Assembly: GCA_951406725.2 (NCBI GenBank)
Contig: OX597815.1
Coordinates: 115,754,001 to 115,818,000, forward strand
Source of the DNA: Octopus vulgaris
Taxonomy: Eukaryota
Reading direction: 5' to 3'
Length of the DNA stretch: 64,000 nt
Part shown: positions 1 through 64,000 of the stretch, in pieces
Layout: each line of letters begins with the position of its first letter
Position numbering within the stretch: position 1 is the stretch's first letter
Made by a program: the position numbers and the translations under genes
The notes under the pieces: generated by a model
The model's input: only the letters and a program-made list of their open reading frames with translations
Databases searched by the model: none
What the model was told of the DNA's origin: nothing

Positions 1-69
1 AAAATACTGGGGCCCGATGGTGTCAATTAAAGCCTTCCCTCAAAATGGTTATTGACATTTTGTTCATCT

Positions 70-212
70 TTACATTCTGAGCTGAAATTCCACCGAGGAT
101 GACTTTGCCCTTCATCATTTCAGGGTTGATAAAATAAGTACCAGTAAAACACTGGAGTTGATATAATCGACTTAAACCTCTCTGCTGGTCTTGTGCCAAA
201 ATTTGAAACCAT
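70..212 (+). mobile_element. tRNA-derived SINE fragment (Meta/MESC-like core)
   Basis: Contains gactttgcccttcatcatttcagggttgataaaataagtaccagt, the core shared with copies at ~39270, ~41030 and ~61750 (reverse). Confidence 0.7.
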
Positions 213-1075
213 TATATAAAGGACAGTGGAATAGTTAGTGTTGAATAAAATATTTCACAGTATTTAATAACAGTCATTTACATTCTAAGTTCAAATACTA
301 CTAAGGCTAAAATTGATATAATTGTTCCATCCCAACCCAATTTGTGGCCTTACGTATTTTTAAGAAATTATAATTATTACCAACACTATTACAGAGAAAG
401 GATGATCAGTTACAACCTGTTTTTGATCTTTCTTCAGTAAAGACATCAGACACCATGTGATGATATTTATCTAACATATGAGAATGGTAAAACATTTACT
501 TTTTTTGTTTCTTTCCTACTTTGAGTTAATAATTGATCATTTATTTCTTTTGATTTATGTCAATATGTTCTAAAAGCACACGGGTCCTCATCATTATAAT
601 TGTCACTATCCCATGTGACCTAACAGTGTTATCTTAAAAAGTAGATTGTTTCTAAAATAAATTCAAGGTACTATCATGAGAAGTGGGGGCAATCTAAAAT
701 AGATCAAACAGAAATCTCATGAGGAAAAGCTGAGTCATACTTCAATGGAAAGATATCCAGAATTATTATCTTATTTTACTATTTATAGACATACATTTAA
801 TATTTTTAAAATATTAAGTGAATTATATAAAAATGTCAGCATGGAAAACAGACATTAAAGGATGATGATGAATGTGTAGCTATTGGTGCTTTATTTCTTT
901 TAAACGGATGATTTATTGCAGAAAAATAATCCATCCAAAAAATTATATCTTGTTGTAAAATGCCTTTGTTAAAATTGATATGAATTACAGAACTGCTAGA
1001 GATTCACTTGAAAATCTGCCTCAACTTTCAGATTGAAGATAACCTTCTCTCAGTGTTCAGAGGGCCAAAACTCCC

Positions 1076-1287
1076 TTAAACTATTCAGCTTTTAAACTGG
1101 CCATATCCAACCCAAATATACTGCTTTATGTCCAAACTGGCCAGATCCAGTCTCTACACTTTATTCTAAAAATAAACAACCACATCATTGAAATCTCAAA
1201 GCTACGAGATAATGTATGATTAATTCAAACCAATGTGAATTGATAAGCAATACATTTGACAGAGTAATCTGAATGCTGATAGATTAA
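1076..1287. mobile_element. TTAA-flanked MITE (piggyBac-like), family A
   Basis: Bounded by TTAA at both ends. Its reverse complement matches 13665-13863 (cagattactctgtcaaatgta...). Confidence 0.6.
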
Positions 1288-1523
1288 ACAAACAGGCAAC
1301 CATTGGCGTAGGTGTTTTTCTAGCTATTTGAACCCACCAGCCATGTTGGGGCACTGCTGTTGTCAGTTATATTTACCTCACCATATTATACTGAACTTGG
1401 GTCATGTGATTAAGAAAATTTGCTTTGTAATAAGTTTACCTGAGGTTCAATACCACTGCCCTGCAGCGTTTCTTCTATCAAATCGTACCACATTTCATTC
1501 ACAAGAGTATGATGTTTTACATA

Positions 1524-1694
1524 GGCGTAGGAGTGGCTGTGTGGTAAGTAGCTTGCTTACGAACCACACGGTTTCGGGTTCAGTCCCACTGTGTAGCACC
1601 TTGGGCAAGTGTCTTCTACTATAGCCTCTGGCCGACCAAAGCCTTGTGAGTGAATTTGGTAGACGGAAACTGAAAAAAGACTGTTGTATATATG

Positions 1695-1725
<31 letters not shown>

Positions 1726-1950
1726 GTGTGTGTATATGTTTGTGTGTCTGTGTTTGTACACCCCAACATCACTTGACAACTGATGCTGGTGTGTTTACGT
1801 CCCTGTAACTTAGCAGTTCGGCAAAAGAGACCGACAGAATAAGTACTAAGCTTAGAAAGAATAAGTCCTAGGGTCGATTTGCTCGACTAAAGGCGGTGCT
1901 CCAGCATGGCCACAGCCAAATGACTGAAACAAGCAAGAGAGTAAAAGAGA
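1524..1950 (+). mobile_element. Full-length tRNA-derived SINE with internal (TA)n/(TG)n
   Basis: A-box-like tggctgtgtgg and B-box-like ggttcagtcc, then body, microsatellite and A-rich tail. Homologous heads occur at ~5902, ~6500 and ~39045, and reversed at ~3215-3330, ~37440-37535 and ~47640-47765. Confidence 0.8.
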
Positions 1951-2079
1951 ATTAATATTTTGATAAAATTCTATTTGACTGATCAATCTGTTTTACTCTA
2001 GTGAACAGGAGAATCAATTTTAAGATATTTCATAACATCACAAACATCATATCTTAAATGGTTTAATATCAACAAAAAC

Positions 2080-2340
2080 TGGGCGATATACCATACTTGA
2101 GAAGACCTGTCAAGTGAAGTAAGGTCATAGTTGTGGCTGACGCCAGTGTCACGTAACTGGCACCTGTGCTGATGGCATGTACAAGGCACCTACTACACTC
2201 TTGGAGTGGTTGGCATAAGGGAATCCAGCCATAGAAACCATGCTAAATCAGATTGGAACCTGGGGAAGTTCCTTGACTTACCTTTTCTTAGTCAAACCAT
2301 CCAACCCATGTTAACATGGAAAATGGACGTTAAATGATGA
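2080..2340 (+). mobile_element. 3' UTR/tail fragment of RTE-type LINE
   Basis: Matches the tail of the RTE copy at 42374-42994 and ends ...ggacgttaaatgatga. Confidence 0.7.
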
Positions 2341-2592
2341 CTGTTGGATTCACTTTTGTAATGGGCTACATTTTAAACTCGCACATACATGCATACTCTC
2401 TCTCTCTTCACACATTCATATTTCTTGATAATCTTTGAATCAGGAAAATCAATTATCTTTCACTCGATACAAGAGACAGTTATGAAAATAAAGTTCCACA
2501 ATACCAAAAGAATTAAACACGACATATAAAATTTGCTTTATGGAGTGGGGGGAGAAAGAAATCAAAGCTTTTTATATAATAAAGTGACTCAC

Positions 2593-2704
2593 TGTAGAAT
2601 GCCTCCAATAAGCAATAATGTCGTGGATATTCTGGCTTGGATGAAGAAGGAGATATTCACGCCATTCGTCCCAATCAATTTTTAAAGTGCCATCCTTGTC
2701 CATT
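2593..2704 (-). CDS. SLC25A25: SCaMC coding exon 4 (EF-hand 4 and linker)
   Basis: 112 nt. Acceptor tttctttaag, donor ACA|GTGAGT. Phase 2 matches exon 3: (R)[37 protein letters not shown], the classic SCaMC MD.DG...IDW.EWR and W.HST motifs. Confidence 0.96.
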
Positions 2705-3443
2705 CTTAAAGAAATAGGTAGAAAAGAAACATTGTAAAGCAATATTAATATATACCTGAAAACAAATGACAAATGCTGCTTAGATTAAAAAGAATATACA
2801 TTTAGAACTTATTTGAAGTTGCTATCCCATTCATCTATTTGCTTTATTTTTCATCATTGTCACTGTTTTAGGATCTATTTATACCATCTGCAGGAGTCCA
2901 AATAGAGTATGTCTGGTTGGATTTTTCTACAACTGGATGCCCTTTCTGATGCCAACCCCCGCCAATTTCCAAATAAGGGAATAATCTCCCAGTCTATTGA
3001 ACAACAAATAGCCCAGATATGCTTACATGGAGATCAGGAAATAAATTACATGAAAATTGTTTTGTTTACAAAGATTACACATGTCAAGAAGACTGTACAT
3101 GCTTTCATAGTGGACTGCAAACAAATGACATTTGTGAAACCACTGTTTACAAACCAGCATGTAAAGCACATATGGAGATGAGGGAAATACACAATCACTC
3201 ATACATATACACATGATGGGTTCCTTTCAGTTTTGTCTATGAAATACACTCACAGAGCTTTGGTCAACCCAACATTTGTTCAAAGTGCAGGGAAACTGAA
3301 CCTGAAACTATGTGGTTGAGAAATAAGCTTCTTTGGCATGGTTTCTATGGCTTGATCCCCTTCCTAATGGCAACCATTTTATAGGATGGACTGAATGCAT
3401 ATTTCATTGCACCAATACTAGTGGGGTCACTGTGTAGCTTGGG

Positions 3444-4180
3444 GTGATGAAAAGTCAAAATTTGAAGAAAGGAGCCAGGACAGTTTCTTGCTGTATAGGA
3501 GACATATTGCTGGGCAGGAGTAATTCCAGCAGAGCTAGAAAGAGAGATAAAGATGGCAGTGACAAGGGGTCAAGGGAGCCCTCAAGGTATAAGAAGCTAA
3601 ATAGGAGTGGAACAGGACAGGAAAAGTGGATGGGTAGAGGTTGCAAGATTGTATGAGGAGAAAGTAAGTGAAGATTAGTAACAAGCAAAGATGGAGGAGG
3701 AATGAATATAATGAATGATGAACAAGGGTGGCAGGATGGTTGATAATAAAGGAGTGGGAGAGAGTAGCTGATGGCTGAATAATGGTGGAATATGGATTGG
3801 AGAGTGATTGATGGTATATGAGTTTGAAGGAAGGTATGAGAGGTGATTGTCAGTAAAGAAAGGAGTGGAGAGCAGCAGAACAGTAATAATAATATAGTAG
3901 ACAAGAATGAGAGGCAGATGAAGTACAGAGGGTGGGAAAGAGAGAGAGATGTACAGTGAGTGTGTAAAATGTGAATGGAGAATGGATTTTAAGTGAAGTT
4001 ATTCCTGGAAGTGAGAAAGATGTAATTCTGTTCTCAGTTACAACAGCAGTATACTGCAGTTATGCTAGTGATGGAGGGATCAGTGATAGGGGGTGAGAAG
4101 GTAGGAAGGAAGGATTCACAAGCAAATTGGACACAATTTCCAGAACTTCAGCTTCTCTGAAATGGGTGGGTCTCCTCAGA
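3444..4180. repeat. Purine-rich low-complexity interspersed segment next to the RTE fragment
   Basis: Strong G/A bias on the + strand. The overlapping ORFs are compositionally biased and show no domain. Confidence 0.35.
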
Positions 4181-4189
4181 GGCATCTCA

Positions 4190-5345
4190 GACCATTGTCA
4201 TTTCCTCTTTGTCCCATGTCTTTCTGGATTTCCCTCTTTCACAAGTAATCAGCACTTGTTTATACAGCTATCTTCATCAATATGAATCACATGTCCATAC
4301 CAGCACAGTCTTCTCTCTTGCACACCACATATGATTCTTCTTATGCCCAACTTTCTCTCATCATATTTGCACTTTGTTGTACACCCACACACACCAATGT
4401 TGCACATCCAAAAGAGTATACAAGCTCCATGTCTTTCTAGTTTCTGCATATCCCCTACTTTCAGGGTTCATGTCTCACTACCATGTATTAATGATGTTCA
4501 TACACAAGCATCATACAATCTGCCTTTCACTCTGAGAGAAAGTCCTTTTTGTTACAAACAGAGGTAATAGCTCTCTGAGCTTTTCCCACCCTGTTCTTAT
4601 TCTACAAAGTATACTTTTGAGAACATCCTCCATTGCAAATTTAGCAATACCTAGGTAACAGAAAGTACCTACTATTTCCAAGGATCCTCCTGGGTATTCA
4701 CGAAAATCTATTTCCCATGTATTATTAGTGCTTATTGTTCCTGTATATCTGCCACATACAAAGTCTACTTTCTCTATGAACCTGCCTATGATGTTACTGC
4801 ACCCGTTATGTTTCCATTTTGCATCAAGTACAATGTGTGGAATTTCTAGATACTTTCTTTCTACAAACTGAACAAAGCCATTTCCCTGATAGACGCAGAC
4901 TCTTGCTTGTTTCCCCACTAACTAAAACTTTGTTATTTGCTAAATTAACTTTGAAACCCTTTGATTCCAGGTTTTGCTTCCAAATATGGAATTTTATTTT
5001 CTAATTCTATGGGAGATTCAGCTATAAGAACAAGGTCATCAGTATCCATGGGCAACTGGTCTTATACCCCTCTGTTATGATATGGAAACCTAAGCTAAGG
5101 ATCAAGCCCTGATGAATTTACTTGGACACTAAATTCCTCAGTCCTTGTTAACACTCGCCTTACTGATAGTGCCTCTGTACATGGCTCTCACAAGCCATTT
5201 GTCTAACCCTAGCATCATGAGCAACTACTAGATCACACAGTGAAGGGTCCTGTTGAAGGCTTTCTCCAGAATGACAAATGCTAAGTACAACATCTTCCTT
5301 TCAGCTAAGTACTTCTGCAATTATCTCACCAGGAAAACAGTATCT
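4190..5345 (-). mobile_element. Degenerate 5'-truncated RTE-clade LINE (reverse transcriptase and C-terminus)
   Basis: Minus-strand peptides LYLAFVILEKAF (AFVDLEKAFD motif), decayed YADDLVL near 5030, LEIVGTFCYLG, RIRTGWEKLRELLPL and RRLCWYGHV, broken by stops and frameshifts. Confidence 0.9.
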
Positions 5346-5584
5346 AGGCTAATTCTAACACACACACACATACTCTCTAATTAATTACGTGAGCTACAAC
5401 TTTCTGCAACTTTCATGAACAGGTTCAGTAATTTGATACCTCTATAATTTCCTCTAAGACATCTTTCCTCTTGTAACAGTTGACTGTGATGCTGCTATAC
5501 TAGTCTTTGGGTATGAACCTTCTTGGGCACAACTTAACTGATGTGTGTACATATACATACATACACAGTATGTGTGTATGTGTG

Positions 5585-5628
<44 letters not shown>

Positions 5629-5631
5629 TAT

Positions 5632-5793
5632 ACACAGTATCTGTGTATATGTATATAGTTTACAGTTGCACTAAGGGTAAGATCAGTAAACAAAGTACTC
5701 CATCTAATGAGATAAATATCATTTAATGTACACAGTATAAAGATATGAGCTACTACTATTAATAACTTGTATCTATACAGTGTACCTTAAATG

Positions 5794-5840
<47 letters not shown>

Positions 5841-6211
5841 GTATGCACATACACACATAGATACACACACACTCACTTGTACATACACATATGCAACACA
5901 TAGGCATGGCTATATGGTTAAAAAGTTCAACTTGCAACCAACTGGTTTTGGGTTCAGTAACACTGTGCAGCACCTGAGAAAAGTGTCTCTTATTTTAGAC
6001 TCATGCTGACCAAAGGCCTGTAAGTGGATTCGATAGATAAAAACTGAAAGAAGCTACAAGTGGAGGTGGTGATGTTGACATTACTCCTGCCAACAAATAA
6101 TCCACCAACTTAGTACTTTTGAAAATGTGTGGAATAAAGGATTCAATACTTGAGTGTCTGTTGTGTCTATTGTCCCTGTGCATCTGCCGCACATGAAAGC
6201 TATCTTATCTG

Positions 6212-6249
<38 letters not shown>

Positions 6250-6405
6250 TATCTGTGTATATGTATATAGTTTACAGTTGCACTAAGGGTAAGATCAGTA
6301 AACAAAGTACTCCATCTAATGAGATAAATATCATTTAATGTACACAGTATAAAGATATGAGCTACTACTATTAATAACTTGTATCTATACAGTGTACCTT
6401 AAATG

Positions 6406-6445
<40 letters not shown>

Positions 6446-6750
6446 TGCACATACATAGATACACACACACTCACTTGTACATACACATATGCAACACATA
6501 GGCATGGCCATATGGTTAAAAAGTTCAACTTGCAACCAACTGGTTTTGGGTTCAGTAACACTGTGCAGCACCTGAGAAAAGTGTCTCTTATTTTAGACTC
6601 ATGCTGACCAAAGGCCTGTAAGTGGATTCGATAGATAAAAACTGAAAGAAGCTACAAGTGGAGGTGGTGATGTTGACATTACCCCTGCCAACAAATAATC
6701 CACCGACTTAGTACTTTTGAAAATGTGTGGAATAAGGGATTCAATACTTG
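5632..6750 (+). repeat. Near-identical direct duplication of ~520 bp (5632-6151 and 6244-6750)
   Basis: The two copies differ by a handful of substitutions and by microsatellite length. Each is preceded by (TA)n. Confidence 0.95.
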
Positions 6751-7198
6751 AAAAACAAGTAAGAATTATACACAGGAAGGATGTCTGAATGTAAAGCAAT
6801 GCCTCAATAATGTATTCATCTAATTCATGCTAGAATAGAAAAATGGACATGAATAAAATGTATGTATATATGCACACAAGAAAGTGTGTGTGCAAGTGCT
6901 CATGTGCATGAATGTATGCATCCTTTGCTTCACATGAAAAATTGACATATTTTTGTCAACAGATTATCTGGTAATACTGATTTTTGAAGACAGGAGGAGT
7001 GAAAACTACCTTGGTTGATAAACAGGATGGGTTAGTGACAGGAAATGTACCCAGCTGCAAAACAATGCCACACTAATATGTAGCTGTCTAATCCATACTA
7101 ACATATGAAGACATGTGACACCAAAACAAATGTGTGTGTGTGTATGTGTCTATGTCCAACCCATGCTAGCATGGAAAACATACGATAAACGATGATGA

Positions 7199-7232
<34 letters not shown>

Positions 7233-7924
7233 GGGTGTAAAGTGGTTGGTGTTTATAAGACAACCAGCTATCCAGACATTAGCATTCAACACAGTCATCT
7301 GGCTTGTCAGATCCTGTTGAACCATCTGGCATGGAAGCCAGACTTGAAATAATAATGATAATGATGGTGGTGATGAGCGCATGCTTCTACACCTCCACAT
7401 AGTTTATAAGCAAGTGACATTATTTGTCATAATGAAATTAATAGGGTATAAAAAATTCATTGTTATGCATGACAGAAGTATGCTGAAAGATTCTCTCATA
7501 AATTGTATCTATTACTTTAGATTGCATTCAGTTTTATTAATTGCGACTCATTGCATCTATTTGAGTTGAATATTGAATTTTAAAAAAAAGATAGGATGGC
7601 AACAGCTGGAAAACTCATTCTAGCTAAAGTGAAAAATTTCTGACAGGATGACAGCAGTTGGAATGCTTTCATTCTCACAAATGTTTCATAAATTGATCAT
7701 TTCTGATTCCATGTTGAGGTGACCACTGAGATTTACATATTTTTAGCATATATGCAAAGAACAAATGATGATGTTCTGGAAACTGGGTTTTTTAAAATCT
7801 TTTTTTGCTGCTGATCTCCATTAGTTGATCTAATCGACTGGCCCTCTCCCCAAAAATTTCAGGCCTTGTGTCTAGAGTAGAAAAAAATATTCTATATTTC
7901 TGAGTTTACATGAATGATGCGTTT

Positions 7925-8066
7925 ACATGCGTTAGGAAGGGCATCCAGCTGTAGAAACACTGCCAGATCAGACTGGAGCCTGGTGCAGCCTCCTGGCTTC
8001 CCAGACCCCAGTCGAACAGTCCAATCCGTGCTAGCACGGAAAATGGACGTTAAACGATGATGATGT
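7925..8066 (+). mobile_element. RTE-tail fragment ending in (GAT)n
   Basis: ggaagggcatccagctgtagaaac...aaatggacgttaaacgatgatgatg matches the RTE 3' end at 42860-42994. Confidence 0.75.
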
Positions 8067-8110
8067 CTTAAATAGAAAATTAGTGTCATGGAAAGCAACG
8101 AAAGAGTTCT

Positions 8111-8611
8111 TAATCTGAAATATCATAACTAATTTTCCAGGTTCTAGTATAGCTAGTTCATCTTGGTAGTGGATATTTATTACTACTAGGCCTAGTCATG
8201 GTTTGTATCTATGGTAGTGGTATTTCATTGTTTACATGGGCAAAATAATCTGAAATATCATAACTAATTTTCCAGGTTCTAGTATAGCTAGTTCATCTTG
8301 GTAGTGGATATTTATTACTACTAGGCCTAGTCATGGTTTGTATCTATGGTGGTGGTATTTCATTGTTTACATGGGCAAAATAATCTGAAATATCATAACT
8401 AATTTTCCAGGTTCTAGTATAGCTAGTTTATCTTGGTAGTGGATATTTATTACTACTAGGCCTAGTCATGGTTTGTATCTATGGTGGTGGTATTTCATTG
8501 TTTACATGGGCAAAATAATCTGAAATATCATAACTAATTTTCCAGGTTCTAGTATAGCTAGTTCATCTTGGTAGTGGATATTTATTACTACTAGGCCTAG
8601 TCATGGTTTGT
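8111..8611. repeat. Minisatellite, 135-bp unit x ~3.7
   Basis: Units start at 8111, 8246, 8381 and 8516 (taatctgaaatatcataact...) and are almost identical. Confidence 0.97.
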
Positions 8612-11600
8612 GCTCAATATACCTACCTACAGATATTCCTACCTACAGATATTCAGATAATATTACTTGAAACACTGGCCTTTTATCCACAAGTTAATCA
8701 TCATTTCCTATTCAGTTAAGAAGTTAAACAGTTGCAAACTATTATCTTTAGGAGTCCCTAGATCTGCTGAAGACTTTTACCATTAAAACAAGCAACATAT
8801 AAAATGATAATTCAAAATAGCACATAGTTATACTAAAAGCTAAGTACTATGATATTGCAATCCTCTCTCTCAAACAAAAATTTCTATTTTGTGTTAGAGA
8901 TGAACACAAAACCGAAAGGAAAAACAAACCCCACTAGAGTTCAAAAATATTAATGAAATTCTGCATCAGCAAATATCACATTAGAATGCATAAATAAAAT
9001 AAGCTGGTTTAGATTCAAGAGAATTGCAATGTTTCAAACAATGCTTGTTGTTGATGAGTGTTTCTGTTTTGATAAATGGCACTTCCTGAAGCAATAACAT
9101 TCTCTTCTTCATTTTTTTTAATTATCTTCACAAATTGAACTAGAAAATATTTTAATAAATTGCACAAGTGAAAACACTGAAAATAAACAAATACAATATT
9201 TAAAATCATCGTATATCCACCCCCACCCCCCAAAAAAAGAAAAGGGTAAGAATTCATTGTTTTACATAGTGAGAAGAAAATATTTCATGAGAGTAAGGTA
9301 AAAAAAAAAAAGGGAGGAACCTCAATCAAAATATGCAAAAACACACAAAGAATGAAATTATCATAATTGTAGATTTCACTAGCCACCTTGACAGGTAACT
9401 TCTGACGCAATTGCAAAATTTGGATTGTCTAACATCTGATAAGATAGAAATCAGACATTAACAGAATAGAGAAAGAGCAACCGAGTTATTTTTATTTTAA
9501 TTGAAATAGTACAGTAACTAAAGAGTAATATCAAGTATGAAAACTAAAAATCAATTTGTTAATAAGAAAATACCTTATACAGTAATGAATTACATGGTTA
9601 AATCTGAAACCAAACCTATAATTTAGATAAACTGAAACTGGCCAAGAACAAATTCAGGATTTGGTATTTACAATCTTGATAGTCTTTTATAGGTACAAGG
9701 TGACCTCCTCAATGAAGTAGAGTCAAGATAGGAAATCAATAACACAATTCTTTTTGCTAAAATAACCATCTTTGGTTCTAATGGGGGGGGGGGTAAAAAC
9801 AAAAGTGGGAGGACTGAAATTCTGATTCAGACTACTCTAAGACCGTATACTTACAAAGAAAAAGAAACAAACATCTGTTTCTGAAGGTTGGCCTCTGTTT
9901 AGAAGAAAGAAATAAGTAGAAACCGATAAAGTAGACTGCATAGCTAATCAGTACACAAAAGATGTAATAAGATTTCGCTTTTCAATTGTGCTGTGGTCAC
10001 TTTGGGTTGCACCTGACAGTATTAGCACCCACTGTCTACAATTAGTCTAGGACCAATGATAATGTCTAAATGAAGTGAAAGAAGAAAGAATGGAGAAAAC
10101 TGTTAAATGATAATCATGATAGATTTGATAAACTGATGATTATGAATAATGATGACAGAGTTGAGAACCTGCTGAAACAATGATATTGGTGACAATAATA
10201 TAGAGAATAAAGATGCCGATTATCAAGGCTCAATTTTTTAATATTTTATAAGATCTCAAACAATAATAGCAAAATAAGCTTAAAACTATACAGGCATTAG
10301 TGCAATGTTCTAGTAATTGAAGGCGAAATCTTAAAATATGTATTACTTTGCACAAATTTATTAGCTCCTTTTCATTAGAAAGATAAAATTTGGAAGTAGC
10401 TTCCACTAATGGAGCATCTGGAAATTTGTATTATTCAATGAAGAATATAACTGTTAGTACATGCTAAACACTAAAATTGGTAATATAAAAGCAGGTGTAG
10501 TAATCAAGATATTTTTGCAAGAAGAAATTAATTAAATGTGTACTGACAAATACCTAATAAATAGACAATGGATTAACTACATCTAGCAAAAATTAAAATC
10601 ATCACATGGTTAAGATAAGGTAAAATAATTCAAAACCTTATAAAGCTAAATCAATTGATGTTTTCTATATTGGTTCCTGAGAATAAGCACTAATCTTCAG
10701 TTCACATTCTGCACTATACAGAAACTTGCTTATAAACACAACCTACTTCAAAATTTTAAACTGTTTTATTACAAACTTCTTTTTTTCTTTCTTTTGGTAA
10801 TACTTCACTCATGATTATGAGCCATTCTCAATAAGGTGAACTGAAGTTATTCTTTATTGTTTATAGTTTAACTGGGCATAACCAAACAGGCCACTCTTCC
10901 ATTCATACTTTGTATATGTATCTGAGTGATTGCAAAGTCATGCTGAGTTACTGCCATCAAACTTTTCTTTTTTGAGTTCATGCTATTTCTACAAGCATTT
11001 CTTTGATTAATGATGATGAGCATTTCAGTGAGAGCATACACTAGTGTATGTTATGGAAATGCAGCATAATGGGACTTATGAACCTACTTCAATCTCTAAG
11101 AACTAATTAACTTACACAAGTAAGATCAGCCAGTCAAAAGTTTGGATTAAAAGGTGTTTCACCAGTTTGACAGCTTATTTGCACATCACATGAAAACCTT
11201 TGTCTTCATGTGATGTGCAAATAACTCAATGACAAATGAGACAGTTTATTACATAGTTACCACATGTGTGTGTGTGCATGTATAAATGTAAGTGCATAAT
11301 TGTAACATATGTGGCAAAATACAAGCAACTGTGAAAAACTAAATGAAAAAATAATTTTGACAATAGTATTTCAATGAAATTTTGGATTAGTAGTTCAGAG
11401 ATCAATAACATAACCTGAAGGGTAACTAGCATTTTTTTTTTTAAGCAACATTATATTATTGATGACCTATAGTAATTTTTTTTATACATAAATTCTGAAA
11501 AATAAGGGCAGTGTCCAAAGCTTTTTGAGTCATCTTAGCCAGGTGGAAGAAGTGAATTTCAGCAGACTGAACACTGTTATAAAAATTCAACATTGTTGAT

Positions 11601-13664
11601 AGTTAAGGGGTGAGCTAGCTTTTTTGTTGGTGCATGGGGAAACAAAAACAGATCCAGAGTGAATGTGATAGTGACTGTCCAGCATGTTTATATATAGGTG
11701 CACAGTCTCAAATATACGAACATTTCTGAACTTGAAAAGTAAACTAAGACTCACTGGTGTAATCTTGATTATGTAACATTCAAATTTGTAAGGAATGGGA
11801 TGGTTGTTCTGATGCTGTTGTGTAGGTGATGAAGGAATAAAAGGTTAACCTCTCCAAATGGTCAGTTCATATACATATAAAAGAAAATCCATATAAATTG
11901 CATCACAAGTCTGAAGGAAATCCTATTAAGAGTTATACAAACCACATTGTCTCACTAATCTATATGATCAATTAGTTGTTTCTATCACTAATTGAACTAA
12001 ATGGGAGTAAAGGTGGGGGTGGCAATAGGAGCAAATACATAAAAAAAAATTTCAATCAATAATTACAAACAAAAACGCTAAAAGAAATACTGACACCAGC
12101 TAGCACTAATCTAATCATACTTGATATTAGGTTAATCTAAACATAAATCTACTTACGATTGTATTGGAAAAAGTGAAGAGCTAGCATGGATTACACAGTT
12201 AAAAATTGAATATAAAAACATCACTACCTAAAATTGTGTTAAAAGATTACATAAAAATATAACTTGGGCTTTGTTCAAAGTACAAACCCACTCTCAGTTC
12301 ATTACTTAATTGGAAGAAATATTTAAAATAACCTTACATTACTCAAAAAGAAACTGCACTATAATTCTTCAATGGAACATGGCAATCTAATTTCTTTTAC
12401 AGCACACAAACAGTACAAGAAGCACGAGAAACAACTTGTACTCCACTCTTTCTACTCATGGACATGCAACTAAAATTTTCATAGTCTTTGCAAGTGTTAG
12501 TCATCACTGAGGGTAAACCTTACATATCTAACATTCCCAAAACTGCTTCCCAAAGACTAAGCTTGCTTGCTGAAGTCATAAAATATTTTAGTGACCATAC
12601 CTTTACAAAGCTCAAGTAAAATTTACATTGGAATACAGTTCACATGTATGGGACAGTGGTGGTGGTGGTGGTTGCACTGCTGCTACATATAACAAAGTCT
12701 AGACTGCATTTAAAAAAGGCTATTCAACTGGCTGGCAAACATTCACTTACCAACATACATCAAACACAGTCACCGACATGCTTTTTCTTTTAGCTGACTC
12801 TTCAACCAATCAACATTTCAATAGCCTCTGCTTCTCTGAAGTAAATAACTGCATACCCTGTTTGCTCTTCCTTCTTTTACCCCTACAGTATAACAGCATT
12901 TAGATCTTGCACAGAATATTTCAACCAATCCTTCTTCCTCAAAACTAGTCTGTTGCTACTCCCTCACCAGAAACATTTTTCTTGTAGACATTGACTTATA
13001 AGTATACAAACTACAGATCAACTAAATCAACATTTCAATCTGGGAGGATTTGCTAAATCAAAAAGTCTGCCCTTCCCCCTTCAATTTATAGTTTACCCAG
13101 TGTATGAGATGTTAAATAGAGCTCAAATATGTATTTTTCAAAGAAAGCAAGGTTTCATATTTTTCATAGTAATCATTAATAAAAAAAAAAAAACCTGAGC
13201 CTCCTAGCTTCTATAATTTCTGACATACGCTCTAACAAATATTCAAGCAAGTCAAAAACTAGCACCTATTTTTTTCTATATTTGGATAGAGTAGTTAATG
13301 ATGGTCAGATTAAAATTTATCTGTTAAAAGACAAAAAATATTAGTTTAAAATATTTTACATGCTCATAAAGCAAAACAAAATTTGAATACAAAAATGCAG
13401 GGCTAAAACTGGCAGTGGACTTAAAGAATTTAATATACAAAGGACAATCTATCAAAGTCCTCGTCATTTCTTTTTTCTTCATTAAGGCTTGAACCATTTC
13501 ATGTTATCTCTTAAAATTTGCTCATTTCACTAGAAATAGCTGCCAAAAATCATTAAATCACACACACAATTGTCTTAATGAAGTAGTGAAATATGTTGTT
13601 GCTTAATCCAAACAACTGTACAGAAGTGAGAAACTTGGAATACTGTTACAGTTAACCATTAGTT

Positions 13665-13863
13665 TTAACCCTCTAGTATTCAGATTACTCTGTCAAATGT
13701 AATGCTTATTTATTCACATTGTTTTGAATTAGCTATGCATTATTTTGTGGCCTCAAGATTTCAATAATATGATAGTTTATCTTTATTTGACATTGTAGGG
13801 TAGATGTGAAAGGCTAGATCTGGCCAGGTTCAGCATACAACAGGTAAAATATTTTGGCTGGAT
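13665..13863. mobile_element. TTAA-CCC MITE, family A (partial copy)
   Basis: Starts ttaaccctctag and is homologous, in opposite orientation, to 1076-1287. Confidence 0.6.
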
Positions 13864-15232
13864 AGGTAGAAACTCTATACAGTCTAGCCATGTAAACAAT
13901 GGAAACACAAGAGGTGTATAGTGGAATCACAAGTAAGCAAACAGGGAAGGTAGGCTTCATACAAAGCAGATATACAAGAGCAATAAACACTAAAACAAAA
14001 GTAAAATAGATTCTCTCAAATGTCAGAGGGAAACTGTAAATCTGTCCTATTCATTGCATCATACTGTCTGTGTAATGAGATGACACTAGACTCATTCGTT
14101 TTTGGTATCCCCACCACCGCTATACCTATCATTATATCTACCTTTCTCTCATGAAAATGCTTATATAAGGGACCACATGAGATCTGCTTCATGCTGCCAT
14201 CACTCTTTCTCCCCAGCCTGTTCCATCACTCGATCTCTCATTCACAATAGCAAAATTGTAGCTATTAATATTGCCTTTTTCCTATACTTCCACTATTGTT
14301 TGTCTCCCCCATCACTCCTTGCCATTTGTATCTTCCACTGAACCTTTTTTCAGGTTTTCTCTTTATCCACTCACCCTTGTTCTTCAGTCATAATGAAATG
14401 AACCTGTGGACTCTGTAAAGTGATCAACAGACAGTAGAAAAGACTTCCAACTGTAGAAACCATGCTAAAAGTGGAATGCATAAGTGAAATGTATCTAAAA
14501 GGGTAGTAACTCCAAATGAGAACTGACATTGAATGTGATGACCTGTCCAACTCATACCAGCATGGAAAACATGGGAAAATTATTATTATGATATGGCTAT
14601 CCAATCCATACCAGCATGGAGAACAAGTGTTAAATGATAATGGTGGTATAAACATACATAAGGAACAGCTTTTCTTTGCAACATGATATACTGAGTATAT
14701 ACTTGTAAAAAATTTTTTTGAAACAGTGAAGTTCCCCAATGCATTGACTTTTCTAGACTTGTAAGTTTGTGTGATTAATGATGGAAGCAGTACTCAAAGC
14801 ACATCACAATGCTAAATTAAACAGGGACCACACCTATTAGACAAAATAAACACTTGACTGAGAACATATACAGTTAAAATTCAAATTTTGGCAATAATGT
14901 CTACACCAGTCACATTGGATCTATCTCCTATAAAGAGGCAGGTACACATGCCAAGGTTACTTCACCCAGAAGAAAAGACTCAAGACTATGAAATGTTGAT
15001 GCTAAATTTACAAAATTTACCTTCCAAACAAACAAGTATTTCATGCATAATTACAAAAGCCTTTTTTTTTATGTAGTTTCAGCTCATAGCTGCAGCCATG
15101 CTGATGCACCACCATTGCATCTTGATAAAAAAGATAAAACTAGAGCAATCTTTTATTTACGTATCTAGGTTTTATAGAAAATGATGTGATTGTAATGATT
15201 TGAATTGCTGAAAGAATTTGAATTTAGAGGCT

Positions 15233-15430
15233 TTAACACTTTTGTAATGATATTTCTTTAAAATGCACTGCTTGTGTTTCAATGAATTTTGAAAACAATG
15301 AAAAATTTAATAAAATAACTCATTAAGCTGATGTTTGGAACATAAATTAACATGAAATTTTGAAGGAAGGTTTTAATTTAGATCATAGAACTAGGGATGG
15401 TCTCTGATGGATTGATATCAGAAGGGTAAA
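15233..15430. mobile_element. Short piggyBac-derived MITE related to the element at 15629
   Basis: Starts ttaacactttt and ends gaagggtaaa. Its interior (tatttc...tgtgtttcaat.aattt) parallels 15640-15790. Confidence 0.55.
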
Positions 15431-15628
15431 GTAATCCTTAAATCTTATCCTCTAATATACACAGTAACTTCAAAGAATTTTTGAAGATTTCTGCCATTCT
15501 TCATCATCCTATATGATTCAAAGATAAAATCAGAATAGAGGAGATTCAGAATGTCTGATATTCATAAAACACTTACAGAATTTTCATTAAGATCTTAACA
15601 AAAACAAAAAAAAAAAAAACTTATTTAA

Positions 15629-16683
15629 CCCTTTCGGTACTATATTTCTGACCAAAATACACCCCTTATGTGTTTCAATTAATTTCTAACATAATCATAA
15701 ATTTAGTCTGGTTTCATTAAACAACTATAACTTTTTTATTTATCAATATATTAACGTGAAGTTTGGAAGATAATTTAATGAAATGTTCTCAACCAATTCT
15801 ATACTATAATTTTTGTCACAAAGTGACTAATTGCAGGTAGATACAGGTAAATTCAACAAAATATAAAATTATTAAAATTTTGTTCAAACATCGCTATAGA
15901 AAATGGGTTATTAGCTAATATTCAATTGGGTATACAACAAAATTTTACGATAGAATTTGTTATTCTGGGTAACTTTCTGATACCCATAATAATATTTATG
16001 GCAAAATAGTCTTAATTTCATTTAAGGTTATGGGAAACCACTTTCTTTCGTTTTGTTTACATTTAGCGTAACGGTTCGTTTCCGCCGTAATGATTTCAAA
16101 TAGGCTCATTCGAAAAGTAAAAAGAAATAGTCTAAGGCTTTACTCTTCTGGGAAAGTCTGTGGCTTGGTCCAGTTTCTTCAGAAAAATCACCGAAAGAAA
16201 CAGTTTTTAAATTTTCACTCCATTCAGGTGCCAATTCATTTTCTTTATCGCTGTCGGAGCTCTCGGATTCACTGTTTTCACTTTCGGAAAATGAAACATC
16301 AGATTCATTATCAAATACCACATGCTTTTTTTTTTCAGTCATAGAGTTAGATTTATGAAGGTCTTCAGTAGAAAATCCTTCGAATTCTAACTCGCTGCTT
16401 GATATAATGAAATTTGTATCCATTTTTTGTCAGAATTACAAATTTTGAAAACACAATAGGAACAAATTTCGGAAAAAAAATCTCCCAAAATTCACGGAAT
16501 TAAAATTACACTTCGATTTTTGTACAAAACTGTAGTTGAACTCTTTACGAAGTATAATACGTGTTTTCACGAATGTACTAAAGAGATTTGCTCTGATATT
16601 CTCATTTAAATATGAATAGGTAAATTCGGGCGGCTTGGTCACATTAACCAAAATTTTTTTCGGGCGGTTTGGTAACGAAAGGG
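15629..16683 (-). mobile_element. Internally deleted piggyBac transposon
   Basis: TTAA target-site duplications at 15625-28 and 16684-87. TIRs ccctttcggtac / gtaacgaaaggg. Minus-strand ORF 16106-16423 encodes an acidic transposase N-terminus ending DYFFLLF, and after a frameshift reads IITAETNRYAK (piggyBac ETNRYA motif). Confidence 0.92.
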
Positions 16684-19600
16684 TTAAAAACGAAATATTT
16701 GTCTTACATAATCATCTGCCTACTTTCCAGTATCTAAACTTCTGAACAATAAAGTTCTAAGTTTATTGTCATTTGTGTTAATGTCTTATCCACCAAATCA
16801 ATATTTTCTATTCATTCCTAAACTGGTATGGCAAGTAAAAGATCGTTTAAAAGCTGTAGCAGTAAATAGATTTCCAAAGAAACAAGTAGAGAAATAGCCA
16901 ATGATGATTATCAGCAACATAGTTATTGTTAATTAAAAACTCATAAGTTAAGTATATAACATGTTAGTAATATTCAGCAGTGAAATTACATTTAATAGCA
17001 ATATTTACAGAATAGCATGACTGTAAAGATAGGTTCTTGAAAAACTAAGACCTTTTTTGGTTTCTATAACTATTATATTGTTATAAATCACTCAGAGATG
17101 GACTCATTATGATAACAATGCACAAACTGAACAACTACATGGAAAACATAGGTGCAACAAAGTGAATATGATAAAAAAAAAAGCATAAAAACAAAAGGAC
17201 TGGCAGAAAATTTTAAATGAGGCAACAAGAGAGGGAATTCACCTGGAAAGAGAACAAAATTGAATAGGAGTCGAAGTTCAGCAGAAAAAGGACTGATGAG
17301 AGTTGGGGGAGCATCATAGGTTTAAAAAAATTTTTTTTTTATTTTACAAGTACATCATCTGCATTGAATTTCTGCTTTTCCAAATAATACAGAGTTCAAC
17401 CAATGGAATAAATTTTATATTGTGAGGAACTGAAGTCTGTTTTAGACAGAACTTTTCATCAGAGAGAGATGAAGTGAAATGATGGGTGAGCTAACATTTC
17501 ATTTCTGCAATGAGAGGTTCTATCAAAATGTTAGACATCTTTTTCCTTTGGCATAAAATTCATTCCATTGCTAAAATTATTTATATGTTAAGTTGAGACT
17601 CTTTCAAAATCACATAAAACCACAATATATATTTTTAAGACATAAATTACTCTGCACCCACTCATGATCAATACACAATTCATACAACCATACATATTCT
17701 TTACACAGGCTAGGTTTCACAATCTCTAATAATTTATTCAAAAGCCAATGATGGAGCACTACGCAGTATCTCAACCAGCTAGAAAAAAAAACAAAAAAAA
17801 AGAAAAAGAAAAATCCATCAAACAACACCCTACCATCTTTTGAAAAACTATGAACACATTCAATGATGTAGGTTGCCTGATCAAAGCAAGATTATGGCTT
17901 GAATACCAGGGCCAACTTAGAGCTAAACATCAAAAACCACCTTTTAAAAACTTAGCTAAAACTGCACACAAAACCTAGGTTCCCTACCCCCACTAAAAAA
18001 TATGATTCAATTCCAGTTCTCGATATACACTTTCCTCTTATTCAACCAGTTTTTAATATGAAAAAGACTCAATTCACAAATTGATAAAGAAAAATAGATT
18101 GCGTGTGTCAAACAGTGGAATAAAAGTTTTATGCTAGAAGTCCCTTTTTATCGTTTGTAGAAAACAGAGGATGGCAGGTATAAGAAGTTTACCAAAATTC
18201 CCTTTCTCTTTAAATATTTTTCAACTTTCATGGAAAAATAAAATCAAATTCCAAAATTTTTTTAAATAAAGATGATTCACAAAATCTTAATAGATTCACC
18301 ATCTTAACAGAGCGTGTAAATCTATATTAAACTCGTTTTCAAATATGGTTTATAATAGAATTTTTTTTTACTAACCGCACTGGTAACATTTCATATTAAT
18401 TACCAAAAAATGTAATTTATGATAATTGTGAAAAAAAAAAAAAAAGATCACAGACTAAGTCAATACACAATATCACAAAAGAAAATGCTTCTGCAACAAT
18501 ATTCTAATTTACAAAAGCATTAAAATCAAACTTTTTGTGCTTTTAGAAGGTTAAAAAAGTAGAGTATCTAAATCTCTTAGAAAACATTTTTCTAATGTGA
18601 ATAAACACAAAGAAATTTTGTCTCAGATTTTGCATTCTCATTCAAATGCTGAAAAATTAATAGAACTTTGACAATTTTGAAGTGATATACAATAAACAAC
18701 AGTATAATCAACAAATGAATTTTCTAAAACAAGTTGTACAGTATTGACATGTAGCTAGCATGATATAGGAAGGTCAGTGTTTAGCATAGACAGAAAACAT
18801 AACAGTAGTAGCAGCTTCAATAACTAAAAATGAATGAAAATATGCATCAATAAAACATATTTCTTACCCTTTCAATCAAATCTTAAAACAGCATATTCTA
18901 GTACTTAATAGCTGAGGCAACCTCACATAAAAAAACCCACGTTTTTTTTATTTTTGCAATAAACTGTTTTCATGTCTTATAATTAATTACTACGTACACA
19001 ACATACACAACACACGTGCAGCAAAAGCCTTACACTAGTTAGTAACTCATATTATTTTTCGATATAAATTTCTTTAGCAACCAGATAAATTAAGAATTGT
19101 CATTTTAAAATTTGATGTGGATTTAATTTTTTTTTTTTACGCATATCAGTGAAATACCTGGGTCATCACTCATGCATGATTATAAAAAAAAATTTATTAA
19201 GTAACCAAGCATAACCAACCCTCTTATTGCTATCTGGGTGAGTGCTAAATGTGACCAGAAAGATCTGTATTAAACCATACCAGTTGGAAAAAATGTTGTA
19301 CACAGAGATTTACTTTGCTCAACTAAGTAAAGTAAACACACAAAAAAAGCAACAAAATACTGGGTATATCAGTTCTTAACACTAATTTGTTTTATTTACT
19401 GAGTAACAATAACAAAATAAAGCAATAAACAGTTAAAGTAACATAGGCTGATGTTGGTTCAGACTGGCTATTTTGAATTAATCAACTTAAAATATACTGC
19501 AGTCATTTGTACAAAATATTGATATTAAGAGGGTTAGATAATTTATAGAACAGGAAAGTCAATCTGATTCACTCACTCCACAAGTTTTCTCTTCCAAAGA

Positions 19601-21639
19601 AGTATTGAGAGAGAGAGAGAGAGAGCAAAAAAAAAACAAAAAAAAAATAAAGATGAAAACTGCTAATTAATGTTGAAGCTTATTTAAGAATAATTATCAG
19701 ATATTAATTTAATAGACAAAAAATATGTACATTAAAAATAACTTGATGCAACGGTGAAATTAAGTTGGAGAGAAGGTGCACATTATTCTCACGGCTAACA
19801 AATAATGAATTCAATATTAATATCTAAAGTTTTGTTGGAGAAAGAAAGCAGCAATGACCTTTACTTTAATTAGTCTTTACCAACAAGCTAATGACATGAA
19901 GGAGAAATAGTGTGATGTTATTTAAAAATAAAAATGTAAAATTTGTCAAACATTGGCAAGGTATATAGTGGCAAAACAACAGAAATGTAAATTTTAACTA
20001 CCTGAGAATACAAACACCTTGTTAGACAGTTAAAGATGCATGTACGTGTTTCTGTTTGATAGACAGAAAGAGAAAGAGAGAGAGAGAAACTGAGAGAGGA
20101 GACACATGGTACGTAAGCATGAGCTTTAGAAAGTAAAGCCATATTTTTATGTTTACAACTGTATTCTATATTCAATGAAATATCGAACAGTAGAGTCTTT
20201 GCTGCAGTACCAGAAGAAATTATATTTTTTTTGTTCCATGAATATGAGGAATGAGCAATGTTTATTACCTGAAATTACAACAAATAATTGATTTTGTGCT
20301 GCAAAATTCAAACGTATATTGATAGCATGGGAATATTATCATAGGTGTGATATTTGATTAGAGACAGGAAGTAATTTTCTGAATTATAGGTGTGCATAAA
20401 TGCAAGCAGCTGGTAGCAGATTAGTGCTTAAACACTTAAGTACAGCAGAAAAACCGATAGTAATTTCCTTGACTTTCAAAGATGACAGAAGGTAAGATAT
20501 GAATATAACACCAAAAAAAATAACTACAAATTAATACAATTATATCAACAGTAATACTGAAAAATCAGCTGTAATAGACTTACAGATAAATCTACTGCTG
20601 CAGATGTGATAGAAGCTTCATGAATTATGCAGGCTTGTCTAAGCAACTGGGAGAAATATATACATATATGTAAGTATATGTGTGTGTGTATGTGTGTGAG
20701 AGAGACAGACAGAGAGAGAGAGATGTGATGTTTCTCTACATTATCAGAAATGGGACAGTAGACAACAACTGCGCCACAACCAGAAATATTGATTAAATCT
20801 ATTGGGCAGTGGAAATATTGAGATAGGGGTGGCAGTTACTGAAGGAATGCCGAACGGGTGGAACTGCTTAATCAGAATGACTATTAATTTAAAAGGTAAT
20901 AAATAAAATAATACAAAATAAAAGTAGTAAAGTATATAACACACCTTATCTCTTACAAAAAAAATGTTAATGATTATTATTATTTAACATCTACTTTTAT
21001 TCTTATATTTATAATTCTTTAAAAATAAGATGAATATTTTTTTCCACCCCAGTTTTGTTTTTCCTATTATCGTGTTGCAACTAGCTAAGTTGATGCTATA
21101 GCTCGGTAACATGAGGATAAATGGTTCAAATCCCATTAGGATCTTACAATAGACCCATAAGTGAGACAGTTGTTATCCAGCAAGCCCATATAACCAAAAA
21201 TAAGTATCCTAAAAATTCACACCACTGCTGTTTAACTAAGTGATACAATGATTTGCAGTGCAGAACACAATTCCACCTCCACCCATACTTGAAGAAAACA
21301 CTGTCCACAAGTAAATAGGACTAATAATCATCCATTGAGAGGGGTATGGGAAAAAGATTATTTACAATTTTTATCCAAGAGAAATCTGGAAGTATTGACT
21401 TTTGTAGTGAAAACATTATATATGGTGTGTAAGATGGAATTTGAACCTTTAAAAAAAATCCATAAACCTGGAGTTGTCTTAAACACCAAATATAAAATCT
21501 GAACCTTGACAGTCAGTGGTCTCATAAAATAAGACAATTTAAAAATTCAAGAAGCTATCTGCAATATATTTTATACCAGTATTTGTAATATATTACAATA
21601 TCACTGTACTGATCATACTACAGGATGTAGTTACACACT

Positions 21640-21875
21640 GCACTTCCTTGCATTGTTGTGGCTTTCAAATGATGCCACCCTACTGGCTAAGCAACAGGCT
21701 AGCATTCTTTCTGAATACGATGCCAGTCTGTCACAGAGTTACCAATTTACAGCTGAGTGTGCTGGAGCAATGTGAAATGAGTTTTGCTCAAGAACACATC
21801 ACACTGCTGATCTGGGAATCGAAACCACAATCTTGAACTTGTGAGTGCCACATCCTATCCACTAGGCCATATGCC
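21640..21875 (-). mobile_element. tRNA-derived SINE
   Basis: The reverse strand shows A-box tggcctagtgg and B-box ggtttcgattcc followed by a SINE body. Confidence 0.7.
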
Positions 21876-22340
21876 TTTACATCTTACAATATATACTGTG
21901 ATTCAATTTATTTTAAGTAAATGGTAAAATTATTCTGGATAACATATTAGTTTAGTTCCTGAAGAATAATTGATGCCTTATCAGTGTTTTGCTATTATTT
22001 GAAATGACTTAAATTTCAATAGCCAAGACAGTTTCTTAGCAGTATGCTTAACTGTAACATTCCACCTGTCATTAGGATGGTTGTTAAATTATCAGTGCGA
22101 GATTCCAATGCCTATGTGACTACTGAAATATCATTCCGATTGCCAGATAGAAACCTTTATGGCTTTTACTATCCTTTACACAACCTCATTTACAAAGATT
22201 GGTTTTGGTTCAACATATATTAAAATATGCTAAAATCATGTACATTCTTCCTGTGAAAAAGTTTCGTACACTGAACCAAAAACCAAAAATTGTAATCTGC
22301 CATTGTGACATATTGTCAGATAGTGACAATATACAGTAAG

Positions 22341-23565
22341 TATGAGATGGTATCAAAAAGTTCCCAGACTAATTCTGCACCATGCCAACAGCTGTGTGTA
22401 CAGTGAGAACTAGCAGTGACTTTCATGAGACTGTGCTGAGTGACATCGCTGTGTTTACTTGCAAAATTTGTGATTTTTTGATCACATTTATGCTATAGTC
22501 TGTGATTGTCATGGACAGGAAGTTGAAAGTAAGAGCCAATGTTAAATTTTGCATTAAACTTGGGAAGTTTGCTGAGACATTGACCATGCTTCGACAAGCT
22601 TATGGCAACATGGCAATGGGTCATACGCAATGTTTCAAGTCGAAGAACATCCCTGGAAGACAATGAGTGATCTGGAAGACCTCCCACAAGTGTCACGCCT
22701 AGAAATGTGGAGAAAATTCAACCGCTTGTGCATGAGAATTGTCAGAGGTCAATCAATGACATTACTGATGCTGGTTTGTCATATGAGTCTGTGCAGGCAA
22801 TCCTAACATCTGAATTGAACATGCAGTGTATCTCTGCCAAGTTTGCCCCTCACATGCTGACCACTGAGCAGAAAAAACATCAGGAAGTCTGTCAAGATCT
22901 CCATCAGCATGCCACTGATGAGCCATCCTTCATGTCGAAGATTATCACTGGTAACGAGAGTTGGATCAATGGGTATGACCCTGAGAGCAGCAGTCGTCAC
23001 AATGGAAGAGCCTTTCATCACCATGACTGAAGAAGACACAGCAGAGTCACAGCTAAATCAAGAGTATGCTCATCATTTTTTGATATCTGCAGTATTGTAC
23101 ATTGAGAATTCGTCCCTCAGGGCCAGACCATTGATAGAGTTCTACAGCAATGTTTTGAAGCTTTGGTGGAGGACATTTGGGAAAAGCAACAGGATCTGTG
23201 GAGTGTGAGAATTGGATTCTTCAGGACTACAATGCACCCTGTCACTGAACTCTCCTTACTTGTGAGTTTCTCGCCAAAAACAACATGGTATTGCTTCTGC
23301 ACTTCCATCTTTTCCCCAAAATGAAAATGCAGCTCAAAGGTTACCATTTTAACACCATTGTCAAAATCAAGAGCAAATTGCGGAAGGTCCTCAACTCACT
23401 TAGAGAAAACGACTTCCAGGCCAGATTCCAAAAGCGGCAAGAACACTGAGACTGGTCTGTTGCTGTACAAGGTGATTATTTTGAAGGAGATAATGTTAAA
23501 ACTTAGGTAAATGTTTTTTTTTATTAAACATAACTAGTCCGGGAACTTTTTGATACCACCACATA
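22341..23565 (+). mobile_element. Full-length but decayed mariner transposon, family 1
   Basis: TA-flanked ~30-bp TIRs (tatgagatggtatcaaaaagttcccagacta / tagtccgggaactttttgataccaccacata), 1.22 kb. Peptides KFAPHMLT and IITGNESWINGYDPE match mariner WVP and TGDE motifs; there are many frameshifts. Confidence 0.92.
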
Positions 23566-26500
23566 GCTCAAAATCTATATTTTAAGACTAATGATTTGTA
23601 GGTATGTGGTATTTTGTTATGCAACCATAATATACTATAAAGTACATTAAATGTTTTTGTAAGTCAACACTACCTTCTACTGTGTTAGCAGTGCTTTTTT
23701 ACATTATTTTGTTATGGTTATTTCTATAGAATATCTGTAGAAATAACCTTAACCTATATTTTAAATGCAAATTCTGAAAGTCATGTTATAACACCCAGTT
23801 GCCTTATACACCAAACCAGTACACTAACTACAACTGTTTTGTGGCATTTGTGGGTACTGGACTAATTCATTCAACAAGTAATGTTATGAGTATTTATAAT
23901 CTGCACCGTGGAAATTGAATCAGGATTGTAACTGGATTATGAGACTACTATTGAGTTTGTCCCCTAAAATATTTCATAGGTTTATGTTTATATAAAAACA
24001 AATTTTAATTATGCAAAATTTTGACTTTAGTCAGCAGTCTAGTTTTTAAAATTAAAACTGGAAATGAGTACTATTTGTTTACTTTTGTATTTATTTGTAT
24101 TTTCATTTCATATTCTAGTCAATAGACAAATTGAAATGTAAGTGGTTGACATGCTAAATGAGAAGTTGCTATGAACTGGTAGAGGGAATCAAACAATAGT
24201 TATAATTTAAAATAATTACCTAAACAAAAATCTTATGTCAGGATAATACTAGATACAAATGTGTAAAAATGGTGTACTGAAGACCCATTCAATTTCATGA
24301 CACTACAGAAAAATAAATGCTGAATCAATGGAATAGGAAATCAAAGAAGTTTATAGTAATAACTTTTAGGATATAATACCAGGAACAAAATCAACTCCAC
24401 ATCATATTTTTTTTTATTCACAAGAACTGGAAACAAAAAAGCCGAAATTATTCCCCTTACTATTAGTACAAAAAAAAAACAAAACATTATCACAACTGTT
24501 GGTGCTTTTCCCTCTCTTCAATCAACATTTTAAAATATATCAATAAAATCAAGAGTAAAATTACAGCATCAAAATATTGCAAGATGCCTTAAAATTTATA
24601 ATTAAATTAGAGTTGAACTCCACTCAAATACCTGCTAAGAATTCATGAAATATACTAGCAAATAGTAGATAGGCAGGCTTTTGAAAACCAGTATGATCAG
24701 CAAGATAAAGAAATATAAGTGACTGGGTTAGCAATGTGACGGTGAAAAACAAGCAGTAATGAATAGTTAATATAATGCAAAACAATAGTATTTTTACCAG
24801 AGTTAAGCTAAAAAGTATCTTCACTTATTTTTAGCCAAGTATTTCTGTTTCATTTAGTTTGCTAAAAATAAAGCATCTTTTACTTCTCACCTTCTTGGAT
24901 AATTCAAGTAAGACCTACCCTGTTTCTTATTATCCTCCCAAGTATTCTAGGTTCACCTTCATTGTTATTAGCATTTGTGTAAATAAACTACTGATTGGAC
25001 AACATTATTTATCCATTTGATTATCTAAATTCACTGCATGGATATGCCAAATTAACAAAACAACTAATAATTTTACCTATTAAATTTTCTCTTTTACTAT
25101 CCATAACAATCAATACACATGACTATTATTTGAACTGGGTGAACTTGAGGTAGGCTGTTTCTTACCTAGTTTCCTTGTGAAAGATTTAACTACCATAATC
25201 TCCCACTTCACTTCCTCCAAAAAAAAATTTACCTTTTCAGTTAGTGGGTACACTGAACACTTAATGAGTGGAACAACCAACCTATTTACAACTAATTACA
25301 GCTACTTATTTAAAATATCAATAATATTTTTAAAAAGTATTTTCACAGTAAAATGTTTAATCAACACAAAAGATAAAAAGCAGTTTAGGTTTGGTCAGAA
25401 CCTTCTACTTAAAAAGAAAGTAAAAATAGAAGACAATAAAAGTCCCCCTCAAATTGTTCCATAAATAGTAATAATAACCCATTTAAAACAAACTGAAGCA
25501 TACTTAAAAAGTGATGCTTGTAGGGGAAGACTTTCAATGGGAGGATGCTGAACTGAGTGGAGAAAATATTTTGTCTGAAGCAGCGAGTGAAAAAAATGGA
25601 GATATTAATGCACAAAATATTCAAATTTCATAATCTGACATCACAACAAAATTATCTATTTTGGTAATTCACTGCTTTTGTTGGTTATTACAGCATCATA
25701 TTAAAAATGGCAGTTTTCCAACTAATTATAAATAAGTCTTCTACTAATGCAAATATCAATTAAACTAAGATTGGACATGTAAAATATACTTTTTATAAAC
25801 TCATTTATCTGGTGTGAGTGTAGCTTTTGACTCAGCTATTTCAAGAATGTTTTAAATGCTGATTTTTGGCTTTTTTTTTTTTTGCAGAACTGTAAGACAA
25901 AGCCAAGCATATTCAATGTTCATAGGTCTAGTGTGACACCTGTTTTAAGTCAACACATTCTAAAGTTGACTGTGAAATTATAATATTTGTTACTGCTTTC
26001 AAGTAAAATTTTCTTAAGTCTGAATTTATCACAATGGGAAATATTGCCTTAAATTTTTTAATATTGGATTAACATTTTTGTAGCCAGAAAAACTTTTCCT
26101 CTTCTCATTAATTCAGTACATTAAAAGTTGTTATAAAAATAACATGGTTGTTCATAAGTATTACTTACAGTTCCAATCTAATATCTATCAGTATTAAAGA
26201 AATACCAAGGATGGCAGGGTGAACGTTTATCTCAGGATGTTGACTCTTACAAAGCAAATGACAAAGGAACACAAGAAATGGCAAAAAGCTATTTTAAAGG
26301 ACCCATTCAACCCATGCAAGCAACAGGCAATATAAATCATCACTAACTGCAGAAAATGGAAGAATATCCTTAATTTACCAAAAAGACGTTTCAGTAGATA
26401 TGATACATGCATGTTAATGAATTAGACATGAATCATACAGTGAGTGTCCAATACACTGATTACTGAACATCACAGTTTACAAGATTTTTCTAACTGAAAA

Positions 26501-29183
26501 AATTAAAAATTTAAAAGGATGGCTAAATTACCAAACTAATAGAAAAAAAGACAATTCATCTGATATGTAACATGTTTTTTTCTTTTTCAGTTAATAGGTA
26601 TCTTCTACCTTCAACTTATTCTATCATTATGATAATAGCTTCCTGTTTACTGAATTTCTCATATCCATCTCTTTGTAAAGCTATAAACTACAATTTTCTT
26701 TCCTTTTTCCCCTGCTTCCCAATATACTTGGACAGAAATTTAACTGTTCAACTTTGCAAGCATTAATAATTTCTAGACAAATTATTCTATTTATATACTT
26801 CTTTATGAGTTTTTAGTAATTTATTTTGTAAGAATAAGATAACTTTATACCACATTTTGACTTTGAGAAAAGATAAGAAAAAAGCCTTATGCTGCTTTCA
26901 GGATAAAACGTGAATGAGTGAGGGCCAAATACGTTTAATACAAAAAAATGCTGGTTAAAGATACTATACAGTTTTGTAGACTATGCTATTAAGAAAAAGC
27001 ATTAAGAAATTGCTTATCTTTGACAAAGTTCTTTTACTAAATTATTTTCAAAATTAATTTTAACAAAAGCAGTGTATTTCAGTAAAAATATGATAGTAAA
27101 AAGATTAAATGTCTTATCTACCTCATATACTGCAATCACTGACTTCACTGCTAGCAAACTATAATTACTAGTTTCAGTATCTCTTTGATCTTTCCTTCCT
27201 CCTTATGCCACCAGGTCAATGAACGATTCCTTCACGACTTCATCACCTTGGAAAAAGGTGATACTTAGGAAGTGAAGAACAAAAAGTTTACCCTCATCTG
27301 CCATGCTAGCAAGATCTTGCACCACACTATTTTGTAGCAAGTGAAACCAATAATGAACTAAGATTCCTAAGGAACAAGCCTGATTTTCCAAGGGGTTGGG
27401 AGGGGGGGTCTGCAAATGGTGAGCATTCATTTGATCCTAAAGACACACGATAAAACATTTGATGACGTACTTGTGTTTAGTTGATTACATGAAGGTATAT
27501 GTGTCCACATAAAGCTGAGAAACACTATGCACATTATGAGTTTCCCAGATATCAGATTAATCTAAATTGCATATGCAAAAACACCATGCTACAGTCCATA
27601 TAGGAAGCAGTAATCATGACTGCTTTGACAGAAGCAAAGGCATTAGTCAAGATGCATCCTGTCAGTGAACTGGTACAATGTAACTAGGGAAATGGTAATG
27701 CAAGTGACCATGGAAGGTTAAATCAAGGATCAGTAGCTTATAACATGATGATAGCACCCTTTTTACAATTAGCTGTAAGGAGTCCAAGAATCTGTTGCTG
27801 TGTACAACATGCCAGTGAAATAAATGGTTTATACCTGAACACCAACAAGACCAAGATAATGGTCATGAGGTCCAATGAATGCCCATTTGTTCTATAACCT
27901 TGCTTTATAACAAATAACAATTCACACTGTTAGCTATTTCATTGCAAAAGTTTAAAAAATACCAGTGCTCTTCATACCTACTGAACTGCATTCTAATTTA
28001 CTGTTTTCCTACACACCAAATATGGTCACATTCCTGATGCAGGATTTTTGTAGCCCCTGCAACAAAGTAATTCCTTAATCTTTGTAATTTCATATTTAAT
28101 TACTACAGTTGCCTTTTCCGTTGGTCCTTTTTGGAGTAGGCTACCTATCCCATTCTTATGTGTTTTACAATCTGTCATAGTGAGATTTACATATATCAAT
28201 ATTATTGATCGTAAGTAAATTCTTACTAGTTATATTTCTCTCTGTTTCACAATTCAATACATTACAACTATTATCCTCTTCACATAAAACACTGGTGATT
28301 TGCCAACTTTACTGTGCCAAAATGAGTTCAAGTTCCCTCTTTCTTTCACTCATTTTAAGTTACTAGCTTAGCTTTAATAGTTTCAGCAGTTATCCTATAT
28401 ATTCTGTTGCTCAGTGCTTAGTCAAGCCACTGTTTCAGTCTGAATACCAGTAAGATTTTGTGATTAAGAACTCTCAATTATCCTCTGCACTATATCAGCT
28501 CTCCAAGTTTCTACACACTTCATTACCTAATATGTTATCTTAATACTTTCATTTCATTTTTCAGCCGAATGAATAATGTAATCATGTACATTTTCAATGC
28601 CTTCAACATGTGGAGTCAACAGAAACAATGAAATGTCTTATGGTACATTCTGAAATTAAATTTTTCGTGATCAATTTTGCCTTTCATCACTCCAGTGTAC
28701 AAATGAATACCAGTAATATATCAGACTTAATTCAAATGACCGTAACCATTCCCAACAACATTTAACTGCCAACCTCCACAAATAAATGGAAAATATTATT
28801 TTGAACCAAGGAAGGAAACCCTACATAGTTATTTTGTAAAATGAGATAATACAGTCCAAGATAAACTAGGCCTGAAAAAGAGATAGGGTTGACTTAGCTG
28901 ATAAATCTTTGATCATAAGTCACTAGGACTGATGAGAGGCTAAATAAAAACAATATATTATGTCTAAATGTCTAGAATTTGCTGTTAAGTTTATTTTTCA
29001 GACTATGAACCTCATCTTTGACAATGAAGCATTGTCTATACTACATTTTGATCTCTGAGGCCACTGATGCACATACAATTATTGTAATCCATCTGACATG
29101 GAACAACTCAAAAGAACTGACTTGAACCACGATGACCTGTCCAACCTATACCAGCATAGTAAAGTATGCATAAAATAACATTT

Positions 29184-30372
29184 CATAGGCTGATTATGAA
29201 GGAGTGATGCTAGAGCTGTAAAATCTTACAAGCATTAATTTCAAACTTATTAATAACTGAATTGTTTCTTTTCAGATAAGCTCACATCTGATTATTTGAA
29301 GATTTCAAAAGTAACCAGTAACAACTTCTCTTCAAAAATTGACAAAATTTGGTACTGTCTGGTCATTAAATACCTGCAGACAGAGGGTTTGGCTCCCAAG
29401 GACATTCATGTTGACATTAGGTTACATTAGGGGACGACACTCCTACTTTATTAAAAGTGCAAAAGTGGGGATCCGAATTTAAAAGGGGCAGGGAGAGTCT
29501 TGAATATGATTCAACATCTTGATGTCCTGCAAGCTGCCACCACCAAGGAAAACATCCATGCTCACAACATGGTGACAGTTGATAGGCGACTGACTATAAA
29601 TCAAATAGCCAATGCTCTTAGCATATCCTGTGAGTCGAGAATATTCTACACAATGAACTTGACATGATGAAGGTTTCTGCACAATGGGTGCCACGTCTTC
29701 TGACACTTGATCAAAAGTGCACCAGGCTGATCACATCACAGGAAAATCTGGCATTGCTTCAGGCAGATCCAGGTGGTTTACAAACCTAGGATGAATGTTA
29801 GCTTCATCACTTTGAGCCAGAGACAAAGAGACAATCCATGCTGTGGAAACACCCTTCTTCACCTGCTCCAAAGAAGGTCAAGGTCCTTTCATCTGCAGGG
29901 AAGATGATGGCCTCAGTTTTTTGAGAAACATGAGGCACTGTGTTTAAAAGGGCCACACCATCAAAAGAAGAGTATTATGCCAACTTATTGAGGCAATTAC
30001 AAAAATCTATAAGACCATATGTCCAGGAAAACTGACAAAAGGAGTCTTGTTTCATCAAGGCAATGCTCCTGTACACAAGTCTTTGCTTTCAATGGGTTCT
30101 GTGCATGACAGTAGCTTTGAACTGGTTGTTCACCCTCCCATTTCTCCTGATTTGGCCATATCTGACTCATCTATTCACCAACATGAAAAATTACTTGGCT
30201 GTAAATCAGTATTGCAGTAATAAAAGTTTCTTCACCAATGAGATCCAAGAACTGCAACACTGATAGAAGAAGCATGTGGACCGCAAGTGGGATTATGTTG
30301 AAAAATAAACCTCATTCGTCACATTCTATGAGAGTATTATGGTCAGCCTATGAACTTTTCAGCTGACCCTTG
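29184..30372 (+). mobile_element. Decayed mariner transposon, family 2 (left TIR truncated)
   Basis: Colinear with 53530-54758. Contains caatgggtgccacgtctt (QWVPRL) and a degenerate SPDLA motif. Right TIR tgaacttttcagctgacccttg. Confidence 0.9.
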
Positions 30373-30424
30373 AATCCAAACTGGTACCTTGAATCCAAAC
30401 TGGTACCTTGAATCCAAACTGGTA
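30368..30424. repeat. Tandem repeat, 19 bp x3, overlapping the mariner end
   Basis: ccttgaatccaaactggta repeated three times perfectly. Confidence 0.95.
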
Positions 30425-30555
30425 CTCTGCAATAGACCTGGATAATGCTTAGCAATCAAACTAATCAAAATGTGGTACTGATGTAAATATTTAAACAAAA
30501 TTTCATCACTAAAGGTTAGTAGTCAAGAAAATTATTTATTGCATCATATATATAT

Positions 30556-30624
<69 letters not shown>

Positions 30625-30680
30625 TCTAGTTTCAGCTCATGAGCTGTGGCCATGCTGGGGCACCCGCATATATATATATA

Positions 30681-32075
30681 ATCATCATTTAACGTCCACT
30701 TTCCATGCTGGCATGGGTTGGACAGTTTGACTGAGGACTGGCAAGCCAGATGGCTGCATCAGGCTCCAATCTGACCTGGCAGAGTTTCTACAGCTGGATG
30801 CCCTTCCTAATGCCAATCACACTGAGAGTATAGTGGGTGCTTTTACGTGCCACTGGCAATGGCCACACTCAAATGGTGTTTTTTACGTGCCACCTGCACA
30901 GGAGCCAGTCTAGCAGCACTGGCAACAACCTCACTCGAATGTTGCTTTTCAAATGCCACCAGCACAAGTGCCAGTAAGGTGACGCTGGTAACAATCACGC
31001 TCAAATGGTGCTTTTTACATGCCACCAGCACGGGAGCTAGTCAGCGGCCCTGGCAACGATCACACTCAAATGGTGCTCTTAGCACTCCACTAGCATGGAT
31101 GCCAGTTATGTGTGCTGTCATTGAATTTGATTTCGACTTCACTTGCTTCAACAAGTCTTCGCAAGCAGAATTTAGTGCCCAATGAAGGAAAAGTACGCAT
31201 AAGTGGGTTTGTTACACCATTGGCATAGGCCACGGGTTATGGTCTCACTTGACTTGCTGGGTTTTCTTAAGCACAGCATATTTCCAATGGTTTCAGTCAC
31301 TAATCATTGCCTTAGTGAGGCCTAATGTTCAAAGGTCGTGCTTTACAACCTCATCCCAGGTCTTCCTGGGTCTACCTCTTCCACAGGTTCCCTCAACCAC
31401 TACAGTGTGACACTTTTTCACACAGCTACCCTCATCCATTCTCACCACATGACCATACCAGCACAGTCGTCTCTCTTGCACACCACATCTGATGCTTCTT
31501 AGGTCCAACTTTTCTCTCAAGGCACTTACACTCTGTCAAATATGCACAGTGACATTACACATCCAGTGGAGCATACTGGCTTCGCTCCTTGCAAGCTTAC
31601 ACATGGCCTTTGTAGTCACGGCCCATGTTTCACTGCCATGTAGCATGGCTGTTCATACACATGCATCATACAGTCTACCTTTTACTCTGAGCGAGAGGCC
31701 TTTGTCACCAGCAGAGGTAGGAGCTCTCTGAACTTTGCCCAGGCTATTCTTATTCTAGCAGCTACACTTTCAGAGCACCCACCCCCGCTACTGACTTGGT
31801 CACCGAGGTAACGGAAGCTATCAACTACTTCTAGTTTTTCCCCCTGGAATGTGGTGGAAGTTGTTCTCTGCACATTTTCAGTGTTTATTGCTCCTGAGTA
31901 TCAGCCACATACAAAAACTATCTTCCCAGTTGGCCTTCCTTTGATACTGTTGCACCTCTTAAGTGTCCATAGCTTACACTGGGTACATCTTATAGAATTT
32001 CTGCCTTTTCTACAGAGCGAGCAGGGCCATCTACCTGATGGGATTTGTGGTTTGTCTGCCTTCCTACTTATTAGA
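30681..32075 (-). mobile_element. 5'-truncated RTE LINE with complete 3' UTR
   Basis: Peptides GEKLEVVDSFRYLGD, RIRIAWAKFRELLPLL, RRLCWYGHVVRM and GRGRPRKTW, followed by a UTR with internal tandem units and an (ATG)n tail. Confidence 0.93.
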
Positions 32076-34569
32076 TAATATATATATCCATTATAAATTT
32101 AAATCTTATAAGACAAGAAAAAAATTGTAACTAAGTACTTACATGAATGCTAGTATCAGTCCACTTTAAGAAAATCAGCTATATTAATTAAATTTAAATA
32201 ACTGTATTATGAATTAATTAACTGATGTTCAATATAAAGTGATAGTCGACATAGGTACCAACTTGAGTCGAAAAAGAAACAGGCCTGCTGAAAATTATAT
32301 TTTTCAGCATTAAATATTTACATCAGTACCACAGAATCTTTTGAGAACATTTATGAAAATAAGACATTTCTTCTAGCATAAAGAATCTCAAACAATTGTT
32401 ATAATACAGAAGTCAGATTCAAATGAAAAAACATAAAAATAAAATAAAAAAGCCACTTCAATGACTACCCAACTATCATGCTGTAAATACTTAACTATTT
32501 GAAATATAGTAAAAAGGAATGGAAACTAGAGATCAAACAAAATTAAGTTCTTAAAAGAGGTTATTAGGTAAAACAGCTCACTAAATATGTAGTATTATAA
32601 ATTATATTTATTAAAAAAGATCTCTAATGTTAATCTGAAAATAGCATAATTAATTTAGTCAATTTCACAAAGTTTATAACTTTAACACACACCTAAAATG
32701 TGATGGTAAAGAATAGTCTAAAAGACAACACAACTGAGTAAATAGCTATTTACAAAACCACAAACACAAATAGCTTAACAGAAGCTGTCTAAGGATCTAA
32801 TTCCTGGGTTTTTCACATAAACACCACTCGATCTATCTTAGTTTACCTACATTTCCATGCAGATTGCTGACAAGCCATGACCTTACCCCCAGCACAATGG
32901 TGATTTATAAGATGCATCAAAAGTCTCATTTCTGGAAGAAAAGGTACACTCACATGGTTTAAAAATGGGCAACAAACAAGAGTATCAGTTATATTCTAAT
33001 CACATATATTGTTCTGATGCAGTCATCTTAACATTAAAACTCAGAAAATAGAACAATCTTCATGCAGCCTTTTCAGATGTTTAGAGAAACTATTGGTAAC
33101 CTAAAACTTAAGCGTTTAGATTAATCAACTCAATAATAAACTGCTACAGTGATTGAATAATAGCTCAAAGGTTAAAATCCAATAAAAAAGTTTCAGAAAA
33201 AGAAAAATATAAATTAGTATGTCATGTTTTCAACCACTTCTACATTTCTTTTTTAACAACATAAAAATGTCAGCAAAATATATACTTTGACCTTTGGTTT
33301 CTGAAAAAATATTTTATAAATTACAAAATAATTATGGTCAAATTCTAGTAACACAATGGGACAAATGAATGTAATTGAAACTTTTCTTCAATAAAGAAGA
33401 TAGGAACAAATAAAATGGTTGTCTATGGAGCTGTCACAAGCAAATCCAAAGTGATGAACCAGATCCTGCAGATAAACTTGTCCTAACTTTAAAATCCACG
33501 AAAAGTCAAATGATAACAGCAGACTTTGGGCATCACATAATCAACAGATTGAACAGTAACAATAATAAATAACCTACAACCCAACAAGAAAGCATTTATG
33601 TTACTTGAGCTGTGGAGAATAAAGTCAAATTGCCTTCAAATCATACGCGACCATCTTAAAAAAAAAAGGCGGGGAAAGACATATTTGATAATGTCTCCTA
33701 AATACACAATGTCAAAAAAAAAAAACCTGGCTATGGCTGTAACATCATCGGCTGTAGATCTACTCAATTAGGGCTGATCTGGAGCTAAATAACAACTAAT
33801 GGTAACTGAAAAAACAGCTTGAAGATAACTGAAGGTGTGATGTCCACTGACTTAAGATATAACTTTACATGCCTCAATTAACTCAGCTAAAGACAAGAAT
33901 CACTTTCAAAGTTGAAGGGATTAGTATCTAAAAAAAAAAATAGCCACAACAATGCGTGCAAATGTCTATGCTTTTAGGACCAGCCAACATATTGCAAATA
34001 CAGGAAAAAAGATATATCTGAACACCAAACAGACATTGGTCTTTTTCTTTCGAAGTTAGATGCTTTATATTTAATTGTTTAGAGGAGAAAAGCAAAAAAG
34101 AATTATGAATATAAAGCTAAAAATTTATACAATGAAACCACATTTTTTTCACTATCATACGTGAAGCTTCATTAACTAACAATCACAACCCACCAAAAAA
34201 AAGTAAATATTGAGGAAAGACAAAGTTGATTAAATTAACCCAGATACTTGACTTTGAAAAAAAATTTTTTTATTTTTATCACAGACTACTGAAGGATAAA
34301 AGGCAAAGTTGGCCTTTGCAAGATCTGAACTTAGAAATGAAATAGTGAAGATGATAAACCAAGTTTTGTTTTGAAATTAAACTAGAATTTGATTTATCTA
34401 ATATTGTAAAGATGGTAATATATAGAAAGCAAAGAAGTATTATAAGACAGTGGTTTGAAACATCCAGTGAGTTTCAACTGAAATAAATAACAACACTGAT
34501 GCAAAGAAACTGTTGGAATAGTCAGCATAAGAGTAACTACCATCACTGTATAGCTTTAAACATTCTAAC

Positions 34570-34657
34570 CTTTGCAGGAGCTTTTCAGCCTCGGCTTGAT
34601 CCACATGTAATCCCAAATTTTTGAAGGATGTGATGATTTCTGACACATCAATGGCTC
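34570..34657 (-). CDS. SLC25A25: SCaMC coding exon 3 (rest of EF-hand 3)
   Basis: 88 nt. Acceptor tttttaag, donor AG|GTTAGA. Continues phase 1 from exon 2: (G)AIDVSEIITSFKNLGLHVDQAEAEKLLQ(R). Confidence 0.95.
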
Positions 34658-37019
34658 CTTAAAAATGGAAAATGAAGTAGGGAAATAAAGATGTATTAAA
34701 TAATTTTTTTCAAAAGAGAGAGAAAACAAAATAGTATATATACAAATACAATATCAGCAATGTAGAGTATTGAAACTTCATTTGTCATACCTGCCATAAA
34801 AAAAAAAGCTTTTTGTAAGTGGAAAATTAATTATCAGAAAATTTCATATGGAAATACAAAGGAATCGATATTTTCAAATCTGAAGTGAAAAAATATAAAG
34901 TTTTGAAGAGTAAAGCTCTAATTAAAATAAATTACATTCATGCTGAAAGATACATAAAATATAAACAAAAATGTGTTCCAAAATTTTTCTATTAATTCTT
35001 ATATGGCAAACTGGTACTATTTTATGATTGTTTTGTTAAAATCCAGACATATCTTTACACCTTCTTCATAGAAATATTAACTAATAGAAGTATTAGTTAA
35101 TACTTCATAGAAGTATTAACTAATGTTTGTTTCTGTTACTATGAGGACTGTGTTGTCTGCATAATGAATATTGTTGTTGGTGGTGTTTTGTCCTGTCTAT
35201 ATACTTGGATTCAGCAGTTCGCATAATTATTCCTGTGCGAAAACATCGAAGAGCTTCAAGACTGCAGAGTAAATTCAATGGCCATTGTATGAGAACTGAA
35301 CACTTTGTAACAGCCAAGAAACCACTGTAGACAAGATTCTTGAGCCTAACCACCGGGTGTACGTATCCTTTACCTTCGCCGTGTAATAGACAGAACGGGT
35401 TGGAAATCCATGGTTACTGATGTCTGTAAGCATAACACATGAAGTTAAATGAAGAGTCTCTACGTGCTCATTTGACCTAGTAGTTATACATACCCACATA
35501 CCCTTCGATAGAGAGAGACTAAGTTAAATTATATATTTTAAGATATCCTTAAAAAAGATGATTACGACTGGAATACTTTTGATCATGACCCGAAACTAAA
35601 CAACTTAAACAAAAAAAAAAGATACAAATTCTAAGAAAAAATTACCTTCAAGTGATAATCAAACAAAATATACATATTCCATTAAAATACTTTCAATTAT
35701 TAACTTCGTACAATAATAAAAGTAACAATTTCTTAATTAGCTTTTAAATATATAGAGTGAAGTTGTGACGTCTATGCAATTTTTATAGGACATTATCAAT
35801 CATCAAAGAGTATTTTCATCAAATAAAAAGCAAGAAAACAATACAGTAAAACCACTTTGTACTCATGAAACGTTGTCGAAACGGTTGCTCAACGGACGCT
35901 CATGACTGCCAGTAATTCCCGCCATTCAAAGTAAGGGAAATAAATGCAATTATCTCCCCTACATAAGTATAGTTTGGTGTTCGGAAAAACACCCCTCAAC
36001 ATTTTCATTTTTGATATATTAAACTAATTACTTTCTAATATTTAAGGAAGGTTGTTTCACTGTAGTTGCATACAATTCACAAACTAAAACTTATTTAATT
36101 CCATATATCGTGTATTCTAGGTCAGGAAAATACCACAAAAAATGATGGTAACAATAAACATCTCACCCACAAACAAATCAACTGATAATTCTTTTACCTC
36201 TAAAATCGACCCTTTCATTGAATATAAAACTCTATTCAGTGACAATAGGATTTATTTTTCCGATACAAACAGATTGAGCACATCTGTGCAGCATAATTTC
36301 ACTATATATCCAGTTCTTGTGCATACCAACTAGGTACTTTCAAAAAGTCATTTTTGGTCTTCTGTAGTTACATCTACATTCCAATTACTTTCAGCAACTT
36401 TGACTTGATAGACAGGGATTTATATATATATTTTCTCTTAGATAAAGCTAGAAAGCAAACAATACAGCTTATCAGCAATGTTAAACTTTATTATGACATC
36501 AACTACACAATATCGTTGTTGGATAAACAAGCTCAAATTTGCTGAAGCAGGATATACAAATAATTGGACACTTATTTTTGAGATGGTATCGCCCATTATC
36601 CAGAGTCAGAACTCAATAATAAAATAATAAAAAAACTTAAAAATAATAAGCAGTTTGTTGAGAGGTAAAGCTGGTCAGTAAAGTGATGCTGGTTTGTCAC
36701 AAATATATTACTATATCGGTCAGAAAATATGTAATTATAACACAGATTTTTATTTAAAATGTGGAGGAAAAAAAAAAAAAGTAATGAAGTATTGAAGGTG
36801 AAGTATAAAGAAAGATAAGAAATATACTCTATCACTTAAGAAAACTAAAACACATTCAATATTGCTGTTGAATGCAAAATTACATGTTACAGAGTTTTCT
36901 TTTTCCTAGATAGATATTGAAACAAAGATTAGGGGTCTCTCACTCCCAGCTGTTAGATGGTTGTTAACTCTACTAAGTTCATATGCTCTTTGATAGGTTT
37001 TGTTTTTCATCCTGTAGGG

Positions 37020-37288
37020 CAGTGCTACTCAAAGTGGTGGTCCACAGACTGGCACTGGTCAGTGGCGAGTTTCCAGAAAAGAAAGAAACATTATAAAATG
37101 CTTATCTAATATTGTATTATTTGTTTACAAAATAAACATAAGATAAAAAAAAATTGCCAACTTTTATTATATTCATTATATATATTGTTTCTGGTATAAA
37201 TTAATATTACTAAGAAATATTACCAGTACCTGGCACATTGGAAAAAAAAACTGCCAGTACACCACATCAGATAGTTTGAGAAGCATTG
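37020..37288. mobile_element. hAT (Charlie/Buster-like) MITE
   Basis: TIRs cagtgctactcaaa / tttgagaagcattg with a perfect 8-bp TSD, ctgtaggg (37012-19 and 37289-96). Confidence 0.9.
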
Positions 37289-38512
37289 CTGTAGGGTATC
37301 CAACGAAAACCACCCTCTTTGCCTTCTTGGCAGGGTTAGTTCTCAACAGCCTGATTATGTAACAGGTAGTACTTGGTTACATATTACTATTATTGGCACT
37401 AAGAGTGACCTGACATGGTATACATACACATACATACACAAAAGATTTCTAGTTTTTATCAGCCAAGTTTCACTCATAAGACTATAGTAAAAGACACTAG
37501 CTTAATGCACGAAGCAGTGGGATTGAACCTGGAACATGAATGCATCAATTCCATCTACCATTCTCTAAGTACTACATTTTGCTAACAGAAGGTAATAAAA
37601 TAGGTATCTTAACTTCAATGAAATTAATTCCGCTCGTAATTTTCATCAGTGTTTATTTGATAATGTCAATATACCTTCCTAATGTTAAATGACATAAAGA
37701 GCCAACTTTTTGTTAGCTATCTATTATTTTGTTGTCTAAAAGCAACATGGTGTGATGCTAAGCACACTGAGATACCTGAAACTACTATAGTTTCAAATCT
37801 AAATCTGAGATATGCATAAACATTCAAATCTTTTGTACCTCTGGCTTATAAACCCAAGGCTTATGTCTATGTATGGAAAACAAAATATCTGATAATTTTG
37901 CTTAAAATGACAGTTTGTAGTTGAGGGTTTGGAAAATATTCCACAAAATTATTATAATAACATGGCTTAATGTGATGAGGTAACAGTTTGGGACATAACA
38001 GAAGTACAATATATCACAATAAATTAATGTTTTACAACAATTTTCATTTACAATTTGGTACTAAATTATATATATATATATTAAGATTAAGGAATGATTT
38101 GAGGTCTAGATCAATAAAATGTTCCAAACATTAAGTACAAGTAAATATTCACTAATGATTTGATCTGACCATATTCAATTTTTAGAAATAATTTCTTCAG
38201 AGATAAGCCAATAAGAGAGGCTATGCAGCCTCTTCACCTACTAAAACAGCAGTTAGATCTATCCCCCTTGAATCACAACCTGTCATCTTAAAAAAAAAAA
38301 ATGACACATTAAATCATATGTTGCTCCATAAAAAGTTAGGACGGTCTTGGTGGAATACCTTTGATCATAAGCCTGTTTGATTAGGATTAACTTAGGGCTA
38401 AAGAAGAACTGCTACAGAAATGGCTGTTTCCCATTGCAGAGCTCCTGAAGAAGAGGTATTTAAACAAAAGTCAAGAAATGGTGTAGAACAAAAAGAATAA
38501 CTAAGCACTTAC

Positions 38513-38639
38513 CATCTTGATTTGTATCGATGTTACGGAAAAACAGCCGCAGTTTCTTCTCATGTTCAGCAACATATTGGACAAACTCAGCAAAGTTAAC
38601 TTGACCATCTTTTGACACATCTGTCTTTTCAAAGAATCT
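38513..38639 (-). CDS. SLC25A25: SCaMC coding exon 2 (EF-hand 2, start of EF-hand 3)
   Basis: 127 nt. Acceptor cttttcatcag, donor G|GTAAGT. Encodes RFFEKTDVSKDGQVNFAEFVQYVAEHEKKLRLFFRNIDTNQD-G; the HEKKLRL motif is typical of SCaMC. Confidence 0.95.
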
Positions 38640-39198
38640 CTGATGAAAAGAAAGCATTGAAGATTGATAAATAAAAAAATTACATTTTTCATTCCATACC
38701 ATCAGTATTTTAAGAGATAAATGGATATAATTAAAAACAAAATTTTCATACATTAAATCAAAATGTTAGAATTTATAAACTTTAAGAGCATGTGAAATAA
38801 TTTTGTTCTGGAAAGGATGTTGAAACAAAGCCATAAATAATAGCTGTGAATATTAGGTTGAAGACCCTTTAGATTGAAGTCAACTTTGCCTTTCATCCAT
38901 TTAAGGTTGATAAATAAAGTATTAGTTTGGTAATGGAATCAAGTCTGCTGCACTCTTTTCCTCTCTCTCTCTCTCTCATATTACAGAGGAGTCCAACCCA
39001 TGCTAGCATGAAATGTGGATGTTAAATGATGATGATATATGCACAGGAATGGATATGTGGTTGAGAAATTTGCTTCCCAACCACATGGTTTCGGATTCAG
39101 TCTCATTGCGTGGCACCTTGGGTCAAATAAAACTTTGTGAATGGATTAGGTAGGCAGAAACTGTCATATATGTCGTAAATGGCAGAAACTGTCATATA

Positions 39199-39411
39199 CA
39201 AGGCAGCGAGCTGTCAGAAACATTAGCAGTACTTCGTCAGTCTTTACGTTCCGAGTTCAAATTCCGCCGAGGTCAACTTTGCCTTTCAACCTTTCGGGGT
39301 CGATAAATTAAGTACCAGTTGCGCACTGGGGTCGATGTAATCGACTTAATCCCTTTGTCTGTCCTTGTTTGTCCCCTCTATGTTTAGCCCCTTGTGGGCA
39401 ATAAAGAAATA
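39199..39411 (+). mobile_element. Young tRNA-derived SINE (Meta/MESC-like core) inserted into an older SINE
   Basis: Intact B-box gagttcaaattcc, CpG-rich core and A-rich tail. 15-bp TSD agaaactgtcatata (39184-98 and 39412-26). The host SINE spans ~39044-39540. Confidence 0.88.
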
Positions 39412-40974
39412 AGAAACTGTCATATATGTCTTTAAGTAGATTGTGTATGTTCATGTTGCCTTCATCTGACATCAAGAGATAGCTGTAGATGAATGAGTGT
39501 CACTGCCATAAAAGCAGTGTCATTTATTTCTAATATTCTGCCCCAAAATATAAATTTTCTTAAGAACAAGAGTTATAACTATCTCTGTCTACTGGTTTCC
39601 ATTTTATTCATCATATGGCAATGTTTGATCTGGGGAATTTTGAGAAAGCACTGAATCTATTCTCAGCCTTTATTGCACAAATGAGTAATTAAACTCATGG
39701 TATACATCAGCTTAAGTTGGAGTTAGATTCATATCACACGTCTTGATAACATTAATAACAATACAATACTATTAATACAATCTGGTTGTGAAGAATTACT
39801 GCACAGCTTTCATGAACAGGTGACAATTTTTGAAAACAATTTGGATGATTTTCATTTCTTTCATTATTTACTTCAAATATTTTGTTCATGTTAATAAATG
39901 AAATGAGACTTGCATTGTTTAATACAATCCTCACAATAATTATTGTATGGACTATCAAAGAGATATACAGCATACAATAGAAATTACAAATATTTATGAC
40001 TAAACAATATTATTAAAATATTAAGTGGTTTTGCATATGTGACAATCTATTGTTACAAATGGAGTACTGTGAATATAGGTCAGGTTTGGACTGGACTACC
40101 TATGTTTAGTCCACTGCAGGACAAAGGCCTCAGCATGTTCCCTCCACCAACCACAGTCTGTTGTGGAGACTGAATTTGAGCTTGAGATCATACTGGTTTG
40201 ATGAGCCTACTCTGCCACACTGACTCAACATGGATTGGCAGAGGGATACTGTTTTTATACTCTTACCCAGGAGTAGTTAAGTTGATTACACAGGCCCCAA
40301 TGCTCAACTGGTACTTAATTTATCAGCCCAAAAGGATGACTTTGAACTCAGGATGTTAGTACAGATGAAATACCATTAAACATTTCAGAGATGGAGTGCT
40401 AAGCAGTGATAAATAAAATTGTAGTGTTATAATATGCTTACAGAGAGTTTGAACTGGGGAACAAGCCACTCGCTGCATTTTGTCAGGGAAAGTAAATCCA
40501 GTTTGTTGACAAATGTTGTGTATACACCTAGATCAGCTCATAGCGCCACCTACCCAGACTGGAGATGCTAGCATTTTGGAATAGTTATTTCCTCTTCAGT
40601 CACAGACACTAGGCAGGCGGCACTATGAGCTGATTGAAGAGATTGACTCTCTTATGCAAATGATTTTGCCAGCTTGCTGCCTTAAGTATCAATAAAAAGA
40701 AACTATCTTACTAATATAGTTCACATTTCTATTTCATAGTCTAACTGTTCCTGTGATATAATTACTCTATTTATGCAGATATTTTTGACAGAATAGAAAA
40801 TAAGGACTTTGTAGATGAGTTATTAATCAAACACCAGAAACTAGCACAAATTAAAGTTTATTACACAATGGATTCAAACAGTATTACAGTGTTGATGTTT
40901 CTTTCTATCATTCTCAATTACAGATGGGTTACAATTTAATCTCAAATTAACTAAAATTAAATCGTTATCACCTC

Positions 40975-41148
40975 AGATAAAATGCTTAGCAGCATTTCAT
41001 CCATCTTCATCCAAATTCCATTGAAGCTGATTTTGCCTTTCATCTTTTCAGGGTAGATAAAGTAATTACTAGTTGAACACTGGGTCAATATAATCAACTT
41101 ATCCCCTCCTCCAAAATTACTGGCCTCATGCCAAAATTTGAAACCATT
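40975..41148 (+). mobile_element. tRNA-derived SINE (Meta/MESC-like core), decayed
   Basis: tttgcctttcatcttttcaggg core and tail ending aaatttgaaaccatta, as at 200-213. Confidence 0.7.
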
Positions 41149-42373
41149 ATTTTAAGTCCAACTTGGCTATCTTGGAAACACTGGAGTGTTTCCTGTGTTC
41201 AAACTGATACTTACTTCATCAGCAATAAAATTTGAAATTCCATTTATTTCCTAGTACAAAAAATCCCTACTGAAGTAGATATGTTATATGACATTAAATG
41301 TATCATTTCATAATTTTTTTCCCCATTTATTTCATGCCTTTTATTTCTGCAATCTGGATCAGATTTGTATTTTCACTAAAGCTGATACAAAGGCTTGTTC
41401 TTTGTTTAATTTTTTTAATGTGCTTTTTATTAGTCATATGCTTTTAACATTTGTTAATCTAGCCTAGTAACATCATTTTGATATGCAATACTTTAAATGC
41501 TTAAATAACCTCAGAATACTTAGATCATAATTATCACATCTACAATATTTTTCATACTTTTTTTTTTACATTGCCAGAAAGTTTCATCCTTAATAAGTAT
41601 GTTTTTTTGTCTCTAAATTTGAACGGAAATGAAAATTCATTTGTCAATATATTTATAGATCTAAAGCTTATAAACCTTTAGATTTATAAATACATTGTAG
41701 AGATTAACCAAAAGGTAGATTTAACATATTAGGGACCAAATTCCTAAAATGAGAGTACCTTTTCTATGTTTTAAAGCAAACAGTGTTTATGATACAAATA
41801 CGCATAAAATATAATTTCAGAATTTAGTAAAAAAAATGCAAAACAAAATTTAAATAATATTAGCATTTCATAGCAACATCTGTGTGAAAACAATTATCAA
41901 ATCGAGATATACATTATTGATTGAGAATAAATATGAAGATATGACACTTTTCTGGGTCAATATAATTTTGAAATCAATAAACAATAATTTTATGATATAA
42001 ATGCCAGAGAATTATTAAAACTGTTGTAACCAATGATTTAGTATGAACATCTGCAGGAAAAACATGGGTGGGAGATCAAGAGTGTAGTGCAGTTGCTTGC
42101 AATGGAATGGAATCCCATTAAAGTTCCCCAAGGACCAGATAGCAATATTAATATAAGTGGTATTGTCCTACCATCAAAAAACTGGATGGATGTCATATTA
42201 TTACTCAAAAGCCTTGAGAACAACAAACAACAGTACAAGCGTATCATGTGAGGATAAAACAGAGGACCAGTATTCAAGAGACCCAGGTGAGATCTACAAA
42301 AGTAGATGACTGGATTATTAAGGATGTTGCAAAGTAATTAGTTTTTAAGTTATAAAAGAAACATCAGAATTTC

Positions 42374-42994
42374 CACATCCTAACTGTAGAAGGAACCTGT
42401 GGAAGAGGTAGATCCAGGTGGTGAAACATGATCTTCAAACATTAAGCCTCACAAGGGAAATGACAGGAGACCGAGACCTTTGGAGATATGCTGTGATTGA
42501 GAAGACCCAGCAAATGAAGTGAGATCACAGCCATGGCCAATGCCAGTGTAGCATATAAGGCCCATTTAAGAGGACCCTTGATGTGTCGGGCGATATGATA
42601 TGCTTGAGACGACCTGTTGAGTGAAGTAAAACCAAAATCATTGCTATGGCCAGTGCCCCCTGACCGGCTCCTGTTCCAGTGGAACATAAAATGCATCATC
42701 CAAACACGGTCAATGCCAGTGTCCCCTGACTAGCTCCCGTGCCAGTGGCATGTAGAAAACACTATCCGAATGTGATTGATGCCAGGCTCGCCTGACTGGC
42801 CCTTGTGCCGGTGGCACATAAAAAGCACCCACTACACTCTCAAAGTGGTTGGCATTAGGAAGGGAATCCAGCTGTAGAAACATTGCCAGATCAGATTAGA
42901 GCCCGGTGCAGCCATTGGCTCTCCAGACCTCAGTCAAACTGTCCAACTATGCCAGCATGGAAAATGGATGTTAAACGATGATGATGATGATGAT
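42374..42994 (+). mobile_element. RTE LINE 3' end
   Basis: Encodes VEGTCGRGR and VKHDL, then a UTR with ~62-bp tandem units and a (GAT)n tail. Reverse-complement homologue of 30681-31400. Confidence 0.88.
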
Positions 42995-45319
42995 TTACAA
43001 TATCTACTTACAATCTTATTTTATTGGTGAAATATGGAGAGAAAATAGATAATCTACTGCAGCTGGTAGGAGTAGGAAAACAAAGATATGAAGGTATTTA
43101 TACTTAGTCTAGAGTATAAAATTTACTTAAGCCAGAAGAGAAGCAGACAAATTTTCTAATACTTATTAGTGAGCCAAATCATACAAGACGACACCAAGGG
43201 AAGAGGAGTCCACAATGACTAAAAATACACTAGTTTTCAATAAGGGTGAAAAGAAAAAGAAAAAAAGGCATGAAAAGAGGTATTGCTGAGAAAGAGGACA
43301 CCATTCCCAGTGAGAAATTATCAATGTTAGTATATACAGCCATTAAAATCATGAAGTGAAAGAAAGAGAAATCTCGGAAATAGTTGTGGATTTTAGTTTC
43401 TTCTACAACATAATTATACAGTTTGTTGTTTTTGCCCAAGATATTCCATCAGTACACCCTTGGCAAATAGTCTAAATTGAATACTACTAGATTTGCAGTC
43501 ATTACTAATTAGGTCACTGTTGAAGTCTTCTGGTTCATGTAGGTGTATCTAGGACAACTCAGTCCTTTCTTTACAAAGATAAACAACACCAATGAGAATT
43601 CATAGGTGAGTGTAGGAAATGTTAGAAACAAATTTACAAGCAGCCTGAACCAGTATTTAGTTAAGTCCTTCATTAGACAATAACTTCCCAATACACAGGA
43701 AATTTATGACTAGCACTGGGTTGTCTATTAAATATTTTTTTATTTGCTAATGTATTTTTATATAAAAAGATAGTTTGATAAAAACCACTAGTAGTATGAA
43801 TACTAATATATCATTGTGATGCTGGTTCTCTTTTCTCATAGACATTTCAGAATGCATGCTTATTTAGTTGCAGCTAGAATGTTTGTGAATCACTAAATTA
43901 GACTAAATGTTTTATGCAAAGCTGTTTCAACTGCATTGAGATCTTAGATTATCATAGCAATGGCATGAACAAAGTTATAGTGTAGTTATTTGTTCACATA
44001 TCATTTAGATGTCAGGAAGTAAGACTATTTAATTTTAAAAAAAATACAACCAGTTATTTTTAATCTTTGCCTGAAGACTGTAGATAGGAGTGAACATTTG
44101 TTTGCCTTTTTCTTTTTTTAATACTGCTGACATATTTTCCTATCTCAACCAGTACACTAGTATAGTGGTGCATATATTTTAAAATAAAAGAGCATTGCCA
44201 TTAATGTTTAGAGCTATTTAAAGAATTTTTTTGGAATTGATTGCATCAGTCTTTTGCTACTACAGAAAGCTATAGAGTTAACATATTTTACTTCACATGT
44301 TATATCAACATCCCACACAAAGAATACGTATTTATCCAATTAACCAGCTTGATAAATGAGCTAACAAGGGATACTCTAAATAATCATTCAATATGCTAAA
44401 GACCGCAACAAAATCTTCTTTGAATCACACCATAGTTTAAAAGAAAAAAAAGATAATGCAGTCCTAAATAAGCACTGTCCAAAGCTGAAATAGCTTTTGT
44501 CATAGGTCTGCTCAGTCAGAGCTAGCCTGGGGCTAAACAACAACCAGTATGATAGCACCAACTACTTGATCTTCCTTTGTCTTTACCCAAAATTTAGTTG
44601 TTTAAATTTATTCTCTTCAGAGTAAAAACAGACAATTAATATAAATACATTTACTATAAAATTTTGTCTAATGACAAAACAAAGTCCAGCTAGTACAAAT
44701 GTTATTATGAATTTGATACTAATCTCAGGAGTCTCTTTATGAGAAAATGTCCTGTTATTCTTAAAATTGCTTTAAAATAATAATCTCAGTTTAACAGATA
44801 CTGTTACCACATTTATACATTTCACATGTCATAGCAACTGAAGTTTAAGTACTACAGTCAGAATCAAGTTGTAGCTAGCCACACACCAACATCTGCACAA
44901 TTAACTCATTAAAATTCATACATTTAACTTTTCACTAATGCAGTGTACACATAGACGTTGAATATTTGTATATAACATCTACAGTTGAACACTTAAAGGA
45001 ATCTAGCAGAAATATATGCAAATTTTAAAAAAGTATACACCACCATAACATAAAATGTTGTCTCCCCAATTTTGATATAACCATCTCTTTTTTTTTTTAA
45101 TTTAAAATGTCCTTCCTTAAGACAGTGGAGTTTGATTAGAGAAAAATTTGGCAGCCATTTTTAACAGGTCAAGTAACTAAGTAAAAGTTCCTTGTAAACT
45201 CACATAAAAATATTTATATCTATGTATGTGAGCATATTCACTTTTTTCAATGTGTATTTCCATTTTTTTGGTGAGATCTGGAGTTAATAACCAATGAATA
45301 TTTTTCTCATGAAAGAACC

Positions 45320-45782
45320 ATCATTATTATCATCATTTAACACCCATTTTCCATGTTGGCACGGGCTGGATGGTTTGACAGGAGTTAGCAAACTGGACCA
45401 GGTTCCAGTCATCTGTTTTGGCACTGTTTCTAAGGTTGGATGCCCTTCCTGATGCCAACAATTTTACAGAGTGTAGTGGATGCACTTTACATGGTGCCAG
45501 CACAGGTGCCTTTTCCACGACATCGGTGCGGGTGCCTTTTACGTGAAACCAGTGTAGGTGCTCTTTACATGACACCGGCACAGGTGACTTTAACATGGTG
45601 CCAGCACCAGTAAACTTTTATGTGGAACCTGCATGGGTAAACTTTTATGTGGGGCCAACATGGGTAAACTTTTATGTAGGGCCAGCATGGGTGCTCTCTA
45701 CATGGTGCTGACATCAATACATTTTACATGGTGCTCTTCACATAGCACTAGCATGGATGCCTTTTATGTGGCACCAGTACCA
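45320..45782 (-). mobile_element. RTE-tail fragment with ~24-bp internal tandem array
   Basis: (ATC)n tail on the + strand followed by repeated ggtgc-tttacatgg-ccagcac-like units. Confidence 0.75.
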
Positions 45783-46014
45783 GCAGAGTAACAGAGATAA
45801 ATAACAGTTTTATTAAGAAACATTTTACAATTTGAAAATCTAAGTAAATGTATTTTCAGTGTATGCCTGTTACATCTTTGTAGTTGGGAATTTTGTCACA
45901 TAAAGAAGTACAAAGTCTAGAATGTAGAGTGCTTGACTATTGTTAAATTCAGAAGTTGCTTGCAAAAGGTTGCCGGCAGTTATAATATTCTTTTTTCAAT
46001 CCAAAAGCTAGTTG

Positions 46015-46200
46015 CATCATCATCATCATCATTTAATGTCTGCATTCCATGCTGGCATGGGCAGGACAGTTTGACAGAAGCTGACCAGCTGAAGGGCTGT
46101 TCAGGCTTTATGTCTGTTTTGACATGGTTTCTACGGCTGAATGCCCTTCCTAAAGCCAACCACTTTACAGAGTGTACTAAGTGCTATGTGGCACCAGCAC
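46015..46200 (-). mobile_element. RTE-tail fragment
   Basis: (CAT)n followed by ccatgctggcatggg...gcccttcctaa, as in the other copies. Confidence 0.7.
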
Positions 46201-47566
46201 TTATAAGCCTGCAAGATTAGGGATGCTCAGCTGGAGAGGGTTGCAAGGGATGAGCCTGGATGCAAGGGCAACCACACTATGTAAAATTTATCACAGCCAT
46301 GTAGGAAAATTAGCACCCTACGCAAGTGCCTTGTACTAAATCCCTGGGTCAACTATAATCTTTCAAATGGATTTGGTGGAAGGAAACTGAAAGAAGCCCA
46401 TCATGTGTATGTGTGTGGAAAAAACGAATGTGTGCATGCATATGTGTTTGTGTCTCCTCGTCTTGACATCACATGATAGTTGTAAATGAGTATCACTGTC
46501 ATATAAGCCAGGTCATTCATTTCCAATATTCTGCGAATACCTTGCTTGGAAACAGATAAGGGCTGGCAACAGGAAGGGCATCCAAGCATAGAAAATTTGT
46601 TTCAAATAAACTGTCTAACCAAAGCAGAGGAGTTCCAAACAAACATTATTTGCATTTTTCTCTTTCTCTATCAATAATAGATATTTGACAAGGAAAAGAC
46701 AAAATTAACTCCCATCTATAATCAACCTTAATTTGGTTTATAAAATAAAACTAAGACAGTTTAACCCAAAACTTATCTCCCAATAAGAATTATTAAGAGT
46801 CTATACCTACATTAAAATAATGAGCTAGCTATTTAGAATATGACTGTAATTTTTCAGATAGGCATAGCTGATACTCCAGCTTTATAAGAGAAAGGTAATT
46901 AAAAACCGTTACATTTGTGCCACTGTTACATAAGCAATATTGTTTTAACTAGAAATTGAAACAGATGTTAAGCTTGGTTAGCTGAGAGCCAATACAATGA
47001 AACTTACAACAAACAAATAAAAATACACCCATATACACACGATTCAAAAGAACCTAGAATGTCTCACAGAAGTAAAAGGAAACAGAATAAACAAAAAATA
47101 CTGAATCATAAAAGAGAAAGCTAAACAAAGAGAAAATATGGAACAAACTAGCAAAGCCTAATGTTTATTTAGTTATAGACTAAGTTAACACATAAATGAG
47201 TTGCATAATAACAGATAACCCTGTGCTACACCATTCAGAGACTCTTTGTATATAGTGAGATGGGTCTAGCATCATACTTTAAATACTCCAACTTTGCTAC
47301 TCCACATACTAATTATTGCATATATGAACAATCACGCAGAATGAGAAAAATGTCTGATTTTGAATCATCATCACCATCAACTTTACATCTGCTTTTTCCA
47401 TGTTGGCATGACTTGAATAAGACCTGAAGCAGTATTCCACAGTTGGCTGTCCTTACTTGTCTACAAGGTATTTATTCCATCTGTTTACATGTATAACTGC
47501 CAAGTTGCTGAACTTTTTCTTTTATGTGGGACAGAGTGTTACATACATACAATGTATATATACAGA

Positions 47567-47639
<73 letters not shown>

Positions 47640-49279
47640 ACAGCTTTCTGTCTATCAAATTTCAGTCACAAAGTAATGGTCAACCCATGGCTGTAGTAGA
47701 AGGTACTTGCCCAAGGTGCCACACAGTGGTTGTGAAGCAAACTTGTTAACCACACAGCTATGCCTAATGTCATATAACCCTTTGTAGTTTATGTCTTTGC
47801 ACACTAGTCAAACTTTGACCTTGCTCTTATTTCTATCTAAGACAATTATTTAAAAAATATACTAAAATGCTTAACAATTATCGACCAAACTTGTAGCCAC
47901 TCTAAAAAGTGAACTCTGAGAGAATATATGAAGAAACTTAATTTATTTATTAAAATGTACATAAGAAATTCAGTGACTCAAACTATATTGCTGAATTTCT
48001 CAGACGTATTTTAACAAATAAAGCTTCCCAAATGATTGACATCCAGTGTAACCATGCCAGATCATCTCATTTATAAATTGGATGTTGAGTCAAGTTTATC
48101 AGCTGGATTAGCTGCTTGAGTGTCTGCTTTGATATCTCACAATCTATTGAAACTATGAAGTCAAGATATTTTATCAAAATTTTACCTATTCAACAGGTCA
48201 ATATGCTGGACAAACCACAGATAAGAAAAATGAATAAGTTATGCAAGAAACAAAATCCAAAAGAAAATATGTATATATACCAGCATGAAAAGCAGACATA
48301 AAATGATGTGGAGGTGTTAAAATAAATACCTTCAGAAATTTGTGGCTATAGTAGTTAGTTGTGCAAAGTATGTTCAAATGCAAATAAAAAAAAATTCCTT
48401 TTAACTTATTGCTTAATGTTGGGTCAAATATTTATCAAAACTAGAATAGGAAAGGGGTGAACAAATACAGGCTTAATTCTGAAATTGGGATCATCTGATA
48501 AAGATAAATTCAATGTTAGTTGAAATAAGGTCAAACAATAAAACAATTTTTAAACTACTGATAATGGTGATAAAAATTATAATATAAATGAATGTCATAC
48601 AAAGGATAGGAAAAAGGTAAGAAAGACAAGAGACCTGGGTGAGAACTAACTCAAAAGTAGATCACTGGATTATCATTGATGTTGGAAGATATTTAACAGT
48701 TGTAATGGAAACATTGGAATGGATACATTGGTGTGCATGGAAACTATGGTGGCGTCCAAGAATAATGGCTAGAAATTCATGTTTCTGGAACTGTGACAAA
48801 TTTATAACAAACTTTGTTGGCAATCTGAATGTGTGAATATACATGTGTAGATGAGTTTAAGCTGAGAATAGACGTATGATGAAGGAACACAACAAGAGAA
48901 ATGCCATTGTAAAGAGTAGTTCCAAAAATATAAACTATTGCAACACATTAGAGCTGGTAAGAGTGGGAAAAAATAAATGTGATGGAGAAATCTATTCTTA
49001 GTTTATGCATTAGAGGTGGGTGTCAAATTTATTTAGCTAGAAGAGAAGCAAACAGAAGATTTTCTGCTGTTCACTGGGGTGATAAGACTGTGTCAGACCA
49101 ATCATGACGGCATCAATGAAAGAAGCCCAAAATAAACAGAGGTACACTTGTTTTCAGTAAGAATAAAAAGAAAAGGTATGCTACTGTCATGAGACATTGA
49201 TAAGAAAGTAGAGAAAATGATATCAATGAGGAAGAGAACAAACATGGAATTTACAACTGCAATACTGCCATGTTGCCTT

Positions 49280-50887
49280 AAGATTAAGCGAAACTATGCA
49301 TCTCCTGTCTTGATTGTGTTACGTACCTGCTTCTCAAATGTGGTGGACACTTTCTTCTGCACCAGCTTTCACAATTCTTTCAGTTCTGTCTTAACAATGG
49401 TGCTACTCCAGAGCAGTGGAAAACTACTAGAGTGTTATTCCTCTGTTCAAAATGGGTGAACGCACATCACCTGTCAACTATTGTCCAGTCAGTCTTACTA
49501 GCTGCATTGCCAAACTAATGGAATCCAGTGTCAGAGAAACATTCTGGAACTTCTGGAATTCTCACAGCCTTATCTGGCCATCGCAATTCAGATTTATCCC
49601 TAACTCTATCGAGTTTCTTGAAGATATCACCCCGGTCACTGATGGTGGCTCATGAGTGAATGTTGTTTACCTTGACTTGACTAAAGAATTGTTTTGTGCC
49701 ACACAAAATACTTATGGCAAAACTCTCTGCAATGGGTGTGAAAGATAATCTTTTTAACTGGTTGGAGTCCTTCATTCTCACCCAAAATGTTCTAGGACAG
49801 CATTCTTCACCCTATGAGATGTCATCTGGTGTACCACATCGATCTGTTCTTGGTCCCCTTTTGTTTGTTGCATACATTTATGACATAAATGCCAACTTAA
49901 AGAACATCACAGTGCTGAAATATGCAGATGACATCAGTGATGAAATATGCAAATGTACCTTGAGATAAAAAGGACAGATCCTGAACATTATAGATCTTTA
50001 CTGCAATCAGACCTGGACACAATGCAACAATGGATCATGGACTGGCAACTCAAGCTGGCTGTGGACAAGTGTAACACCATGCATTTTGGGAGGGAAAAGC
50101 CAGTGTCCACATACTCTCTCCACAACACTAATAAAGAAGTCTTCTTGTGAATGTGACCTGGACATTACTGTCAGCAGCGATTTGTACTGGACAAAGTACA
50201 TCTCTAAAATTGTCATGGCCAAGGGTGTCTTGGCATCACTCAGCAAGACCTTTGTCACCCACTCTCCAGCTATCTATTTAAAGTTGTATATGGCTATGGT
50301 ACACACTTGGAATTTGCACCACCAGTCTGGAACCCCTATCTTGCTCAGGGCATTGACCTCCTGGAAACTGTCCAGAAATATGCAACCAAGTGAATACCCT
50401 CCACCAGGCATCTACCATACTCTGAATGCCTTGCTTCTCTGGGCATAGATACATTGAAGCTCTGACGTCTGGCAACTGATTTAGTAAACACCCACAAAAT
50501 TATTAACAGTCATGCCAACAACTACCCTGAGCACCTTTTTTGAGTTCCATGTGTCTAACACACGTGGGCATGCTTACAAAGTCAGAAAACAGCAGAGCTC
50601 CCATGACTTTCGGAAACATTTTTTCACACTCAGAGTTGCTGAAGCATGGCACAAACCACCTGCATCAATTGTTAGTTGCTGAGACATTACATCCTTTAAA
50701 ACCTCCATGTTTCCTGAAATTTGCTACACCTGATATCCCCTGCTCCATACACATGCACACGTGTATATCATGACTTATACACTGTTCATTTAACTGACTT
50801 TTGTACATAATTCTATGCACTGTATATGCACTTTCGATTAGTTGTAGTGTACCTGAGTACTATACACAATAATTTCATTATTATTAT
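49280..50887 (+). mobile_element. Decayed CR1-clade LINE (RT domain to 3' end)
   Basis: Peptides NYCPVSLTSCIAKLME, VPHKILMAKL, SGVPHRSVLGPLLF, KYADD and LQSDLD...W..DWQL; (ATT)n tail. Confidence 0.92.
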
Positions 50888-53529
50888 AACCACTCCCAGT
50901 AAGAAATCACCTGTGATAGTAAATAAAGCAAGTAAGAACATGATCTGAAAGCTAGAGAAAATTTAGAAATAGCTATTGAGATGTTGAAAATATTGTAATG
51001 GATAGGATTTAGTATGTGTTCGTAGTTAATGTGTCAGATAAACCTGATAGCTTTGGGCTGGATAGAGCATAACAAAAATGTAGAACTATAAATACCATAC
51101 ATTTAATGAGACTACTACCGAAATGTGATAATGGTGACAAAAGTTAGACAGTTGGATAAAATGCTTTACAGTATTTAGTAACAGCCCTTTACATTCCAAG
51201 TTCAAATTCTGCTGAGGTCAACTTTAACTTTCTTCCTCCTGAATAGATAAAGTACAGTCAAGTACTCAAGTTAATGCTAGATGTGAATGGAATTATGGAT
51301 TTTTTTTTTTATAAACTGAAGTCAGGCTTCCAACAGTTTATAGATGTGACCAGGGAGTAGCTCCAATCAGCCTGTTAGTTCACTTGACATTGGCAGCCTC
51401 AACTACTAGCTGGGTCCTGAAAGATGTCTTTTCTAACCATGAAGAGGTGAGTGTTAGGAGACAATATATAAACTCCAAATAGAAGAAACCAAAGCAGCTG
51501 CTGTGAGGCATGTTATTATCACTCAATCAATTCTGTCAATCCATCTCTCTGCACTGGTACTTTCCTAAATGATGGAAAGTAAAGTTAACTTTGGTAGGAG
51601 TTGAACTCAGAGCAGACAGAGTCAAAACAAATACTGCAAGGCATTACATGCTGGTACCATGTAAAAAGAACCCATGCTGATCCACATAAAATGCACCTAT
51701 ACTGGGTCACAAAAAGCAAGCAGCACACTCTGTAAAGTGGTTGGTATTAAGAAGGGCATCCAGCCACAGAAACCAACTCAAGTCACACTGAAACATGGTC
51801 TAGCTCTCCAGCTTGCCAACTTTGGTCAAACCATGGAAAATGGATGTTAAATGACAACTTATCCAAACCTCAAAGGACTGCCCATTCACCACCTTAAACT
51901 TCTGACAAAGTACAATATATCAAAGTTCAGTGAGCAATAAAGAAATATAAGTAAATGTCATGTTCTACAAAAACATTACACTGTATTGAAATAAGAACCT
52001 ATTTCTAAGTTTGCTTCAAAAGACTTTTTTTTCCTTGGCATATCTTATAATCACTTAAATTTTACTACACTGGCAAAATCATACATTTTCGTATTTCTAA
52101 GAAATTACAACCAGTGATGATAAATAGGTAATGGTAGAGAGTAGATGAGGATACAATATAAAACTATTTGACAGTTACAACAGTTTTTCTATGTTCAATG
52201 TCAACAAAAGAGGACATTTATTATAAGTTATTTCTTTTGAAGTTTCTATCAATAAAAATTTCTTTGTTAATTTATTATAATTATGTATGCATAATTATTC
52301 AGTTTCCATTGCACACAATATATAAGAGTGGCTCAGTATTCTGGTTAGACTGTTGCACATTAGGAAATGAGTATGGCTTTGTGCAAGATGAAGTGAAGTG
52401 ATGTGAGGTTAGGTTATGCATGTTGGAACCCATGGGTTCCAACTGCTGCACACTGACTGGAAGGGAAGTTTCTATTCAGGATCAAAGTAAAACCATGTGT
52501 TTTGCAAATATTTGGTATAATTTGATCTTTTACTTGTTTCTCTCATTAGACTGTGGCTATGCTGGGGCACTGCCTTTATATGTTAGATATTCAAATATAA
52601 AATTTGTCATGGCTGACGGATGACAGGTTCAGACACTCCCTAAAACTGTATCATCATGCTCTCTTCAGAATGAACAAGATCTCTCTGATTTACTGTTCGG
52701 GGTTAACACCCTTAACCTACACCTCTTTAAGAGCACTCACAGGCAGTGAGGGTTTATGTTCTCATTTATTCTTCTCCAAGTCAGGCTGTCTTCCAATGTT
52801 GCAGAGCCCAGACCACCCACCTAATTATACTACTAATGTTAATATCATGTAATTGAGGGCAACACAGAAGAACTATAAAATATTTAAAAAGTAATTATTA
52901 TTATTAAGTGGGTGAATGTGCGTTTTTAAGGCTAAATTAAGAGATAAAAATGTCATCTGACATCTCAAAAGCACACCAAAAGCTGCACTACTTTATTTTG
53001 TGGAAATGGAAAATGAATTAACTTACAAAATGAGCTAAAGTTAAACAGTTATGTTACATATGCTGCATGCTTCAAAATGCCCAGTTAACCATTTTATTCA
53101 GCAAAGCTTTGGTTATGAAATAATTTTACATAATACCCATCCATCTTCTTTCCATTATTCCTAGGAGGATTGTGGGGATAGAATCCTCCATAGGGTCCTA
53201 TCAGAAGCAACTATCATTAGACTTTCCAAGCCTGACCAATTGGGACTATGGATATTATCTAACCATCTCATTCCTGGACTATTCCTAGATTTCCTGCTGG
53301 TTGGCTTAGCTTGAAAAATTCTTGCAACGTTCTAATCACATCTCCATAGTATTAGAACCAAGACTTCTCAATGTGTCTTCCTGTATAGCAATGTATTGCG
53401 TGGTTAACTTTTGGTGTGAGATGGTTTCATCTACTGGATATTTAACTTACTAGTAAGTAGGTTTGTTTTTCATTTTACAATCTATTTTAATTAGAAATTA
53501 TCATGGTAGGGACAAATTAGGTTGAGTAA

Positions 53530-54758
53530 TAAAAGGGTGAGCTGAAAAGTTCCTAAGCTGACTATGAAAAAGTGATGCATTAATTTCAACACTTCTTATT
53601 AATAACTGCTTTGTTTCTTTCCAAGTAAACTGACAACTCTTCAAAGAAGACTTCAAAAGTAACTGGTAGCAACTTCTCTTCAAAATTGGCAAAATATGGC
53701 ATTGTGCTGTTAACAAGTACCTACAGACAAAGGGTTTAGCCCCCAAGGACATTCATGCTGACATGGTTGCTACATTAGGGGAAGACACACCAGCTTTATC
53801 AAAGTGCAAAAGTGGGTAACTAGATTTAGAAGAGGAAAGGAGAGTTTTGAACATGACCCAATGTCTGTTCATCCTACAACTGTCACCACCATGTTCAGTA
53901 CATGATGACAGTTGACAAGTAATTGACTATAAATCAAATAGCCAATGTTATTAGATATCTCATATGAGTTGAAAATACTCTGCACAATGAACTTAGCATT
54001 ACAAAGGCTTTTGCTCAGTGAGCGCCACGTCTTCTGACATTTGATCAAAAGTGCACCAGACTGATCACATCACAGGAAAATCTGGCATTGCTTCAGGCAG
54101 ATCCAGCTGGTTTCCTTGAATGTTTCCTAATCCAGGATGAGTGTTGGTTTCATCACTGAGCCAGAGACAATCTATGCAGTGGAAAGACCCCTCCTCACTT
54201 GCTCCAATGAAGGTCAAGGTCCTTTCATCTGCAGGGAAGGTGATGGACTCAGTTTTTTGGGATGCAAAAAGCATTGTGTTTATTGACTTTTTCAATGGGT
54301 CACATCATCAATGGAGAGTACAACACCAATTTGTTGAGGTAGATACAAAAAGCTATCAAGACCAAACACTCAGGAAAACTGACAGAAGGAGCCTTGCTCC
54401 AACACACAAGTCCTTCATTTCAATGGCTACTATGCATGACTGTGGCTTTGAACTGGTTGATTGCACATACCACCCCCTATTCTCCTGATTTGGCGCTATC
54501 TAACTATCATCACTTCCCCAACATGGTAAAATACTTGACTGAAAACCATTATTGCAGTGATGACATCATATCAGCAGTTGATGACTTTTTTTTATCAACA
54601 AGATGAAAGCTTCTTCATCAATAGGATCCAAGCACTGTAACACCAATGGAAGAAGCGTGTGGACTGCAAGCAGGGCTATGTTGAAAAATAAACCTCATTT
54701 GGTCACATTCCACGAGAGTATCTCGGTCAGACTATGAACTTTTCAACTGATCCTTGTA
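53530..54758 (+). mobile_element. Full-length decayed mariner transposon, family 2
   Basis: TA-flanked TIRs (aagggtgagctgaaaagttc / gaacttttcaactgatcctt). Peptides SAGKVMDSVFWD and PYSPDLALSNYHHF (YSPDL motif). Confidence 0.93.
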
Positions 54759-55144
54759 TATGTATAATTTAAGGCTTTTCTATTTTCGCCCTTATTAATA
54801 AATTGCATTTGTTATTTAAATGCCTGGTTTATATTAGAATGGACAAGAGCAAGTGAAATACAATTTTTTACAGCCAAAAACAAGAGAAATGAATATTTTA
54901 ACAATGCAAGTAGAAATAATAATATTCCACAGATTTTAATATATAAATATCACTAGTATTAAATATCCATTTCAGATTAGTGTGACCCTATCAAAATAAG
55001 CATACAATATTTTAAAGAAGAATTAACCAAGCTAAAAACATTCAGCCAATACAGAAGGCTAAGTTACTTGAAAGTGATGATCACACTCATGCTGATGGTG
55101 CATGAGATATTTAAAAAGATATTGAAACGTACGATCTTCTAGAC

Positions 55145-55418
55145 CAGTGCTTCTATCCGGGGTTCCCTGGAACCCTAGGATTCCGCAAGAAAGAGTGAGA
55201 TAAGCTAATGCTAAATTCATGATCATAATATTACTGTACACGCACAACATATTATTGGTTATTGTAATATAGACATCATCCTAGCTAACCTATTATGTTA
55301 TCAAAAATATATATACATGATATTTTACCACATGAACTATGAAAGAATATAAGGGGTTCCTTGAGACATGTAATTAATTTTAAGGGTTATGCAAGAGCAA
55401 AAAGATTGAGAAACAATA
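55145..55418. mobile_element. hAT (Charlie/Buster-like) MITE
   Basis: Begins cagtgcttct and carries repeated ggggttcc motifs. Flanks ttctagac / ctctagac match the NTCTAGAN Buster/Charlie target site. Confidence 0.8.
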
Positions 55419-56172
55419 CTCTAGACTGTTGGACACAAGAAATATAAAGAAAAAGAAAGAATATTGTAAGAAAAAAGTTAAAAACTAGAAAACTAAGTTG
55501 GAGCATAATGTATCTGTGGTCAGCTAGGACTTGAATGAATACAAGGAAATCTTGAGAATCATGCAAAATTAATGTAGTTGGTGTAGGAGTAAGTGGTGAA
55601 AAGACAAAACAGTTAGACACAAAAACAGTAAAGTCCATTACAAATGACAAAAAAAAAAATCAGTGAAACAGCTGATGAAAAAGTAATCAAAAATGTAGTT
55701 AGTGAAAAATGACCAAGCAAAATCGAGTTTTTAAAGCTAATAGTCTTATATTGTAAATAAAGGCAGATCATACATTAATGTATCATATGATATCTAATTG
55801 CATAAAAGAAATTGCCTTAGGCTGTTTTACATTCTTGAATGTCAGACAAAAAGTAGCCAAAATGAAAAAAACTGGTGAAAAAAATTTACCAAACAATTTA
55901 AAATATCTATTTATAACTAGCAATGGCAAAAGTGTTTGTTCTAATACTCTGCTTGAATGCAGCAACTGGTAAATCTTCCTACCCTGTATTGTTCTATTTG
56001 ACCCAGAACATTTAAAACCGTTTTAATGCAAAATCTAAATATGATGGGCTTCTAAGTAGTGCACCAGATAAGTTTTTCAATGTAGTAACTAAAAAGAAAA
56101 AGTGATTGTGGAGATATCACTTATAACTAAAGGAGCATCAAAAATACAGTTCTATATTTAAGAGATGAGGTA

Positions 56173-56623
56173 CATTATTTACATTCAACAGATATTTGTC
56201 CTCATGTTGTTTGTTGTTAACACAACAACTATACCCTCTAGCCTTCTTCAGGTATCTTGGGGAAATTTTGAACCTGGGTTCTCATTCCTAATGTATTTTT
56301 CAGTGATGTTATTATTATTGTCCAGGTCACTGCTTGGAATCGAATTTAGAATCTTGGGGCTACTAGCCCGCACTCTTAACCACTATGCCATATGACCATG
56401 GAGTAGTGGTTAAGAATGCGGGCTATAACCCCAAGATTCCGAGTTTGATTTCAAGCAGTGACCTGAACAATAATAATAATAATAATATTGAAAAATACCG
56501 AAGGAATAAGAACCCAGGTTCAAAATTTCCCCAAGACACCTGAAAAACGCTGAAGAGTATATCAGCCGAAACGTGTTAACAACAAATAAGATGAGGACAA
56601 ATATCTGTTGAATGTAAATAATG
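56173..56623. mobile_element. Palindromic (foldback) element: two head-to-head tRNA-headed units with hammerhead-ribozyme remnants
   Basis: Arms of ~220 bp are reverse complements around a ~6-nt spacer at 56392-97. Each arm has A/B boxes, (AAT)n and a CTGA-stem-GAAAC-type segment. Confidence 0.85.
56535..56577 (+). ncRNA. Degenerate minimal type-I hammerhead ribozyme motif (right arm)
   Basis: gacac-CTGAaaa-ac-gctg...cagc-c-GAAAC-gtgtt. The core is mutated here; the left arm retains CTGAAGA and the GTT triplet but has lost GAAAC. Confidence 0.5.
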
Positions 56624-58088
56624 AGCATCAAAAATGTTAAGATAAAATCAGGAGTCACAAAACTATTTGGTTCTGCAACAGATAAAGACTTGAACTTAGA
56701 GTTGGTGATGCTGCAAATAATACTGCAAGTCTGAATAATTTACAATTATTTTGTGACAAATTGTATTCTTTTTATCATAAGTCCCTAAAAAATCAAGATG
56801 AATTAAATGCATGTGTTGATGCCCTTTACTGTCGATAGTTGAAAATTGTTATGTTTTCAACTAATCAAATTGTAATGGCGATATAGTAACCATGTAGAGC
56901 AATTTGAGGGCATTTTGGAAGAATAAGCTCTGATAAATAATTTGGGCTTGCTGATGGATAATTTGCTACAGCTGTTTGAACAGTCAAACTATAGAACCGA
57001 AATAGTGCACTTAATTAACTACTTGAAGATATTAAATGAACTAGAATAGGTTTTGAATGTCAAATAGTTTGGCCTTTTTTTGTCGTTATCAATAGTATAG
57101 CAGAAACTGTGACTTAACCACCTTTGCTGTGCCAGAGTGGTTTCCTGAAAGAAGTATTTAGCTCCATATGTTACTACCTCTTCACTCAAGGGTGTGTCAT
57201 GAAGGAATGACTAGTCAATACATTTGCTATAATGGAGGCCAGAAACTGTACATATCTGTCCCTTTAGATTTTCTGTAACGGTTAGTTCTCTTAACCTCTT
57301 TTTTAAATGCTCAATAAATAATCCCACATGGCAGCAGGAGTTTATTATTATAGTGGGCATTATTTGTGCAGAGCCAATCCCACTTTCCCATCCTCAAAAC
57401 TTGTATCAGTCTGATGCAACAAGTGTCACGAGCTCAGTAGTAATCAAGGTACATAATTTGTATAGAGTTACCTTCTCTTAAACGAGCAGCAAAATAGTTG
57501 AAGGGTCTCATCTGCCCTGGGCCTATCAGTGAGTGACCTATCTGTGTGTGACTAGTGAATGATCTTCTGGAGGCAATTCCATGACATGCTAATTAACCCT
57601 GACAGGTGCTACTACTCTAGGTCAGAACAGGTCAGAACAGACCTGAGAACAATTTCTCAAAAATCATAGAACTCTTGAAATAGGGCTCTGCTACCGAAGA
57701 CAGTCTGAAGTCATACTCAGGACGTGAATGTCAAATAATGACGGAAAAATACTATTCTTAAGTGCGGAAGGCAATAAGCCGAATAATATTTAATGGGGTA
57801 ACTTTGAAGGTCAGCTATCTATCAGAGCCTACAGAAAATTTAAGAGATCTAAAATGAAAATAATTTATGCACATTTTCAGCAGTTGCTAATGTCTATAAG
57901 TACAATTTCAATGTCAACTGAGAACTGTCGAAGCTTCCTTCAGTGGCATCAATATAGATATGTCGTCAAAACGTGCACGACTGCAAATTAATATTCTTTC
58001 AAGTTAGTGGAGATTCCACTACCAAAATTAGAAACTGAAGAATATCAGGACATGGTCTTAGTAGCAAAAGATATGTTGAAGAAACGAC

Positions 58089-58717
58089 GGTCAATATAAA
58101 GATCCTCACCCGTTAACGAAAAAAAAAAAGAGGCCTGCTGGGTGTTAACAACTGTGTAGAAAACGAATATGAAAAAAAATTTGCGCAAACCACTTGAGGG
58201 GGGGGGGCTTTCGGAAAATTCACAAGATCCGATTTTTCCCTCACAGCTTTCAAGAAAATGGATATATGATTTTTTTTTTTTACGGAATCCCACGTTTCCG
58301 GTTATGGAGAATTCGATTCTGAAAAACAATTGTTTGTGAAATTTCAATTCTTCAAAAAAAAAAAAAACCCACCTCCCAATTCTACGGCCTTGGCCTTCAA
58401 GCAGGCTATCCACATGCTAGAAATAACAGCCAAATCTCACAAAACTGCGATAACATAATGAAAGAAATATACAATCAATCTGCCCATTTTCAGGTCCACA
58501 AACACACGTTTTACGCTGGTCAAATGATTCTCTTTCATTACACTTTGTTACAATATTTCTTTGCTATTTTTACTTTTCTTTTTTTTTCAAAAGAGCTCGC
58601 TATTATTTCTGCACTCATTTTTTGTAACTTTCAAGTTTTCTATATTGTTGTTAACACCCAGCAAGCTAGGGTTTTTTTTTATGTTTTCGTTAATGGTTGA
58701 GAACCTTTATGTTGACC
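58089..58717. mobile_element. Non-autonomous DNA transposon with ~100-bp TIRs
   Basis: ggtcaatataaag...tgctgggtgttaacaac is mirrored by gttgttaacacccagca...ctttatgttgacc. 8-bp TSD gaaacgac / gaaacaac. Confidence 0.8.
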
Positions 58718-59163
58718 GAAACAACATGCAGAAAGCGATGGCAATAAAAAAGGGAAGATTATATAGTTATAAAACGTTCTATAACGCAAAGTGAATTGTA
58801 AAACAATAATGCATTCATACTTTAAATGGGAGGAATTTTAGAAATTCAGAATATATTTAAAGATTGACTGATTGTCGTGTCTATATGCGAGTTCACATAC
58901 GTACATACATATAAACACACAATCATACCCTCCCATCTTAAATATCAACACAAACATTAACAAGAAAAAACGATACAGTCACTCCCTCTGATCTCAGAAA
59001 TATGTATTAAAAAATCTGAATTATAAAAAAAAATCAATAAACAAACCAGCCACAACACAAAGGAAAAAATACTTCAGCAAACCAAATAAACTTCCTAAAG
59101 GAAGTTTGAGAAAGTGAAAGTGGGACGCTATACTCAAAGATTACTACTTCCATTATCTTACAT

Positions 59164-59318
59164 TAGCTGGTATTACTTTGTTTGTTGGTCACTGGAGAAC
59201 TATTTTCCTTGACACTGTACTTGACTGGACTTTTCCCTGTTCTAGAGAATATTTTAAGGTCCTTGTGTTTAAGCTGTGTAGTCAGTCACACACACTCACA
59301 AACAAATTAATACCAACT
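59164..59318. mobile_element. Small MITE-like hairpin element
   Basis: 21-bp terminal inverted repeats agctggtattactttgtttgt / acaaacaaattaataccaact. Confidence 0.55.
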
Positions 59319-60737
59319 CAGATTTGAGAAAGTGAAAGAGGCACGCTATACTCAAAGATCGACAGCAATTGCTCTCAACATCTGAAATTCTCATTCGTGA
59401 CTTTCCAATAAAACCAGATTGAGAAGGAACATTTTGCTGCTACAAAATATAAGGAGCAATCTCGTCCTTTTTCATATGGACATTCGTTTGAGTACTATTT
59501 TGCAAATATAACAGTGAGGTTGAACTAGCAGATAAAAAGTTCATGTATTACACACACTAAATTATACAGACTATTCTCAAGTAAGCATTGAGTGTTTCTA
59601 AAATTTAGTGAAAACAACAGATTTAACTGTTTTACTGAAGGTCACAGCAACCTTCAATTGATCCCTTTCTGTATTTAAGATCACATATTTGTAAAAGAAT
59701 GCTTAGAAAGCAAAAACAAGTTTCATTTTGTTCACAAATACTAAGGAACAAATATTTCTCTCAAACATTATGGAAACATGCACTTATTTATAATTATTAC
59801 ACTGTCAGTAAATTATTAAATATTTCAGTAGAAAATGTTATATAAAATATAGGGAAGACGTCAAGATTATAGTGACATATATAGAAACTGAATAAAACTG
59901 AGTCAACATTAATTTCTAACAAAATGCACGAAGGAATGAGCATAGTGCTCATCATGCCTTTATCAAAAGATCAAAATTAAATACAATTTTACATAGCACT
60001 CCTAAAATTTACGGAGCAATAAGACGTTGTTATGGTCATTCATTATTTAAGGACACTAGCGATTGGGACAAACTGTCGTAAACTTAATTAAAAACGTATG
60101 ACCGCGAAACGGCAACCCAATTCTTTCAAGCAAAAATTCATACTAAATTCCTAATATGCTGCGTACACATGCACTCGGTATGTCCAGTGGAATTCAGCTT
60201 TGCTTCGCATTCTTCTTATTAACATGCATTAAGAAAAGGATTATGAAGTAACTGAGACATTAATTAATAAAACTAACCCCCACGTGTCCGTGAAAAATTA
60301 AAAGCTGATAGCTTGCCATCGATACGTGCTTCAATGTAGGTAAAAAGAAAATTAATATACGATAAAGAATTATTATAATTAGGCAAATATATACCTACAC
60401 ATGATTAAATGAAGTTCACACAGCCAAAACTAGTTAATACAAATAAACAGGAAGGCGCTTTCTTGATAATTATCGTAAGTTGAAATGAGTGTAACAAACA
60501 AATCGCTTAATTTATGAAAGATCACGGACGATCTTTTTTGTAATATAAAAGCAAGATAGAAATAAAATTTGTGTGATATGATAATAAATACTGTAAACAG
60601 AATAGTCTTATATATTAACTAAGATCAGTTTAGATCTCCACGCAAAACTTATGAAAATATATTCATTGAGGCATACAACGTGAAAATTTTCCTAAGACAA
60701 TAAAGGAGGGAAAAAATTTATTTTAATTGGTTTCTAC

Positions 60738-60905
60738 CTGCGCCTGTCCCGGTACTTGAGGAACTTCCATCTGACTTAATGCTGCACTCAAATCATGAAT
60801 GTCGATAGAACCGTCTTTATTTACATCTAGACGGTTAAAAAGTGATGCCAGCTTTTCTTTTTCTTCGTGAGAAAGCTCATGAGTGTTATCCGGAGAAGAC
60901 GACAT
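60738..60905 (-). CDS. SLC25A25: SCaMC-type Ca2+-binding mitochondrial ATP-Mg/Pi carrier, first recognisable coding exon (EF-hand 1)
   Basis: Translates MSSSPDNTHELSHEEKEKLASLFNRLDVNKDGSIDIHDLSAALSQMEVPQVPGQAQ, containing the EF-hand loop DVNKDGSIDIHD. Ends CAG|GTAGAA (phase 0). The start ATG is uncertain because the frame stays open upstream to ~61007. The gene symbol is a family-level call (SLC25A23/24/25). Confidence 0.85.
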
Positions 60906-61659
60906 TTTATTATCACATGAAATACCACTTACGCTCGCAGACAAACAGAGTGAGACCGCAGCAAATGATGACTGGTGCGTGTGTTGCGATATGAAAACTT
61001 TATAATTATTTTAGTTTTAATTTATAACATATATAATATATAAATGTGTGTATTCCATTGTGTAGAAATAAATATCTCTGATTTTAGTATTTGTACTAAC
61101 GTTTTTCCATAAGTGTAATTAATGTTAATAATGTTATTATTATTAATAATTTATGTACATTTTCATAACTTAGAAGTCCACTCCTTACAAGTGAATTGTG
61201 GGTTTTTTTAATACATTCTTAATTATCTTCGTGACACATCCACGCGGAAAGCTGTCGAAGGTGTGGAAATTGTACTGAACGTTGATTTTTTTTTTACGTT
61301 TTTTTAATTTCTTGCAACAATAAAAATTTGCAAACATCTGCATACGTTTTAAATTTTCCAACTAAGAAGGACCCTTTATTATGCAGTCGCTCAACCGACT
61401 AGAAATAGTAGTCAAATTTCTTGCAAACCACATCTAACCGTTTCAAAAGTATACCTTTGACTACAGTTCCCGATATATAAAAAGACATCAGTATCATGAC
61501 TGGAACGGGTTTTTTTTTGTTTCTTTTGGTCTTGATAGGCCTGCCTAATCAAGTCTAATCTAGAGTTAAACAAGGAATTACTTTTTTAATATTACGAAAT
61601 CTTCTGAAAAAGAAACAGGACAAAATTCTGTCTTATTTCTTCATTCTTTACAATAAATA

Positions 61660-61848
61660 TAATAATCCTTTCTACTATAGGCACAAGGCCTGAAATTTGA
61701 GGGAAGGGATGAAGTCGATTACATTGTCCCAGTGAGTAACTGGTACTTATTTAATTGGCCACAAAAGGATTAAAGGCAAAGTCTACATCGGCGGAATTTG
61801 AACTCAGAAGGTAGCCACGGGCGAAATACCGCTAAGCATTTCGTCCAA
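61660..61848 (-). mobile_element. tRNA-derived SINE (Meta/MESC-like core)
   Basis: Reverse complement of the 39199-39411 type (ggcaaagtc...cggcggaatttgaactc). Confidence 0.8.
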
Positions 61849-61937
61849 ATATTTCATCCCGATAATGTTTATTTAATTTTTGTTGTGTTTTGTTTCTATA
61901 GCTAACTAATTAGCTTATGATCTTTTATTTCAGAGAA

Positions 61938-62068
61938 AATGGACTCATACATTGTTCGCTTTCCAGACATTTTTACATTACTGCATGTACTTTATATGCA
62001 CTTTCTGACAAGTTGTGGTGCACCTGAGCACTGTATACAATAATTTCATTATTATTATTATTTTATTA
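61938..62068 (+). mobile_element. CR1 LINE 3'-end fragment
   Basis: Matches 50770-50887, including the (ATT)n tail. Confidence 0.8.
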
Positions 62069-64000
62069 TAACAGTGTTTAGAAAAGCTACAAGCGGCGTA
62101 CTGACTGAGTCAAAGGAAAAAGTATTTGGAATACTAGAAGAATAGTGAATAGGATTCTGGAGATAGAAATTTTGCCGATTCAGTTACTTAACGTCAGCAG
62201 AATTTCAGATTAGGCATCCCATCCTTCATAAGAAAGGAAAATGTTAATTTTTTTCCCTTTTCCCTCCTTATTCTTTCATTCAATGGAAATTGCGATTCTG
62301 AGTTTTTTGCCTTATTTTTATTCAAAATTTCTATTTTTAACATTTTACCACCCACTTCCGTAACCTTCTTCGGGTGTAGTTTTGGTACAGCCGTCCCTAG
62401 AAGTTTCATTCTTCAGTGAGAAGAAAAGGGATAGTTTCTTTTCTTTTCTTCTGGTAGAGAGTGGGGCACAATAAATAAGATTTTCTGCCTTTTGACTTGG
62501 AGAAAAGATATATTTTTTACAAATGTTCACTACCTTACAAAAACTATATCATCTAAACAAATTACCTTCTCCAAATACATTAAAAACACTATAACATAAT
62601 TTGAACACTATCTCAGAAAACTATCTCCATTAGCTGGGGAAAAATGAGTATACCAAGTAAGGTAAATTTGCCTCTTCAGTTCTTCAGAATTGCATCTGAA
62701 AAATGACTCATGCATACCAATATCCATCCTTACACAGAAAAATCAGAAATGCAACAAAAAATTTAAATGTTTAGGTCAAGTTGAAAGCAGATCATAGAAA
62801 AATGGCACATGATATGAAATCTGAAAACATAAAATATTCTCTATAGTTTCTTCACGATCTGCTGGAGTGGATCTCTTCATAATAGATTTACACACCATGT
62901 AGTTAAAGAGAAGAAATTATTGAAGTTAGTCATTACTCATTTTGCCCCAGTTAGACATCATGATTTGGAAGTTGTAGATTATCAAATTAGACATTAGTGT
63001 GGAAGAAAAATTGACTTGGAATCCAACAGAGAAAAGAATATTGATTGTTAAGCATTAAAAATTATCCAGATATTTTATTAACAACCTCAATTACAAATCG
63101 AGTTAGAGTTGAGGAAAAATTTCTCGAAAAATAAGCACCTGTCACTTGACTATGTTTCAAACTCTTTCAACTTCAACAAATATGTTAACCAATCTTACTC
63201 CCAAAAATGATGCAATGGTACAAAATTATGATGTACTAGGGAGAAAATAGGAAATCTTAAATGATTCATGTTGCCCCCTCATACAAGGAAAATTACGATT
63301 TTGACCAATTTATTTTCCAAAAATTTATTTTTACATTTTGCTTCTTTCTTCTGTACCTTTTTCCTTTCCCATTAGGTGTGGCACTTTGAAGAATAGTTAA
63401 TCCAAAATATCCTCTTCTATGGGTCATGGGTCTCCTAATCCAAAACTCTGCCTCAAAATAATGGCTGCAAGATTAGATGGACATATTACATTGAGAAATT
63501 ATATATTCAACAAGCGAGGTAGTGGTTGTTTGTTATGTTTAAGAAACACATCTTTGTTCAAGTAAGATTAAAGTCAAGACCAAAATAATCAAACTGCTCT
63601 AAGAGCCCTACATTTCATCAAGAAAGCAGAGAGATTAAATGAAATTATTCAAGGAGCTTGTAACAGGTTTCAAATTTGTGGTAATTTTAATTATAGCTTT
63701 ATAGACTGAACAGTTTAAAAGGGCAAAATCTTTTGTAGGTGTGTTGGATTCTTTCTAATACAATATACAAATCAGATACTAAAATATACTGAATTTTGCT
63801 CTAACTAAAGGTTTGATTATAGAAATTTTGAAGGTAAATTCATCCTTCGAGTGGTTTTGATCATAATGGGTTTGAACATTCTTATTGAAAATGCAAAGCT
63901 ACTATTTTGTTGATTACTGAGGTAAAAATAACGTAACTGAATGAGGCTTTTCAAAGATAAATGCTATTGAAAGAAGCTGGCATTTAAACAAGTATTACTG

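Follow-up and report, generated by a model that had tools for sequence, protein, structure and literature searches.

A palindrome in the Octopus vulgaris genome read as an inverted pair of tRNA-headed pseudo-LTRs of a Penelope-like retrotransposon

The palindrome analysed here lies in a 64,000-nucleotide stretch of Octopus vulgaris contig OX597815.1 (the window). It is best explained as a decayed inverted pair of pseudo-LTRs (pLTRs) of a Penelope-like element (PLE), whose tRNA-derived head likely sets the transcription start and which came from two reverse transcription events at a staggered cut within one insertion; we give this whole reading a probability of roughly 0.7. The identification of both arms as PLE pLTRs is nearly certain. 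The new part, judged from sequence, appears to be the tRNA-headed pLTR with a 5′ wall resembling a start site, while palindrome, tail and ribozyme are known PLE traits. As the palindrome and the ribozyme are expected features of a PLE, the surprise is smaller than an earlier note on this DNA, made from its letters alone, had supposed. The literature searched, with repeat databases, subscription papers and supplements outside its scope, yielded no description of a tRNA-headed pLTR, and Repbase, Dfam or SINEBase may already list it as a SINE with no Penelope link.

The earlier note had placed an imperfect palindrome of about 450 bp at 56173..56623. The palindrome is real, with inverted arms at 56166-56630 whose blocks are 84-91% complementary and an arm-versus-arm alignment spanning the full length (204 of 273 columns identical, flanks counted), but the limits had to be redrawn. 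The insertion is larger, occupying 56146-56622 inside a direct target duplication of 11-13 bp, and both this duplication and the ~27-nt tail of the left arm (56145-56172) had been overlooked. The A-box, B-box, (AAT)n and ribozyme-like blocks were found in both arms at the places given for them, but the right-arm A-box as written out was a chimera, about 8 nt being deleted beside the centre. The parts of the locus are as follows.

56133..56145, + strand: left copy of the target-site duplication, 13 nt, its last base shared with the element end
56145..56172, - strand: PLE tail, present on the left arm only; about 27 nt of the ~30-nt extension, with 5 nt deleted
56146..56398, - strand: left arm, a PLE pLTR from head to tail, by arm alignment and end mapping
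56219..56256, - strand: remains of the left hammerhead, with the core preserved but GAAA and the 3′ strand of stem II lost
56283..56285, - strand: ATG whose frame leads into the PLE ORF in full-length copies but is interrupted here
56309..56319, - strand: (AAT)n tract of the left arm, read from the sequence
56325..56397, - strand: tRNA-derived head of the left arm; A-box 56380-56390, B-box 56336-56346; tRNA profile 5.2 bits
56394..56401, no strand: centre, where the 10-nt quasi-palindrome that opens the unit at its 5′ end has decayed; axis between 56398 and 56399
56399..56463, + strand: tRNA-derived head of the right arm; B-box 56441-56452, A-box damaged by a deletion of ~8 nt
56468..56486, + strand: (AAT)n tract of the right arm, read from the sequence
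56535..56577, + strand: remains of the right hammerhead, a 3-nt-short variant without the cleavage triplet; G8 of the core is altered, while stems I and II can still form
56399..56622, + strand: right arm, a PLE pLTR ending at the tail-less 3′ site, by genome matches and end mapping
56623..56635, + strand: right copy of the target-site duplication, its first base shared with the element end

The right-arm head fell below the threshold of the tRNA profile. No further family copy was found elsewhere in the 64-kb window, and no tandem array at the palindrome site. The palindrome is no product of chance, nor is it a one-off local inversion, an outcome the earlier note had allowed for: the right arm had 5,223 first-look candidates in the genome, 40 of which were scored.

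The arms had been interpreted as a separate non-autonomous SINE/retrozyme hybrid, possibly mobilised by a Penelope-like reverse transcriptase (RT). The choice of mover proved apt, a search having found an RT/GIY-YIG ORF adjoining the unit. The separate identity was not supported, as the unit is the pLTR of a coding Penelope element and holds the first ~50 codons of its ORF. Among the first 30 loci, a coding stretch like an RT thumb plus GIY-YIG stood directly upstream of the head in two, and a fragment of it in a third. At the ORF-end loci, the unit directly followed the stop codon of the RT + GIY-YIG ORF in 27 of 30 by BLAST and in a 28th by eye; these 30 include the query itself and four near-duplicates. 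The unit directly preceded the ORF start, in direct orientation, at 10 of 30 N-terminal loci, and a pLTR-ORF-pLTR arrangement with a period of about 2.6-2.8 kb was recovered in 4 of 20 fetched copies (L098, L099, L101 and L102). Each repeat opens with the tRNA head and (AAT)n, followed by the in-frame ATG, the minimal hammerhead, two sites ~30 nt apart at which 3′ ends fall, the ORF and then the next head. The ATG upstream of the ribozyme was in frame with the conserved N-terminus in three of the four copies having it (eight examined), and inverted 5′-truncated copies also occurred in ORF-bearing loci.

The RT domain of the ORF matched Pfam RVT_1 (E 5.5e-10). Its C-terminal part was nearest to HTH_animal/GIY-YIG clusters (0.96-0.97), and C-terminal pieces gave no match in Pfam. 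The protein had 992 relatives at E<=1e-20 that aligned throughout, some of them 60-70% identical to it, and was 40% identical to an Anolis protein; a PDB search gave weak RT matches only, and the viral_contigs search gave no relative. No Cys-rich (Zn-finger-type) linker between RT and endonuclease was seen by eye in the aligned relatives. None of the copies examined carried an intact ORF, the longest open stretch being 465 aa. With a single ORF of RT and C-terminal GIY-YIG, direct pLTRs, an inverted truncated copy, a one-sided tail and a hammerhead motif, the element is, by the sequence features tested, an endonuclease-bearing (EN+) PLE.

The available portions of the PLE papers describe most of this anatomy. 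Like Penelope/Poseidon EN+ PLEs, for example PAc of Anolis, the octopus element has an RT + C-terminal GIY-YIG ORF, pLTRs, an inverted 5′-truncated copy, a tail of 30-40 bp at one end, and a minimal hammerhead in which stem II is preceded by an extra base and stem III is palindromic (PMC11167929, PMC8557442, PMC4209133). As in PAc, the ORF begins before the site of ribozyme cleavage (PMC11167929). Its tRNA-derived segment and (AAT)n, which lie after the ORF stop and before the hammerhead, and the sharp 5′ wall immediately ahead of that segment have no counterpart in the text available on these PLEs. A profile of host tRNAs matched 22 of 30 ORF-adjacent pLTRs of the family and none of 42 3′ regions from other PLEs, of which just 15 had the same hammerhead layout and some may lack a full pLTR.

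The tRNA-like head with A- and B-boxes that the earlier note had recognised was borne out by this profile and by alignment to host tRNAs, in which the head scored 64 as against 29.4 ± 4.6 for shuffles (maximum 44 among 300). The best host match was tRNA-Arg, which, with only 26 host tRNAs of few isotypes in the comparison, is not an assignment. The octopus SINEs OK, OR1 and OR2 of Ohshima and Okada (1994) are said to be tRNA-Arg-like as well, a likeness by description only. Of two pattern searches for a parent tRNA, one gave family copies among the 100 matches listed and the other a single non-tRNA. ARAGORN and Rfam called no tRNA in the 64-kb window or in near-majority copies; relaxed ARAGORN settings gave noise and an A-box pattern recovered one of three positive controls, and the tRNA profile was used instead. 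As ARAGORN and Rfam made no call, the tRNA and hammerhead labels are based on motif anatomy, tRNA alignment, profile and a motif census. At least two other abundant tRNA-headed repeats, unrelated to this head, were seen in L264, L155, L212, L192, L185, L201 and others.

Copies end abruptly at the head. Among tail-anchored copies that reach the head start (n = 29), 23 stop at -13..+10, none at -14..-88, and six enter the ORF (binomial 6e-16). Of the heads that could be finely mapped (75 of 103), 69 start at 0..21 and 16 at 0/1, solo and inverted copies alike. The pile-up sits 13-14 nt upstream of the A-box, a spacing that fits a type-2 Pol III start, and the wall lies 6-7 nt upstream of tRNA +1. 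The head probably marks the start of the element RNA.

The tRNA segment could instead be a passenger, an old SINE or tRNA pseudogene in the 3′ UTR, with transcription by Pol II or by read-through and with a wall that reflects a hotspot of palindrome joining or stalling, or processing of the tRNA fold. A self-complementary sequence does lie exactly at the wall, 224 exact intact fold-back centres exist genome-wide (control 0), and the RNA-seq and T-run data given below, with no RNA start and a weak signal, agree with such a passenger. However, the same wall was found in copies without an inverted arm, 22 of 26 of which start at 0..14, and an RT stall would be expected 3′ of the structure and not just past its 5′ end. 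The distance of the wall from tRNA +1 also means that it is not an RNase P end. We consider the passenger explanation rather unlikely.

How the element is transcribed is a separate point. In three raw-read RNA-seq runs with a related label, made from ordinary cDNA libraries, both strands were covered equally, reads were concentrated in the 3′ unit, as the genomic copies are, and no peak of RNA starts was present at the head. The commonest letters of the sense strand (2,626 columns, 67 segments) contain one TTTT where a Markov control expects 3.2, and this lone run, at which 10-14 of 31 rows are gapped, is read as an alignment artefact. TTTT density was 0.42 per kb in the decayed copies versus 2.0 per kb in 34 other PLE ORF segments with similar T content; 9 of these 34 lack TTTT too, and G4 runs are likewise absent from the commonest letters. 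When each ORF piece was compared with synonymous shuffles, T-run scarcity was significant in none (8 of 8 P>0.14). As a sign of Pol III read-through, the scarcity of T runs is suggestive only. The known Penelope promoter is described, in the available part of PMC2377424, as internal, TATA-less and LINE-like. That Pol III makes the full-length element RNA is a tentative proposal, which we hold slightly less probable than its converse. The same grade applies to the scenario in which a coding Penelope element captured a tRNA promoter in its pLTR, Pol III would transcribe a full-length RNA (~3 kb, TTTT-free), and internal priming would give rise to SINE-like copies by the tens of thousands with no SINE master gene.

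The size of the family was estimated from exact motifs counted over the whole genome: 11,666 tails (21-mer downstream of the ribozyme), 5,629 heads (19-mer) and 1,016 ORF ends (19-mer), with 0 for the reversed-motif controls. Copies diverge from the commonest letters by 4.6% outside CpG. From these counts and this divergence we infer roughly 30,000 tail-bearing copies from a single moderately old burst. A head-anchored sample of 103 copies comprised 10 ORF-linked and 93 short copies; an inverted arm of some kind was present in 63 of the short copies and two full heads in 17. The head-to-head palindrome had been taken for the integrating unit of the family, which these 17 of 93 do not bear out; it is an integration product. 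In 19 of the 103, mostly ending in the AAT tract, the head had no remaining pLTR within 700 nt, and at one of seven loci checked (L287) this was due to an insertion into the AAT tract, the remaining pLTR lying 816 nt further on. In three of the 103 heads (L246, L291 and L294), one and the same other sequence follows the AAT tract, with ~600 nt in common between L291 and L294; it may be an element inserting into (AAT)n or a chimeric subfamily.

Short units could also have propagated by themselves, as a Pol III SINE-like family borrowing the Penelope protein. This would suit the excess of head over ORF-end motifs (~5.5-fold), the A- and B-boxes with a sharp 5′ boundary, and the 19 heads without the rest of the pLTR, and retrozymes have been argued to be non-autonomous PLE derivatives (bioRxiv 10.64898/2026.07.22.740005, in the text available). 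However, variant rates were similar in ORF-linked regions (32 only) and short ones (118), at least one head-only case is the insertion at L287, and, by analogy with PAc, whose template needs ORF sequence ~55 nt beyond the RT start sites (PMC11167929, available part), short units would lack a required template segment. The ORF adjoins the unit on either side, and short and ORF-linked copies have their variants in common, which is not the pattern of an independent non-coding family. We regard self-propagation of the short units as unlikely, and a self-propagating subset may exist.

In its commonest letters, the ribozyme block has stems I and II of 5 bp each, a CUGAUGA core with one extra A after it, GAAA behind stem II and, where stem III would be, a 6-nt palindrome. 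This is the minimal type-I hammerhead with palindromic stem III that the earlier note had deduced, and its predicted consensus matches the family apart from the core, which is most often CUGAUGA and not CUGAaGA (T in 96 versus A in 23 of 150 regions). The motif was fully intact in 18 of the 150 regions, or 40 when wobble pairs were allowed; 106 regions had the long form and 17 the 3-nt-short form without the cleavage triplet. Both local ribozymes are broken, as had been thought, the left through loss of the 3′ side of stem II and GAAA, the right through the changed G8 and the missing cleavage triplet. The Rfam comparison proposed alongside went the other way, with no hammerhead called in the 64-kb window or in near-majority copies; a match to Rfam mir-5408 was dismissed, being just the hairpin and far below the gathering score.

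In folding calculations, the ribozyme fold reached -12.2 kcal/mol versus -13.6 kcal/mol for an alternative, with -3.5 kcal/mol for the stem III self-dimer, and cleavage by the family hammerhead is expected to require dimerisation or the aid of a protein. Minimal PLE hammerheads showed no monomer cleavage and weak dimer cleavage in the available part of the study by Cervera and De la Pena (PMC4209133), which had already noted PLE hammerhead pairs on opposite strands 100-700 bp apart. Clustering of 5′ ends at the ribozyme cut was considered and rejected, as only 2 of 86 tail-anchored copies begin there and 3′ ends lie far beyond the cut. Four second arms starting at the cut among fold-back-centre loci fit a microhomology. 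The scarcity of 5′ ends at the cut agrees with PAc, whose substrate is uncut RNA, and uncut RNA was likely the template here. The two commonest length variants, a loss of 3 nt at the cleavage triplet and a gain of 9 nt ahead of the tail, leave the ORF in frame, through selection in source elements or simple slippage. The 3-nt-short variant might be the scar of an RT jumping over the cut, slippage being an equally good account.

The arms of inverted pairs differ at their 3′ ends. In 86 tail-anchored copies, 3′ ends were bimodal, at 232-265 in 50 and at 273-290 in 36. Among 109 inverted pairs, to which four loci contributed two each, exactly one arm carried the ~30-nt tail in 97, neither in 8 and both in 4. 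A flank duplication of at least 9 nt, with a mode of 12-13, framed 52 of the 109 versus 1.9% of mismatched pairs. An inverted copy and a one-sided tail are general PLE traits (Craig et al., PMC8557442), and for PAc of Anolis in vitro the tail is tied to two internal RT start sites (Frangieh et al., PMC11167929), both according to the portions available. In a further sample of 30 loci chosen by their intact fold-back centre, both arms reached the 3′ end in 16. The tail was on the 5′-shorter arm in 10 of 15 unequal pairs of this sample, so that neither arm of these can have been copied from its partner. Rare letters common to both arms amounted to 0.66 per pair as against 0.20 for random arms, an excess that 0 of 2000 permutations reproduced (44 pairs, without L001-L030), and gene conversion could account for such shared letters.

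We infer two cDNAs from one source, primed at both ends of the staggered cut and joined at their 3′ ends. In the proposed course, transcription of the element, plausibly by Pol III, would begin at a G that precedes the A-box by 13 nt, and the element protein would cut both strands about 12-13 nt apart. Each DNA end would then prime a cDNA internally, one per RT start site, as in the described part of the PAc reaction (PMC11167929); priming in the 5′ pLTR would give SINE-like units of 250-285 nt, and priming in the 3′ pLTR would give truncated copies bearing ORF sequence. Joining of the two cDNA 3′ ends would use the short self-complementary stretch with which the RNA begins, or alternatively a short fold-back plus microhomology.

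A single cDNA that folded back and copied itself, or a later local inversion, would also leave a palindrome. Many centres do have a perfect fold-back of 16-33 nt, and the rare letters common to both arms would be expected of self-copying. However, both arms have sequence missing from the partner in 10 of the 15 unequal cases, and a later inversion is excluded by the single direct target duplication framing the whole pair. Taken together, these alternatives to paired priming are very improbable; self-copying is contradicted for most pairs, and a fold-back may account for the opening 16-33 nt of the second arm. A proposal that an AC/GT centre marks the primary, always tail-bearing arm was rejected (8 versus 8). 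At fold-back centres L111-L140, L132 among them, the middle two bases were found either way round with respect to the full arm, in one case collinear with the ORF, which suggests a flip or mismatch repair at the joint.

Three further systems share parts of this design, as far as the available text of each source goes. Like Sm-alpha of Schistosoma, the octopus unit has a putative Pol III-type promoter followed by a type-I hammerhead; unlike Sm-alpha, which is non-coding and tandem, it is the pLTR of a coding element, with inverted pairs and a minimal ribozyme (PMC6765202). Like non-LTR retrozymes, it is a short (~300 bp) hammerhead unit related to PLE pLTRs (PMC7229834; bioRxiv 10.64898/2026.07.22.740005), and the available preprint text contains neither 'tRNA' nor 'polymerase III'. 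Unlike retrozymes, which form head-to-tail arrays cut to monomers, its copies are inverted or solo with ends off the cut site (PMC7229834); neither the array search at this site nor the 5′ end counts pointed to tandem monomers with ends set by cleavage. Like the TRIMp3 elements Cassandra, Helenus and Ajax, it would have a small-RNA-derived Pol III promoter inside a terminal repeat; unlike these non-autonomous true-LTR elements with PBS/PPT and 4-5 bp target-site duplications, it belongs to a coding PLE with duplications of 12-13 bp (PMC10886601).

If the proposed reading holds, the family would be an autonomous retroelement run from a tRNA-type promoter, the PLE counterpart of Cassandra and Helenus, and a 'SINE' in a repeat library could be the solo pLTR of a Penelope element. 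Pol III aside, the family is a large natural data set on PLE inverted repeats and one-sided tails, in which the tail asymmetry (97 of 109), the 12-13 bp duplications and the non-copied arms would, by analogy, agree with paired initiation at the two internal RT start sites known from PAc in vitro.

Three other features were seen in the window. Nested terminal inverted repeats at 58088-58718 (80-83% complementary, ~630 bp) look like the remnant of a MITE/TIR transposon. An ORF of 115 aa lies at 54141-54488 on the + strand, with a motif that we take to resemble a mariner-type transposase fragment. A 135-bp tandem repeat at 8111-8611 (3.7 copies, 99% identity) has a length that is in frame and is possibly coding.
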